A DNA stretch of 64,000 nt from positions 62,001-126,000 of the forward strand of contig CBFFRP010000363.1 in the NCBI GenBank assembly GCA_965644295.1, given 5' to 3'. Below the pieces are notes generated by a model. The model was given only the letters and a program-made list of their open reading frames with translations. It had not been told where the DNA came from and did no database searches. The stretch is from Paraphysomonas bandaiensis. Its lineage: Eukaryota; Protista; Chrysophyceae. Both the position numbers and the translations under genes were made by a program. Positions 1 through 64,000 of the stretch are shown piece after piece. How positions within the stretch are numbered: the first letter of the stretch is position 1; the number at the start of each line of letters is the position of its first letter.

Positions 1-67
1 GATAGTGAGATATAAAAAGTGCATATACGCAGCGACTACAAATCAACGCCAGTAGGTGCAAGTTTAC

Positions 68-694
68 CTGTGTCTGTGCGGGAGAAGGGCATTCCGTAGG
101 ACTCCAACTCGAGTACAGCTCTTGGGGCTTCCCTGCACATGTAGTGGATAGAGTCTTGGTCACCTAGTACAATATATTAGATAAAAACTTACACAATCTA
201 AAAAATATATAATTACCAAGCCAATCAGATCCCTTGACTGTATCATACATATGCCATCTCCAGTCATCCTCTGTCATGTTACCCAAGGCGGCGTTGATGC
301 CTCCCTGTGCGGCTACAGTATGGGAACGAGTGGGGAAAAGCTTAGTGACACATGCTGTCTTAAAGCCAGCCTCAGCACTACCCATTGCAGCACGAAGACC
401 AGCACCCCCAGCACCCACCACCACAGTGTCGTAATCATGATCCACTGAACAAAACATGAACACTCTGAGGTCATATATATAACACACATACCGACTGTGT
501 ACTTTGATGTTAAATCATGAGCTAATTTTCCATCTGCATTTCCGGTCACTAAAGTCCTTTTAGCGGTATTTGACACAGCATTCCACTGTATGAACGACAT
601 ACATACACAGATAAGAGACATACACATACAGCAATATAAAACATACCGCTCCTATATTCGAACGACGAAAGCAAACTCTACCCAAGAAACTCAT
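68..694 (-). CDS. SDHA: Succinate dehydrogenase flavoprotein subunit, 5' part (gene runs off the window start)
   Basis: Exons about 694-647, 585-492, 444-217 and 163-68 with GT-AG introns. Encodes a transit-peptide-like N-terminus, the FAD-binding [13 protein letters not shown] and [18 protein letters not shown] (covalent FAD His), then [27 protein letters not shown]. Confidence 0.95.
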
Positions 695-1096
695 CCTTCC
701 AATTGACCAATGGGTCTATTTAATACGGAGTTAGGTAGCAATGGAGAAGATTTAGTTACTGTATAGACTCCAAATTATTCACCATAGAAGCAACACGTCA
801 GATGAGGTGTGTGGATTGTGGTATACAATACATACATACACACACATACATATACACTGCACCACACCATATAGAGATCTACGTATACTATCCTACCTGC
901 AACTTGACGATATCATTTTTCTGTACGTACAAAACAGATTTTCTAGGAGGATATCTTGAAAAGTCATTTTCACATTTCAGGTTTAGCTCAATGATTGGCT
1001 GCAGTTGAGTGGCAGGCGATAATAATTTATGGTTCATTGCATTGCAAAGTGCCTGCACAATACATTGCAGAATTTATATCTAGTCCACAGTACACA

Positions 1097-2113
1097 ATGT
1101 TTCGCGGTGGTGGAAGAGGTGGTAGAGGAGATGGTGGAAGAGGTAGAGGAGGCCGGGATGGTGGACGCGGCGGAAGAGGCGGAGGCCGTGGTGGTGGCCG
1201 AGGTGGTGGTCGCGGTGGAGGCCGTGGTGGTGGCCGAGGTGGAGGTCGCGGTGGCGGGTTAGTAAATATAATTTGCAATAATATGATACTCACTGTTTAT
1301 TTAGCCGTGGTGGTGGCATGAAGGGCGGTGCCAAGGTTGTCATTGAGGCCCACAGACACGAGGGTGTCTTCATCGCACGTTCTAAGGAGGATGCTCTCGT
1401 TACTTTGAACTCAACTCCTGGCAAAGATGTCTATGGAGAAAAGAGAATACAGGTTGATGGACCCCCTGGAGCTGATGGAGTCGTCACAAAGCTCGAGTAC
1501 AGAGTATGGAACCCTTTCCGCTCCAAGCTTGCTGCTGCCATTCTTGGTGGTGTTGATAACATCTATATGGGCCCTGGTAGGTTAATACCTTGTATGTGCT
1601 ATTCACGAAGTAGGTAATTTCTTTGTAACAGGTTCTAAAGTACTGTACATTGGTGCTGCTGCGGGAACAACTGTGTCTCACGTATCTGATATTGTTGGGC
1701 CAACCGGATCTGTGTACGCTGTCGAATTTGCCCACCGCCCTGGCCGTGATTTAATCAACATGTCCAAGTCCCGCACTAACGTTATTCCAATCATCGAAGA
1801 CGCTCGTCACCCTCTCAAATACCGCATGCTCATGGGCATGGTGGACACCATCTTTGCGGATGTCGCACAGCCCGATCAGGCCCGTATCGTCGGTCTCAAC
1901 GCCAACTATTTCCTAAAGAACGGTGGACACTTTGTCATCTCCATCAAGGCGTCTTGCATTGACTCCACTGCCCCTGCAGAGGAGGTGTTTGCAAGAGAGG
2001 TTCAGAAACTGCAGGCGGACCAGCTCAAGCCCATGGAACAGCTCACACTAGAGCCCTACGAGAGAGACCACGCTGTCGTCATCGGCACCTACAGACCCAC
2101 CAAGAAGAAGTAG
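1097..2113 (+). CDS. FBL: Fibrillarin (box C/D snoRNP rRNA 2'-O-methyltransferase)
   Basis: N-terminal RGG/GAR repeats; [56 protein letters not shown]. Introns 1258-1304 and 1577-1631 keep the frame. Confidence 0.97.
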
Positions 2114-3985
2114 ACGGCTAAAGCTACATTTACCAAACTTCTAGCTATCATGGCACCGATCTAATTGGCTATTGGCAAGCTAGGCTGTGTGTTGATGCTG
2201 AGGACTAAAGCAAACATCGTGCACTGTGTGAATAGAAGCAATAAACAAATTGTGCAAGTATAGTGGTAGGGACATTTTAGCGATCACATGTGGTTGGGAA
2301 AATACGCTCAGCAAAATGCAGCATGTAGCGTTAGTTTTTAATAAGAATAGAATGAGCACCAAAATAAAAGTAGCATTCTTTAAAATACAATGAACAATGA
2401 CTAAATTTGCCGCTAGAATAAATAAAGTTCCATATGAGCTTAGCTGTGTGAAAGCAATTAAAAGCTGTATTTCGCTTAATTATAACCGTTGGTTGAAGAA
2501 TACAGTGGTAATAAGCAGTATTATATGAGATGATAGGAAATACTGAAACTAAAATACTTTGATCGTGTCTATTTACAATCAAATAATAATAATTGATGGG
2601 TTGTTGTTAGTTGTAGCGTATATTAATTAATGATGAGACGAGTTGATAATTTTATTAATTGATTTCTTTGTAAATATCACGTTCAGTTTATTTATTATCG
2701 CTAGGTTTATGTTTACCTTATCCTCATAAAATACATAAAGAATATAATTATAGCTTTCTTTCTGTAAGAGGAAATAGGTGCTTTCTGTTAACATTAAGGA
2801 AACAAACAAATCAATGGTATCTACCGAAGGGAATGGCAATTGTTCCAGATTAACTCAAAGCAATAAATTAACTCTAGCTCTGCCACAAAGGGAACTGAGG
2901 GACAAGCAACTGCGAGGAATTTAAGTTCCTACATAAGTGTGATGACGAATGTGAAAATATGTAATTTCACGACACCCCTTCATGCAAAGCTAACGGTATC
3001 TTCACAATAATGTACAACACGCTTAACCTCTGTTAGTTCAACTGACTCAAATGCTGTGTGTAATGATATAACTCCCACAATCCAGAAAGCGCTGAGAGTC
3101 ACTGCTCCAATTCACCCGCAGAGGTGGCAAATGAACTGTCCCGTAATATTCATATATTATTGATACAAAATTCAGGTTTTGAAGATAGATCGCTTCCACT
3201 GACATCATTATGGTATTCTGCTTAAGACGAAGTGTGAAGCACAACTTGGAGTATTAGAAATCTGATTTTGAAAGCTGCTCATTGTGGTTTCTCTACAATT
3301 GTGTAATATAATGACATCACATTCAAATGACTGCGCATAGTTCATCACATATGAATAAGGCTTAACCGATTATCCTCCCTTTAACTGTTGAGTATAGGTC
3401 TATATATATGAACTGTACAGGGCGATGTACAGCTCCTGCATGTAACGCTCTATGCAGTTCTATGGTCCAAGACTAAAAGCCATTTTGTTTGACTGGGACA
3501 GTGGTAGATTGGCACAGAGTTGTGACGCCACATCTCTAGATATACTCAGACATGCATCAATGATCCGATGCTTCCATATGCACATACGCCCTGAAGATAT
3601 ATGCAAGATTCGTCTGGATACATGCATACAACTGCTGTATATCCATGTATACAGACTGGAATACCATAGAATACAGCTTATTTCGGCCGTCTATACTACT
3701 GTAGTGCTTTATATACAGCCGTGGTCATCGGTCCCATACACTGTATATACCTACACATACATAGAGAATACTACGTAGGAATTCCTACACACATAGCTAA
3801 AGTATACAATGTATCGTACGTAGTATGGGCGGTATGGTTGAGTTCTGTATGATATGATACATATGCCAGTGAGGTGGTCATACCATATCAACATACTTTC
3901 ATTTGATCGTTAGGTATGATATCCTCTATTGACCTCTAGAGTAAACTCTTCATATGAGAGTATATCATCTGGTGTAACTGTAGCG

Positions 3986-5198
3986 ATGAATAGAGATAAT
4001 GAGAGTGGAGAGCCTGTCTGTCGATTCTGTTTTGAGACTGAAGACTCTGATAATGCTTTAGTTTCACCATGCATGTGTTCGGGGACACAGGCGTTTGTTC
4101 ATATCCGCTGCTTGCGACGATGGCAGACAGCTGTGCTCTATAGCTCTGCAGCAAGCGCTCGTTCTGCCAGTACAGAAACACGTCATTTACGGTGTTCTAC
4201 CTGTGACTCGGAGTTCGTTGGTGTGGATCCGCCCACGAGAGCAGGGTTACTAGAAAATCTATGTGGGGAACAAATCACTTCACTTCTACGAAGAGGTTCA
4301 TTCCTTGTCGCATCGAGAGTATCATCAGAGCGCACTATACCTCCTAATATACCAAGAATTATTTCAGCATTGTTTGAGCTTAAGCGTGCTCACTGGAAGC
4401 ACAGTGCGTACTTTATATTAGAATATAGAGAGGTTGAAGCTGACGGTTCTGGAGATGAAATAATTCGGGCAGTGAACCTCACGCGTCCACAGTCAGGGAG
4501 TGTGCAGGAACCCATACCAGGTCAAATTCTCTCATCATTTTGCCCAACTATTTACTGATTCGTTGTTGTATTTGTGTGCAGATGAAGTGTTGTTCGAAAT
4601 GCAATGTGAGGAGCAACAACCTCCTGACTCTCGAGTCACGATTAATCATTACAACGGCGGCCCTGTAAAATGGGCTTCGTACAGATCAGCGATGTGTTGT
4701 ATTGAAGCTACTGAAGAAGAAGTAACTGTCGTTGTGGATACGATAATTGCTGAGCGGTCTGATTCTTCTGTGGCTAGACCAGCACTCTTTTCCGGATCTC
4801 CATCTTATACCCTAGTGACTGGAGCTTTTTCTATTGTTCTCGATGTGTGCCGTCACTACCGCTGCTCCTCGAGTAGTTCAGATGCTGCCAAAACGTTATA
4901 TTCATTCTCTGGATATGCAGAGTGGAGGCGTGCCCAGCTTCTTGGCGAGATAGCAAGAGGTTCCTGGGGTCTTGTGCCGCATAACACCGCGTTATGGACG
5001 TGCGCTACAGTTCTCGGGTACCAACCGCGTAACGACACTCCTGATTTAGTGCCTCCAGATTTAAATAGTGCCGAGAATCTATGGCCCAGTCTGATAAGAA
5101 TATCTGTGGAGTCTAGCAGCAATCCTCTACGAGATGAGTACGAGCGCTCGGCGGCTGTAAACAACGCCAATAACAGTGCTTCTGCTGCACGAATGTGA
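3986..5198 (+). CDS. RING-CH (RINGv) zinc finger fused to a DUF179/AlgH-like domain
   Basis: CRFC...LVSPCMCSGTQAFVHIRCLRRW...CSTC is a C4HC3 RING-CH. C-terminal FLVAS, AVNLTRP, HYNGGPV and FSGYAEWRRAQLLGEIARGSWG match the AlgH/YqgE pattern. Intron 4521-4581. Start codon uncertain. Confidence 0.8.
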
Positions 5199-6621
5199 TG
5201 TCTTCAAAGTGGTGGATTTGTAAAGTATGTTAATATATGTCGTAGTGTATGTGTGGAGTGACTTCGTTAAATTTTGATTTAAGGTTGTTTATGTTGATAA
5301 TAATAACTTCATTAGAATGACGTTAGAATTTGTAGTAATACCTAGAATTTGTAGTAAAATTATTTACCTTATTCAACGTACTACTAAAAGGGATCAAACC
5401 AGTAGTGGATAAAATTATTGAATATATTTAATTTAACTTCACTGTCCCAACAACAAATTTAAGGCAGGCATATAAAAGCATTGCACAAGTAAAAATGATG
5501 TAGACCTTTACCAAAAAAGCACACACGTATGTTATATATATATGAGTCGAATGAGTCGTGGGCTCTTGTCAGAATGCGTAGTGCAATGGTCACAGAGTAA
5601 ACTCCTGCCTACAGTATATGGTGTATGCACAGTTTACTTATTGTTTCACTTCACGCAAGGATTAGAATATCCGGAAAAGTTTGATTCGCACTGAGTTAGC
5701 ATCTTTCTAGAAAAAGTTTAATTCACACTGTAGAATGTGTAGAATTATTGTGGGTCAATTGCTCTTCGAACACCTGAGTGCAATCAAGGGGAATAGTGAT
5801 ACTCTATCAGCTCCCGTACGAAGATGGACACCGACCACGGTGCTTTCCATATGAATAAAGAATAAAACAGGGCAGCGATGTACTTTGTACCCTACTGCCC
5901 CACCCGTGTTCACCTTCACAAAGATTAGGAGAGATTTCTCATTACTCTGCTTGACTTATGTATATAAGATTGTGTTCGCCTTCCCATTCCTTGATAAAGA
6001 TTACGCGGAGCTTCTCGTGACCATGACTCAGTTTAGAGCTCGCATGGCATTGGATTCCCCAACTCCCCTAGAATGCACCGGGTTTTTGTAATTAGGTATG
6101 GACTATGCGAGTATTATGTAGATCTAGCTGGAGTTTGCTTGACGCCATACATCTAGATTTCAATCAAACTAGCACTTTACTAGTGAACGCTCTCCGAAAG
6201 GAACACAACCTCCAAGTGTTCATGATTGCATTGCATGCATAATGCATGCGTTGGATTGACATACGCTCTCCAACTACAGTGTAGTCAGACTATAATACAG
6301 CATTTATTCCAGAAGGATTTCCAGATGGCTGAGCATCTTTTCATAGGATATGAACACACATATCCACCCACTGTAGTCCTGTGTATAGTAGAGATGTGCT
6401 GCAGGGCGGTGCCATATGCAGGGAGATCCCTATGGAGGTATCTGTATTTCCATATGAAGTGTGAAGTGTATGTAGAAGAAAGTGTTTCCAGAGAGAACTC
6501 TACACACATTCCTATACATTACCATACTACTCTATCACCACACCATCTGCACATACACCATAACATAGTCACTGTATCTCCCCCACAGATATATCTGATA
6601 TCCTTACATTGAGATTGATCC

Positions 6622-8883
6622 ATGATGCTCTCTGGTTGTGACTGTAACTCTCTATCAGGCGCACATGTGTTCGGTGGAGTCGTTACGGGTTATATACTAA
6701 TCAGATCATGTATTCGTCGTATCAGAGAACCAAACATACCCACAGAGAACGATAAGGCCCTACGAGCGAGTATACGACAGAAGTATTCATCTAAAAGAGT
6801 CCCGGAAGATGTGGATACAGTGATTATAGGGTCCGGTATGGGGGGACTCTCATGTGCGGCTATTCTAGCTAGACTAGGCAAGAAAGTTCTAGTTCTAGAA
6901 CAACACAATGATGTTGCTGGAGGTGGGACACATCAGTTTGACCTTAATGGATTTCGATTTGACTCTGGGTTGCACTATACTGTCCCGTGGAGTGTTCCTA
7001 TATTTGCTCTAACATGTGGGAAAAAGGAGTCCGATGTATGCCCATTTGAGTTAATGGGAGACTCTAATTCAACTGTGGACAAAATTCATTTACACAATAT
7101 TCAGAATAGTTCCAATAATTTCCGTGTACCTTCGTTCGATATGCAGCTACATGAGGCTCACATGAAGCGTTTGTACAACGAATTCCCACACGATCGAAAG
7201 GCACTGGACGAATTCATGCGCATGTCGAATAGGGCAATGGACTTCGTCAAGGTTTTCCTTGGTATGCGACTGCTGCCGAAGTGGCTGCAACGAATTATGT
7301 GGAACCTAGTTCCGAGAAGTATGATGGATGTAGTATCGCAGACTGCAGAAGAAATTTTACCTCGACTAACTAGTAACAAAAAACTTATTTCCTTGCTGAG
7401 CAGCATGTGGATTGATACAGGTACATTCAGTGCTATTTGAACCAAGATGTGTGTTATGGGTAGTGCTCACTGTGAATTAATGATGGATGCACACATACTG
7501 TCTAGATATGTATTGATTGTTCTTCAGGAGCTCGTCCGGACAAAGCATCCTTCATGATGACTGCCGCAGTCTTCCGTGGTGTTTCCATGGAAGGAGGTTG
7601 TTACCCTTCTAAAGGTGCCGAAAGTATGGCAATAGAGCTCGCGCAAACTATACGTGCGCATGGTGGAACCATCCTTGTGCGAGCCAGTGTTGACGAAATC
7701 CTGACAGAAAGTGGACACGTATGTGGCGTGAGAGTTCGTCGTGCTGCCCCTAATGCCCACCCGACTAATACGTCACGCACTAGTAATGTCACGCGCCATG
7801 AAGACGTGATGGTTGTACGATGCCGACGTGTGGTTTCAGCATGCGGCTACTCCAACACATTCAACAGACTTCTGCCTGGGCACATTACCAAGAAGCACGA
7901 CATTCCTAGGACTCTCCCTGTTAAGCAATCGGCTGGCTTTGTTATGGCCAATATCGGTATAATGTTTTCCTTTTAGTGTTAAATATTAAAGTCATCATAT
8001 GCCAGGTATCAACGGAAGTCCTGAGGAATTGGATATATTTAACACCAATACATGGCATATTCCTACGGATGCATCAGACGATGCTTTTGTCCCAATGAGA
8101 GCTTACTTTGAGAGCCCCCTTGGAGACGAAAATACAGGTACGATTGACTGTTGTGTTACTGTGTATGTGTCTTTCTTTGATGAAGTTTGTTTTTAACAGG
8201 ATATCTTGGTATCCCTACCTTCATTACCTTTCCCTCAGTGAAGGACAAGGAATGGTCATCTTCTCATCCAGGTAGGGTGAGTTGCCAGATGCTGATGATG
8301 GCAGACTACTCCTGGTTTGAACGTTTTGCACACGATATGAAGAGCAACAGAGATCATGCTGTTCAAGAATACGAGAACATAAAGCGCGCGTGGGCGCGCA
8401 GAGCAGAGCAGATGCTTTTCCATTACTTCCCCAAGGTATGAGGGAACGATCATAATTGATGTTTATCATTTCAATTTTAGGCACAAGGACACGTGAGTAT
8501 GGTTGATATCAGTACTCCTCTTGCTATTGAAAATTACCTCTTTGCGGACCAGGGTATGCTTATTTGATTTCTAGATAGTACTCGTTTGATACTAATTTCA
8601 CAGGAGCTGCTGTTGGCATCGACGTTACTCCAGAGCGGTTCGTGGACCCTGTTGTTAGAGACCACCTGGATTGCGTAACGAAAATCCCCGGATTGTTTTT
8701 GACTGGTCAGGACACAGTCCTTTGTGGAGTCACCTTATGCCAGGTGAGAATATGTTTGAATGTGCCGTGGTAAATTCCATTGACTTTTTTGGTGTCTAGT
8801 TGTCTGGAGTCATAACAGCTCTTCGAATGGAGGGATTCTGTGCTGGAGTGAAAATACTTCTGAGTGCTATCCTTGCTGGATAG
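6622..8883 (+). CDS. All-trans-retinol 13,14-reductase (RetSat)/phytoene dehydrogenase-like FAD oxidoreductase
   Basis: N-terminal hydrophobic anchor; VIIGSGMGGLSCAAILARLGKKVLVLEQHNDVAGGGTH, FDSGLHY, GGCYPSKG, FITFPSVKD, STPL, IPGLFLTGQD. About 7 exons, stop TAG at 8881-8883. Confidence 0.85.
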
Positions 8884-9155
8884 TTGAATCGCTAATGATA
8901 AGATTAGGAAATTGTGTTGTAGCGTATGCTACGATTTATCGCAGGGTGATAGCTGTGTTTTTCTATTAGTCTTAGTCTACAAGTTTAATATTGGGTAATG
9001 GTATTGGCATCACAAATGTCATTTTAATATATTGTTTCAACTATGAATCCCTTTTGGTTATTAAGCTCTATTTTCATTCCTATAGTGAATATTTTTGTAG
9101 AACTTGGTTTTAGCTCACACGAAGAATTCCATGGGAACTTTGAACTTTATGTGTG

Positions 9156-9670
9156 TGAAAAGTCTTGTTATTAGCAGTAGGCTTGAAGAATCAGCACCAG
9201 TTTAGTAGCTAGAAGAAGACTAGTAGTCAAGCTAGTTCGACCTCTATCAGTAACTAACTAGCACAAATTCTCATATCCTACTATTTAACGCTACGGAAGC
9301 TGCTTGTGCGTCGCCGCAAGCACCAAGGTAAAACCACTTCCGTTTTTGTGTGTAAGGGAGAAGCTCTCTGACGCCCCTTAGGCATTAGGATAGGTATCCT
9401 CAGGACTTTGTGAAGGGAGGATTCTGTAGCAGTGAGTTAAGTGTTCTTAACCTGAGGACGAGGGGGTATGTTGGGGCTCCTGCGCCCTTCGTGTCTTTAA
9501 ATGGCTTTAGCTGGAGCAGAGGAGTAGCTGACGAAGTCGGCATCGTTGCGTCTCTGCTAAGGCGGGGGTGGTGGAAGAGGAAGGCAACCGAAGGGGTGCG
9601 TTAGGTCCCCGCTTTACGCGTAGTAAGCGTAGAACCCGCTGGGTGTTTAGACTCCCCTGATCACGTCACA
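9156..9670. mobile_element. Dispersed LTR-like repeat, copy 1 (longest)
   Basis: Starts TGAAAAGTCTTGTTATTAGCAGTAGG. Shares a core with 21186, 35027 and 63116-63236 (reverse), including CCTACTATTTAACGCTACGGAAGCTGCTTGTGCGT. Right boundary uncertain; no target-site duplication seen. Confidence 0.6.
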
Positions 9671-10033
9671 AAACTACTGTATACGTGTCCACTGAAATTT
9701 TATATACGCGTTTCACTACGATGAACGAATGGAAGAAGTAATATGGTACAAAAGATCAAAAGATATACCTGGACTGCTTCTAGTTGAAGTGCATACAAAA
9801 TCAAGAGTACTATGATGACAACGAAGAAAACTGGAGCACTCCTTCTCACTTTTCACGGAAAAGCAGATATCTCGTGTGGACTGCTATGATACTAACAACG
9901 ACTTAGGAATAGTTACTGGGAAAGGAGATAAAATTTTCCATTTGTAATAAGGTTTCATATTAAGGTTATCTCAAGTTTACTAAACCGTACTGTACACTCT
10001 ACTAGATATAACTGTACAGCGCAAATACGGATA

Positions 10034-11360
10034 CTAATTTTTAAAAACAGAGGTACCATCGTGTCTATTTCTAGTTGTCTCTTGAGTTCCATTGGTATCT
10101 AGCGGGCTTTTTCCACCTTTTTTTGGTGTTTTAGGTGTCCGTTTCCCTTTTTTCCCATCGTCTGCTATCTGTGCTTCCAGCTCCACTAGATCTTCCCCAC
10201 TAGGAAGCTTGAGGTGCAAAGGGATAGAGGGGGCAACTGAAGTAGAGGGGTAGATAGAGTACGCAAAAGCCGCGCTGACGACTGTTGTTGCACCCAACAC
10301 AAATAGAATGTTAATGTCTGATGCTTCAAGAAATAGAGATGACACGACGCAGGATATCACTACCGAGAAAGAGGTCGCGAACCCCTTCAAAACGTTGTCG
10401 GCGTACATTACTACACTGGCGACCACCTACCGACATATATAATTTGTATGTCCAGTGATGATGATAGGTGAAAGCAAGATTCATGAGTACCGTACATAAT
10501 ATATCGAGAAGTACAATGTGAACGTGGAAAAACGTACCAGTCCTCCCCCTGCCTGGAGCAAGATAACAAGCCACACAATAGCATTGTATCCTCTAAAGAA
10601 ACCCTCCGTAGATATAGCCTCCAGGTCCTGGGTTACACACACAGCCTACGTATATTTATGAATGTCCACGCTAATAAAATTGGGATCATACCGCAGCAAG
10701 AATAAATCCTATCATAGAGAGATGCATATTTCGCATCCATAGTGGTAGCTTTCCGGACTTAAGAACCTTCTCAAAGTATACTCCGGAGAATCCTGAGGTC
10801 ACACAAGAAAATAGTACACATATAATTCCAAACAAACTATCGCTATCTGGGCCCGACCCATCCTGATGTTGGCTATACTGCACGAGAGCTACACCTAAAG
10901 TCAAGGCTAAGATGCTCACCCACTGTGGTCCCGAGAGCTTGCGAGATAGCATCGTGACTGAAAATATTGCCGTTGTTACAATCTTAAGCTGTGATAGAAC
11001 TTGAAATATCGACACGGGCAGGTTAGATGCCGCTAGATACTGAAGGTTATTCTGCACAACATAAAGACCCGATGGAACGCATAGCTTCAGCAATTCGATG
11101 CGATTATCATAAAAATCATCCCGATACAAACGTTTGATTTCATCCCAACTACACAGCGATGATACATGAGGGCCGTATATAACCATAGCCGATACAAGGA
11201 ATTTAATCATCTCACTGAGAAGGACAGCAGTGGATATGATGTAACGGGAGGTTTGATCTCCTGCTATTCTTGAATATCGCATTATTAAAATAAGACTGCA
11301 GTTCTGAACTACCAGCACAGCTAGTACCATCATACGAGTCTTAGAGTCTTTGGAGTTCAT
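10034..11360 (-). CDS. Nucleotide-sugar transporter, SLC35A family (UDP-galactose/CMP-sialic acid transporter-like)
   Basis: LVVQNCSLILIMRYS, STAVLLSEMIK, VPSGLYVVQNNLQY, QLKIVTTAIFS, SGFSGVYFEKVLK, LWMRN, YADNVLKGFATS. Three exons. Confidence 0.92.
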
Positions 11361-11641
11361 TGGGATATGATGGGGTTGTTGTTTCACACGGGAGGATGAT
11401 TAGAGAGTATATGAATTATTGCATTACTTCTATGGTGATAGATATGTACAAGTGTGTATATATGTGTGTAGGTATGATAGGGCTTATAAGTGATATAGAG
11501 GGGTAGAGGGAGGGGTCATAGATACATGGAAGGCGTAGTACATACCACTATTATCACTTCACCTCACTTCATTGAAAGTTATTCTTTATAAACCCCACGT
11601 GATACATGCAACATACCTACCGACTCTGCATATATACACAG

Positions 11642-11793
11642 TACATACATACATACATACATACATACATACATACATACATACATACATACATACATAC
11701 ATACATACATACATACATACATACATACATACATACATACATACATACATACATACATACATACATACATACATACATACATACATACATACA
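11642..11793. repeat. (TACA)38 microsatellite in the divergent SLC35A/PI3K intergenic region
   Basis: Perfect 4-bp tandem repeat read directly from the sequence. Confidence 0.98.
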
Positions 11794-12068
11794 TAATACA
11801 CAAGTACAATCATACTTATATAATCACGTACATACGTACTTATATACATGATGTCGATGTATATCGTAGTACACATACATATCATCCTCATTGCATACAT
11901 ACAGTAGCATATTGTAGTTTCAGTAGAGTATGCGGAGTCGATGCACACACTATGGATCATACTGTAACACTCATAACACTACTAATCAATAAACATCACT
12001 GCATTTTCCCTGCACTGCTGATATATGTCACCCAATAGGCATTAAATTCCTTTGTCAGTGAATTAACC

Positions 12069-15000
12069 ATGGCCTATTACCGTCACAGTGATAGCTCTGA
12101 TGGCGATGATGCGCATATAGCGCCCATTGAGTTCAGTGTCGCGATAGGGGTCAATAGACATCTCCACTACCGTCAAGAGAACGGAATATTCACTTTCCAG
12201 AACCCCATATACTCCACACAGCCGGTTAAGTTTGATATCGATGTGCAGTTAGGGTCAGAGATGCGTCTGAAGGATTTTCTGGCTAGTATTCCTTCGTTTT
12301 CAGACTTCTCAGAGCAGCAGCTGCTGTTACTGGAGCGGCGGGCGAGTATCAGTAAATACCAAAAGGGTGATGTTATTTTTTATCAAGGGCAGAAGGGGGA
12401 TGCGTTTTATATTGTTCACTCGGGCGCGGTGGATATAGTTATTCAGGAGGATCTCTCACTCATTGCCACCGGGGACCTCGGAAATGTTGTAAACAAACTT
12501 ACAGAAGGGTGTTATTTTGGAGAACGCGCTTTGATGACGTCAGAACCTCGTGCAGCATCTGTAAGGGCGAGTCAAAATACTGTTTGTTTGGTGTTCAGCA
12601 GACAGACTTTTGAAGATGCCATTAGTGGTAGCAATGCGCTATTGGGTAACGACATCAATGACAATGTGGACTGGTCGAAGGATCACGAAACGCGCAGCTT
12701 GTACAAGCATATTGAGAAGATATTGAAGATAGAGAAGATGGACTGCTCTATCAAAATTAGACGTATTCTCTACGAGCTGACCACAGCTTTTACCCCGGAG
12801 CTCTCGGCGGATGCAGTAATTGCCCGTATGGTGATGACTATCAAGCTGGCTCTCAAAGGCGACAGGGTAGGATTATTCATGTTGTCAGAGGACAAAAATA
12901 GCATGATATTAAAGGTATCAGAGCGTGCCAAAGGCATTCGCCTTCCAATCAAGGGTCTTGCTGGATGGGGAATTGCCAATAACAGTCCCATCAATATACC
13001 AGATGCGTATAAGGACGACAGGTTTGACTCCACGATGGATAGGCGTACCGGATATAGGACCCGACAAGTGCTAGGGGCTCCAATCAGACAACCCCTCACT
13101 GGTAAATATGTCGCTTGTATAACTGGGTGATACATCAGTAATATATTCTCGTTGTGCAGGGGAGTGTGTAGGATTGCTTCAAGTCAACAACCGCTTGGAT
13201 GGTAGTCACGATCCCTTTACTGAGGAGGAACAGGGGTTCATGGAGCTCGCCTGTGAACAGCTGTCTGACCTTCATTACGGTCGTGCAGATGTATTTGTTC
13301 ATGCCGGGCTGAAGAATGCCACTGAAGGAGAAGGAGCTGTAGTGTACACAGCTGATGTGGCCACTCCGTTCCAGGTAGAGCTGATATCTTTCAACTTCCA
13401 CCCTGGTGAGATAGTCGACCCGTCATACAAGTATTTCGAAGTTGTGGTTTCGTTGCACCTGGGGGTGAGTCAACTCTGTCACCCTAGATCAGTCGTGGTA
13501 GAAGTTCCTGTTGAGGGTGGATCGCACCGTCGACCTAGCGTGGTGAGAAATACGGGCGAGATGTCCATCAATTTGCGACACAGACTCATATTCAACATAT
13601 CCACCTGCAACCTTCCCCGAGCGGCACGTATTCATTTCCGTGTAGGAGGAAGTAAGAAGAAAAAGGGGCCATTTTTGCCTGTGGGCTGGGCGGCATCACC
13701 AGTATTCGATTTTAGGGGTTACATGGACTGCCAGGTGTCCACCTCTCTGTTCGAGGGTGACAATGAGGTGCCGATCAACACCACACTATCCAACACGCAT
13801 AACGACAGGGCCCCAAGCTTATCTACGGTGCTCTGTGCTGACCTTCTACTCGCCTCGACGTCATCTCCCAGTGTGGCAGTTGTACACAGTCTTCCACCAC
13901 CCCGGTCCACATCTCTGCAGGCGAGATGTGATCTCACTGAAAGCGATCGCCCAGAGCTGGAGCGTATCCTCTTGTTATCCTTCAACCCTATGAGTAACTC
14001 TATAATGACCGCAGAGGACAAAGCTTTTTTATGGGATCTTCGATACAGTATCATGGATAGGCCAGAACTACTGGCAGCATTCCTCATGAGTGTGCAGTGG
14101 CAGAACGCGGAGCATGTACAGGAGGTAGGTGTCAACTAGGTACTGCAATATTCCTCTTATACTGTGGCAGGTATATGAGCAACTTGATCTTTGGGAACCT
14201 CCACTACCTGCACAAGCCTTGCAATTACTTGACCGCCGTTTCATGGATCCCAAGGTTCGCGCGTTTGCTGTTCACTGCCTTGAGGAATTAGATGACGATG
14301 AATTGGCTCTCTACATGCTTCAACTCTGTCAACAGCTTAAATTCGAGAATTACGCAGACTCGGCCCTCAGTAGATTCCTCTTACGGCGGTCTCTCACGAA
14401 CAAGAGGCTTATAGGACATATATTCTTCTGGCAGCTTCAGTCTGAGATATATAATGTAGACGTCAGACAGCGATTTATTATTCTCTTACAGGTGAATTAT
14501 TTTTTGTAATAATCTAACTGCAATGATAACATGGTTATGGCTAGATCTATATTCGCAATTGCGGACACCACAGAATTGAATTAGGTCATCAAATGTTTGT
14601 TATGAAGAGACTGGAGAATGTTGCCGAGAATGTGAAGCGAGGTGAATCTAAATCTGACCGCCTCAGTATACTTCGAGAGCATCTGAGGAAGACTGTTCTC
14701 CCAAAGGAATTTCAGCTGCCATTGAACCCTCACATTAAGGTGTGTTTTTGCCGAATTCAGTATTGCGTTTGTTGGGTGGAGATTATGATATTCGAATATA
14801 TTTGATGTGTGCTTATGTTTTGTACTCTAAATCAGGTGCGCGGTATCGATGTTGAAGAGTGTAAGGTTATGGAGAGCAAGAAGAAGCCCTTATGGCTCAA
14901 TATGATCAACGCGAAGCCAGCATCCCCAAACATTGTGCTGATGCTCAAGGTGGGAGACGACTTGCGACAAGACATACTGATTTTGCAGTTGCTACGCGTA

Positions 15001-15993
15001 ATGGACGATATTTGGCGCAAGGAGGGGCTCGAAATGGAGATGATGCTTTATGACTGCATATCTACAGGGTTTGAAAGAGGCCTACTTCAGGTGCGAATGG
15101 TATTTGCTGTAGTCATCTCACATTAAGTGCTAAATACAGGTTGTTCAAAACGCTACAACCCTGGGTCGGATTTTAATGGATGCTACCAACAAGAAGAGCT
15201 CTGGTAAATTGGGTAGGAAGTTCGGGTCAGCCATGAAGGCTTTAAAAGACTTTGATGTGCTCAAAAACTGGATATGGGAGCAGGTAGGGTGATGTACATA
15301 GTGTGCTGAATTATTTGGCGATTGACCGGTCTCACATTTCACAATTGGGGTGTGTAGATATGTGACTCGATGGACGACGCAGATGAAGTAGGGAAGCAAC
15401 AGGAGCTTGAAAAGTATGTTAACTGTAAATATTTTGTGTTTGGGCATCATCTGTTCTTCTCCATGACACTTACTGATACGTTAATTAAATTGAACAGGCG
15501 AACGCAAAACTTTATAATATCAACAGCTGCATATTGCGTGGCGAGTTATGTCCTCGGGTTGGGCGACCGCCATAATGACAACCTTATGATGACAAAGAGT
15601 GGACATTTTTTCCACATCGACTTCGGCCATATTCTAGGTAACTTTAAGTACAAGATGGGTGTTAAAAGAGAGCGGGCACCATTCGTGTTCACCCATGCTA
15701 TGAAAGCAGTGATGCGCGATGACCAGTTCGAGCAGTTTGTGGACCTTTGTATCGATGTGTACAACATACTACGAGAGAACGCTATGTTGCTGGTGTCTCT
15801 ATGCTCGCTGGCAATACCTTGCAATCTCCCCGAGTTGCAGGAGGAGAAGGATGTGATGTGGCTATACGATAAGCTAATGGTCAATGCTACAGATGAAGAA
15901 GCGGGCGACCATTTCAGAGAGCAACTTATGGTGAGTCTTAACACTAAGGGTACCAGGATCAATGACGCCGCGCATATGCTCAAGCATGCGTAG
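12069..15993 (+). CDS. Class-I-like phosphoinositide 3-kinase with N-terminal cNMP-binding and GAF domains (about 1154 aa)
   Basis: Exons 12069-13101, 13160-14124, 14171-14491, 14545-14739, 14836-15090, 15140-15283, 15358-15413 and 15498-15993 join in frame (3465 nt). cNMP: FGERALMTSEPRAASVRA. GAF: NIPDAYKDDRFDSTMDRRTGYRT...GLLQVNNR...FTEEE. C2: CNLPRAARIHF, VGWA. Helical: ALQLLD...VRAFAV...LQLCQQLKFE. Kinase: MESKKKPLWL, KVGDDLRQD, GLGDRHNDN, HIDFGH, KRERAPF. Confidence 0.93.
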
Positions 15994-16576
15994 TGAGCTG
16001 GTTTCTATAGTCTACATCTATAGCATTCTGTGTTGCTGTTTCTTTGTTGCCTATGAGCGTATACATCTTAGAGGAACAGTGTTTGTGATTGCGTCGTTGT
16101 GTATTAGTGAGTCGCCATGTTATAAAATTGAACTTAACGATGTACGATATGAATACTAGTACATGCACTATGTCATCTGTACTTATCTAGTATTTTCTAT
16201 TTTCTAAGCGCCACCTATCTAGTCGAGCACTACCCTACTACTAATTTACAATTTACAGCATTTCCTCTTTTTATGAAAGAATAATGAGAATTCACCATTA
16301 TATATTAATGTAACACATGCCGAAGGGTAAGCAAACACTAGTAGGAATAAATTACTCATATACAGACACGATGAAATTAATTGCACTTGCGGCTTCTTTG
16401 CTGTCGAATTTACTGTATGTACAGCACATACTACAACGCATAAATACAGTTACCATACTCCGCTATAGAATCACTACCCCATGTGTACTCAGAATAAAAT
16501 GATTGCTCAAAAGAATTCCGCAAGTTAAAGTGAGAGAGATCGCAGTTTAATAATATATCAATTTTAAAGTAAAATT

Positions 16577-17653
16577 CTATAAAGCTCTCTCCGCAAAGTG
16601 CAATAATTCAAACGCTACTTCTACAGCGATCAAACCAATAATGCACCACTCCAACGAAAGTGAGTGTTTTTCACTCAAGTAGTCTTTCAGGAGCTCAGCA
16701 ATATCATTCGCGTAGTCTAACTTCTTATTCAGGGTATCAACTCGTTTCTTGATATCCAGTTCATCAGATATGGCGGAGAAATGTCCCTCCAGCGTACCGT
16801 AGTTCCAATAGAGATCAGGAGTCTCACTTAGTCCCGAATGGAAATTCAGTACAGATCTATACTGCAATAATTCGCCTAGCTTGCTCAGAGCATCAGTCCG
16901 TGTGAAAGATATTCTGTGACCCCTTTTCAACGTCTCAGGAACATCCTTAATGCTTTCGAGAAAATTGTCCATCTGTGCTTCTAGCACTGCCAGCTTCACA
17001 GAGTTCGCAATGCCATGGGAAAATGCAAGTTGATCGAGGGAGATATTCTGCTCTGATTGAGCCCCACCAATAAGCATCAAACTTTCTGCTTGCGGAATAA
17101 AGACGGAATGTTCGCGTTCTCCAACCAGTGCGTAGTCGATTTCCTCAAACTCACACTCTGCTACTGGACTCACTTCAAATCGACGTAGTTCCTCGCGAAT
17201 TGAAGTGAACTCCTTCCAATCTGTGTTCCAGGCAACGAATGCCCCCATTTCGAAAACAAAGCATTCCTTACCATCCATGTGTGAGAACCGCAGGACCTCA
17301 CCCCCATACATATGACAGGTTTCATACTCATCAGAATAATGAGCAAACAATGCAGCAAGATCATAATGGTCGGCGGAACATACCGCATGTACAGTCTTAC
17401 GGTCCTCTGGAGGTATGCCGGGAATGCCGTCATACATCCCCAGTAGCATCTCCTCCCCATGGCTGCCCTTCTCAACCTTACGTATAGTCTTCGCCTTCTT
17501 CCTCACCCCTGACTTAGTCTTGATCTTCGGTGGTCCTGGAGAGGTTGGGATGCATAGATTACGAGAGAGGAGGTGTGTAGGAGCGTATATATGAGTGAGA
17601 GCTCGAGAGGGTCTGATAGATGAATAAATACGAGAGAGAGACAGACGATACAT
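16577..17653 (-). CDS. RMND1: RMND1/Rmd1-family (DUF155) mitochondrial protein
   Basis: R/S-rich targeting-like N-terminus; VCSADHYDL, FVFEMGAFVAWN, LAFSHGIANSVKLAVLE, ETPDLYW, LDIKKRVDTLNKKLDY, HSLSLEWCIIGLIAVEV. Single exon. Confidence 0.88.
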   Translation of the reverse strand: MYRLSLSRIYSSIRPSRALTHIYAPTHLLSRNLCIPTSPGPPKIKTKSGVRKKAKTIRKVEKGSHGEEMLLGMYDGIPGIPPEDRKTVHAVCSADHYDLAALFAHYSDEYETCHMYGGEVLRFSHMDGKECFVFEMGAFVAWNTDWKEFTSIREELRRFEVSPVAECEFEEIDYALVGEREHSVFIPQAESLMLIGGAQSEQNISLDQLAFSHGIANSVKLAVLEAQMDNFLESIKDVPETLKRGHRISFTRTDALSKLGELLQYRSVLNFHSGLSETPDLYWNYGTLEGHFSAISDELDIKKRVDTLNKKLDYANDIAELLKDYLSEKHSLSLEWCIIGLIAVEVAFELLHFAERAL

Positions 17654-18597
17654 ATGAGAGTTAATGAGGAGTATTGGACATGGGGATAGGATGAGTATGT
17701 GTGTTATATGGTGGGAGGGGCCATAGTGTTGATTGTGTATGTAGAGTTCGGCTATGTGAGTTATGTATGTATGTATGAACACCTCTCAGCTATGCAACAC
17801 GTACATAATACATACATACTGCTGTACATACATACATATACGACTGTACATAGAGGGCCTTTCCATACAGCCATACATATATCTCCTGCTGTACTGCTGT
17901 ATATACTGCTGTACCATATGGACCAATTCAATGGAGTTGGTATGACTGATTTTTGTCACAGATGACAACTGTTTTTGGTATGATATCCAATCAGTACATG
18001 TTATAAACGGATGATTCGATGAGATTAAAAGCGATTACCACCGAGAGTACAAAGAAAATTCTTCAAAAATTCTTCCCTTCCTTGTCATCTAGATTTTTTT
18101 TTGAAAAATTATTTAGCCCGCACCGCAGGTGCGGGATCCCGCACCCTTGTTTTTACACAAAGGCCGCACAGCAAGTGCGCCCATCGAGTGATCCAATCAG
18201 CAGAGTGCATCATAGCATAGTGCATCATATCACATGCATCGAGTATATGTATATAGTAATATGACGAGGCAGCCATATGCAGCAGATACACGTTAATGAG
18301 TGCTTGAATGATAGGTGATAACATGTTGCTACCATCTTATTTCATGAAACTGTGAGATGAGATATGCAGTTACTGGACGAGGTTTATAAGGCTGTATGGA
18401 GAGGAACTGTGAAGGGCTGTATATTATGGTATGAAGTGATTTGATATGGATATCAATGATTGAATTCCAGGTGGGAGCATCATGCTCCCATCATCCTATT
18501 TAAAGTGTCAGGTATGTAGAGAGATGAGAAGTGGTACATTTGAAGGAATAGAAGGCTGTATATCATGCATGCACTATGTTGTGTGATGGTATATGAT

Positions 18598-19347
18598 ATG
18601 CTGAATGTTGTCATGGTTTATTATGCTGTTGTAGGCGCAATGACGTTTATACTTACCGGTGCAAGAGGGATGCCTAAGCGACACAAGCGCCCGGCTGCCC
18701 CTGTACCATCTTGCAGTGAATATGTGTCATGTTGTGTAAGGGTATGCAGTATGGCTGTATGTGATAAGAATTCTGAACGGTGTGGAATAATAAAATGCTG
18801 AAGGCTGTGATGGTTTATTATGCTGTTGTAGGCGCAATGACGTTTATACTTACCGGTGCAAGAGGGATGCCTAAGCGACACAAGCGCCCGGCTGCCCCTG
18901 TTCCATCTTGCAGTGAATATGTGTCATGTTGTGTAAGGGTATGCAGTATGGCTGTATGTGATAAGAATTCTGAACGGTGTGGAATAATAAAATGCTGAAC
19001 GCTGTGATGGTTGATTATACTGTTGTATGCTCTGTAAATAATGATACGATGTATTCCAATTACTAATGAATCATTAATTATAAGGGTACAGTATAAAAAG
19101 TTGATGGAGTGGTTATAAATGAATACATATAGGCATTCTACAGATTACTAACATCAGACTGTGTCGAATAATAAAATGCTGCACGCTGTAATGGTTGATT
19201 ATACTGTTGTATGCTCTGTAAATAATGATACGATGTATTCCAATTACTAATGAATCATTAATTATAAGGGTACATTATAAAAAGTTGATGGAGTGGTTAT
19301 AAATGAATACATATATTGGCATTCTACAGATTACTAACATCAGACTG
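18598..19347. repeat. Compound tandem duplication: two 197-bp units followed by two ~184-bp units sharing a head motif
   Basis: ATGCTG(A/C)A heads at 18598, 18795, 18992 and 19176; near-identical copies readable directly. Confidence 0.9.
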
Positions 19348-20247
19348 AAGTTTCCTTTTCTTTGTCCTTGGAATAATGTTACCATCACTGTCCCTTCGTG
19401 CACTCATTGCATCATATATACTGTTTATGTATTTCTTAGAGGCTTTTTTTTTGGGGTGAAACTTGTCGTAATTTTCCTGACCAAATAAATCAACAATAAC
19501 ACGCAATTCAACCTTTTCAGCTATGCATTTTAAATTACTCTTCCATTCTCTGTACGAAGTAGACTGACTTGCCATACAGGGTTTCGGCTCATCAAGAAAA
19601 CGTTTCTCGTCATCGTACAATAGGCCGAGTCCTTTAGTCAATACTCGATTTAGTTTTTTCTGTTTGTTGACGTTGTCTACCATAGGGTATACAGTAAATC
19701 ATAGATATGTGAAGTATGTCCACTTACCGGAGAAATCAGATGCCCGATGTATAATGTATTCACCTATGCGCTTCATTAGTTCTTTCCCCACTGGACTTGT
19801 TTTCTCTGATATACGCACTCCTTGTGCGATACACCGCTTGATAATATGCTTTGATACTGCCGCTCTCACATCTTTGTACCACAGCTCATTGGAGCTGCTT
19901 AATAACTCATTTCTTTTAAATCGCTTCGTCAGCGCAGTCTTCGTGTCTGACAAATACTGCCAAGCAGTACCTAGGGTCAAAGGCTTCTTCGTTGTTCCAT
20001 GGACGGCGTGATCGATCAAAAAGCCACCGAAACATTGAAATAGTTCTACATTTATATCACTGTCTATGAGTTCCTTATACCTCTTCTTCCCGTCGAACCG
20101 CATCTCCAAGTACTTCGCAAACTGAGCTAACGCAGAGGAGTTACGATTTTTGGTTTCCCCATCACCGACTTTTCTAATGCCCCCTGTGGTAGTTGATTCC
20201 GTGGTAGTTGATTCCGTGGTAGTTGATTCCGTGGTAGTTGATTCCAT
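19324..20247 (-). mobile_element. Crypton-like (tyrosine-recombinase transposon-derived) two-exon ORF, catalytic domain apparently missing
   Basis: FGGFLIDHA...PLTLGTAWQYLSDTKTAL...WYKDVR...KRCIAQG...SEKTSPV resembles, from memory, the N-terminal core-binding region of stramenopile CryptonS proteins. Intron 19727-19677 (GTAAGT...GGTAG) joins the 19324-19683 ORF in frame. (ESTTT)x4 15-bp repeat at about 20186-20245. Confidence 0.45.
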
Positions 20248-20720
20248 GCTACTATGATATGTTCTCGCTGTTATTATGTTCTGTATGTATGATACCATGC
20301 TGTGATGAGAGAGCTCCTCCTTCAACACCCACCTCCCTGGATCTATTACTCACCAGCAACACCATACATACCACTGGTCACTCATCATCACCACTTATAT
20401 AGTTCCACACCATTATGGTGCGGGCTTGAGTACGGTACCTTCCACATTTTACAGAAAAAAACATGTGGCAGTCTGCCGGTCTGATGAGGGGGGAAACACA
20501 CGCACTTGAAGTCGATCGTATGACTCGGTGAAGTAGCCTCGAACTGCAAGTGTAGATTCCCATACATAAGACCTTGATATGAGCGGTTGGTGAGTGTTAC
20601 CATGCATCACTGACGCACTTGGACATAACATGCGACAAAGAACCTTACCACTATACCGTTCAATCTCGACAACATCACTTTCATTTTACAACACCTTGAA
20701 AGGAGAATCGAGACATCGAT

Positions 20721-21002
20721 ATGACCATTGCTTGCAATCCGTGTTGCACCATGACCTCTTGTGCTTATGACCACGACTCCTTCATATTCGAATGGGACGA
20801 AATGCCAGAAGTGAAGTCGAATAAAAAAGTCCGTTTTGCGGAAACATCTATAGTCGTTTTGACAGCTTCAAGACGTGAGTATAAGCAGGCAGGTGTGAAT
20901 ATGTGGTGGAGTCGGAGCGAATTGAGACAATTCTACAGAGACTACTGCTACGAAGTCAGCAATATGAGATCGAAATCGAGTGGTACGAATGTGGAGAGTT
21001 GA
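20721..21002 (+). CDS. Small hypothetical protein with an RVxF-type (KKVRF) PP1-docking motif
   Basis: 93-aa ATG ORF; KKVRFAETSIVVL..SRREY....MWWSRSELRQF. Preceded by TCACTTTCATTTT about 45 nt upstream. Confidence 0.55.
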   Translation: MTIACNPCCTMTSCAYDHDSFIFEWDEMPEVKSNKKVRFAETSIVVLTASRREYKQAGVNMWWSRSELRQFYRDYCYEVSNMRSKSSGTNVES

Positions 21003-21185
21003 CCTGTTCAGAGAGAGTACCACTTATCGCTGTGATAGCACTATCACAGCATATATACATATTCCCCGTATGCGATGATTTTATGCGATATATGATATAT
21101 TCGTAATGTTCTCGCTGATTATTGTACGGCATATATTCATTATTTACTATTTTCACACGATAATAATTTTGATTACATCTATTTA

Positions 21186-21551
21186 TGAAAGACTATTTAT
21201 TAGCAATAGGCGTCGAGAAGCAGCACCAGATAAGTAGCTAGGTGAAAACTAGTCAAGCCAGATAGACTTCTGCATGTAACTAACTAGTACTAATTCTCAT
21301 ATCCTACTATTCCGTTCTGTATGTGAGGGAGAAGACCACTATGGGTGTGAGTCGGGTGTGAGTCCTGGAAGTGCAGATAGGGTTAGTTATTGGGGCGTCC
21401 CTTGGGGTAGGACTCTGCTGGGCTTTGTGAAGGCACAGGATTCTGAACGAGTGAGTCGAGTGTACCTAGCCTGAGAAACATGGGCGTGGGGGTGGATTGG
21501 GGAGCCATCGTGTCTGAACTCCACAAGTAGTGGTGGGGTATTGGTTCAACA
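21186..21551. mobile_element. Dispersed LTR-like repeat, copy 2
   Basis: TGAAAGACTATTTATTAGCAATAGG start; homology to copy 1 extends to about 21520. Read on the minus strand it runs TGTTGAACC...CTTTCA, the TG...CA LTR pattern. Confidence 0.55.
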
Positions 21552-21589
21552 TACATACCTTACAATTAAAGTAGGTCATTCCTATGTAG

Positions 21590-22260
21590 ACTACACCTCT
21601 CCGTAGATGCTGATATTGCTCAAAACCCTACCTTCGAAAAAGCCATTGTGAAGATTCAGAATAGATAGGAGGAATCTCTGACTCGTCAAGAGAGAGAGCA
21701 GCGGTTGCGAGACTTCGAAAGAATACAGAGGAGCTGATTCACTGGATAGGGCTGTCGAAGCGGCAAATGTAAGAAATGCTGCTGCTTTTGAAAGCCATAG
21801 AGCCAGCCAGAAGTTACGACGACAGCTTGACACGAAGTATCGATTGATCAAGCACATATATAGTACAACAAACGTTGCGGTGCGGTTGTTCAGCAGAGCC
21901 AAGATTATCATGACACATTTGCGACAAGGAATGACCCCACAACGCCTCGAACTACTGCTGTGTTCTTTCGTTTCAACAAGCACTTGTGGACCGCAAAGAC
22001 AGTGCAACAAGTCATCGATGATGGGCTGTCCGATCATAAGAATGAGGACGACAGCGACGAAGAGTTGGAACACTTAGAGTATTACTTGCCATATTGTTAT
22101 TGAGTTTTCACTATTATGTTGTAACCTCTACTAACTAGTTACTACCGATCGAGCTCATTTCTTCTTAGCGCCCAAAATATATCAACATTTAATAATTATT
22201 ATTGGTCTGAAAATATTATTATACTGGCAATATATTGCAAAATATTGCTGACTGGCCCTG
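21590..22260 (+). pseudogene. Decayed hAT-like DNA transposon: C-terminal dimerisation region plus 3' terminus
   Basis: PTFEKAIVKIQ(stop)...KHIYSTTNVAVRLFSRAKIIMTHLRQGMTPQRLELLL then a frameshift to FFRFNKHLW, the hAT dimerisation pattern. The end has repeated AATATT motifs and ...GGCCCTG (a CAGGG terminal inverted repeat in reverse) at 22256-22260. Confidence 0.7.
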
Positions 22261-23175
22261 GTATTAACATACTTCATCCATGCTTCTCTATTTAAATTCC
22301 ATACCCACATTTAGCTTTTCTTCTCACTTGATTATTTAATATATTATAAACTTTTTGCCAGTATCTCTTCAAATATTTAAACTATTTTGTATTATATAGC
22401 TGGCAATCAACCACACCATTTTAAATACGATACTCCAGGGCTGAAGGTAACTTACCCACTTACCCCATGATAAGCAAATACCAGGTTATTTAAATCGGAA
22501 GTTTATGGTAGTTGGTGAGCTATCATTGTGTAGTTGGTTATTATCAACGGGTAAACATGGAGCTATATAATCCCGGTGGCTTTACGAGTGTTCTACTGTA
22601 CCAACAGCAGGTCTGAAAAACTCATTTTGAGATGAAATAGATATATCATATATCATAGCTAATTTTAGTTTTAGTACCCATATCAAAATAACTGAGGTAG
22701 AGTGAAATAAAAATGTTGAGCAGTGGTGTCAACGTGCTAACATAAAGCACTGCTCCACCCTTTATTCTTTATTCGCAGCTACTAATACAGTAGCAATCAA
22801 TCCATGGCTTGAATAAGCACATTGTATGAACAAGTAGTTGATACGAAAACGTATAAAATCATTTGATTGAATATCATTGCAGTGCTGTAATTCGCCGTAG
22901 GATAACGCTATTCTAGTCGCAACCTCTCTTCCAAACAACTGGAAAGGAATTATATACATTCGACTCAAAATTGCAGGGTGAAGGTATTATAAAAATAAAT
23001 TTAAAAAAACATATAATTCTCTAAATTTAATATATGTGAGCGATAATGAGGTGTCAAACAAAACCAAATGTATCACAGCATGGAAGGCTATCAATGTAAT
23101 GTATATGATATACAGAAATTTAGAAAATTTCATAGATGTAGTGTGCAAATCCATAAAGACATACAAAGTCACACT

Positions 23176-26100
23176 TCACCGATTTTCGTCGAAGTACTTC
23201 GCAAGTGATTGTACATTCAGTGGTTTAGGCAGAATCTGACTTGCTCCTGCAGCTAGAAATATATCAACATCAGAAGGCATTACATTACCGGTTAGTCCTA
23301 TTATGTGACCGTTATAGTGCAGGCTCGTTCGAATTATCCGAGTAGCTTCTGGGCCACTCATACGCGGCATAATATAGTCCATTAGGATTAGATCAATAGA
23401 AGTCATTCCATCATTTTTCTGCAAGTCATTGCGAACAATATCTACTGCTTGGGCACCGTCCACCGCTTCTGTACACTCAGCACCATGGACAGTAAGTACC
23501 TTTACAACCAACTTGCGCACCAATACGGAGTCATCCACCACTAGCACCCTCTTGGCACGCAAACAGCTGTAATCTGGCGATGGCGAGGTAGAACGGCTAT
23601 GAAAACTTCCTGATCGACTAAGTGGTCGGTTACCATCCTGTTCACCCTCTTTTCGTCGGTAGGAAGGAAGACGAAAGTAAAATGTGCAGCCTTGGCCCAC
23701 ACCACCACTTGACATACCTACATCACCACGGTGAAGCTTCACAATTTTGTTAGAAACTACACGAATAACAGTTAACGTGGATATGTACAAAAGCTTATCA
23801 CTTACTCCAAAGGCCAAGACCAGACCCACCACCACCCTGCAACTCATTCGGTGAAAATTGAATAATTTCATTGAATATCTTGCACTGGTTGTCCTAAGCA
23901 GAACATATCACGTAAAGTAATCAGAAAGTACGAGGAAACAAAACCTCAGAGATTCCCACGCCGCTGTCAGTGACCTCAAGCCAGAGGGTACCACACCTAA
24001 TGTATCCCGGATCAGTAGGTTCGGATATTGGCACGGACCCTTCCGCTTCTGATATTAAACCTTCAAAGGTGTCTTCAGACATGAGATCTAAACAACATCA
24101 GTCAAGGAGATTAGTTGGGTAGCTGAGACATATATCTTTTCAGAATGTTGGGTTCGGAATGTCAAGCACACGGTGGAAATGAGAAAAACATACCACCCAT
24201 ATAGTCATCCGTTCGGATCGCTAAAGATACGGTTCCACCAGCAGGGGTAAACTTAAGTGCGTTCGATACCAAGTTTCTTATCACCTATATGAATACAAAT
24301 TACCCACCAACCACGTGTCGAATATATAAATAACTCGTGCGCACAGACCTGACAAACTTTGCTGCAATCTATATCTAAGTACCTCTCCTCTATATCCCTA
24401 TCCTCTATATTTACCACCAAAGCAATATCTTGTTGTCTAGCCTGCGTATATATCAATACTATAAAAATAGCAATCACGAGACTGTTACCTGGAGGTAGAA
24501 CGGCTTTACAGCTTGCAGAAAAAACGACGAAGCAACAACAAAGTTTCGGTATAATTCGAGGATGCCGCTCTCAAGCTTTTCATATGAAAGTAGGTCATTG
24601 AGAATGGAAACCGCGATATCGATAGAAGAGATGCAGTCCTGTAAACTCTGAACTGCATCGGCGCTACCCTCAAGTTTTCCAATCTCAGAATCCAACAGTT
24701 GAAGCCCCAGTTTTGCAATTGTAAGTGGAGTTCGGATTTCATGACTGACGTAACGTACGAAGGTCCGTTTGATAGCCAGAGTGCGCTCTGCCTGCTCGGC
24801 CGTTTCTTTCATCAGTTGAATCGTGAGTTGTCTCTGCTCATCGAGGGCACTGGCCATACGCCGTCGATTATCTGCTTCGGAGAACAGATGTTCTATCTGT
24901 AATACCATGTCCAGCCTACAGTCGTGTTTAGACAAATGGCGTATATTGATGCCACTATTGAACATATCCGACAATCTCCGAACATTCGGTACACACAACA
25001 GAATACACCGCCTTCCGTCCTCTGTGATGCAAACCTGTCCCTTGACAGCCAACGAAACACCCCTGCAAGCCTCATCCGGTAGCAGGGCTATCTCACATTG
25101 CGAGTAGTTAATAGAACAAACCTGATTCCAGTCTCTCCATAGATAAGAGTTCGGCGGGTTTCTAACTTCGAACACTTCTTGCATGTGTCTTCCTATTATT
25201 GTGGTCTTAATAAACTCTGTGAGGTGTTTCCCGTGACTGATAATCTTGAATTCACTGTCAAATGCAACGAAGAAAGGAAACAACTCCTTCATTTGATTTT
25301 CGTTTATTGACAACGGCGTGTTTTCTGTATTGGTTTCGTTCTCAGACGATTCGGTCAAGCATTCTCCAGGGTGAATACAAATGGGGTTGCTGTTGCTCCT
25401 GTTCTTCCGCTTCTTCAGTGTTGATTCGTCAGAAGAAGTCGAAGAAACAATATGCGGTGCAGGGGCTGTTCCGGAACTGAAAGGACACCTCACCGGACTA
25501 GTAACACAGCGCTGAATATCCACAGAGAGTGCCGGGCAATGTTCTCCACTTTCGTTCCCATTTTGTACAGTAAGGGTCCCATTAGGCCCATCACCACTAG
25601 TCCCGTCAATTGTTGTGCTCACAATGCGCCATGATGTGTGCGAATGGTCGACACTCTGCAGTTGCAACAATTCGAATTCCAATATGGTACGATAAAAATA
25701 CTGGGAAGCCACCTCACGCACCATACCCACCACTATAGGGTAGAGAGATGCACCACGACTGCTCTTGTAATGAAGAAACACAACATCATCTCGGTCGGTC
25801 TCCATCTCACACCTATATATGAACAAAGTATCTCAATAAACTATGTGTATACTGATAGCATATAGCATACCAGAACTGAGGTGCTTTCATATCCGGCAGT
25901 GCTACCATGAGGTGATTATGCAAAGAGTTGATGTTAGATAACCACTCATGAAATGTGTCCCCTAAACACCTCAACAGATTATCATACCCTTCCTGTCGAC
26001 AATACTGAACAAAATAAGCACCAAACTCTTCTAGTACAGTCTCTTCTGTGAGTCCAAGGAGATCCGCAGCGATAGACACTAGAGTATAGGTCGACTCGTC

Positions 26101-26226
26101 ATTATAATAATCTTCCTTATGAAAATCATCGTTTAGTTTGGATTTATTGATAATACTGTGCCATTTATCTGTTCCAAACTTTGATATGATGAGAGACTTA
26201 ATACATGCATTAATCCACCCATACAT
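23176..26226 (-). CDS. H-NOX-HNOBA hybrid histidine kinase (HNOB + HNOBA + HisKA + HATPase_c + receiver), about 891 aa
   Basis: Exons 26226-25871, 25812-24489, 24441-24349, 24284-24194, 24087-23945, 23893-23806 and 23756-23176 join in frame (2676 nt). H-NOX: MYGWIN, NINSLHNHL, PDMKAPQFWC, HYKSSR. HNOBA: LFPFFVAFD, KGQ, LCVPNV, LSKHDCRLDMVL. Kinase: VSHEIRTPL, RNLVSNALKFT, DSGVG, GSGLGL. Receiver: VVDD, ILMDYIMP, LTGN, KP. Confidence 0.93.
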
Positions 26227-27281
26227 CACTGTATACTGCTAGATATGCTGCTTGTGTGTTGTATGTGACTGATGTGAAGTGAAGTCAGCAGCTCACTTCC
26301 AACTGTTGTATTTGTACACACTTTCATTTGATGAAGTGAGAGGTACGTACATACTACTGGACAACATGCATATGGTATGGAATCGTCAGACTCCAGATAA
26401 AAATCGTCAGAAAGAGGACGAAATTATGGATGTTTTGATATTATTGGGAGCAAAAATCTAGAAATTCCGAAAAAATATCGTGTAGATTTTAGAACATCAT
26501 GTTATATATACTGCTGTATATTAGACTACTTCCTACAAGACTACGTACAGCAAATACAGATAGAGTAGATCCATTGGCATTTGATGCATGTCATAGCATC
26601 ATATCTCCGCATAATGAACGAATTGTTTGCATATGTAATCATATGTCTCTTATTGTTATGAGATACAGAGGGGGTCATTATAATCACCACTGTATTATGG
26701 TAGTTGACAGGATATCAGTGAGTATCACCGTACAATATCAGAGATACCATCACTACTCCTTCACTTGTATATGAAACATATGAACAAGTGTCACTTTATA
26801 ATATCAAGTCAATGCACGAAACTGTTGCTTGATTTGAACCTGTGAATCCTATAAGCAAGAGGTCTGCTCAATGCTCACAGAGTGATCGCCTCTTTGTGAA
26901 CAGGCGCCATCCGGATCTCAGATCGCTTATGAAGTAGATATATGCTTGATTATTGCCTGATGAGAGTGTTGAGTAATTGATAGTTCGTGGCCCTTTTTGT
27001 TGGCAGTATGCTGATAAATAATTGGTAGAGCAGTTGTGAAACCTGTGCATGGATGAGCTCAATGTTCAGCTAAGGACTCCTTTGAATTTTGTGTAGTGGG
27101 ATAATATCCTGGCACCAGAGTCTTTCCTTTTGACGAAGCGATCTATTCAATTAGAGTGAATAGTAAATTAATAAGTTTGTTTACCCTCATCTACAATATT
27201 TAATCCCTTTATATGAACAGCACATACTACAAGCTGTAAAATTCAGCTATAAATAACGAAGTTGAGACTCAATACCCATTC

Positions 27282-29768
27282 TTACAATATATACTCTCTA
27301 GCAACACTGTATTGAACAATATTTTCTGCTGGGGTACATGTAGTGCGCAAAAGCACGCTTTCTCTAATCCGGTAATGAGTCAAATACTTTTGATTTGAAT
27401 AACAAGATTAAAATTTACAGATAATATTTCAGAGTATTTGTATTGTCCACACTCTCCTCTCTATGTACTATGGTATCTCATTTATATAACACGGAACTAA
27501 CTATCTGTTTACCTTGAGCGAACTGCTCACGCGCATTGTGTTGTACTGAAACGGACTCCGAAAAGTTTGAGCCAAAGGGTTTTCCGTTTGATTAAATACA
27601 GTGTCGAAGAGTTTCTCCCGAAACATGTTCGTCATGTAAGCAGTATGAGATAAGTGCAGAAGTGCGAGGCTATAGATTTCGTTAAAGAGATATAGAGGTT
27701 AGCAGGTGTAGATATATAATACTTACCGGCTATTAGAAATTTTCTGTCTCCTACAGAAGCACCTGCGCACAGAAACAAATTAAAAAGTTCTACAAATTAT
27801 GTAAATCATCTCACCAAGGTTGCTTCTGACGATAATACTTTTGCGCTACTTTATCAGCAGTCCAGGGTCCGTCTTTCGGGTTGTATGACATGCAAGATCC
27901 ATGATTCCAGGAGAAAGGACACACTCCCATTGCATCCGCAAATTTAGGAAATTTCTGATTAGTTGTAGGGCCTGAGTAACACTTCGACATCTCCACGTAA
28001 TTCCTGTTATCCTCATATGCTAATATATAGAATGTTAGAGATGTATAGTTTGCTAAGCTTTACAAACAAAAGCAAAAAGTACTTGCAACAGCAACTCTGG
28101 AAAGTACACAGTATACTGTACATACACCCCCCCACACACCTTTAACGATACAGTTCTCAATCCTTGCTATCACATCACCATCAACTTCCCGTTTGAATCC
28201 TAAAGTATTGGTCGCTGTGGTCCCAGCCAAATTCAGTCTAGCAAACATCCAGTTCTCGCACTGATGTCGCTTAGGACTAGAAAAAAAGGAATCTATTTCA
28301 TTTCGTAAATTTCGAACATCAAAGGAGAATATCAATTCGTCAATATCTACGAACAGTACGACTGGGCTAAGACGAAATTCGAGTCGTGCTGAGTCAAAAG
28401 TCAATTGCTTATCTAGATCTAACAATGCAGTGTCATTCACCTAAGGGAATGATATTAGAGAATTAGTCTTAATACACTTGTATACACCGAAGATATATGC
28501 AACAAGGAACCATCGATGAAAACTCACCACCCCGTCCATGGTCTTTTCAGAATTCAGTTTCTCGCGAACATAGAAATTTAGAAAGTGCTTCGGCTGCATA
28601 TAAAAACAACAATATTACGTTACTGCATTAATACGGTACACAGATGCAAATATTATAGTCATGTAGTAAGCAATATGCTTACGACATACAGCGTAAAGTC
28701 ATCGATGAGCGGTGCATGACGCATACAGCAACAGTACTTGTTACTTACCAAAGTGGCTGCATATTCATAGGTATATATATCAGGGCTAGCTAGCTGCAGT
28801 GCAGTATATGGGTGATAGCGTATGTCATACACAGATAGATACTCTTTAACGACGTCGAAATGCATTCCAAATCGATCAAAAATAACAATGGTAAATCGTA
28901 ACTCCCCATAGTGTTTGATAAACATACCCATATAAGGCCCCGTCATTCTATTTCTAAACACTTGGGCCGTGAATACAACTTTGTTCCACGGAGGAAGAGT
29001 GTTTCTACTGTTTTTTAAAGTAGTATTGGGCATTGAAAACCGACTACGTTCAGCTTCGCGCAACAGGACAAGTCGATTTCCTCCTGCATCAGTTTTATTT
29101 TTGCGATGCGCAATAAACTTTGAATACGCTGCAGTAGAAACTTCTGCCTTAGCGTCTGACTTATGGGATGCAGGTAGTAACATAATAGTTGCTGAGAAAG
29201 ATTTTCGAAATGTATGACAGATCTTATGGGAAGACACGGGTGAAGAGTTGAACGTAGTGCCTTGTCTGGTGCTATTTACCCATACTGGGCAATACACAGA
29301 AACTCGATCATACTCTAAATTAACTGCAAAAAGCATGTAGTAGCATTTTAGTCCCTCCACATGGTATACATCAGAGAGAGCGGTTATATATCCCTTTCCA
29401 CCAGGGACGAGGAAGCTGTGCTTACTAGAAGAGACTCCTATCATGCGCACATGACACAGGTAACCCGGCATATGTGTATCAGACACCGTTAAATTGAGAC
29501 CCTTTAGATTATCTTCATAGAAAGAGGGCATAAACCATTTCCACCACAAACTGTTGGAGTTATCTTCCACAGACACTCCTGTTATGGCAAATGTATTCTG
29601 TTGCTCATCAACAAACGTCTTTGGCTCTGATCTGAACGTTGGGTATCCATGATATACAGTGTGCTTTTGACCATACACAGAGATACTCGTGTTTCTATAT
29701 GTATAATACGAGCCCCACACAAGTAGCAGTAATAATATATTATGAGCGGCTTTCCACAAGAAAGGCAT
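27282..29768 (-). CDS. Type II membrane protein, putative GT-A glycosyltransferase (GT92/DUF23-like)
   Basis: N-terminal transmembrane segment (ILLLLLVWGSY); FIKHYGELRFTIVIFDR and VLFVDIDE (DxD). Multi-exon; 3' exons and stop are tentative. Confidence 0.5.
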
Positions 29769-29897
29769 GACAGCTTATTGAAACTGCATAGCTCAACCCT
29801 CAAGTATATAAAAAGCCGTTTGATAATAGGCCTACTGGACTATTGTGCAAGAATATGACTGTTCGAGTCTCCTTAACATCATCTAGATGTATATGCA

Positions 29898-29959
29898 TAT
29901 ATGTACCTGTATACTATATGTACCTGTATACTATATGTACCTGTATACTATATGTACCT
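29898..29959. repeat. 17-bp tandem repeat (TATATGTACCTGTATAC), about 3.6 copies, in the divergent promoter upstream of the ovothiol gene
   Basis: Read directly from the sequence. Confidence 0.9.
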
Positions 29960-30321
29960 ACCTATATGCTCTATGTACTGCTGTACTGCTGGAGCTATGC
30001 TGCTGTACATCAAGTTGTAAGAGCCACACCATCCCTACCGAGAATACAGGTGGAATACAACCAACTGAGTGGTCTGCTGATGATGATGGTTGAAGATTCC
30101 TGTGTCCGGCAGATTGAATATTTCCCCTCCTGTCACACGCATATCTGATATGGGCATATACGCACATACACTATACTGTACTGTATGCATACGATGTTGA
30201 TGTGGGGTGTATGTGTGTGTATACAGGCAGCAGTTAGCATGCATGTCATCCTCACAGATCTTTAGTTGCGTTGCAATATCACAAACAGATTCGAAGTTAT
30301 TGCAATTAACGAAATATAACC

Positions 30322-33300
30322 ATGTCTATTGGATCATTTAGAGATACGGGACTTATTCTAGCGGATTTACCACCTGATTTACAGTCTCTGAGGACTGGTG
30401 ATATTGATGTCAAGCACTATCCTCTGGATGGAGATGTGGCACACTTAAATCATGGAGCATTTGGAGGATCTCCAAATGAGTTTATTAATATAGAATATGC
30501 ACTGCGTTCTAGAGCTCATAAGAACCCTTCAGCCTTCTATGATACGCTCTGTCTGCCGTTAATTAGAGAGAGTGTGCATGTTGCACGGGACTTCTTTCAG
30601 GGCAATGTTATTCTGCAGCCCAATTGCACCATTGCGTTGAAATCTGTTCTCTCTAGTCTTGGTTCTGATGAAGGCTTGCAAGTTGCTGCATTAGCTCCTA
30701 TATACGGGGCTACATCCAAACTTCTTCGGCACCTTTACTCGGATATCACTGAGATCAAGCCAGGAATGTTCTGCGAATCTGCACAAGAGATCATACGCCT
30801 CCTTGAGCAGGCGTACGCAAGCTCGAAATTTAATGTTCTTGTGGCAGATCATGTGTCCAGTCAGTCTGCGCGAATTCTTCCCATGGCTGAGGTTGTCCAA
30901 TGGTGCCGTGAACGTGGTATCATAAGCATTGTCGATGGAACCCAGGCTTGTTGGTTCCAAAATGATGTATGGCCGGACTACTACGTGTTGAGTACCCACA
31001 AATGGCTCTGTAATATTAAAACGTGTGCTGTTATTCGTATTGACGGAGAAGCGATTGTTCCAGAGCCTGTTGGAGTATCATTTGGTCACCCTGATAAGGA
31101 TGACCGGCATTTGTGGGTGGGAATGCTTGACTATATGCCTTACATCTTACTCGCAAAGGCTCTGCGAGTGTTTTCATCCCAAGGAGCAGATATGGTCGTA
31201 GCCTCTAGTGCTATGCTCCAAGAAGGCTTTCAATACCTCGGCTGCCCTGTCTTGGGCCAGAGCTCTGCTCAACCGTCCTCTGCGCATATGCCTCGCACTA
31301 TGACACTTCTACGTGTGCACCGCTGTGAGGAAGATTTACAGAATGCACTTGAGAGGCAGGGTGTGTGCGTATCTGTCAAGAATCTTGAAGGTAATACGTA
31401 CCTGCGTGTCTCCTGCTGGACGTACAACACCTTGAAAGACTTTCAGCTGCTTGGCGAATGTCTCAACTACAAGCTCCGACTTGATGCTGCAGTTGGAAGC
31501 ACGAAAGAGGCACAGGAAACACGCAAACGCGGCCAAATACTCGAGCAAATTGAGGCACAAATGGACCTCACTGACAAACTTTACTCCCATCTAACTGTGG
31601 AGGCCTTTTTTATTCGGGCCGAGAAATTGCGGCACCCGTTAATATTTTACTACGGTCATACTGCTGTATTTTTTATAAACAAACTATGTTTAGGCCAGTA
31701 CTTGAGCGATGCGGACCGCATTGACCCAGAACTAGAGTCTCTCTGCGCTGTGGGTGTGGACGAAATGACCTGGGATGATTTAACTGTTGGTGAGTGGGAT
31801 AAAGTTAGTCCTGAGGACCAACCTAAGCAACTGGAAAGAGTACGAAACTATCGACAGCGTGTGAGGGAGATTTTACGAAATATGATACTGAACCCTTCTA
31901 ATGAGCTTAATCTCCCGATTACTCCATCCAGTATTTGGTGGGTATTTTTGATGGGTATTGAACACTCCCGCATACACATTGAGACTTCCTCTGTGATAAT
32001 TGCACAGCTCGGTGTGGAGTATGTGACGCCTTCTCTCGCTTGGCCAGTGTGCCCTCATCAGACGGACAAGGCGCCCGTCAACTCCCTCATTTCTGTCGCT
32101 GGTGGTGTTGTCACACCTGGTCGACCTCTGAATGGAACCACTTATTATGGGTGGGACAATGAATTTGGCAGTGGGAGAGGTATCCAATTGGAGTCGTTCG
32201 AGGTCAGCCAGACGCTTGTCAGCCACGCTGAGTATGCGGAGTTCGTTAATAGCGGAGGCTATAACAACCAGGAGTGGTGGTCGGCGGAGGGATGGGAATG
32301 GGCAAAAAACAAGCAAGGGCCACTATTCTGGAATGTGAACTGCAAAGGTATTAATGCTGTGCAATATTATATTTCAGCTTAATTTGTGTTATGTGATGTA
32401 TTATATTAGGTAATCGCTCTGAAGACGCCAAATTGCGCACCATAATGCATGAGATCGATCTGCCACCCTCATGGCCAGTGGTGACCAACAACTACGAGGC
32501 TGAGGCCTTTTGCAACTGGAAGTCGAGCGTATTGGGAAAACACGTTAGAATGATATCTCATCCTGAATGGTTGCTACTGGCGAAACGCTGCAAGCGGCAA
32601 GACTATAATATTAACATGCGAAAGTGGGCGAGTCCGTGTCCTGTAGATATGCATGGGGAACCATTAGGCCAGGATGGTAGCATGGTGTATGACATTCGTG
32701 GAAATCTCTGGCAACATTCCCGCTCACTTCTAACTGTTTTGCCGGAGTTCGAAGTTCACCCCTTGTATGATGATTTTACTCTACCGACTATCGATGGACA
32801 GCACAGTTTTATTCTCGGTGGCTCGTGGGCGTCACTCGGCAATTGTGCAGACGTTGAGGCGCGGTATGGATTCAGAAGGCACTTTTACCAATTTGCTGGG
32901 ATCCGGTATGTTTGCTCGAGGAACGAGGACCGCAGTGCACCTGCCCGCCTCGTTCAAGGAGAGGTGTGTATAGCACTTTCAGAGCACTATATGAATTTTT
33001 CAAGTGATATTCTGACTACCCCAAGGCCAGTTATGAACGGAATGAAGGAATTTGGTCAGTATGCTTCCACTTTTATATCAGATCAAGACAATGTGCTGGT
33101 TCTCAATGGCAGTGTAGGACGTGTGACATTTGAGATTGCTGCTCATGCTTCCCCAAAGAGTATTTTGCATACTGACCCTACTGCGAATGCTCTGGATGCA
33201 TTCCTGTATGCCCGAGAAAACGGGACGATTAGATATGAACGTACACTAGAGGGGAATTTGTGTAAAACGGAGTCGTACGATTTGCCTTCGGAATGGCTAG

Positions 33301-34608
33301 ATGCTATCCGAAAGATAGATGTGTCTGTCAAGCAAGTGGATATGTTTCGTTTGGCAGTTGGGGTAATAGAACCTGTGGATGTTGCTGTAGTAGATTTGGT
33401 GCAGCTAGGTGTGTTCAACTGTCCTCGCCGGGCACAAATCCCTCCGCTTTTATTTTCACTGGTCAAAGAAGGAGGCAAGCTAATTATGCTACGACCCAAG
33501 AATGCCTATAAGACAAGTTCTGAGAACCTCCGAGTATCTGGGTTTCAGGACACAGGAATGAGGTACGATATCGCACACATTTGCCCTGAGACTATGCGCA
33601 AACACCGGTTCAGTGAGTCGGAGGTCCTAGTGTTCACTAGAATCGGAGGAGAGGAACTGAGCTGTGTCACAGGAAGTGGGACATCTTCTGAATGTTGCTC
33701 ACCAGACTGTACGCCGCTGTACGAGCAGTGTGATGTGGTGGACACATACGAAGCTTTTCACTATTCGGACCAACCCGTAATAGGTGTGAAAAACTTCCAC
33801 ATCGCGTGTGCAGAATTCTGTGTAGAGCTGTGTCGTGAATACGGGGTGACCTTGGAGCATGCTTTTGACGTGGGATGTGGCCCTGGGAGACTGGGTAAGT
33901 TAGTATTGTTCCGTACATCTGTCTATGACTCACTGCATGCGCCATTTTGATTGAAATAATGTGTTATCACATGTCAATATGTTGAAACCAGAGTTTAGCC
34001 TATGAAAATCTAATTGGTATTTGAAGGATTGGAACTATCTGCACATTTCAAGAGCGTTGTGTCCATGGACCAATCCGAAGCGTTTGTCGATATGCTTGAG
34101 TCTAGAAAGGCAAGCAATGTCACAGCTGTCATCGGAGATGCGCTGTTTGCCCACAACGATGAGAGAGTTGGAGGAAAACGCTATAACCTCATTGTTGGGG
34201 CTAATCTGGTAGACCGCTTGCTTGACCCCTCTGCTTGGATCCAGAGTGCTAAAGATCTGCTCTCTGATGACGGATTGCTAGTGATATTGTCTCCGTTTAC
34301 TTGGTCGAAGGAACACACTCCACCGGAAAAGTGGCTAGGTAGGCATATAACATTTATTTAATTAAATATGTAGATACATGTACTGTACTGTTTTCTATTT
34401 ATACGCGTTACTAATTGTGCATGGTTTATGCACAGGTGGATTTCGGCGTGATGCTGAGGTTGTGTACTCCATTCATGGGACGAAGCGTGTTGCCGCTCCT
34501 GAGCTCACCCTGAAGCGATCACCTCAAGAGATTCCTATGGCTATTCCTGATGCTGATGGAATTGTGCAGTATACTCTTTCCCAGTGTCTAGTTTTCGGGC
34601 GTCAGTGA
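30322..34608 (+). CDS. ovoA: Multifunctional ovothiol synthase: PLP C-S lyase + OvoA (DinB_2/FGE-sulfatase) + two methyltransferase domains, about 1331 aa
   Basis: Exons 30322-32347, 32410-33894, 34027-34338 and 34436-34608 (3996 nt, in frame). Lyase: HLNHGAFG, IVDGTQ, STHKWL. OvoA: LRHPLIFYYGHTAVFFINKL, AVGVDEMTWDDL, MGIEHSRIHIETSS (HX3HXE), YGWDNEFG, ARYGFRRHFYQFAGIRYV. Second methyltransferase: FDVGCGPGR, GANLVDRL, SPFTW...WLGGF. Confidence 0.93.
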
Positions 34609-35026
34609 GCTCTCTACATCATTCAGGCGAGCTTTTCACACTTACGATTGTTGCGTGCAGAGTAACCCACGCATTAATATATATTGAATTGATTCTACTC
34701 ACCTATCTTAATACATTTTACTTGACACAACTATCATTTAAGGTATTGCAAATAGTTCCAATGCGGAACTCCGGCTCTGTTTATGTGGGCAATTTAATAT
34801 CTTACTTTATTGGTTGTTGGACCATAATTCAATAATTATTTTTGTTTCGTCGTGGTGACTTCTAATTTTTTTGTTTGCATCATCATATGTGGATAAGATA
34901 AGTTATGATGGATGTGCGCTTCGCTGCACATATTGCGATGATACTGTGGAAGTGAATGCATATTACTGCTATATAATATTACGTTGTGGTAAAAGCGGTC
35001 CATAGTATATTTGGAATACATTATAT

Positions 35027-35210
35027 TGAAAGTCTTATTATTAGCAATAGGCCTTAAGAATCAGCACCAGTTTAGTTGCTAGAAGAAGACTAGTCCAGCT
35101 AGATGGACGTCTACATGTTACAAACTAGTGCAAACTCTATTATCCTACTATTTAACGCTACGGAGGCTGCTTGTGCGTCACCGCAAGCAATAAAGTGCAA
35201 CCATCTCCGC
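35027..35210. mobile_element. Dispersed LTR-like repeat, copy 3
   Basis: TGAAAGTCTTATTATTAGCAATAGG...AGAATCAGCACCAGTTTAG...CTATTTAACGCTACGGAGGCTGCTTGTGCGTCACCGCAAGCA, highly similar to 9156-9340. Confidence 0.65.
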
Positions 35211-36436
35211 TCTATCGCTCAAAGCAAACGCAGTGAGCAAGCAGAATGTTGATATACCTGACATCTGCTAACTTCAGGTTTTTTGAGTCCTTCAGGTGAA
35301 GATCCCGGATGCTTGAATTCAGCAGGCAGCCCAATACCCCGGTTACCGGTTACCCTTCAGGTGGACCAATTTCCGGGTTCCTGTTTATTCGTCAAGTCTC
35401 AAAGACGCCTACACAAGTGACACTTATTGATGTCTCTAGTACCACACAAGCATTCGGCTATGAGTGGGCAGAACAATATCTGCTGCCTATGTTTGTGGCA
35501 CACGTTAGTTTCCCGGAGAAATATCTCCGGTAGTTATCCCCCAGAACACCGCCAAAAGGTGCGAGTCCGACTTTGTTGAGGGTTTGAATATATTGCCGAT
35601 GAACACTGGCAAGTATCCACTTAATATACCTGGCAAATTATTGTTATTATAACATATAATATCACGATTAATTCCCTTGTAATGCGTAGTATATAGTATA
35701 TATCTCTCTTGTATTATGTACTGTGCACTGACGTAATATTAGGTGAACATCTGTTGTTACTAGTTGTTAGCATATGTTTATATTATGTTCTCTAGCCAGC
35801 CCTAGATCTTATACAGTATATATTATATAGTATATAGTGATATCTGTAACTGAGTTCACTTTCTTACTTTCTTTATATTCACCATGATTACTATCAGTTG
35901 ACTACATCTATAGCACAACTGCACACTATTAACTCACTTCACTTGCACAATATATATAGTATATAGTATCATATAGCAGAACTCAACAGATGTACTATCA
36001 CTCCTGAATTGCGTTTCCTAATGTTAGATATATGGCACATGTATGAATTTCTTGTACAAGAGTGGTAGTTGTGGGAATTGAATAATTACACATTGATTGT
36101 AATGAGATGACATTGCATTGCTTGTTAGAGGTAAGGCTGGAACAGCTACGGCTACTTGTGCCTTGCAGATATTGGCTAGGGATTGTACAGAAAAAAACAT
36201 TGCGTGGGCCCTTAGCCCTTACTATAAAACTATACGAACTCCTTCGCACAGATACATATTATTACTAAATTCGGAGTGTATTTATCTGCAATGTGTAATA
36301 TTTGACGTTTGCACTATATTCCTCAGACCACTCAGTTTAATAACTTGATACCAATTTCACGTCTATATATTATTGGCTATTCCTCATGTAGTTTGTACAA
36401 CAGACTTAGGGAATCGACATATATACAAGATAACTG

Positions 36437-37129
36437 CTATGTTTCATTTATGCATCTTTCAATGAAGGCTTCGATGGAATACGTAACGTACAACTTCTGC
36501 CAAAACGGTGTGACGACAGGGTGTTTTTGTTTATATACTTCAACACCTTGCAATGCTGCTGCCCGCTCTAACCGTACATTACCCTCATTCTTACAGTCTA
36601 AAAGTTCTTCTGAAGCGAATTGTTCTTGGAGGTATATATGGAATTCATTAATATCATCAGTACCGCTTTCGTTTTGTCCATGCCTATATTTGTTCAAAAA
36701 CCCTTGTACTGTGTCACTGAATCGTATGCATGTAACAGCTAGCTTTAATAATGACTCAAACTCCGGAAATCCCAAAGCCCCTTGATCAGGAAGTAACCTG
36801 TCTATCACATTGAACACATGGATACGGGCATGAAGAAGTTCCCTTAGAACACTTTGCATGCCTCTTTTGCTAATCATTCCTGTAGCAAGTTCGTTCCCGT
36901 CTTCTGCTGTATTCTCATTCTGTAAACAAAATATCGTACATGCAGTTTCTTTAAACATGATTGGATTAAACTCAAAAAATGGTAAACAATGAATTGCATG
37001 TGCCATTTTATGATTTGGTTGTTGTTCATCTATAAAAAATATAGCAGCAAATTCTAATGGATCGGCTGGACGGCACTGGAGTGTTAAGTCGATTAATTTG
37101 GCGATACTGTTTTGAAAATCGTTATTCAT
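36437..37129 (-). CDS. RIIa/Dpy-30-type D/D domain protein, TPGS1-like (tubulin polyglutamylase complex subunit 1)
   Basis: LTLQCRPADPLEFAAIFF is a D/D motif; the downstream helical pattern (AHAIHCL...FKETACTIFCL...LGFPEF) is loosely TPGS1-like. Confidence 0.5.
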   Translation of the reverse strand: MNNDFQNSIAKLIDLTLQCRPADPLEFAAIFFIDEQQPNHKMAHAIHCLPFFEFNPIMFKETACTIFCLQNENTAEDGNELATGMISKRGMQSVLRELLHARIHVFNVIDRLLPDQGALGFPEFESLLKLAVTCIRFSDTVQGFLNKYRHGQNESGTDDINEFHIYLQEQFASEELLDCKNEGNVRLERAAALQGVEVYKQKHPVVTPFWQKLYVTYSIEAFIERCINET

Positions 37130-37823
37130 TTTATCTGTAACGGATCGATAGATTGAATAGAGGATAGTGAGGTCGTAATATGATGGTTATGTTGGGTCAT
37201 ATACTCGCTTTGGGTTGGTAGATTGTAGAGTGGAGTGGAGTGGGAAACATATAGAAGATCGTGCAGCCTGCTGTCTGTATGTATGTATATATATATGTAC
37301 AGGAGTACTGCTGTTATATGTACCTGCAGATCTAGAGTGGTAATCGTAGCGTACGCATATATGTACTGCTGTACCTCCATCCTGCTGTACATACAGACAC
37401 CAGTGCACTGGATATTATATCATACCTTTATACAGCACGGTATTCTCTCGCATCATAACAAATAGCTAAATTTTTTTTTCGGAAATTTTTAACGACACAG
37501 ACAACACCAGCATATTTAGTATATGAAAACCCAAGCTTTTAAGGGTTTGTTATGATAAAAATAGAGAAAATACTCTAAAAATTCAATTATTCCCTCCTAC
37601 CTGCCTCTGAACTGTTCACACTCTTAAGTATATGAACTGCCCATACTTACAGATATGGAGAAACTATGGAAGAATTATGATATTGTCTACATCATCACAG
37701 TGTATAAGTGTGTGTGAGAGTGGTAATCAAGTGCTGTTGTGTGTGTATATATAAGTGAGTTATAAGAGAGCAGTCTCATATAAGCCTGTATTGACACCTC
37801 TGGAGAGATCGTTCGACTATACA

Positions 37824-40800
37824 ATGGAGGGGGAGAACAGTTATCAGGGTATGTCTGACAGTGATGAGGATATGTCGACTGGGACGAAGACTACAGTGTA
37901 TCCTGATAACTCAAAGTATGACGGGGAGTGGAAAGATACTAAACGCAGTGGTACTGGTATAATGACATGGCCAAATGGTGATACCTATGAGGGTGAGTGG
38001 CTAGATAATATGCTCCATGGCAAAGGTGTCATGACGTATGCGGATGGTCGGTTGTATGTGGGCCAGTGGGAAAGAGGGGCCAAGCATGGAAACGGAGAAA
38101 TGAAGTATGCTGACGGTCGTGAATATCGGGGTGAGTGGCAGTATGGAGAGCGGCATGGGTCAGGGAAAATGACGTATGCATCTGGGGACGTATATGAAGG
38201 CCAGTGGAAGAACCACATGAAATGTGGACGAGGTGTGTACAGATATCATAATGGTGACGTCTATGAAGGACACTTCAAGCGGGACAAAAAGCACGGAGGA
38301 GGCACGTATATCTACTCATCTGGCCGAGTATTCACTGGTAATTGGGAGAACGACAAGCAGAATGGATCGGGGAAGTATGAATTCCCCAATGGGAGCGTAT
38401 TCGAAGGGGAATGGAACGGTGGGGAAAACCATGGTATCGGTCGGATGGCTTATGCTGACGGAAGTGTGTATAAGGGGCAGTGGAAGGGGGGAAAGAAGCA
38501 TGGATCGGGAAAGATGGTGTACACAGACATGTCTGTGTACAAGGGGGAGTGGCGAGATGATTTCTGTCATGGCAGTGGTCGATATGTATATCCGCCAGGT
38601 AGCTCGTGTGTGGTGTATGAAGGTCAATGGTTGTCTGGGCGGAAGCATGGACCTGGAAGCATGACTTATGCCTCCGGTGATATGTATGAGGGGGAGTGGC
38701 GGGCGGATAGGCGGCATGGTGAGGGAAAGTACGTCTACGCTGATGGACGAGTATTTAAAGGCTCCTGGGTGGATGACAGGAAGCACGGAAAGGGGCATTA
38801 CACTTACCCTGACGGCAATCAGTTCTGGGGAGAATGGGGAGAGTCTGGCCGCAGTCCTCTGGGTCGTATGGTATTCTCTGATGGACGTGTTTATCGGGGT
38901 GAGTGGCTGGATGGCGAGATTCATGGGACTGGGGAAATGACCTATCCGGATGGCAGCGTTTATGAGGGGGAATGGGAGCAAGGACACCGAAGTGGGTCGG
39001 GCCGCATGGTATTCGCCGATCAGAGCATATATGAGGGAGAGTGGAAAGCAGGGGACTTTCATGGATATGGAACACTTACCTATTCCCGACTCGGAATTCA
39101 CAAGGGCTATTGGGAAGCTGGACGCAAGCACGGTTCGGGGGTGATGATTTACGCAAGTGGTGATGTGTACACCGGCGAGTGGCGAAACGGAAAGAAATTT
39201 GGTAGTGGAAATTGGGAGTACGCTGCTGCAAGTGTGTCACCAGACTCGCCAACACCTCCAAGCTCAAATGATATATCACGCCCCCCATCACCCCCATTGG
39301 TTCCGTCTGCGAGCAAGCAAGTGAGGCATGGTCACTGGCGTGCTTTATCTCGAATTGTATCACAAAATAAAAATGGTGGTGCTCGTCAATTGAGGCACTC
39401 TCAGTCCCTAGCTCCTGAGCAGCAAACCAAAGAAAGTAAATTAGATAACCGAGATTTTGTGAAGCGCGCTACATCACTCCCCGTATACGTGTCTCCAGAA
39501 GCTGTGTTTGGAAATGGACACTCTAGCCCAATGGTAACGTATCCATTAAATTTGCACTTTGTTAACATTGTTTGGACAGGATAATGGTGAAGAGGTGACC
39601 TCATGCGAACAGCGATCACCATTTCTACCGCATGGTCGTGTTGGAGATAAAAATAGTGGAACTGAGTCTGAGCTGCATGACGAGGATAATTTACAGAACC
39701 ATGATACAGTTGGTGCACGCAGTGCGGCAAGGATGGCCTCGTCTGAATCAAGTTCTACCTCTGATGACCGGCAAGTGACTCACCGCAAGGTCAGTGGAAA
39801 ACAACATTTTCTTTTATACTTACTATATTTATCCGCAGTCCCTGTCCTCGGACAGCCACATATCAAATCAGCATTGTGATAGTCCAGACGTATATGGTAG
39901 AAAGCCTTCAGGTGGCAGCCGCTCCCCTGAATCCACAGATTCTGGGAGCACTGTCGCATTGTCTACTGCAGAAGAACGTTGGCGAGAGAAAATGGAAAGA
40001 CAGTCGATATTGAAGAATGCCCCGCCAACTGAAAATGGTAGTGCTTCAAGCACGCATGCTAAGTCACGAGTTGACTATGGGAGTTCTTATGGTGATCATC
40101 CCGGTCATAACAAAATGTTAATCACGGCCTCTTCGTTGCCAAGTACACCTGATGGACATAAGGTGTGTAAAGTTTGCTTTTCGCTTCTTTTATCACAGTG
40201 CGAGTAGGGTGGATCATCAAGAAGGTATCACGGTGAAGACGATTTTCGGGAACGAAAGATCGACAGTTCTGTTGACGAGGAGCACCCTTCTCCTGTCTCC
40301 ACCGACTCTGATAGCACTCACGCTACAGAAGACCATCGTAGACGGTCAAGGAGAAAAGTGGGCGACAGTGCCAGTAACAGTGACCTTCTCCGTCAGAGAT
40401 GGTCATCTTATGAAGTGTCGAAGTCTCTACCTTGCTCTCCGGCGGTCGATCGACACCAACCCCGAACTATCAAGGTAGTTCTGAATGATGTTTCATATAT
40501 TATTCCTGTGAGGATAAATAAGTGTTCATAATTTTTCTGTTCAGAGCCGCCGTTCAGATAGTTATGTATCGGGCCGTAACCGACCTTATCTTGTAAAGAG
40601 GAAAGACAGCAATGAATACTTCAGGAAATCCTCTGGTGTCACTAGTTCTCCTGCATCCACTGACTCCGACAGCACTCATACAGAGGGATATAGGAGGGCA
40701 TCTTTTACCAAAAACTCCGAATATAGCCGTAGCAGTCAGCATCGACACCACACGCCTCACAACAATGGAATTTCTGCATTGAGCAGTAGTCGATCCGATA

Positions 40801-41439
40801 CAGTAAGTCCATAAAAGTAGACGTGTTTATTTGGTCATCTAGCTTAACCGCATCTACAGGTTACCAATGGTATTACAGTTGGACGGTCAGGTAACCCCGC
40901 TTATCTCGATGAGCTGAAAGCGGTCATCGCCGTGTCGACTGTGCCTGGAACTCCGGGTGGAGCCCATGTAACGAGGGAAATAGAGAGGCAAGTATCTAAT
41001 CTAACTCTGGGACGAGGGAAAAACATGTCATCCCCAGCCAAGGATACGTTTGCTGATATTAGCACACTTCCTCCCAACGCAAGTCCAATAGGCCCAGTGT
41101 ACTCACCCGGCAATTCAGGTGCCGTCAGGAAAGTGCCAATTCCAATCAACCCTGATTCTCCTATTCGGGAGTGGTTAGAGTTAATCCTTCGAAGTATGTC
41201 CTATATTATTTACCGTAGTCTTTTGCCTTACTATATTCACAGAAAAATCTCGTGATGCTGTGGATATTGCATGTAGCTATTTTGTAGATAAAGAAGAACT
41301 GTCAACATTGCAAGATGCCATGGATGCAACGTCATTAGTTGGTCTAGATGTCATACAGAAGTCTCTTAGGAAAGCAGGTTTAACGATGGGGTGTGTAGTG
41401 CTTGTTTGTAATGATTTGAAGGCCAGAGTCAAGGCTTAG
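37824..41439 (+). CDS. MORN-repeat protein (about 19 repeats) with S/P-rich disordered region and small C-terminal helical domain
   Basis: Tandem YxGEWxxGxxHGxGxMxYxDG units at about 37900-39220; multi-exon tail; last exon 41243-41439 ends ...DLKARVKA*. Confidence 0.88.
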
Positions 41440-41802
41440 AAAGTTTTATTATTGTTTTGTAATGTAAGTTCACATGTATGTGTCGTGAATATATAGTGGC
41501 GTTGAATGGTGAAAACAATCGAAGTGGAAATCTGTAATAAGTTGTAATTTACTTGTTTTATTCATATTTTGAGAGACGGAACATATGTACAATACAAAAC
41601 TCCGACGAAGACTAATCTCTTATACCATGATAATCGCAAAGAGCGCTTAGCTCTACTATAAGTTGACAGTAATAATTTTCAATTATTTGCAATAATTACA
41701 GATTTGAGTGGTATGTGGTACTGGACAATAGCTAATCCAAATTATTTCCATATGACCCTGAGACACGTTGAGTTCGAAAGGTACACTACCACTATCAAAC
41801 AG

Positions 41803-43101
41803 CTAGTACTTAGTTTTAAATTCGTAAGGTGAATATTTTTCGGATGCATTTGACGCTCTTTTGATCATGTCAGCATGCTGTGCTCGTAGCGCATGTAGCG
41901 CAGCTTCTGCTGATTGTAGTGAGCGTTCAGTTCCACCTAGCAGTACGGCTTCCATCACGTCGAAATACTCCTCTTCTCCTATAACATTGTCTGTGGGATT
42001 GTGAAAATATGTCGTGGGTTGCTGTTCATGACCTACACTATTCAATCTATCTACATCCACACAATCCTCATATTCTTCAGTGGGTACACATCCGCAGGTT
42101 TCCTTAAGTCGTTCTTCGCAGTCAATACACAACTCTACAGCATCTTCAGCTGAAATCTGTCGAGTTGTGAGCAATTCCCCCACGGCAGATTCCAATGATG
42201 CTACCATATCCGTACACCCAGAAATTTCAGACTCCAGTATGGAAATATTTTCGTCATCTCTGCTATTCGTCATTTTAAGAACATCACTGGGTTCCACAGC
42301 ACGACCAATCCATGTCAAAAATTTCTCCAAATGCACACCCTCAGTTCCTACTTCTTTCGTCATATTCTCTATATACTCTACCTCTGTCTGCAAGCCTTTG
42401 TTGCTTTGTCTCCGTACTACATCTGCTTTCGTTCCGGGTGCTGTTGGTGAAACAGACAACATGCTCTCCAAGTCTAGGGCCGGTGCAACCTCCAGCAAAT
42501 GCTGCATTAGGGCATTCGGTATAGGCTTGTCAGACTGCTGCAGACGCTGCAAGGTCTTAGAAATTTTGACGAGTAATCTACACTTGCACTCTTCAAGGTT
42601 TCTCAATAAATTTAATTTTTGGGTAATTGTACCATAGGCACCAGTAACCATATTATAAAGAGGTGGTCCTGATAGCATCTGCGCGTTACTCTGTTCAGGT
42701 TCCACAGAGTGTGGTCTAGAAACACGCAGTCGGAATAACTGCTCGCTCCATAAACAAGATATATTGATGCACTTCTGACATGAGTCATACACGATCCTCA
42801 TGGCCTCTCTGTTCCATCTGAAGGTCATCAGAGTGATCCATGAGATCGCGTATATTCTCTCTTGTACAGATTCTGACCATGGACGAGGATATCCCATCTC
42901 GTTTAAGTACTCTGAGATGACAAGAGACTCCTCTGTGTGTGTGTTGTCTCCGCATCTCTCTGCACACAGTCGATATAAGCATGAGTCTAATACACGTCCA
43001 AGTGCAGCGGATTCCCCTCCTCTCTTGGCTAAACGAATATCTTCAGCTCCAAGTGATAATAATCGACCTATACTCTGAATGAATGGTGGAGGTACAGCCA
43101 T
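41803..43101 (-). CDS. TEDC1-like (tubulin epsilon/delta complex protein 1) coiled-coil protein
   Basis: AEDIRLAK, GYPR and IYAISWI recall the TEDC1 motifs PEIFRRAK, GYPR and LLALSWL. 432-aa single-exon ORF with coiled-coil C-terminal half. Confidence 0.5.
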   Translation of the reverse strand: MAVPPPFIQSIGRLLSLGAEDIRLAKRGGESAALGRVLDSCLYRLCAERCGDNTHTEESLVISEYLNEMGYPRPWSESVQERIYAISWITLMTFRWNREAMRIVYDSCQKCINISCLWSEQLFRLRVSRPHSVEPEQSNAQMLSGPPLYNMVTGAYGTITQKLNLLRNLEECKCRLLVKISKTLQRLQQSDKPIPNALMQHLLEVAPALDLESMLSVSPTAPGTKADVVRRQSNKGLQTEVEYIENMTKEVGTEGVHLEKFLTWIGRAVEPSDVLKMTNSRDDENISILESEISGCTDMVASLESAVGELLTTRQISAEDAVELCIDCEERLKETCGCVPTEEYEDCVDVDRLNSVGHEQQPTTYFHNPTDNVIGEEEYFDVMEAVLLGGTERSLQSAEAALHALRAQHADMIKRASNASEKYSPYEFKTKY

Positions 43102-45243
43102 GAGGGGGATTAATTCATGTTCGATGATGACAGAGAGACAGCCAGAGACATATATGTATATATATATATATGTGTGCTGTGTATGTGTATGTGTCTATAT
43201 GTGTATGTGAGTGTGTATATATATCGAACAATGCAAATCAGGGTTATTTCGAGTAAACTGGATTTACGAGTAGAATAAACTATCACTTTTATCAAAAATA
43301 CCATTATTATGTGTGCAAACCGAAAAGCTTCTTATCTGCTCTTTCTGTGTGATGTTAACATTAAAAGCTGGGTTTTGTAAAATAAAGTTTAAAAATCGCC
43401 TGTTTTTGACACTCGGTACACGCATTTCACTATGCGGTAAACTCACAGTGTGCTTCCTGTGCGTGTAGATGTCTATGAGGACACTGCATAAGAACAAGAC
43501 CATAGCGCTCATTGTCACATAGATACTGTTACTACTCTACCTGCAGCACCACTCGATGAAGAACATCAGTGTGATGCATCCCACAGCCCTCTCTATACAC
43601 CATAATCCACTGACCATCTGCTCGTATACCAGAAGCATCAGTGTCCACTCACTCCTTAGCAGAGTCCTCAACACAGACACACTGTAAATACTTCCTCTAG
43701 TAGGGGAGATGTGGATGATGTAACCGCATGATTTGAAAGTACATGCAACGAAGATGGTCTGATCAAATAGTTTAGATGGAATCCGTCAACTATCTAAAGC
43801 CTCTGGGCTTGAGTGTTTACATGCCCTCCGCGCTGTAGTTCTATCACAAATATCTGGGAAACTGATATCGTAGATTCACCAATCCTGAACCCAAACTCTA
43901 TGTATCGTAGGGATTCTAGATGCGTAACATGTAACTAATGAACGCTGTTACTTAAGTGACTATTCTCCGTACAGTGTAAAATACTTACAATAGTTTATCC
44001 TAACAAAATGCTTTATATAGGTAGTACGACATCTTTTGCCTTCATATCACGAAACATGTGCCATTCTATAACCCTTTGAGATGGTTCTTTATCTTTACGA
44101 AGACTAACGAATTTAATTTATCGAAAAAGATTGCCACATTCGAGTGCCGCATTTTGACGCGAGTGTAATTTGTAATAATCAGTTTGATTCCTAGAAATCT
44201 AGGAATAGGCTAAGTTTGCTCTTGCATAGGACAATTTGAACAAATTTACATTAACAGAGAATCGAATACTGAATACCGAAATGTATGATTCACTTTGTTG
44301 CTACGATAGAATATGTACCCACGGAAGTGAAATGCGTAAGTAGTACGGTTTTGTCAACGGCTACCGAAAAGAAATTACTTTCCCACGAAATTCGCTTAGA
44401 TACTCTACGAGATTTACTTAAGCAGACTTCTCAGAATTCGCCTGAATTGAGCTAATATTCACAGTTCCCAATGCAGCTGGCCACATGATCAGGGTTAATT
44501 TGTTGCTATTAAGGTAATCGCAGTAGGTTTAAGTCAGCCTAGATTGGCGATTACATCTAGAGATGAATATAGATAGTATACTCAAAGGGTTAAGGAGTGG
44601 TCTTTCAGAGAATGCAGCAGCTATTGCCGTCTGCCACATGAGGCTAGTTCGATGTACCCCAGTCAACATTACAATATGCATTCATTTACAAGCCGAGCAT
44701 ATTTTCCTTTATCATTTCCGATGGAAATCCACTAAACAATAGAATAAAAATTAACAAAATAAGATATGTTATACATACTCCACAAGATTTCCACTCTTAA
44801 TCTGAGTAGTTGTTTCGTTTTTCGCAATATATTTAGAAACGGGAACTTGCTATATTATCAAGGAATATAACATCTTGCAATATTGAAACTCATGAGAAAA
44901 ACATATAGATCAATATAGTGGTAAAATGCAGTAGCGTTTCACTGGTATTAAGCAGAACAACAGAATTAAACAGAATCTCATCAGTCTTGAATCCTCATCT
45001 ATGATATAATCCGCAAAGTCATCCACGATACTTCAGAAACTTAACGTCGATGATAACATACGAGAATGAATGTCTATATGCAATACTAATTATTATGCGG
45101 TCGCACAGCAGTCTTGCAAATCGATAGTACAGAACATGAAAAGCACAAACAACACAAGGTAGTAATAACTTTTGACAAATATTGAACACAGGTAATTTAT
45201 GTACATTTCAAAATCTAAAGCCTTCTAAACCTCTACACATTCA

Positions 45244-48200
45244 CTACTTATTGTTTCCTATCGGAGGCAGAGAATTCATTGTACCACTCCTGCTTAGGTA
45301 ACTCTTGGGGGGGTCTAGTTTCTTTTTCTCTTTCGTCGTTGGAGAAGATACCACAGTCGACCCTCTGGAAAGAGGAGGGGTCATACTGCGCGCCGAGAGT
45401 CTCTTCTGCTCTGCAATCCTAGCCTTCGCCCGGCTGCCAGGCCTCGTCGGACGACGTATACAATCGTACTCCAAGTGGTCTGCCAACTGGCGCTGCCGCA
45501 CCTGTACCCCACACCCAAGGGTACAAGAAACATGCAACATATCACACACCGTTTCCATATGCCTTTGGAGCTTTTTATGCATAACAGTCAGGCCACATCC
45601 TGAAGGACACAACACCATACGATACTTGCATTCCGTGCGCTCGTGCTTTTCCCGGTCTTTGTAGGGAAGTCGCTTGGCACAACCGTTTAGACGGCACCCT
45701 ACAATTCGGGTCTCGCAAGAAGTTCGCATGTGAGCTGCTAATTCCTTCGCTTTCATTTCTTGAGCACACATGCCACACCGTAAGTGACGTTCTGGGCAGT
45801 CCACTTTGATATGAGATTTCATTTGCTTTGCCGGAAGACGGGTTATTTCCTCAGCAACACCACTGACAATAGTCGTGCACCCTAATTCACAATCCACTAT
45901 TCTGTTCATGCACTCATTCTTGTAGTGATTCTCAAGGTCTATCTCACGTACTTGCAATCCACAATCATTTCCACATGGCACAAAACGGTGCCTACACTCA
46001 GTTTTAACATGTTGTTTCATGTCTTTGGCTCGAACTTCACCGCCACAATGTAGTTCGCATTCGACAAACCGATGATCACACTTTGGCTCGTGACGGATCC
46101 ACACGCAATTCTCCATTGTTTGGTTACACCATTTACATACTTCTGGTCGGCGTGGACAGACATCACGGACATGATGAGGAACGGTTCGGTAAATAACCAG
46201 TGCTGCACACTTCAGCGGGCAGGACACACGCCGATTAACGCACTGTGTACGAATATGTTCCAGACGCTTGATGATAGGATAACTCTCCCCACAAAGCTCT
46301 GTGCACTCCATCATCTTATATAGACATGTTTTTTGATGAGCCACCATCTCCTTTGCAGGAACAAACGTATCGCATCCGAGATTACACATCACCAACCTGT
46401 GGGGACACTTCTTATCTTGGTGCTTCTGGTCATCACAAAGTCGATATACCGCATGACATTTACTACACTCATGAGGGCGGTGTGGGCATTCAATCTTTAA
46501 ATGCTTGTCAACATCTCTCGCAATGATATGTGGGTCACCGCAACCCAGGGGGCAATCAATCGAACGAAGCAGACAGGTCGGTATATGATCTTTTATCTCA
46601 TGCTTATGCATCACCTTGCCACAACCCATGGGACAATTCACGGCTTCGTTGATTGTACCACGCTTCACGGCTACCTTACCAAGAAATCCGCCCTTGAATT
46701 GCCCGATGACTTGAAGAACATCAGAGAATCCAGCCTCGAGTGCAAGGTCATATGGATACTTGCCCTCATTGTCTGGCATATCTGGGTCTGCACCACGGTC
46801 AAGTAGAAGTCGTACACACCGAGCGCTCCCATTTTTTGCAGCAACATGTAGCGCTGTATGTCCAAATCTGTTCTGCCTATTCACATCTGCGTGTCTATCC
46901 ACTAATGCTTCCACACAGTGCTCACGCCCGAGAGCACATGCATGCAGTAGTGGAGTATTGCCATTTTTACACTCCACGTTAACACCAGGAGCCCTCTCGG
47001 GTCGGTCCAAAAGATAACATACTGCCAACACAGGGTCACCATCATCATTGATGATGTACTGATGATGTAGCCCTCCAATATTTTCCTCCGCGGCTACTAT
47101 CAGGGCAGTGAGGCTATCCTCAGTTTCGTAATCTATGGAGCACTTATCCTGAAGTGCATAATCCATACACTGTTTGAAATTGGCTGTCTTTATTGCATGT
47201 GTCATGAGCTTTTGGTTCGCTTCCTGTTGACGGGAATCCTGAATGAGAATACGAATCCGGTGGCGCTTCGACACATACTCAGCAATTTCAGCAGTTATTT
47301 CACCCCATAATTGTTTTAGATCAACGCGGCACTCCGAAAACGGGTCCAGTTCATGAAACCTCCTCAACCAACCTTGACCAGGAACTAGTATACCCGCGGA
47401 AAAGTCTTGATAACCTGCTTCCACGATATCAAGGAAGTCGTACTTTTTCCCTTTGAGGTCAAGACGTCGATGAACGCGAATGCGTGGCGGCGGAGGGGAA
47501 GGGTGTGTCCATGAACCCATGAAATTCACGTTGAGAAGCCTTCTCTCTCGAATTCGCTGCACAATGCCAGAATGACCACTGTACGCGGCTTCCGGTACAG
47601 GAAATCTAAAATTCCTTCGCAACCTATTGATTCGAAAAACAAGCTTTTCACGGTGTGCGCGGAGCTCAAACATGTCCTCCACGCCGTGACCTAGCTTTGT
47701 ATCCATTGTCTCTTCTGCATTCATTTGCGCTGCTGCTGACAACACTGACCCTTCAAGAACGACAGATTTTCGTCTAATCTCTCGATTTTCGGAACCACTG
47801 CTCTGCTTCTTTAACTCCCTTTGCATGCGTTCTTTAGCAAACGATGAATGATAGTAAAACAAACGGAAAGTGTCTTGAATCACATTCGCAGACATATGCA
47901 TTAAATCTTCATTGTAGCCCACAGGTGCCCCTTTAGACAGCAGCCAATCAACGACTTCATAACATCCATTTGCAGCCGCCCAACTGATGACCGTATGTCC
48001 TGATGATGTAACCTGATTAAGCAGCTTTGTGACACGTAATTTGTCCTTATTTTGTTCAATACGCTTGCGAAATGTCAGCAACTTCTGAATCTCATTGTTC
48101 ATTTCGTTCTGAACCATATTACAGCGCGATACTTCTGTGTCATATCTCTGCTTCGACATATCGCGAATTTTTTTCTTCTCGTCATACACTGACTTGGCCT

Positions 48201-51200
48201 GTTTCAAACTTTCCATATTATCATTCATCACCACTAAGTCATCCATCATTACTGACACAGCATGCATGAGAAGTGTCATACAGTTCACAAACGGTAGGTC
48301 GACAGACTGGCCGGGCTCCTCAACTTTTTCTCTGTGTAGCACAACTTCGTGTCCAGCAACTGTCTCCTTGACAATGTCTGCACTCTCAACAGCTTTATCT
48401 TCAGCATCGTCCTCTACACGGCACCCGCTTGAATGAGGCATTTCCTTCAGAAGCTCTGACATCACCACCACATTATTTCTCTTCTTCTTAAACCCTTGCA
48501 CCTCAACGTCAGATGGCTGTTTTTTCTTTGTTTCGTCATCTTTGTTACGTTCCCACCATCGTGCTTTCTTTTTCAATATCGGTACCCACTCACCCTTTAT
48601 CCACTCCCCACCACCTCCATCCTCAGCATCAGAATCCCAGTCAGCACGAGGAATTTCTTCGTCCTCTTGCCCTTCCGAATCGCCTGCAGATTTAACTTCA
48701 GTGTGAGACGAACTATCGTTGTTGGGGTTGAGGTATGCAACTGCATGGCTATCAACAGAAGCCATCGTATGCGCCTCTTCTTCCCGCTCTTTCGCAGCTT
48801 CGATTTCTAACTGTGAATATAAGGACTTTATTTTGTACCCGAGCTCCGCCATATGACGAGACTGGAGTGATATCCACGAAAACGTGCGCATCTTCTTGAG
48901 CACTTCAGCACATTCAAATAAATTTCTAACTATAAGTGGCCACCAAGACTTTATTCCTGCCATGTCAACCGCGTAGTCATGAAGCCGACTTGTATCAAGA
49001 ACACCAAACAATAGTGCATAAGCCAAGACTGCCAAGCGTGTTGACGCCGAAGGTTGTCGCATGGCAGCAATTTCTTCCAGATCATAAGGGCATAGCTTGG
49101 CAACGGTTTTATCATATAGCTCAAAACGAGACCCAATTAAATTTCGTAGTCGATTAGCCTCCGTCATGTAAGAATCATACACTGCTCTCGTTTTCACTTC
49201 AACCTCATCATCCTTCTCAAAAATATCCTTTAATTTCACACATTCGTCCTGAAGTTCTTTGAGATGATCCTTGTATCCAGCCACAATTTCCTTGGACTCC
49301 CTTGTACGAGTAAAGTATTCTTCCATGGATTCTTGAAACCTTTTCGAATTGGTCGGTGTAAAGAATTCACCGTCCTTAATAATTTCCCATACTTGATCGT
49401 TGTACCCAGCCGCCGTCAGGCGAAATATCTCTTCCACTTGCGTTTGGACAACAGAGCCGATGTCTAAATATATATATAGTTCTTCATGCTTCAAGATTCC
49501 TGCCCAATCCAAGGCGGATTTCGCATGCTTACGTGTTTTGAATTTAACTATTGCTCCAGCAGATATGAGCATTTCAACAATCTCTCGACAGTTTATTTTC
49601 GTGGCTTCTATCAAAGGAGTCTTTCCGCTGGACGTTTCCATGTTAATATCTGCACCATGATGGATGAGTAATTCAACAAATTCAATTTTGCGAAAACGGC
49701 ATGCCATTGTTAACGCAGTGTCGCCATATTTATCCTGCAAGTCAAGGTCTTCTCCCCCCGACTTCTCAATTATATACTTAGCCAATATAATCTCATCATA
49801 GCGAATAGCATACATGAGAAGGCTACGTCCATGCATAGGGCACGACAGTAGCCGAAGTCCCTCCTGCAAAATCAGCGTTCCATTTTTATAGGACACAGAG
49901 GTACTCGTTTGCGCTATGGATAGAGATTTACTGTCAATTGACGCGAGATCCCCATCACCGTCAAGTGAATCACTGTCTTTATTTTTGCGATGGTTATACA
50001 GAATTACTGCTTCGTTGTTACAATCAGGAATTGTTCTCCCAATAGTAGCCTCTTTCGAAAATGGCTGTATAGAAAACGATATACTCGCCTTGAGGCGCGG
50101 CTTGCTTCGTCTTATACTATCAATTGACTCATCATCAGGTGGTACAGTAGAGGATTCATCATCTGGAAAATCTTCATCATCATCTTCTTTGTAGAACCAC
50201 TGGTGTAGTTTAAATTTGCACGTCGGCATTCCTTTCTCACAATATAGAGGACGATTTGGACATATTCGAATATGATCTCCCAATTTTTCCTTCTTAAATG
50301 TATTCCCACATCGAAACGGGCATTCAGTTAAGCGACGCTCACAGTTATACGTGACATGTTCAAGTATCTCTATGCGCTTTAAGCGAGAACCACATTTGAG
50401 AGGACAAGGAACTAATTTATTTTGAAACACATGTTTATTGGGACAGTTATGCTCCATATGATAGTCCAACATATCTCGTGTAATGACTTGCTCACAGCCC
50501 TGCGGACACAGCCCGGGCTTCTTAGGACACTTGGTAATGAGATGGTCCGATCGCTCGTAGTATATGTACTCTTCGCCGCATTCGCAAGTGTACATGCGAT
50601 TCTCACATTCATTAAGTGCGTGGTGCTCTTCTGTACCAGCCGTTAGGTTAGCTATACCGCACTTATTTCGACATTCTACAATACGAGATGTGCAATGATT
50701 CTCGGCATGATCGGCGAGCTCGTCGGCCCACATATCAGCATTACACTTGGGGCATTTAACATTGCGTTTATCGCAATCTGATGCCATATGTTCCTCAATT
50801 TGCTTTCGCATTACTCTTTTACCACATCCAAACTTACATCGCACTAAAACGTGGGTACAGTCGTGCTTCACGTGCCACTCAACATTGTCAGGGGGAATTT
50901 CAATAGAGCAATACTCACACGTAATGTTCTCCGGTGGGGCTACTAAAAACTCGTTTATTTCATGTCGCACTAAAGCAATGTTCAAACTAGTTTTCGCTTT
51001 AGCAAGTTGGCCGTCAAATGCATTCAAGCTCTTCATCAGTGAATCAGTGCCTAGAGACGAACCCATTGCGCCGCTGCTTATATTTTCATTTTCAAGCTCG
51101 TCAACATTATTCAATGCTGGCGCTGGCACACCGTACGTGATCTCTGTCAATGGATTCGCTCCACCCACAAGTAGCTCTCTGTTGATACAGTCATTGTGCA

Positions 51201-53830
51201 AATGGTCATTCAACTGGCTGTACTGTATCCAACCGCAAAGATATTTCCCGTCTGACGAATTCTCACCATTTAAGCCTTTCACCTGAATCCTCAGTGGAAC
51301 AATATCAGATGTCCAAAATGGTAGCCATACGTGGCGATTCTCAAATCGAATATAAACCATGTCAACCCCATCAGCGCACCACGAGAGATCCCCACGGTCG
51401 GGCGGTTTGACAATAGTTTCGTCACTTTTATCCTCAATATCCTCCACCTTGGTAAGAGAGTCAAGGCCATCACGTTTATACTTAATTATCAACCCTTCCT
51501 CTCTATTATGAACGAGAACACGCCACCCAACAAGGTTACTGGGACATCGAACACAGCGCTCAGGGCACGAACCGTGCCATGGGTCCAAGTGCTGGTACAA
51601 TTCGGTCCTCAACAGCTTCGCACCACAGTGATGTGGGCACTGCATAACCGCTAAAGAACAGTAGTTTTTCTCGTGGTCACTTTTGTTTCGCGCGGTCATT
51701 CCCACAATCCCGCAGTTGTTGGCGCACTCAACTGGACGATTGGGGCATTGAGTCATTTCGTGTAACGCACGCTTCTGGGCAGGACCAATACGCTCTCCAC
51801 AACCCCATTTGCATTCTTGTACACACAAGTGTTCCTCGTGATATTGAATATCCACAATGTTGAACCACTCAAAGCAACCTTTCGTACATTGTACTTGGCG
51901 AGATGGGCAAGTGTCCTTCATATGGCTGGGTAGATCCTCAGATGGGATCATGTCGTTGCATTGGTAGCACGGTATCTTCCGCTTCTTACAGTGATTCCTT
52001 TCGTGATCATCTCGAAATATAACTGGAAATTTTTTATTACAGTGTAAGCGACAATAAGCGAGTCGATAAGGACATCGGAGATTGACGTGGGTCTCCATAT
52101 AATGCGCTTGTACAAGGTCTCTACATCCCAATTTAGCGTTCGGACACCCCAGAAGTCGTTTAGGGCACTCGCGTGTAAGGTGATGGTGCATATGATAAGC
52201 AGGGTGAACCTCACTACAATCACCACACACCGTCGGTTTATGAGAGCATGATTCCCGGACATGAGTGGTCATTTCCTCAAACTTTGTTTTATATCCACAT
52301 CCGTTCCAACAGAGTACAGGTGAGGCCATCTCGGTCTCTTTATCTGCACACCTATACCACATCTCCACCCTCTCCTTTACCACACGTAGAATATTACGAA
52401 TGTTATAAACTTCAACTGATTTACTCTCAGCAGTTTTCAAACTGAATGCTGCCGTCAGAAAGGCAGAAAAGTAAGACGAGTCGTGAGTATTTTGAGTCTG
52501 TCTGGATTGGCCAATTGAACTAACATCGATAAGACTGGCCTCCTTTGAGTCACACAGAGTAGCGGAATTATTATCAGCAGATTGCGGAACACTTCGACAC
52601 GCGCTGCGACATATGCTCTGGTCATCACTATGGTGTCCTGTATTTGCTGTTGATATGCTATTGCTATCATTGATACCCAGACTCTCCGCGTCACATTCAC
52701 CACTGTTCCAGTTGGAAATCTCCATCCCAGGTATTGTCTCGTCAGGAGGAAGCTCGGATAATAGCGATGATGAGTTCTGATACACCACATCAGCGCTGGA
52801 ATAGATATCTGTAGTTGGAATGAGGTCAATTGCCGTGTACCCTTCGTGGTCTTTAATCTGCACAACAGAGAACAAAATATGATTGCAAGTCATACCAAAA
52901 AGTATCGCCATAATAAAAATCAATACACATAGCAGTTAATATAGTGATAATAACATGACATATCTTCAATTGCAACATGAACAGGTAATTTACCATGACA
53001 AAATTCTGGAGAATTTCTGCATACTTTGTCCATCTTTGAGGGTCAAACTTTGTGAAAGGGTGTGTTATGGTGCGAAACATGCTAAATTTCTCAAACATGA
53101 CGTCGAAAAGAACACTAACTACTCTGGACTTGGCATACATACACGCGTAATGGAGTCCAGTTCTGCCCTCTGCGGTGGTGTGCGATACGTCGGCACCCTT
53201 CAATAAGAGTAGGCGTACCACATCAGCATTACCACACAAACACGCCCAGGTAAGGGGGTTATGACCATACTGATTAGATTTGTTAATGTCGCACTTCAAC
53301 TCCAGTAGTTCTCCCACAACCTCTTCCATGCCAAGCCCAGCGGCACGGATCATTGGAGTGTCACCTTGTTTGGTTTCACAGTCCGCAAAATAAGTTTCAT
53401 TATCAAGGTCAGCCACTACTTCACGGCTTAATTGAGAAGATGTTAGTATGCGAAGCACTCTGTCTGCATCCTTATCGTCTAGAGCGTCTTGTAGCGCTCG
53501 TGTCAATTCACCATTAGATGTGCGGGTAACCACTTCCACCGACTGCACAATACCAGCGCGATGCATGCGAGCCTTGTTCAATGCCTTCGACATGGCATCA
53601 GTGAGTAACGCAATCGAGCGTTGGTTGTTCTGCATTCGAGCCCAGTCTAGAGCTGTCCTTCCCTTCATGTCTTTCTTAAACAATTGCTCTGTATCCACAC
53701 CTGCCAGCAGCTCCGCCAAATGGGCGTAGTCATTGCTAATCGCCGCTCGCATCAGGTCAGTCAGTTCGCTATTTCCCTTCAAAAGGGTTCTCAGCGTTTT
53801 GTTTTGGTATGATTTGGTTAAGTCTGACAT
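45244..53830 (-). CDS. Giant ankyrin-repeat / TRAF-type zinc-finger protein, about 2816 aa
   Basis: Exons 53830-52994 and 52857-45244. Ankyrin repeats (GRTALDWA, GHNPLTWAC, GDTALTMAC, GNTPLLHAC, GHTALHVAA) alternate with two long arrays of CxxxC...H...C TRAF fingers and coiled coils. Confidence 0.9.
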
Positions 53831-54273
53831 GTTAGTATATTTCTACTTCTCTACTAATCAACACGATCTGATAAGTATCTCATTGGCTGATGAGCTCAGG
53901 TGAAGTGAACACCATCACTCAGAAGACTCTAGTAACTTCAATACACTTCACTTCACTGAAATCATACAGTCGATACAAGGAAAGAAGTGAAGTGAAGGGA
54001 CTGATATATGACACTAATTATTATGTATATATAACGACAGTATGGTATGGCAGGAGAGACTTCCAAAACCGACAAACACAAAACCAGGCCTTTTTGTGAC
54101 TTTTTGTATATTATTCTTGATTTTTAGTTTGGATATTTGTAAACTCCAGAACACAGTGTACTTCAGCAATGTGTACTGCTGTACATGATGTGCAAATATT
54201 CATCCTCCTGTGAATATATTAAGTAAGAAAGTATGCCTATATTGCGACAATATCACTGATACACTAGTAGAAA

Positions 54274-55532
54274 ATGAATGTCGAAGCATACAATGGCAAC
54301 ATCGTGCGTATCGTGTTATTTTTAAGCGCCCTAGGTCTCTCTGTGTGCGGAAATATTGAAGAACTCTCCAACCTTCGTAATGCAGAGTGGCAAAAACAAG
54401 TCGTGATATATGACGATCTGTTTCTGAACCAAAACTACAAGTCATTTTATTTAAACAATAAAGTCACTTTAAACCCGAAACGATGTGGAATACGTGGAAC
54501 ATCAGCTATTATAAATGATAATCATCACCTTATCATGTGCACTGTGCCTAAGGTCGGCTCCAGCACTTGGCGCAAATTCATGCTCTATTTGGACTTCCCG
54601 GAGCTTGCCTCTAGCAGCGGTCAACGGAAGTATGCGCGTAAGTATGGAGTCGCATCTCCGGATGCGCATAACATATCCAAGAACGGAGTCAAATTGATGG
54701 CACTTCAGAGCCCACAAAGAGCCCTAGCATACTACAATGATAAGACTTACTTAAAGGTCTTTCATGTGCGTAATCCAGTAACTAGAGTACTGAGTGCATG
54801 GTTGAGTAAGAATGCTGTCAGCTCCAACCCCTTGCCATTTGCGATGCACTCTCCGACTTTTACACACTTTATTCAGGTGCGTAGCGTCCAAGCTAGTGGC
54901 ACGTTGCAACCATCATATACAGAGGAATAAAATTACTTGCACTACAAGTATTACAAGGACTATCTTTTGCACTGTATTATCATTTTCTATGTGAGCATGT
55001 ATCGATATTCTAGAATGCCTTGTGCGTAGCTATGTTTGTTCCCTACTATCCGTTAGCCGTTCTACACTCCTCACCTTTCGTATATTTTAGAACATATCGT
55101 CCTCGAAGATTGACCTTTCCAAAGCAGACGGCCACATAAGATTCCAGCACACTTTTTGCGACTACGATAGGTAATATTTACACTTTGTGTGCATATATTT
55201 CTGTAATTGAAATACTACATTTTTTTCCGACATAATGTTGTAAATACAGGGGGGCACATTATGACATTTACCTCAAGTTTGAGAACAGATTCCACTGGGG
55301 TTGGCATTTGCTTAACCATCTACACCTGGAGACTGATCCTATTTTTATCGACTTCGTAAAAACATCTCAAAAGCCGTTTAAAGGTGCGGACACGACAGAA
55401 GTCATTCTCCAGCACTATACAGTGGATACATTTAATATTGTGAAAGATATGTATAGGAAGGATATAGAGTACTTCGGCTATAGTGCTGATGTAGAATTAC
55501 TTGGTAAAATGATAGCGTCTAATAGTAAATAG
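54274..55532 (+). CDS. Golgi carbohydrate sulfotransferase (Sulfotransfer_2 family)
   Basis: N-terminal signal/TM; 5'-PSB CTVPKVGSSTWRK; 3'-PB VRNPVTRVLSAW; DGHIRFQHTFC, YLKFE, YRKDIEYFGY. Three exons. Confidence 0.88.
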
Positions 55533-55743
55533 TTAGTTTTAATAATTGAGTAGTGAGTAGAATAGGTCATAAGTAATTGTGGCCAACTGTAGACTCCGCA
55601 CAAGTGCTACTCGCTTCAATGCATTTCGTATGCTGAATGGGTTAGGTGGCTGTTAGGTGCAACTGTGTCAATGTTTCATTTTTATTATTATCGAATAGCA
55701 CGGTATAAAGTATTCATAGAGATCGTTATATACAGGGGTGAAC

Positions 55744-56664
55744 TTAATTGGAGGAAGTTTCCAGAGAAGCGGAATTCATATCTTCGGGAGCATCCAGGGA
55801 TACGTCTGTGTGAGAAGTCGAATCCAAGGGCCTAAGGTAAGAGGACGAACTGACTGGATTTGCATCGCTATGTGCAGCCATTTGTCGCTGCTGCAGCAAC
55901 CCACTAAACATATGTAAACAAACTCCACATAGAATTCCCATTTTTTGTTTATGTGAAATATTTCGATCCCAGACACAAAATAACATAAGAAACCCTAATG
56001 CCGAGCCCAACATCATGCCCCATAAAAACTCACGAAATGTTCCACTGGACAGAGAATCTTCAGCAGATGATGCGAGTGTTGGCAGCTGTACTAAGGATGG
56101 AATCGATGCAGAAATTCGGCTTCTACGTGGAAGGTTAAGAGAAAATTCCGACTGAGGACCTTGTTGAGCCATCCACTCTTCTTCCATACGGTATCTATAA
56201 GCAACCGGATCTTCTGCACTCCTCGGGGGATTCTGCTGCATATATTCCTCCACCTGTGAGCTGAATGAGGATCTAAGCGCAGCAGCTTCATCGATTGTCA
56301 GCCCAGCGTTAATTAATGTGTCAAACCCACGATTACGTGATGTCGGTTGGCCATTACGATTCGAAGAGTCTGATGAGTTATTCTCTGGAACAGGTAATGA
56401 TGAACGGCCAGGCGCATTCGTTATTACTGCATGAATAAATGTGCCATCTTTAACGCCACATTGACACAACAATGCTCTATCAGGTTGCAGCATTTTGCCA
56501 GAGGATATTAAGCGAACATGTTTTCCTTGGCAATTCAATTCGTCAAGTACACGCTCACGAAGCCCCCCCACAGTCTCATTTGAGCTAATATCAATATTTA
56601 CATCATTTGTCATATTAGCTGATTTTATTTTTACACTAATCATACAGGGCGGATTCGTCGTCAT
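55744..56664 (-). CDS. Dsc3-like protein (N-terminal ubiquitin-like domain + DUF2407-type C-terminal membrane domain)
   Basis: UBL: ETVGGLRE...VRLISSGKML...FIHAVI. C-terminus: RGFDTLINAGLTIDEAAALRSSF, RMEEEWM, FLWGMMLGSALG, QKMGILCGV. Confidence 0.75.
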   Translation of the reverse strand: MTTNPPCMISVKIKSANMTNDVNIDISSNETVGGLRERVLDELNCQGKHVRLISSGKMLQPDRALLCQCGVKDGTFIHAVITNAPGRSSLPVPENNSSDSSNRNGQPTSRNRGFDTLINAGLTIDEAAALRSSFSSQVEEYMQQNPPRSAEDPVAYRYRMEEEWMAQQGPQSEFSLNLPRRSRISASIPSLVQLPTLASSAEDSLSSGTFREFLWGMMLGSALGFLMLFCVWDRNISHKQKMGILCGVCLHMFSGLLQQRQMAAHSDANPVSSSSYLRPLDSTSHTDVSLDAPEDMNSASLETSSN

Positions 56665-57428
56665 TGTATGAATACACTTACAAATATAACACAAGCGGGA
56701 AAATTCGAGTGTCGCCTCACTTCACGTCAGGGAATGCGAGTAATAATACACCACTACTGCAGAGGATAGGGAAATGAAAGTGTCAAGAGTGCACTATGAC
56801 TATAATAAATAATGTTATTACAATGCACCTCTCCTATACTCTGCATACACATGGATGTCATATGTTAGCTGGCATGTCTCTACGTATACCTCTATATACA
56901 AAGTAGGAATAGTACACCCACCATCTAGACAATGTATAGAAAATTGTGGGTGGCTTTTTTGGGCTATAGTACACCCAACACTGCAGTACTTACACCATAA
57001 CTATGTACTCTGATGACAAGAGTTTTGTGCAAAAAAATGGTTGCAGTTTCATATCATTTTTTGTGTGTGTTCAACTTCTGTAAAATACACTGTATATGCT
57101 GTAGTCTGGTTGTCCGTTTACTTTTACTATTTCAATTTTTGTGTTGCTATTATTTCAGTATTCGTATAGCAGTATCTCGTACTGTATATCACACTATACC
57201 GTATTGTAGATGTACACCTCCACGCACATGTCGCAGTATCATCCTCCTCGAGATAACGAGATCACACTGCACTGATTTTGTATACATGTGCTCATTATCA
57301 ACATAATTGCATTAACTTGCTCTTGCACCACTATTACACATCGAGATAGGGGTTTCAGATATCCTGTACTTATTATATTCGAGCAAGTGTTGAGGTCTGT
57401 AGAGCAGCTGCAGGTGTAACTATCCCCC

Positions 57429-60400
57429 ATGCCGGGCCGTTCAGGAGCAGACATTGGAGATAGAGGTGAGGGAATCACATGAAGCACAATAACTCCATGA
57501 TAAATTCAACTCGTCACATACTGTGCATTGACTGTAATATAATTTCACGAATATTCGTAATTTTGTTGTCTCATACTGCAGTTTGGGTACCACATGATGA
57601 ACATGCATGGCTCTGTGGCCAGATCGCCAGGGTCACCGCAACCGATGCAGAGATCAGCACTGAGGTTGGTAGGATTAAGATGCCTCCCAGTCAAGTACAG
57701 CTGCTGGACCATTGTGGCAGCCACGTCGACGATGACGTTGAAAATCTTGTAGATTTAGATGAATTGAGTGAGGTGAGAACTCAGTGTGTTAACCGGAGCC
57801 AAAAATTTCTAAAATGTGATATTTTCAGGGGGCTATTCTCCACCATGTGCGAAAGCGATTCAACAACCGCATGATATATACTCATGTAGGCGCCATCCTG
57901 GTTGCCGTCAACCCCTTTGAACGACTTGATATCTATGGAGAGGCTGATATTCGCAGGGCATCGAATGTAGTTAATACTTACCCACATGTGTTTATAACGG
58001 CCAGTGTGGCGTATCAGCAACTGAGGATGAATATGAAAAACCAGAGTGTATTGATCAGTGGAGAGTCCGGCGCAGGTTAATTACCCTGTTATTTTATCCA
58101 CATTGCATTTCATGGGCGATATGTTTTACGCATAGTTTTACTTGCATGATTCTAAGGCTTTGACACAGCTTTTACCAGCAATTAATAGTTTCTGTCGTTT
58201 TGATTCTATACACTGTTGATATTAGGCAAGACTGAGACAACGAAGAAAGTACTCAACTATCTTGCCAACGTCGCCCCAGCATTAAAAGGAAAGAGCTCTG
58301 CTGAAGAGCCAGGTATGGAGGACAAAATTCTTCAATCCAACCCCCTTCTGGAAGCCCTTGGTAATGCCAAAACTCTGCGAAATAATAATAGCAGTAGGTG
58401 AGTATCTAGAACAACGCCCGACTTCTGCTTGCCCACAATATTTTGTGACGGAACTCCTCGTGCCAGCGTCCTGATACTTATGATTACTGTAGGTTTGGGA
58501 AATGGATGAAAGTTGATTTTGACCACAATTTTCGTATACAAGGGTGTGAGATAGTCAATTACTTGCTCGAGAAGAGCCGCGTGGTGACACAGAGCACTGG
58601 TGAGCGTAACTATCACATATTCTATCAGTTGGCGGCTGGTGCAGATGATGAATTTCGGCGCCGCTGCGCACTGCTTCCGGTAGATAAGTGTGCTTATCTG
58701 AATACCAGTGGCTGCTTAACAATAGAGGGCGTTGATGACGCTGCCGACTTTAGAGAGGTGTGTATCAGTCTCTTGTCGACGCGTAATTCTGTTTGCACTC
58801 GTGATTTACCATTTCAATAATTTGAGTACACAACGCTGCGTACAAAGGTGTATCTTACTTTTCTTACTTCGCCTTCAGGTTCAGGAAGCCATGAACACAC
58901 TACAGTTTTCCGCAGACATTCAGAATCAGATGATGCAAATCATTGCTGCCATCATGCACATGGGTAATATTGAGTTTTCCTCAGGGAAATCCGAGGGTTC
59001 ATCTCAAGTGAATGCTGCTGCTGATGCAGCTATCAGCAAAACCTGCGAACTTCTTGGGCTGCAGGTGGATTCCTTTAAGTATGCCTTGACAGAAAAGCGA
59101 GTACAAATGGGTAGGGGCAGTGTCGTCAGCATTAAGTTGAATCCTGTGCAGGCTATGGACAGCAAGGACACTCTCTGCAAGGCGCTGTACAGTAACATGT
59201 TCGACTGGGTAATTCGTAAAGTCAATGAAACCCTGAAAACAAATGAGGCACCATTTTCAATAGGAATACTAGATATTTTTGGTTTTGAGGTATTCGACGT
59301 AAATTCTTTTGAGCAGTTGTGTATCAACTATGCCAATGAAAAGCTGCAATTTCATTTCAATGAGGTAAATAATGTGTATATTATGCACGATACCTACTTA
59401 ACATTATGCCTTTATGTGCTCTGTTGTTTTTATTTTGTGTCTGTTGTTGCATCTGTAAGCATGTTGAGTGACTGTTACATGACCTGCTGAATAGGTAATA
59501 TTTAACGAAGAAATGAAAATGTATACTGATGAAGGTGTGCCATCTGAAGCAATTACTTTTGTAGACAATGGTCAATGTGTGGAACTGATTGAAAGTAAAC
59601 CAATGGGGTTGCTCAGTTTGCTGGACGAGGAGTGCTCGCTGGGAAAAGCGACTGACTTGACTTACGCCAATAAAATAGAGCAAGCGTTTGGTAAAAATAG
59701 GTCAAATGAAAACCCATTCTTCAGTAAGCATAAGACTCGCCCAGAGGCCTTCACTGTGCATCATTTTGCAGGCCCCGTTGAGTATTTGGTGACGAACTTC
59801 TTGGATAAAAACAAAGATACATTAAGTGCAACACTGCATGAAGTGGCAGCACTCTCCGAACTGTCTCTTGTTGCGGATTTATTTGCTACGGAGCCAGATG
59901 ACTCTTTGAGGCGAGCTTCTATGAACAAGCGCCAGAGCAAGGCGCAGGTAAGTTATGCTGGTCGGGTTTAGTGACTGTATTAATTTCGTTGCAGATTAAA
60001 AGCACGTTGGGTGGTCAATTTAGAAATCAACTCATTGGACTGATAACAAACTTGCGTCTAACAGAGCCTCACTTTATACGGTGTGTAAAACCTAATCACC
60101 TGAAGAAACCGTCAATATTTGATGGCCAACTTGCTCTTCGACAGCTGCGGTATGCGGGGCTATTCGAAGCGATTCGCATTCGTCAGAGCGGGTTCGCGTA
60201 TCGTGTCGCCCATTCAGTGTTTACACGCCAGTTTGTTACCCTTGTAGATGGCTTGTCTGCGAAGGTTCAAGCTAAGAGCATCTCAGAAGCCGATGCGTGT
60301 CAAGCAATACTTGAAGCAGTAACTGCTGAAGGAATTTTACATCGTAACATGTGGTGTGTAGGTACAACCAAGGTTTTCATTAAAACGAATCAGGATCGAA

Positions 60401-62782
60401 TCCAGCTTGAAAAACAAAGGGTCAAACGAGTAGAAGTTTTTGCCGTACGACTACAAGCTTTTGCTAGGTCAGTCCTGGCCCGTTTGAAGCTGAATGAAAA
60501 AAAGTATGAGAGAATCAGAGAGGAGAAAAAGAAGGCTGAAGAAATAAAGAAAATGACGGCGGCAGCATTGGTTGTACAACGAGTGGGAAGAGGCTTCGTT
60601 GTGAGGAAAGCAATGAAGTTCATGGCTGAGCTCGTGAGCCTCCGGCGCGAATTGAGCAGGAGAAATGTTGAAAATGTTGAGGTTTGTGGCATGTAAAGTG
60701 TAATATTTGCGCTGAACGTAATGACCATGCGTTTTAGCAAGATATGACAAATTCGTGTGGTGTAGTGTTTAACCTTTCTGTGGTACTTACAGGCGCTTCT
60801 AAAGAACATCAAAGAGTTAGGAAATACTGAGCCCCTGGCTCCGATATTTCAACGTGAAGTGGATGTTGCTAAAACTATGGTGAAACTAATAAAGATTCAA
60901 GACAAATATGTAAAAGACATAGATAAGGCGATTCGAAACGAAAGTGTAGCCGACCTTAATCGCCTGTTAGTACGCGCAGAAAGACTTGATTTGTCCACAC
61001 ACCCATCTGTAACACGTGGAAAGGAGAAGCTCAGTATGTTGCACAGGAAGCGTACAGTTATGAAAACCATGGTAGACTTTCTGCGAAGTGAGAATGATAT
61101 ATGTGAAGTCATTCCGGAGACATTAGAACAAGCTGAGGTTGGTGAACGACAGCTATTAGCGTATGTACAATACTCTCTATGGACACATTTATCTATATCG
61201 CTATCGTATCAATAGCTGCGTATGCTGCTCTCTCGTTTCTAATTGTATTAACGTATGTATAGATGCTAGGAGTGGATCCAGATTTTATTGCTAAAGTGCA
61301 GCGAATATATGAAAGTGCTTCCCCCAGACTACGCGCTCGAAACAAGCTTAGACGAGCTATTGAGACTATTGATAAGGTTCTAAGGCAGCTATTAGTACCA
61401 GTCTGATAAGTTGACATTGTGTTTAGAGTGGTGTCGTTGAAGCAATCGCGGAGGTCAGTGAGCTGCAAGATCACTATCCTAAATTTGCCGAGATGGAGCT
61501 ACGTGCTGCGAAGAGTTTGTTGCGCATGCTGGAGTTCGAGGATCAGTTGTGCGGCAGCGCTATTGCATTAGGTGTACAAAACGTTATGGGCGGAGATGTG
61601 CGATTGAGTGACGAAATCCTGGGTTTATGCCATGAGATTTGTGCGAGCGCAGATAATCGGCCTCTGTGCAAATCGTTGAGAAGTAAACTGTTACGTCTAG
61701 CGGGTAGTTCTGACGTCCTTGAAAACTGGGTAAGATGGTATAAATGGTCAAAAGTATATTGCACGTGGAAGTATCCTGAGGTCATTGACAAAGAACACAG
61801 GTAGGCACAGTCAAAAATAATTTTGAAACACGGTACACATTTGGCAATTCGGAATTTATGGTATTCTGTTGTAGCGTATTTAATGAACGCACACGTAGAT
61901 TTGTTTCCTTTTTATGCAGCAGTTCATTTTACTTCCCAAATGGGTGGGTAATAGTTTATTTCTTTGCAGGCGGTCTGAGGATTCCGTGGCGGCGGAAGAG
62001 GAGGGGGAGTTTTTTGGACTTCGCCCAGCAGATGCCCGCTCGTCAGTGTACGTCATCCGTACCTTGCATCAAGATGTCAACGTAGTTCTGGGTGATGCTC
62101 CCGCATCCATACAGGCTGCACTAGGTTAGTGATTGTTCTTTACTGATTCATCCCCACAAATATAATGTTATGTGACTCTCGATGTGTTGTGATATTGCGT
62201 TTGGGTGCATATAGGGTCATTGAATATGGGCACGAGCAGCGAGGAAGATAATCAACCGAAGTTCAATAAGCATTTGAGGCGCCGCATGGAAATGGAGAAA
62301 ACTGCATCCAAACGTGCACACGAGACTACTGGGAAGATAACTATGAAGGTAAACACACTTCAATGTATTTCACTTGCCGACTGAGTAAATGTAGGGTGCC
62401 ACTCCGAAACTTGAGGCTAAGGAAAAATTGCGTAGCTGGTAAGTGGTACTGCTGTACACCTACACTTACCATAACACTGATGTGTCCCAGCGCCGGCCGC
62501 AAGACGAGTTACTTCATGCTGGCACCCTCTGCTGAAAAACAATTGTTGGAGTCAAGGTGAGACAAGTATGATAGTCAAATTATACAGAATTAGCAGAGCA
62601 AAAGTTAAACATATCACTGTCTTTGCACCTAAGCCGACCTATATAACGATACAAGTCTTTCCATTGTCATGCGATATTATCTACTAATACGTATGTACAG
62701 GAAGGCATTGACAACACAGAAGAAAGTTGTCAAAGCAACACGAGCACGGGTCAACCGTGACAGAAAGAATGTGTGGCATTAA
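57429..62782 (+). CDS. Unconventional myosin with two IQ motifs and an atypical helical tail
   Basis: N-terminal SH3-like VWVPH; [15 protein letters not shown]; P-loop GESGAGKT and switch I NNNSSRFGK (both split by introns); DIFGFE; [13 protein letters not shown]; [10 protein letters not shown]; IQ motifs LQAFARS and VQRVGRG. Last exon ends ...KNVWH*; tail exons less certain. Confidence 0.92.
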
Positions 62783-63115
62783 GAAAGGTCGCGCTTTGGT
62801 TTCACAGCATGTATTGTGTAGGAGCTGCCGATTTATATATAGTTTTGATGTTATGGTGGTAATTTTTAAACCGGTATACCTCCAAGGGGTATACCAACTC
62901 ATACGCTGAAAAATGCAATGACTTGTAAAATCAAGTAGAATATAGTGCCAGTTTTACCAGTTGTGGAAAACAACTGTGTAGTAGACCGTAAACCTGTGAC
63001 TCAAGACTGGAAGATTGCTGAATGGTATCAAGATTTGACATTATTAGGTGATAAAAGCTTAAATAGCCGAACGTAATGTACATAATGCTTGAATTATGAA
63101 TTATAAATATTGTAT

Positions 63116-63236
63116 ACGCACAAGCAGCTTTCGTAGCGTTAAATAGTAGGTTATCAGAGTTGAGCAATAGTTTGTTAATTATTTTGCTACATTAGTTCTG
63201 ACTCTTACACGCCTATTGCTAATAATCAGACATTCA
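63116..63236. mobile_element. Dispersed LTR-like repeat, copy 4 (reverse orientation, internally deleted)
   Basis: Reverse complement reads TGAATGTCTGATTATTAGCAATAGGCG...CCTACTATTTAACGCTACGAAAGCTGCTTGTGCGT. Confidence 0.65.
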
Positions 63237-64000
63237 CTACCATATATTATATATGAAGAACTACCCTTCAGTAACGCTACTTTTCTACTGTCACAACACA
63301 ACTTCTTAACGTACCACCATCAGATTTTTTATAACTTCGTAGTACTGCTCTTGCACCTCGTGTAGTATTGTACTTAGTAGAATTTATAGCAGCGCTGATA
63401 ATTGAGTTATATCATTATACTAATTTGAAGAAATGTTAAGGCTCAGAGTATGCTTCGCATGTGTGGCAACCCCATTGCGAGATGCAGTTTCTACTTCGTA
63501 CTACGACATGATTACATATTCTGAATCACTTATTTTTTAAATACTCGTGTCGTAAATACCGTGTAAATATAGTCGGCTGAAACACCTAATCAGTGAATTT
63601 CAAAACATACCAACTGTTCGAAGCATCAATATAATATACTCCAAAAATGACATGCTAGTAACACCTACGCAAACTAACAAAGCGACTGATTAATGGTGCC
63701 CATTGTCTCCAGTTGAGTACACTCCTTAGAGTTTCAGCTTTTCCGTATCAGCTGCTGAAACATCTGCAAAGTTGACTATGTCCTGAATGAGATCCCGCGA
63801 CACGTACTGTACCAATTTGTAGGTTTTCCTATACGTATATATGCAGTTATTACAACATTTATTACCGATATATTGACTAACCTGGTGAGCATTTCAAATT
63901 TACCATATCTGGCAGTGTCTCGCATAAGGTTATTGTGCATCAAAATCAGCTTCTTGGATATACTCAAGAAATTCTCTTTCAAAAATTGCTTTACCATTGG

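Follow-up and report, generated by a model that had tools for sequence, protein, structure and literature searches.

The window examined here is a stretch of 64,000 nucleotides from Paraphysomonas bandaiensis, a marine chrysophyte flagellate (GenBank assembly GCA_965644295.1, contig CBFFRP010000363.1, positions 62,001 to 126,000 of the forward strand). Positions 12069-15993, on the plus strand, hold a gene of eight exons (1154 codons and a stop, no exon with an internal stop), the introns of which measure 46-96 nt and have GT..AG ends throughout. The predicted protein is formed, in this order, by a cyclic nucleotide-binding (CNB) domain, a linker, a GAF domain and the C2, helical and kinase domains of a phosphatidylinositol 3-kinase (PI3K) (Table 1). 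The 5' leader includes a six-codon, out-of-frame upstream ORF (12025-12045), and a (TACA)n microsatellite of about 150 bp (11645-11795) separates the gene from a divergent nucleotide-sugar transporter gene (10686-11387, minus strand). Elsewhere in the window, both on the minus strand, are an ORF with HNOBA and histidine kinase domains (24474-25826) and a 2559-aa ORF rich in ankyrin repeats, which also has three TRAF-type zinc fingers (45244-52923). Searches with the window were run exon by exon, whereas the full-length analyses used the database record P0218 (see below).

Table 1. Features of the CNB-GAF-PI3K gene (positions in the window; aa, residues of the predicted protein)
Feature	Position	Strand	Basis or remark
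5' untranslated leader	11969..12068	+	RNA-derived contig starts 11969-11989; in-frame stop 12036
Exon 1: N-terminal segment, CNB, linker, most of GAF (aa 1-344)	12069..13101	+	
CNB domain (aa 65-186)	12261..12626	+	Pfam PF00027 3e-20; best solved relatives apicomplexan PKG and PKA RII CNBs
Phosphate-binding cassette F150-S164 (G151, E152, R153, R161, A162)	12516..12560	+	Row conservation; PfPKG E483/R484/T493 equivalents
Conserved CNB-GAF linker (aa 187-225)	12627..12743	+	63% mean identity in close members
PDE/CyaB2-type GAF (aa 228-394), split by intron 1	12750..13308	+	Sequence and model matches
Intron 1, 58 nt, phase 1, inside GAF	13102..13159	+	Joint seen in all four RNA-type runs
Exon 2: last GAF strand and helix, C2 domain, first third of helical domain	13160..14124	+	
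Altered NKFDE motif, in exon 2	13189-13233	+	
C2 domain, in exon 2	13336-13836	+	
Helical (PIK) domain (aa 603-785), exons 2-4	13933..14580	+	PF00613 3e-50
Exon 3	14171-14491	+	
Exon 4	14545-14739	+	
Lipid kinase domain (aa 786-1154), exons 4-8	14581..15993	+	
Exon 5	14836-15090	+	
Kinase P-loop	14866-14892	+	
Catalytic Lys876	14947	+	
Exon 6	15140-15283	+	
Exon 7	15358-15413	+	
Exon 8	15498-15993	+	Stop codon 15991-15993
DRHNDN	15565-15582	+	
DFG and class I-type activation loop	15619-15684	+	
3' untranslated region	15994..16155	+	RNA-derived contig ends 16111-16155

Two contigs from two studies, X1 (3683 nt) and X2 (3722 nt), each hold all eight exons and all seven exon joints, and X3, from a third study, has the same joints; these contigs were taken as RNA-derived by guess, every intron being absent from them. 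A contig from a polyA marine metatranscriptome (X5) has six of the joints and a loose end that matches the seventh. Since X1 to X3 begin upstream of an in-frame stop in the leader, the ATG at 12069 is the start codon and there is no hidden upstream exon with an adaptor-binding domain (ABD) or Ras-binding domain (RBD). P0218, a complete ORF of 1154 aa in the Paraphysomonas transcriptome MMETSP1103 (taxon 36769), shows 100% identity to the seven exons compared (7/7); it may share its strain or its runs with the window and supports the gene model rather than representing an independent organism. For the view that two adjacent genes, or a chimera of assembly or prediction, lie behind the architecture, there is nothing beyond the general risk of draft genomes, and it is ruled out, to the point of a vanishing probability, by the single contigs that cover all exons in two studies, by the complete transcriptome ORF and by the occurrence of the same domain order elsewhere without any interruption of the frame, for example in the intron-free ORF of the Hondaea genome. 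Thus, the CNB-GAF-PI3K fusion is real, as the first-pass annotation had claimed, and is expressed as a single chain; the intron that splits the GAF was also placed correctly there, and exon 2 is indeed common to the last GAF strand, the C2 domain and part of the helical domain.

Pfam searches with P0218 identified cNMP_binding (96-186), GAF (249-380; 9e-12), PI3K_C2 (480-535; weak), PI3Ka (603-785) and PI3_PI4_kinase (873-1104); exon by exon the same domains were matched except for the GAF, which was missed on exon 1 alone. No match to the RBD (PF00794) was found in P0218 at E 0.05, nor any Pfam match to the adaptor (p85)-binding domain, and the 5' end of the transcript is complete. An AlphaFold model built with 99 family rows (pLDDT 87.8, pTM 0.86) has complete CNB, GAF and C2 folds; as the PI3K core makes up only 65% of the chain, the pTM value suggests that the N-terminal domains take a definite place on the core. 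In a Foldseek search with the model, p110alpha was the best match. Structural alignments to p110 (VIA-align) start at residue 187 of the model against residue 116 of p110alpha and p110delta and residue 153 of p110gamma, that is, at the ABD-RBD linker. The structural register sets Gly193 on Gly122 of p110alpha, in agreement with a likeness of the two linkers seen by eye. Homology of the linker sequences was not upheld: a linker profile found no match in the PDB or among RBD-type proteins, and the profile-profile comparison with the p110 linker (P=0.042, 1.3% probability) is suggestive only. The model is suggestive of a CNB in the slot of the ABD and a GAF in the slot of the RBD, with the old linker retained, and the proposal that CNB and GAF replace ABD and RBD agrees with the places that they occupy in the chain. 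Mean identity among close members of the family (see below) is 59% for the CNB, 66% for the GAF, 69% for the kinase and 40% for the C2 domain; the linker has conserved acidic residues (D201, D205 and E207).

The catalytic residues are intact, as the first-pass annotation had noted. Lys876 is found in 61/61 rows, and DRHxxN and DFG, here DRHNDN (D1013-N1018) and DFG (D1031-G1033), in 45/46. The C-lobe, activation loop included, finds its best matches in p110beta and p110delta; the basic loop aligns to both and reads nearly as in p110beta, with K1040, K1042 and R1047 conserved, so that its description as class I-like is borne out. A class I-type activation loop goes with the use of PI(4,5)P2, which suggests that PI(4,5)P2 is a substrate of this kinase. 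The C-terminal PX and C2 domains of class II enzymes are absent, the protein ending with the kinase domain, and so is the PxPPP activation loop of class III (Vps34), in place of which the class I loop is found. Identity as Vps34 or as a class II enzyme was rejected on the activation loop, on domain content and on the presence of a separate, true Vps34 in the genome (G000:C108); a top rank of Vps34 fragments in VIA-align was set aside since those rows span the helical and kinase part only. By its predicted accessory domains the enzyme is outside classes I, II and III, and it probably works like a class I enzyme. The p85 and p101/p87 subunits are limited to holozoans and vertebrates (PMC4617754).

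In rows from chrysophytes, MAST-4 and thraustochytrids, the cassette of the CNB domain is nearly invariant: Gly151 is kept in 91/91, Glu152 in 90/91, Arg or Lys at position 153 in 91/91 and Arg161 in 97/97, and the strict pattern Gly-Glu...Arg-x-Ala/Ser is matched in 88 of the 91 rows. This accords with the earlier description of an intact cassette with a cAMP-type Ala after the Arg. That Ala162 is present in 78 of the 79 close rows; among 18 distant members, the position is Ala in six, Thr in four and Asn in three, and the choice of nucleotide may differ within the family. In the CNB-D domain of PfPKG, cGMP is selected via Thr493 and Arg473, and the cap over the nucleotide is provided by Arg484, which upon activation pairs with residues of the C-helix (PMC4412288). 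Both determinants of cGMP selection are absent here, where Ala162 and, in strand 5, Asn142 take their places, and R153 is the counterpart of the capping Arg484, for which the conserved acidic residues of the linker are candidate partners; the CNB points to cAMP or to weak selectivity.

The GAF domain was described in the first-pass annotation as of the PDE/cyclase type and as a second cyclic nucleotide sensor. The first part holds, since it matches the GAFs of PDE5, CyaB2 and PDE10 at 1e-12 to 4e-9 and is recognized by Pfam in P0218; the second is weakened. If both CNB and GAF bound cyclic nucleotides, for example cAMP and cGMP, the kinase would be a coincidence or ratio detector, and the close relationship to PDE5 GAF-A, CyaB2 and PDE10 argues for such a two-site sensor, as does a lid that is nearly invariant across the rows. 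The exon-1 part, however, has as its top single match the GAF from an HD-GYP enzyme (4mcw), which we take to be a dimer domain without bound cNMP. Contacts in GAF-B of CyaB2 are made by R291, T293, I308, D356 and N359 (PMC4411481). Of these five, three are kept or conservatively changed (R266, V283 and D324), and N359 is replaced by T327, as in PDE5; against the two-site sensor, T293 corresponds to G268, a Gly in 80/80 close rows. Likewise, the NKFDE positions read N-R-F-E-Q (N355, R356, F364, E368 and Q369), and the Asp is present in only 3/81 close (chrysophyte-type) rows, whereas it is kept in 17/18 distant rows, most of the distant members having N-K-F-D-E; substitution of NKFDE residues by Ala reduces or abolishes binding in PDE2, PDE5 and PDE11 (PMC11977230). 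Binding of a cNMP by this GAF is, on its residues, possible though rather doubtful, and a two-site sensor is unlikely. The strong conservation of the domain indicates that it matters, and a structural relay, a dimer surface or a sensor of another or weaker ligand is a more likely role than that of main nucleotide site.

The first-pass annotation had proposed a search for this architecture across eukaryotes, and a wide stramenopile subfamily emerged, with chrysophytes, MAST-4 and thraustochytrids. With exon 1 as the query, many proteins were found in which a CNB and a GAF precede PI3K domains, and a search with a full-length relative as the query returned 80 clusters, centred on chrysophytes, all of them with one or more PI3K Pfam domains. 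All members that carry organism names are stramenopiles: Paraphysomonas, Ochromonadaceae sp., Epipyxis, Spumella vulgaris, chrysophyte H1 and MAST-4, as well as Hondaea fermentalgiana and a Thraustochytrium-type record (MMETSP0198), both of which add an N-terminal WW domain. The identical domain order is found at more than 30 metagenome loci. In a tree of helical and kinase regions (33 rows), a branch with support 100/99 sets apart the 25 GAF-type sequences, which adjoin RBD-type sequences, including a copy from this genome (G000:C395); the rows omitted from the tree were long, partial, unlabelled or nearly duplicate, and Vps34 and two divergent RBD rows were among them. A quick tree of 71 rows was less clean, the GAF-type group being split where long branches met. 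Judged from these sequences, CNB-GAF-PI3K is a conserved subfamily, widespread in stramenopiles, and not a one-off. In the ESM Atlas, ordinary PI3K clusters only were found.

Related arrangements were also encountered. Four metagenome contigs (L035:2227-7860, L039:335-6244, L061:2578-7410 and L056:384-6368) carry two or three CNB domains ahead of an RBD-type PI3K core; L056, with a weak RBD match, has in addition three SH3 domains and canonical cassettes. As these lie outside the GAF-type clade, CNB domains seem to have been fused to a PI3K on more than one occasion. A CNB without a Pfam-detected GAF is found in PI3K ORFs at L050:584-5446 (with a weak PH match), L059:628-6075, L072:3603-8822 (with the linker of the family kept) and L092. 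The CNB-linker-GAF part was also found on a 2.6 kb contig in P0026 (CAE7869984.1), labelled as Pde11 of Symbiodinium sp. KB8; this is probably a fragment of a CNB-GAF-PI3K member, and the Symbiodinium label is to be taken with caution.

Besides Vps34, the genome has an RBD-type class I/II PI3K (G000:C395; L017 2806-6033, minus strand), with the only RBD (PF00794) match in the genome; it shares with the thraustochytrid CNB-GAF PI3Ks a WW domain at the N terminus. The GAF type is therefore an extra paralogue beside a Ras-regulated enzyme, not its replacement. A second GAF-type PI3K lies at about 175000-180500 of G000:C125 (L016 3000-8500, minus strand), and small exons with CNB remnants rule out that it is a GAF-only enzyme; a metagenome scan with an exon of this paralogue gave no match. 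By eye, its cassette seems to have lost both the Glu and the Arg, and in its GAF the Asp and Glu of NKFDE are still present, with Thr for Lys, so that the predicted pattern is roughly the reverse of that in the window gene (CNB decayed, GAF motif better kept). The genome also yielded 42 cyclase, 11 PDE, 3 PTEN-C2 and 144 PH matches; by these predicted domains it has makers, erasers and readers for both messengers, cyclic nucleotides and 3-phosphoinositides. A 2293-codon open frame (G000:C164 43869-50450, minus strand) with guanylate/adenylate cyclase, PH and PDE matches is a possible cyclase-phosphodiesterase fusion, and a 2802-codon open frame (G000:C297 810614-817027, plus strand) has about 14 tandem PH domains.

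We propose, with a probability of roughly 0.6, that the window gene codes for a class I-like PI3K on which a cyclic nucleotide, most likely cAMP, acts as a direct switch via the CNB domain; a single chain, intact predicted binding and catalytic residues and the conservation of CNB, GAF and kinase are consistent with this reading. cAMP would occupy the cassette, and the CNB hinge and the helices that follow would shift, as in PKA and PKG. These helices would continue into the linker, which would lie against the helical and kinase domains at the place taken in p110 by the ABD-RBD linker, and the shift would alter activity on membrane PI(4,5)P2 or PI4P, Ras and p85 not being needed. By analogy with other effectors of the CNB type, activation of the kinase is the preferred direction, perhaps twice as probable as inhibition.

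Conservation of the cassettes indicates that binding has been under selection, but does not indicate the same for control of catalysis. The CNB might bind a cNMP and govern location or partners (membrane, flagellum or phagocytic cup) rather than rate, or CNB and GAF might mainly stand in structurally for ABD/p85 and RBD. Regulation of class I PI3Ks is in large part a matter of recruitment, the two domains hold the ABD and RBD places of the chain, and a WW domain has been added in the thraustochytrid members, all of which would fit such a role; so would the C125 paralogue, which keeps the architecture with an apparently dead cassette, so that the fold can presumably persist without binding by the CNB. 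Nevertheless, ligand-contact residues that are near-invariant in about 95 sequences are unexpected for a purely structural domain, and the hinge runs straight into the conserved linker on the core. We consider this alternative improbable and favour the direct switch. For the family as a whole, somewhat better than even odds can be given to a PI3K subfamily that dates back to the divergence between ochrophytes and thraustochytrids plus MAST-4, and in which a lipid kinase would be gated directly by cAMP or cGMP and yield PIP3 or PI(3,4)P2 without Ras, PKA or Epac, and in which paralogues may split sensing between CNB and GAF.

Enzymes with a fused CNB include Epac, neuropathy target esterase, Dictyostelium GbpC and the mycobacterial cAMP-regulated acetyltransferase, and the oomycete GPCR-PIP kinase fusions likewise join sensor and effector enzyme in one chain. 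To our knowledge, none of these is a PI3K, and the cAMP inputs to PI3K that we know of are indirect, through PKA, Epac-Rap or GPCR-Ras. We found no description of a CNB-GAF-PI3K in the open full-text literature, subscription journals lying outside the search, and such proteins are unmentioned in surveys of PI3K evolution and in a CNB survey; to that extent the signalling link is undescribed, as the first-pass annotation had supposed. Database records of the family carry automatic names (phosphatidylinositol 3-kinase, CRP-like cAMP-binding protein). A single-chain, cNMP-gated PI3K would be a new type of effector on the short list of cyclic nucleotide receptors and a direct link between two core eukaryotic messengers, cAMP and 3-phosphoinositides. 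It would also illustrate how a small molecule can act on the p110 core through its ABD/linker side, and a chemically switchable PI3K might be designed after it. In chrysophytes and MAST-4, which are abundant grazers in the sea, control of feeding or swimming by this enzyme is open to test, a role at which we can only guess, and the intron-free ORF of Hondaea, a cultured thraustochytrid, makes tests practical.

Bikont class I/II PI3Ks were described as having exactly the order RBD-C2-PIK-kinase (Philippon et al., 2015; PMC4617754); cNMP or GAF domains are unmentioned in the text of that study. The present family corrects this view, in that not all non-unikont class I/II PI3Ks carry an RBD. With the ancestral class I/II PI3K of SAR, Excavata and Haptophyta (PMC4617754) the window protein shares a branch of the superfamily, the GAF-type clade adjoining the RBD types, but it has a CNB and a GAF where the ancestral enzyme has an RBD. 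Its CNB resembles those of PKA regulatory subunits and apicomplexan PKG in the canonical cassette and in the Arg after the Glu, akin to Arg484 of PfPKG, and differs in being single, in the Ala and Asn at the cGMP-selecting positions and in having a lipid kinase as effector. The GAF is like those of PDE2/5/6/10/11 and Anabaena CyaB2 in fold, in lid sequence and in three of the five CyaB2 contacts; unlike them, it is a single GAF with an altered NKFDE and a Gly at the Thr293 position. Finally, p110alpha/beta/gamma/delta share with the window protein the C2-helical-kinase core, the catalytic Lys, DRH, DFG, the basic loop and the placement of an ABD-RBD-like linker, whereas the window protein, on its own branch of the tree, has neither ABD nor RBD and carries a CNB and a GAF instead.

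Follow-up and report, generated by a model that had tools for sequence, protein, structure and literature searches.

In the textbook view, NO sensing in eukaryotes proceeds from H-NOX to cGMP, and the control of histidine kinases by H-NOX is a bacterial trait exerted in trans. The route by which the signal passes from H-NOX through the PAS domain to the signalling helix is still debated for soluble guanylate cyclase (sGC). In bacteria, one-chain heme sensor kinases are represented by FixL (heme-PAS), DosS/DosT (heme-GAF) and AfGcHK (globin-coupled). According to Ma et al. 2008, as cited in PMC2828450, the Nostoc-type system comprises an H-NOX protein and an H-NOXA-containing signal-transduction histidine kinase. 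Among eukaryotes, H-NOX proteins without guanylate cyclase and without the distal Tyr have been reported in Acanthamoeba castellanii (PMC4053784), and neither a kinase fusion nor an HNOBA architecture is given for them in that report. There is no mention of heme or H-NOX in the principal survey of histidine kinases in eukaryotes (PMC6324907), and our literature search, which was in part loosely aimed, turned up no report of an H-NOX kinase in a eukaryote, in agreement with a preliminary description of the present locus, which knew of no characterised example.

In the present study, a gene of this kind was analysed in a 64,000-nt stretch of Paraphysomonas bandaiensis DNA (the window; all coordinates refer to it). 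H-NOX itself, the sGC sensor module, hybrid kinases and the bacterial two-gene pairing are already known; a eukaryotic one-chain H-NOX kinase family appears not to have been described. The locus is a transcribed nuclear gene of a colourless, Paraphysomonas-like chrysophyte, and with a probability of roughly 0.75 its product is a cytosolic hybrid histidine kinase that senses gas through heme. The gene is laid out as follows.

23176 to 26226, minus strand: whole coding region, seven exons, 891 amino acids plus stop
26226-25871, 25812-24489, 24441-24349, 24284-24194, 24087-23945, 23893-23806 and 23756-23176, minus strand: exons 1 to 7

Read from the sequence, the exons total 2676 nt, equal to 891 codons and a stop, and all six introns (58, 47, 64, 106, 51 and 49 nt) are bounded by GT and AG. 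Single transcript contigs of 3071 nt and 2846 nt, from two culture runs of one organism, span all six joints with zero mismatch; a contig from a further run in a separate study spans five of the six, and three of the six are spanned in a marine polyA metatranscriptome. A public MMETSP ORF of 891 aa, P0001, contains all exon translations in order, with one residue for each split codon, and this protein was used for the full-length analyses, with searches of the gene model itself being run exon by exon. The single spliced 891-aa reading frame of the preliminary description is thus supported by the seven-exon model, by transcripts over every joint and by the match to P0001, and the two joins that it had singled out for confirmation, 25871/25812 and 24489/24441, are exact in the transcripts. 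One reading frame holds both the H-NOX and the kinase part, and single mRNA contigs span the whole CDS, showing that the two belong to one gene. A single chain of eukaryotic origin is confirmed by the spliceosomal introns, by the transcript in polyA RNA and by a paralog that has 97% identity with a transcript from Paraphysomonas.

The sensor half of the protein contains the following features.

25611 to 26226, minus strand: H-NOX (HNOB) domain, residues 1 to ~186, from Pfam HNOB, interrupted by intron 1 (25870-25813)
25920-25918, minus strand: codon of the proximal His103, from alignment to sGC beta1
25314 to 25601, minus strand: variable linker predicted to be disordered, residues 190-285 (pLDDT <50)
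25487-25482, minus strand: codons of Cys228-Pro229 in the linker, from family conservation
24804 to 25310, minus strand: HNOBA (sGC-type PAS) domain with the first part of the signalling helix, residues 287-455, from Pfam HNOBA and the PAS fold in the AF2 model

The five Pfam domains of the protein (HNOB, HNOBA, HisKA, HATPase_c and Response_reg) all exceed their cut-offs. HNOB was matched at 7e-30 exon by exon and at 2.9e-39 on P0001 (135 bits against a cut-off of 25.5), and HNOBA at 2e-21 and 1.5e-20, respectively. In the alignment to human sGC beta1, His103 corresponds to H105, Pro116 to P118 and the first Cys to C78; extending the same alignment places Cys120 at C122. The YxSxR motif is found as Y134-K-S136-S-R138, the counterparts being Y135/S137/R139 of beta1. 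Hence, the heme determinants of sGC beta1 that had been claimed for this protein, i.e. the proximal His, the Pro, YxSxR and both Cys, are all present by alignment. The HNOBA region aligns to beta1 residues 212-383 (phmmer), and the sGC-like HNOBA/PAS domain and helical linker expected after H-NOX were recovered in both Pfam and the AF2 model. HMMER places Ile145 at beta1 I145 and Tyr143 at beta1 Q143, in accordance with the earlier observation that Ile, not the Tyr of O2-binding H-NOX, occupies this position and that a Tyr lies two residues before it. This Tyr143, two residues from the aligned distal position, is not conserved in the family. Judged from these residues, the H-NOX domain is predicted to bind heme and might be selective for NO. 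The retention of heme-contact residues across a family only 28-40% identical argues for selection on heme binding. The absence of the distal Tyr is no proof of NO selectivity, as CO activates an sGC of Chlamydomonas and O2 elicits a response from some insect sGCs that lack this Tyr. In the linker, Cys228 is invariant and Pro229 is found in 22 of the 24 family members, and the Cys-Pro motif also occurs in diatom cyclase-type relatives.

The kinase half carries the features listed below.

24564 to 24770, minus strand: HisKA/DHp, residues 467-535, from Pfam HisKA
24743-24741, minus strand: codon of the phospho-acceptor His476, invariant in the family
23662 to 24360, minus strand: HATPase_c, residues 588-730, exons 3-7, from Pfam, family conservation and Foldseek
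23197 to 23547, minus strand: receiver, residues 769-885, from Pfam Response_reg and motif positions
23379-23377, minus strand: codon of the receiver phospho-acceptor Asp825, from motif position

The Pfam matches were 3e-13 exon by exon and 1.5e-12 on P0001 for HisKA, 5.8e-20 on P0001 for HATPase_c, and 3.5e-19 and 4.1e-18 for Response_reg. HATPase_c contains the N box (N599), the G1 box (D662-x-G-x-G; D662/G664/G666), the F box and the G2 box (GSGLG, 692-696), and residues 620-641 form a disordered insert. In the receiver, D773/D774, D825, T854 and K876 are all present by sequence reading. The full set of kinase boxes (H, N, G1, F, G2) and a receiver with its phospho-Asp are therefore legible, as had been described. 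A Pfam profile search for the class III cyclase domain (PF00211) gave no match in the protein, which is thus not an sGC. The same profile found 42 cyclase-domain matches in the genome, and neither HNOB nor HNOBA adjoins a cyclase domain near any of them; a hidden cyclase output, with PF00211 in the protein or near any HNOB/HNOBA locus of the genome, was thereby ruled out.

AF2 predicted confident H-NOX (pLDDT ~90), PAS, DHp/CA and REC domains and one continuous helix, residues 417-498, that starts at PAS and runs on to the H box (His476) of DHp. The best Foldseek matches of this model were sGC beta1 chains (E 1.6e-24, ~465 columns), followed by Nostoc H-NOX (TM 0.94, rmsd 1.4-1.6 A) and then by HK853, DivL and ShkA. 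Taken together, Pfam, Foldseek and the AF2 helix show that a single chain contains an H-NOX domain, HNOBA/PAS and a coiled-coil helix of the sGC type. The pTM of the whole model was only 0.44, and the model therefore gives no prediction of how the domains are placed relative to each other. The spacing from a conserved Asp to His476 ranges from 50 to 69 residues across the family (57 in 14 of 24), and because of this variation the coupling register is not uniform.

The best matches in both sequence and fold are thus human and Manduca sGC beta1 (PDB 6JT0, 8HBF, 6PAS), with which the protein shares an H-NOX domain with the proximal His, the Pro, YxSxR and the equivalents of Cys78/Cys122, an HNOBA/PAS domain and a long signalling helix. 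Unlike in sGC beta1, the class III cyclase domain is absent, the helix enters a DHp/CA histidine kinase with a receiver, and a 96-residue disordered linker with the Cys-Pro motif separates H-NOX from PAS. In contrast to the fixed alpha/beta pair of sGC, dimers are probably formed as homodimers or between paralogs. The nearest H-NOX sequences are those of diatom H-NOX-HNOBA-cyclase proteins from Chaetoceros (P0064; 165 bits, 49% identity). The diatom proteins, including Cylindrotheca P0119, have the Cys-Pro linker motif in common with the H-NOX kinase and differ in their output: in place of the kinase and receiver, they carry a cyclase, in some cases with a phosphodiesterase. As in FixL, DosS/DosT and AfGcHK, a heme gas-sensor domain is linked in cis to a histidine kinase; those proteins are prokaryotic, and their heme fold is PAS, GAF or globin instead of H-NOX.

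The tie between an H-NOX sensor and a histidine kinase is shared with bacterial H-NOX/HnoK-type two-gene systems, in which the two components are separate and act in trans, whereas they form one polypeptide here. The preliminary description of the bacterial arrangement as a stand-alone H-NOX with a separate kinase is incomplete, since some partner kinases are HNOBA-HisKA-HATPase-REC proteins encoded by the adjacent gene. In the bacterial operons L002, L035 (Planctomycetota genome) and L079 (Chitinophagaceae genome), the H-NOX gene is followed, after a stop codon and a gap of 9-65 nt, by such a kinase gene, so that the domain order is collinear with that of the H-NOX kinase but divided between two genes. 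These two-gene versions show the same wiring in use elsewhere. L035 and L079 were the informative loci of a pattern search of bacterial genomes, not a census, in which 76 of the 80 loci were ordinary hybrid kinases found through generic H-box patterns; no one-chain bacterial H-NOX kinase was among the 80. In a PDB sequence search, the H-NOXA kinase domain of Nostoc punctiforme was not among the matches at E <1e-4.

The architecture is not confined to this gene, which is part of a diverse family that is widespread in protists, and four paralogs are present in the genome. Among the 150 best cluster representatives, at least 21, including Paraphysomonas and Epipyxis, carry the same architecture, and none of those listed is an NCBI or UniRef entry. 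The family seems to have been overlooked because its members are found in MMETSP, EukProt, Logan and metagenome data, not in NCBI/UniRef. The only matches in the ESM Atlas were generic clusters of bacterial hybrid kinases, and the Atlas thus contains no large cluster with this architecture. Across 24 members of only 28-40% identity, conservation reaches 90% or more, up to invariance, at His103, P116, Y134, S136, H476 and the N/G1/G2 residues. In addition to the four H-NOX-HNOBA-kinase paralogs, the genome encodes one short H-NOX-HNOBA gene, one NO synthase locus (oxygenase domain, E 6e-80) and two HPt loci. The Arg of YxSxR has been lost in two of the paralogs, so heme binding need not hold for every family member.

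Herein, we propose a mechanism in which a b-type heme would be bound to His103 of the N-terminal H-NOX domain, and a diatomic gas (NO as the likeliest ligand, CO as the next) would bind to it and shift the H-NOX conformation. This change would be relayed by HNOBA (PAS) and the long signalling helix, as in soluble guanylate cyclase. The signalling helix is predicted to continue directly into the DHp helix bearing His476, and through this junction gas binding would alter, up or down, the autophosphorylation of the dimeric kinase. The phosphoryl group might then pass from His476 to the protein's own receiver Asp825, to one of two small HPt proteins and finally to response regulators. The HPt genes are available to carry the phosphorelay onward, and the relay itself is predicted. 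In other words, the signal of NO or a related gas probably enters a phosphorelay and not the cGMP route. In this scheme, we infer from sequence heme binding, which ligand is bound, the sign of its effect, dimer formation, the downstream partners and the control of the kinase by gas.

The same architecture might instead respond to O2, CO or the redox state of the heme, making the protein an oxygen or hypoxia sensor kinase like FixL/DosS. The H-NOX class binds NO, CO or O2, Tyr143 lies near the distal-pocket position, and the ligand is not readable from sequence. However, the position of the O2-stabilising Tyr is occupied by Ile, as in the NO-selective sGC beta1, Tyr143 is not conserved among relatives, and an NO synthase is encoded in the genome, and this interpretation is considered unlikely. 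It is still more improbable that the H-NOX/HNOBA part is a relic scaffold, heme-free or constitutive, with the kinase regulated in another way, e.g. by thiol redox, S-nitrosation or transient heme at the linker Cys-Pro. The conservation of C228 and P229 amid an otherwise unconserved disordered linker, together with the absence of the heme-propionate Arg from two paralogs, would fit such a relic, but every heme-contact residue is retained here and conserved throughout the family. The chance that two adjacent genes were mis-joined, or that bacterial DNA contaminated the assembly, is negligible. This artefact was raised only by the bacterial-looking kinase half and the prokaryote-style IMG names of relatives, and no evidence for it was found; one frame runs over six GT..AG introns, whole-CDS transcript contigs were obtained in independent runs that included polyA libraries, and the architecture is kept in many species and in the four paralogs. 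With P0001 likewise matching, it was rejected, and the heme-based gas-sensing hybrid kinase is retained as the preferred reading.

Within this family, an sGC-type H-NOX/PAS/helix module is linked in cis to a different output, in a host with NO synthase and without detectable sGC. The family offers a natural one-chain system for the passage of the H-NOX signal via PAS and helix, with phosphorylation as an easy read-out. It also offers a candidate route from NO to a phosphorelay in marine grazers that are abundant and whose transcripts are found in ocean metatranscriptomes. More tentatively, and with somewhat less than an even chance of being correct, we hypothesize that Paraphysomonas, and probably many ochrophyte protists, might read NO from their own NO synthase or from bacterial prey by single-chain H-NOX kinases into a His-Asp phosphorelay, not cGMP, and that this route might replace the NO-sGC pathway entirely in the genome. 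The full-motif and Arg-less paralogs might then pair like sGC alpha/beta, and the linker Cys-Pro might add a redox or heme input.

Regarding the origin of the architecture, the preliminary description proposed that a cyclase had been swapped for HK-REC. In the H-NOX tree, cyclase-linked and kinase-linked modules interleave, indicating that outputs were swapped at least twice, and to this extent the proposal is upheld. The cyclase-to-kinase direction is conjectural; with a bacterial root and a biased sample, the kinase-linked forms are basal in this tree. The family provides material for deriving sGC from bacterial H-NOX/HNOBA kinase operons, or vice versa. As the direct source of the whole protein, a recent fusion of a bacterial H-NOX and HNOBA-kinase operon finds no support in the kinase half, which scores ~200 bits against chrysophyte-type hybrid kinases (e.g. 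Mallomonas) and 57-81 bits against the HNOBA kinases of bacteria. For the HNOBA domain, the scores are similar, with 27-41 bits against the bacterial group and 24-43 bits against the diatom cyclase group.

The H-NOX gene begins with an ATG at 26226 on the minus strand and ends with a TGA whose final base lies at 23176. Its seven exons total 2676 nt (891 codons plus the stop) and are separated by six short introns of 58, 47, 64, 106, 51 and 49 nt, each GT..AG. The exon coordinates of the preliminary description, including the joins 25871/25812 and 24489/24441, were reproduced exactly.

Exons of the H-NOX kinase gene, from sequence reading (window positions)
26226-25871, minus strand, exon 1
25812-24489, minus strand, exon 2
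24441-24349, minus strand, exon 3
24284-24194, minus strand, exon 4
24087-23945, minus strand, exon 5
23893-23806, minus strand, exon 6
23756-23176, minus strand, exon 7

Each exon was searched separately, and the exon 2 query against 1.84 billion cluster representatives returned P0001, a public 891-aa MMETSP transcript ORF marked "complete", which holds all exon translations in order with one residue at each of three split codons and was used for the full-length analyses. When Logan contigs were aligned to window positions 23100-26300, single contigs of 3071 and 2846 nt, from two runs of one organism, spanned the region from 23100 to 26296 and 26258, respectively, and crossed each of the six joints exactly where predicted, free of mismatches. 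The sensor and kinase halves therefore share one mRNA, as had been proposed, and separate H-NOX and kinase genes are excluded. Five joints were also crossed in a run of a separate study with a different organism label and three in a marine polyA metatranscriptome, and other marine and hydrothermal-vent metatranscriptomes contain 20-40% of the sampled words. The gene is expressed in culture and in the sea, and its introns and polyA transcripts show a eukaryotic source. Paraphysomonas is a colourless, phagotrophic, silica-scaled chrysophyte.

Five domains were recovered by Pfam far above cut-off, in the exon pieces and in P0001.

Domains of the 891-aa protein (minus-strand gene)
Residues 2-161, HNOB (H-NOX)
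Residues 287-455, HNOBA (sGC-type PAS)
Residues 467-535, HisKA
Residues 588-730, HATPase_c
Residues 769-885, Response_reg

The top solved-structure relative of exon 1 was human sGC beta1 (E 1.7e-23), ahead of Nostoc H-NOX. In the beta1 alignment, His103 pairs with the proximal H105, Pro116 with P118, the first Cys with C78 and, further along, Cys120 with C122, and the YxSxR motif is Y134-K-S136-S-R138, so that the heme determinants originally claimed all align with sGC beta1. The kinase boxes and receiver were likewise read in the sequence: an H box (SHEIRTP, including His476), an N box (RNLVSNALKF), G1 (DSGVG), F and G2 (GSGLG), followed by D773/D774, the phospho-acceptor D825, T854 and K876. 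When 24 family members sharing just 28-40% identity with this protein are aligned, H476 and Y134 are invariant, and His103, Pro116, S136, N599, the G1 residues, G692, G694 and G696 are conserved in at least 90%.

An AlphaFold2 model built using the same alignment contains confident H-NOX (1-189, pLDDT about 90), PAS (290-405), DHp/CA and receiver domains, a linker (190-285) predicted to be disordered, and one helix (417-498) running from the PAS end straight through His476; domain-domain packing is not predicted because the whole-chain pTM is 0.44. In a Foldseek search against the PDB, sGC beta1 chains took the top rank (E 1.6e-24, over some 465 columns of alignment); Nostoc H-NOX (TM 0.94, rmsd 1.4-1.6 A) came next, together with histidine kinases (HK853, DivL, ShkA and GacS). 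On this ranking, the protein corresponds to the leading two-thirds of an sGC beta subunit joined to a hybrid histidine kinase.

Within the otherwise unconserved linker between H-NOX and HNOBA, an invariant or nearly invariant Cys-Pro(-Phe) motif was observed (Cys228-Pro229, codons at 25487-25482). It is present in 22 of the 24 kinase-type members and in diatom cyclase-type relatives, occurs in P0064 (Chaetoceros), P0119 (Cylindrotheca), P0104, P0121 and P0070, and is followed 16-56 residues further on by a second Cys-Pro in several diatom cyclase-type relatives. The motif is reminiscent of a thiol switch or of heme-regulatory (CP) motifs.

Herein, we propose a probable mechanism based on this architecture, these residues and this fold, with steps drawn from the sGC and histidine-kinase literature. 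NO (or CO) would bind heme on His103, and the resulting change in the H-NOX domain would travel via PAS and the signalling helix to a dimer's DHp bundle, where His476 autophosphorylation would be altered; the phosphoryl group would then pass from His476 to Asp825, an HPt protein and response regulators. The usual effect of NO-bound H-NOX on its partner kinase in bacteria is inhibition. Two small HPt loci are present in the genome, and an NO synthase oxygenase-domain locus (C280:197980-198951, E 6e-80) makes the organism's own NO production probable.

Among the alternatives, an artefactual gene is excluded by the single transcript contigs that cross all six joints. It is unlikely that the signal is O2, CO or the heme redox state and not NO; HMMER confirmed the earlier placement of Ile145 opposite beta1 I145, with Tyr143 two residues before it, opposite Q143, and this Tyr is not kept among relatives. 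Less probable still is a heme-free relic regulated through the linker Cys-Pro motif.

The one-chain architecture is recurrent. Full H-NOX and HisKA domains occur in one chain in at least 21 of the best 150 representatives (50% identity; exon 2 query), or 27 with fragments included, and most of these chains also carry HATPase_c and a receiver. The labelled members are from Paraphysomonas and the chrysophyte Epipyxis, and the remainder are from MMETSP, EukProt, Logan assemblies and JGI metagenomes. No NCBI, UniRef or nr source was found among the listed full-length matches that have this architecture, which may be why the architecture has gone unnoticed. Two family genes, P0044 (contig L001) and P0155 (L003), are intronless, lie on contigs of 7-45 kb with a protein kinase of eukaryotic type and a weak match to HROB among their neighbours, and have prokaryote-style IMG names.

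In a metagenomic contig (L002), a 182-aa H-NOX gene is followed, after a 31-nt gap, by a 577-aa HNOBA-HisKA-HATPase_c-receiver gene, and matching pairs, with a stop codon and short gap between, were observed in a Planctomycetota (L035) and a Chitinophagaceae (L079) genome. The eukaryotic chain is therefore collinear with a pair of bacterial genes; the domain order is alike, whereas the bacterial sensor and kinase are separate genes. In Nostoc punctiforme, too, the H-NOXA kinase gene adjoins an H-NOX gene in this known arrangement. The H-NOXA domain of that kinase has been crystallised (Ma et al. 2008, cited in PMC2828450). Judged by sequence scores, not every part points to bacteria: the H-NOX domain had its highest score with diatom H-NOX-HNOBA-cyclase proteins (165 bits, 49% identity), and the kinase half reached about 200 bits against hybrid kinases lacking H-NOX, e.g. 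from chrysophyte-related Mallomonas, versus 57-81 bits against bacterial HNOBA kinases.

In the diatom relatives, the module output is a cyclase, in some with a phosphodiesterase, or an unannotated tail of about 270 residues; among ochrophytes the H-NOX module is in general promiscuous. Among the diatom proteins P0333, P0346, P0347, P0352 and P0360 and the set P0383-P0427, the cyclase-phosphodiesterase fusions are about 1100-1300 aa, and the many proteins with an H-NOX and an unannotated C-terminal half about 460 aa. Three bacterial operon proteins served to root a 55-row tree of H-NOX, in which the eukaryote-type sequences made up one side (support 100/99), diatom cyclase-type proteins were nested among kinase-type proteins, and the P0044 kinase group was sister to Cylindrotheca cyclases (100/99); the window protein lay at the base, its placement not resolved. 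At least two output-type changes are forced by starred branches, and kinase and cyclase outputs have therefore been exchanged more than once. The earlier proposal of a cyclase swapped for HK-REC is only half supported: output changes are seen, but their direction is not readable from a sample gathered by a kinase-containing query, with no animal sGC and only three bacterial sequences.

Five HNOB loci, to which HNOBA is confined, were found in the 62.5-Mb genome. Four are H-NOX-HNOBA-kinase-receiver paralogs (C363, the window gene; C123; C219; C291), and C408 (about 6050-7556, minus) carries H-NOX and HNOBA only, with neither kinase nor cyclase detected downstream; it shares an intron position with intron 1 of the window gene. 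The C219 locus matches the MMETSP1103 protein P0002 (taxon id 36769, genus Paraphysomonas) at 96.5-97.6% identity, which places the window in Paraphysomonas or in a very near relative. C219 and C291 keep the proximal His, and the YxSxR Arg is replaced by Gln (YQSPQ and YKSPQ), recalling the heme-free sGC alpha subunit; paralog heterodimers are therefore conceivable. None of 42 cyclase-domain matches lies near an HNOB/HNOBA locus, so the organism appears to have no sGC, within the sensitivity of a six-frame search.

Bacteria do have one-chain heme sensor kinases, built on other heme folds. The open-access papers and preprints searched in full text gave no account of an H-NOX histidine kinase in a eukaryote, and a report in a subscription journal is possible. 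Neither heme nor H-NOX is mentioned in the main survey of histidine kinases in eukaryotes (PMC6324907), and all that the Acanthamoeba genome paper records is H-NOX proteins lacking cyclases (PMC4053784). Each part of the protein is of a known kind, and the whole is uncharacterised, widespread and directly testable.

The flanking ORFs scanned in the window had no link to the H-NOX gene. The ORF at 30322-32379 has DinB_2 and FGE-sulfatase matches, where an ovothiol-pathway fusion had been seen at 30322-34608, and another unusual fusion, a PI3-kinase carrying cNMP and GAF domains, had been described at 12069-15993.

Follow-up and report, generated by a model that had tools for sequence, protein, structure and literature searches.

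A predicted single-chain ovothiol synthase of the chrysophyte Paraphysomonas bandaiensis joins a eukaryotic lyase-OvoA fusion family first described in Hydrozoa

Closest described systems

As thiol antioxidants, ovothiols rank among the strongest found in nature, and their biotechnological production is of interest. Among the systems described so far, the protein encoded by Hydra vulgaris LOC100215679 was published as an 'OvoB-like-OvoA' fusion (Gerdol et al. 2019, as cited in PMC8433421), and the literature names the fused lyase OvoB-like and derives it from Bacteroidetes. The hercynylcysteine sulfoxide lyase Egt2 of N. crassa (PDB 5UTS, 5V12, 5V1X) is a free-standing class-V, fold-type I PLP enzyme, whereas OvoB of Erwinia tasmaniensis (5Z0Q), presumed to carry out a beta-elimination on 5-histidylcysteine sulfoxide, is a MalY-type enzyme of class I/II. 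Bacterial OvoA (for example OvoA_Th2, 8KHQ) has one methyltransferase, and OvoM and OvsM (9BXL, 9BXH) are stand-alone methyltransferases.

Comparison of the chrysophyte gene with the Hydra fusion revealed that all five domains are colinear (lyase, DinB_2, FGE-sulfatase, a divergent and a canonical methyltransferase), with identities of 35-37% in the lyase (E 2e-52) and 49% in OvoA. In both genes the lyase is coded by the first exon, and the two proteins fall in the same clade in both the lyase and the OvoA trees. The hosts differ, Hydra being an animal and the present organism a chrysophyte protist, and the hydrozoan lyase, unlike that of the chrysophyte, has extra inserts of about 60-90 amino acids. 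The source organism is a marine flagellate. An earlier sequence-only reading of this DNA had placed its novelty in the combination of this lyase type with a double methyltransferase, a claim that fell, since the published Hydra protein is a full-length homologue with both. The architecture is not new, and the chrysophyte protein joins the fusion family published for Hydra. The most probable reading, to which we assign a probability of roughly three in four, is that this gene codes for a single-chain ovothiol synthase of the family, with activities and product predicted by homology.

One spliced mRNA carries the whole fusion

The gene, of four exons and 1331 codons, was located at positions 30322-34608 of the forward strand of the window, by which we mean the whole stretch of 64,000 nucleotides analysed (Table 1). 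The exon model was built by hand and transcripts were then compared against its joints. Transcript contigs from two runs, covering 30280-34790 and 30307-34848, had exactly the three modelled joints, the latter ending in a tail of 22 A. The same joints were found in a marine poly(A) metatranscriptome, and the introns were retained in a DNA run. The ATG at 30322 is the first in the mRNA, with an in-frame TAA upstream at 30307-09. In addition, the database protein P0289 (MMETSP, 1331 aa), on which the full-length analyses were carried out, while exons were queried singly in the homology searches, holds all four exon products exactly, at residues 1, 677, 1172 and 1276. One spliced, polyadenylated mRNA thus carries the whole fusion ORF, and the earlier proposal of lyase, OvoA and methyltransferases in one polypeptide was borne out by this single ORF and by the exact MMETSP protein.

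Table 1. Coordinates of the gene, its transcript and the predicted domains, in window positions
Feature	Position	Strand	Basis or remark
Mature mRNA	30280..34848	+	begins at 30280 or earlier; poly(A) site at 34848; transcript contigs
Exon 1: start codon, whole lyase, linker, DinB_2 and start of FGE-sulfatase; aa 1-675 and one further base	30322..32347	+	
Class-V (fold-type I) PLP C-S lyase domain, aa 1-395, predicted	30322..31506	+	sequence, profile and fold searches
OvoA 5-histidylcysteine sulfoxide synthase, aa 398-843, predicted; split by intron 1	31513..32912	+	TIGR04344, Pfam, motif
Intron 1, 62 nt, GT..AG	32348..32409	+	joint in transcripts, intron kept in DNA run
Exon 2: remaining OvoA synthase, divergent methyltransferase copy, start of canonical methyltransferase through motif I	32410..33894	+	
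Divergent OvoM/OvoA-C-terminal-like methyltransferase fold, aa 844-1112, predicted	32913..33719	+	
Canonical OvoA C-terminal SAM methyltransferase, aa 1113-1331, predicted; split by introns 2 and 3	33720..34605	+	
Intron 2, 132 nt, GTAAGT..AG	33895..34026	+	transcript joint
Exon 3: canonical methyltransferase core	34027..34338	+	
Intron 3, 97 nt, GT..AG	34339..34435	+	transcript joint
Exon 4: methyltransferase C-terminal part and TGA stop (34606-34608)	34436..34608	+	

Reading of the window sequence found the motifs where the sequence-only reading had placed them. Its claim that lyase and OvoA share one uninterrupted exon stood for the lyase and the iron motif but not for ARYGFRRHF, which lies in exon 2, past the first intron. 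The fusion nevertheless does not depend on splice prediction, because the entire lyase and the first 278 OvoA residues, iron motif included, are coded by the uninterrupted exon 1. A gene-prediction or assembly artefact, with two genes read as one, was rejected on the whole-ORF spliced transcript contigs and, with no finding in its favour, is given a negligible probability: the lyase-OvoA junction lies within one exon without a stop codon, single transcript contigs from independent runs each span the whole ORF, and transcriptome-derived full-length proteins of unrelated species show the same domain order. Genome search indicated that lyase and OvoA are each single-copy in this genome.

Lyase, synthase and methyltransferase domains

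The lyase domain contains the motifs HLNHGAFG (residues 41-48), DGTQ (205-208) and STHKWL (224-229, including Lys227), and its key residues are Lys227 (nt 31000-31002), Tyr128, Asp205, Gln208, His226, Thr103, Ser180 and Arg362. Its best solved relative was N. crassa Egt2 (E 1.7e-11 in a single-sequence search), and a profile of 13 fused lyase domains likewise had Egt2 as the top solved match (E 2.2e-26), followed by LolT (~1e-17) and then by desulfurases and PvdN (~1e-6). For an AF2 model of the domain (pLDDT 78, pTM 0.84), the best 17 Foldseek matches were all Egt2 chains. Alignment paired Tyr128 with Tyr134 of Egt2, Asp205 with Asp221, Gln208 with Gln224, His226/Lys227 with His246/Lys247, Thr103 with Thr107 and Ser180 with Ser196; this mapping, based on the residue roles given in PMC10805701, is confined to these positions, outside the substrate-histidine contacts (Phe48, His276, Phe304) and Cys156 of Egt2.

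In the PDB sequence matches, EtOvoB (5Z0Q) was missing both from the single-sequence search (E ≤1) and from the profile search (E ≤0.01), the families hit were of class V only, and the lyase domain of Hydra also matched Egt2 best. An OvoB-type (MalY, class I/II) identity was ruled out by these sequence and profile searches, for the Hydra domain likewise. The lyase is therefore assigned on sequence grounds to the Egt2/CefD-like class V and not to the bacterial OvoB (MalY) type, in agreement with the earlier reading, which had proposed this lyase type from the motifs and is upheld by Egt2 as best solved relative, by the retained PLP and catalytic residues and by the lack of OvoB among the matches. 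Since it belongs to a different aminotransferase class and has no sequence match to OvoB within these E-value limits, the domain is best regarded as an analogue of OvoB sharing its presumed reaction, and not as a family-level homologue.

With respect to Egt2, the domain is a relative and not an orthologue, as the NCBIfam EgtE model (TIGR04343) gave 24-25 bits, far under its cut-off of 400, the mycobacterial EgtE structure was a weak match to the lyase profile (8e-4), and the fused lyases form a clade of their own on a long stem. Identity to Egt2 is about 20%, and the fused lyase is shorter (395 vs about 470 aa), without the extra C-terminal elements of Egt2. In contrast to the free-standing Egt2, it is fused to the synthase, and it would presumably act on the C5, non-betaine sulfoxide. 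Like Egt2, the fused lyase belongs to the class-V, fold-type I PLP enzymes, and it was predicted to form a homodimer, with an ipSAE of 0.83 vs 0.00 for the best control, although the pass may reflect the model's memory of class-V dimers. The pass mark was attained in 21 of the 30 solved same-chain pairs and in none of the 23 single chains. At least 94% of the contacts agreed between runs, with pLDDT of at least 85, and conserved motifs lay at the interface.

The domain also falls below the threshold of Pfam Aminotran_5 (17.5 bits against 21.5) as well as that of NCBIfam, and these scores, together with the stem branch of 0.94 in the lyase tree, would suit a catalytically dead module serving dimerisation or scaffolding. 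Against this stands the conservation among the 13 diverged domains, from distant lineages, which show no or almost no variation at the PLP Lys, the pyridine-N Asp, the O3' Gln, the stacking/catalytic Tyr and the residues that bind phosphate; a dead module is highly improbable.

It is also conceivable that the lyase acts in other chemistry, as a cysteine desulfhydrase, a desulfurase or an epimerase-like enzyme by which a substrate is provided or taken away, and that an unlinked broad-specificity lyase cleaves the sulfoxide. The class-V subfamily is varied in its chemistry, LolT being a Mannich cyclase and others being named 'isopenicillin-N epimerase' or C-DES, and according to the literature housekeeping lyases can lend the lyase step of ovothiol synthesis. 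We nevertheless consider this alternative quite unlikely. Five or more eukaryotic lineages, far apart from one another, have retained the fusion to OvoA, and the lyase and OvoA halves have a common history, a pattern that classically marks successive steps of a single pathway. Among solved structures the nearest is the enzyme that cleaves the sulfoxide in the sister pathway, the catalytic Tyr of Egt2 is invariant, and genome search found no second lyase homologue in this genome.

The synthase region was recognised by the OvoA equivalog-domain model TIGR04344 at 475.3 bits (cut-off 400), aa 398-843 corresponding to model positions 9-444, with the Pfam subdomains DinB_2 at 409-555 and FGE-sulfatase at 587-843. 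The HX3HXE iron motif was identified as H548-x3-H552-x-E554 (nt 31963-31983), and ARYGFRRHF occupies aa 826-834. By model score, architecture and iron motif this region is classified as OvoA, with C5 regioselectivity as a prediction. Homology does not prove the site of sulfur insertion, since for AshA, which is OvoA-like, C2 regiochemistry of the EgtB kind has been reported. Of the domain models with which the sequence-only reading proposed to check the protein, DinB_2 and FGE-sulfatase were found, while Aminotran_5 and ovoA_Cterm remained below cut-off.

Downstream of the synthase, profile and structure searches found two OvoA-C-terminal-like copies, so that the methyltransferase domains proposed earlier are indeed present. 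The C-terminal copy matched OvoA_Th2 (8KHQ, 7.6e-55) and OvoM (1.4e-52) and has an intact SAM motif I (DVGCGPGR, 1162-1169). The middle copy, which was not picked up by Pfam and in which motif I is changed to LNGSVGR, matched the same structures more distantly (8KHQ 3.5e-17, OvoM 3.9e-14). The two copies gave no significant BLASTP match to each other (E 0.13) and were aligned by hhalign with 90.6% probability (E 1.3e-6, 179 columns). A Foldseek search with the AF2 model of the middle copy (pLDDT 82) ranked OvoA_Th2, OvsM and OvoM (1e-16 to 1e-13) ahead of generic methyltransferases (1e-8). In contrast to bacterial OvoA, the ancestral motifs are shared out between two copies, the middle one having the IRY..EGE hairpin and a RET.RK(H)-like segment and the last one DxGCGxGR, NLIDRL and SPxTW..WLGGF. 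Over the whole protein, ovoA_Cterm (TIGR04345) scored 155.2 bits in three stretches, just below its cut-off of 170, which was passed by the relatives from Hydra (217) and Namystynia (196) and by P0124 (191).

These features also bear on whether the product could be another thiohistidine, with sulfur on C2 or with a different substrate or methylation pattern. The resemblance of the lyase to Egt2, an enzyme of the C2 pathway, and the presence of two methyltransferase-like domains instead of one would fit such a product, but the OvoA model was passed (475 > 400) while EgtB and SenA reached 114.7 and 111.9 bits, and both methyltransferase copies are nearest to OvoA_Th2, OvoM and OvsM, whose methylation substrates are 5-thio- or 5-selenohistidine. 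A different thiohistidine is accordingly judged very unlikely.

In the proposed route to ovothiol, the OvoA module (DinB_2 and FGE-sulfatase, with non-haem iron) would join His and Cys with O2 into 5-histidylcysteine sulfoxide. The N-terminal lyase, as an Egt2-like class-V homodimer with Lys227 as the Schiff-base lysine, would then cleave off the cysteinyl moiety, released as pyruvate and ammonia, to leave 5-thiohistidine, and ovothiol A would arise when the C-terminal OvoM-type SAM methyltransferase methylates the N-pi of the imidazole. In favour of this route, the literature portrays the lyase step of ovothiol synthesis as tolerant, speaking of a 'broad specificity beta-lyase', and has a related thiohistidine sulfoxide cleaved by CsdA, an enzyme of class V. 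The divergent middle copy may act as a partner or scaffold, or carry out a second methylation. The chrysophyte protein would thus probably make ovothiol unaided, and substrate channelling between its domains, raised in the sequence-only reading, is conceivable. The enzyme of N-alpha methylation in the ovothiol pathway is still listed as 'unknown MT' in the literature. A more far-reaching version, in which the middle copy is active with a methylation different from that of the C-terminal copy (N-alpha being the candidate), one polypeptide has four activities and yields ovothiol B or C, and Rosetta-stone logic makes free-standing members of the Egt2-like class-V clade, such as the mollusc (Patella caerulea) protein P0142, candidate ovothiol lyases for animals with an unfused OvoA, is speculative and regarded as unlikely.

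Distribution and history of the fusion

Full-length colinear proteins were found in Hydra, Hydractinia, Namystynia, Dracoamoeba and Amoebophrya and in metagenomic eukaryotes. Besides this chrysophyte, the fusion thus occurs in hydrozoans, a diplonemid, an amoebozoan and the syndinian Amoebophrya, and it spans stramenopiles, euglenozoans, amoebozoans, alveolates and hydrozoans, so that Hydra is not a unique case. The second OvoM-like domain is common to all fusion members; querying a word index with the P0121 middle domain recovered P0121 alone, the domain being too divergent for the index for its distribution to be read from this search. A literature search yielded nothing on ovothiol in chrysophytes or on protist lyase-OvoA fusions, which is weak evidence, subscription journals being mostly outside its coverage.

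Phylogenetic analysis was performed under LG+G4, which is more prone to long-branch artefacts. In the lyase tree, the fused lyases formed one clade with support of 100/100, within which the Hydra domain and its fused counterpart from the alveolate Amoebophrya grouped together (98/93). The fused OvoA domains also formed one clade (support 100), in a tree with only three unfused eukaryotic OvoAs (oomycete-like) and no Vitrella or animal OvoA. P0294, which is N-terminally truncated, was placed inside this OvoA clade. The agreement between the lyase and OvoA trees, with hydrozoans beside Amoebophrya, suggests a single origin of the fusion, which was then passed on as one piece, and the shared phylogeny of both halves argues against the published Bacteroidetes origin of the Hydra lyase. 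The trees are better explained by a ready-made fusion that was transferred or inherited than by a fusion made within Hydrozoa from a Bacteroidetes-derived lyase.

These results leave the picture of how ovothiol is made unchanged. Besides the wide spread of the fusion, the common phylogeny of its halves and the second OvoM-like domain in all members, they add to the published record that the fused lyases, that of Hydra included, are Egt2-like class-V enzymes and not members of the OvoB family, which suggests that the ovothiol and ergothioneine pathways recruited related lyases. A natural single chain with every step would be a convenient target for production and structural work.

Gene structure and transcription

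The gene model was drawn from the ORF listing, with exon junctions inspected by hand. It comprises four exons separated by introns of 62, 132 and 97 nt, each GT..AG and in phase 1, and a CDS of 3996 nt (1331 codons); G+C within the gene is 0.44-0.50 as compared to ~0.38-0.41 in the flanks. For the transcript check, contigs from four public runs were placed on window 29800-34950. In two runs, a single contig covered the gene from end to end (30280-34790 in one; 30307-34848 plus a tail of 22 A's in the other), and both omitted precisely the three predicted introns at GT..AG; the same joints occurred in marine poly(A) metatranscriptome contigs, and the introns were retained in contigs of a DNA run. 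The gene is well expressed. Since the mRNA stretch 30280-30322 contains no ATG and has an in-frame TAA at 30307-09, translation can first start at the ATG at 30322. An mRNA starting downstream of the lyase, the case set against the sequence-only reading, found no support in the contigs, though extra shorter transcripts may also occur.

P0289, a transcript-derived MMETSP protein of 1331 aa labelled 'complete', was matched exactly by the four exon products at residues 1, 677, 1172 and 1276, which are separated by a single residue for each split codon. Full-length analyses used P0289, and the genomic exons were searched one by one. A second MMETSP protein, P0397 (Transcript_5115, 1353 aa), equals P0289 with 22 residues inserted after residue 1152 (approximately window 33780-33840). 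As far as it is visible, the insert begins with PVIGV, which duplicates a segment immediately preceding it, and this duplication is absent from the genome window; P0397 could reflect allelic variation, an isoform or an artefact of Trinity assembly.

The metatranscriptomes carry near-identical spliced transcripts over window 31349-34786, and thus the organism and its gene are active in the sea. They differ from the window by a single G>T at 31473 and a 1-nt insertion at 32303, probably an error (contig depth 3.8). Upstream, a perfect 17-nt tandem repeat (TATATGTACCTGTATAC, 3.6 copies, window 29898-29959), at which the DNA-run contigs are interrupted, lies about 360 nt 5' of the start codon, between the gene and a divergent ORF without a match in the Pfam search. 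A transcript contig reaching 29800-29849 may mark the transcript of that ORF.

Domain architecture and the Egt2-type lyase

Domain analysis, spliced transcripts and P0289 together bore out the proposal that a lyase, OvoA and methyltransferase domains form one polypeptide, and the earlier observation is confirmed. All lyase and OvoA motifs that had been noted were found in the protein; the sole inaccuracy concerned their placement in one exon, which holds except for ARYGFRRHF, encoded by exon 2 and not exon 1. The proposed HMM check was positive for DinB_2, FGE-sulfatase and ovoA_Nterm, while two models fell below cut-off: Aminotran_5 (17.5 bits, cut-off 21.5) and ovoA_Cterm (TIGR04345; 155 bits, cut-off 170, split in three stretches). 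The N-terminal 395 residues, with 24 bits for EgtE, are essentially invisible to Pfam, and residues 844-1112 had no match in the Pfam/NCBIfam search.

Features of the gene, its product and the neighbouring ORF (nt, window positions; aa, residues of the 1331-residue product)
Feature	Position	Strand	Source or remark
Neighbouring ORF, 369 aa	28659-29768 nt	-	no Pfam match
Exon 1	30322-32347 nt	+	ORF listing, junction inspection
Exon 2	32410-33894 nt	+	ORF listing, junction inspection
Exon 3	34027-34338 nt	+	ORF listing, junction inspection
Exon 4	34436-34608 nt	+	ORF listing, junction inspection
HLNHGAFG	41-48 aa	+	motif present in protein
DGTQ	205-208 aa	+	motif present in protein
STHKWL	224-229 aa	+	motif present in protein
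EHSRIHIE (HX3HXE iron motif)	547-554 aa	+	motif present in protein
ARYGFRRHF	826-834 aa	+	exon 2
DinB_2	409-555 aa (P0289)	+	Pfam
FGE-sulfatase	587-843 aa (P0289)	+	Pfam
ovoA_Nterm (TIGR04344)	398-843 aa (P0289)	+	NCBIfam, 475.3 bits, cut-off 400
Generic SAM-methyltransferase families	~1160-1273 aa (P0289)	+	Pfam/NCBIfam

The assignment of the lyase to the Egt2-like class V type held. Neurospora Egt2 was the best solved relative by sequence (E 1.7e-11 for the single domain, 2.2e-26 for a profile from 13 fused lyase domains), followed by LolT (~1e-17), PvdN and SufS (~1e-6) and mycobacterial EgtE (8e-4), and neither query matched EtOvoB (5Z0Q). When the single-domain Egt2 alignment was compared with the residue roles in PMC10805701, Thr103, Tyr128, Ser180, Asp205, Gln208 and His226/Lys227 aligned, respectively, with Egt2 Thr107, Tyr134, Ser196, Asp221, Gln224 and His246/Lys247. 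These residues and Arg362, a putative carboxylate-binding arginine, are invariant or nearly so in the 13 fused domains. A lyase homodimer was predicted with a score of 0.83 against 0.00 for the best control (among solved same-chain pairs 21 of 30 passed the mark, among single chains 0 of 23), with contact agreement of at least 94%, pLDDT of at least 85 and conserved motifs at the interface; this prediction may stem from model memory of class-V dimers and indicates likeness, not binding.

The protein begins at the family-wide conserved IGSFRD motif (window 30322-30345), with neither an N-terminal extension nor an evident targeting peptide, whereas the OvoA of one diatom is reported to be mitochondrial.

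Two methyltransferase copies

The C-terminal copy (1113-1331) matched OvoA_Th2 (8KHQ) at 7.6e-55 and stand-alone OvoM at 1.4e-52, and the middle region (844-1112) did so at 3.5e-17 and 3.9e-14. Alignment of the two by hhalign gave 90.6% probability (E 1.3e-6, 179 columns), and the predicted model of the middle region (pLDDT 82) had OvoA_Th2, OvsM and OvoM as top Foldseek matches (1e-16 to 1e-13), with generic methyltransferases far weaker (1e-8). Together these searches show that the middle region arose from the OvoA methyltransferase by duplication and divergence. The middle copy retains the OvoA hairpin (IRY....EGE), the Q.D motif, the beta-2 Asp (HTD) and the RET.RKH segment, but has motif I altered to NG(S/G)xGR and has lost NLIDRL and SPxTW..WLGGF; the C-terminal copy retains motif I (DxGCGxGR), NLIDRL and SPxTW..WLGGF and lacks the hairpin. 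The ancestral motifs are split between both copies. Because the N-alpha methyltransferase for ovothiol B and C is listed as unknown (PMC12631010), the middle copy is a candidate for it, albeit a weak one, since ovothiol B is also produced by organisms with ordinary OvoA.

Relatives and origin of the fusion

Lyase and OvoA each occur once in the 62.6-Mb assembly, both inside this gene. In all seven close relatives, which come from eukaryotic metagenome and Logan contigs and share 52-60% identity, one ORF carries the lyase followed by OvoA. Exhaustive search and cluster look-ups revealed distant full-length fusions in Namystynia karyoxenos (diplonemid, 1370 aa), Dracoamoeba jomungandri (Amoebozoa, 1467 aa), Amoebophrya sp. 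(Syndiniales, 1929 aa), Hydractinia symbiolongicarpus (1396 aa) and Hydra vulgaris (LOC100215679, 1429 aa), all colinear with the window protein across all five domains, and the architecture is therefore that of a known fusion. The Hydra protein, already published as an 'OvoB-like-OvoA' fusion according to PMC8433421, has the same domain order, including an Egt2-type lyase, which alone matched Egt2 best and left OvoB unmatched, and a doubled methyltransferase. Thus, the novelty claimed for this combination was not upheld, although the architecture and lyase type proposed in the sequence-only reading stood. The gene is a new member, from a protist, of the family of hydrozoan-type lyase-OvoA fusions, and homology together with the conserved fusion gives good support to a predicted self-sufficient ovothiol synthase.

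In an LG+G4 tree with 16 free-standing class-V relatives, the 17 fused lyase domains formed a single clade (100/100) on a long stem, with the hydrozoan group sister to Amoebophrya (98/93). In the OvoA tree, 14 fused proteins and one N-terminally truncated sequence likewise formed a clade (100) that excluded the 36 unfused, mostly bacterial OvoAs, and hydrozoans again grouped with Amoebophrya (99). The agreement of these trees, which used LG+G4 rather than a mixture model, midpoint rooting only and few unfused eukaryotic OvoAs, indicates that the fusion arose once and was then inherited or transferred as one unit; most likely, Hydrozoa acquired the finished fusion gene from an alveolate-like source.

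Among the class-V proteins that are related to the fused lyase but free-standing (26-31% identity; database proteins P0142, P0136, P0141, P0155 and P0164) are one from the limpet Patella caerulea and one from the choanoflagellate Salpingoeca rosetta, named 'isopenicillin N-epimerase'. Because an OvoB-like lyase has not been found so far in animals outside Hydrozoa, this family is a candidate for the animal lyase.
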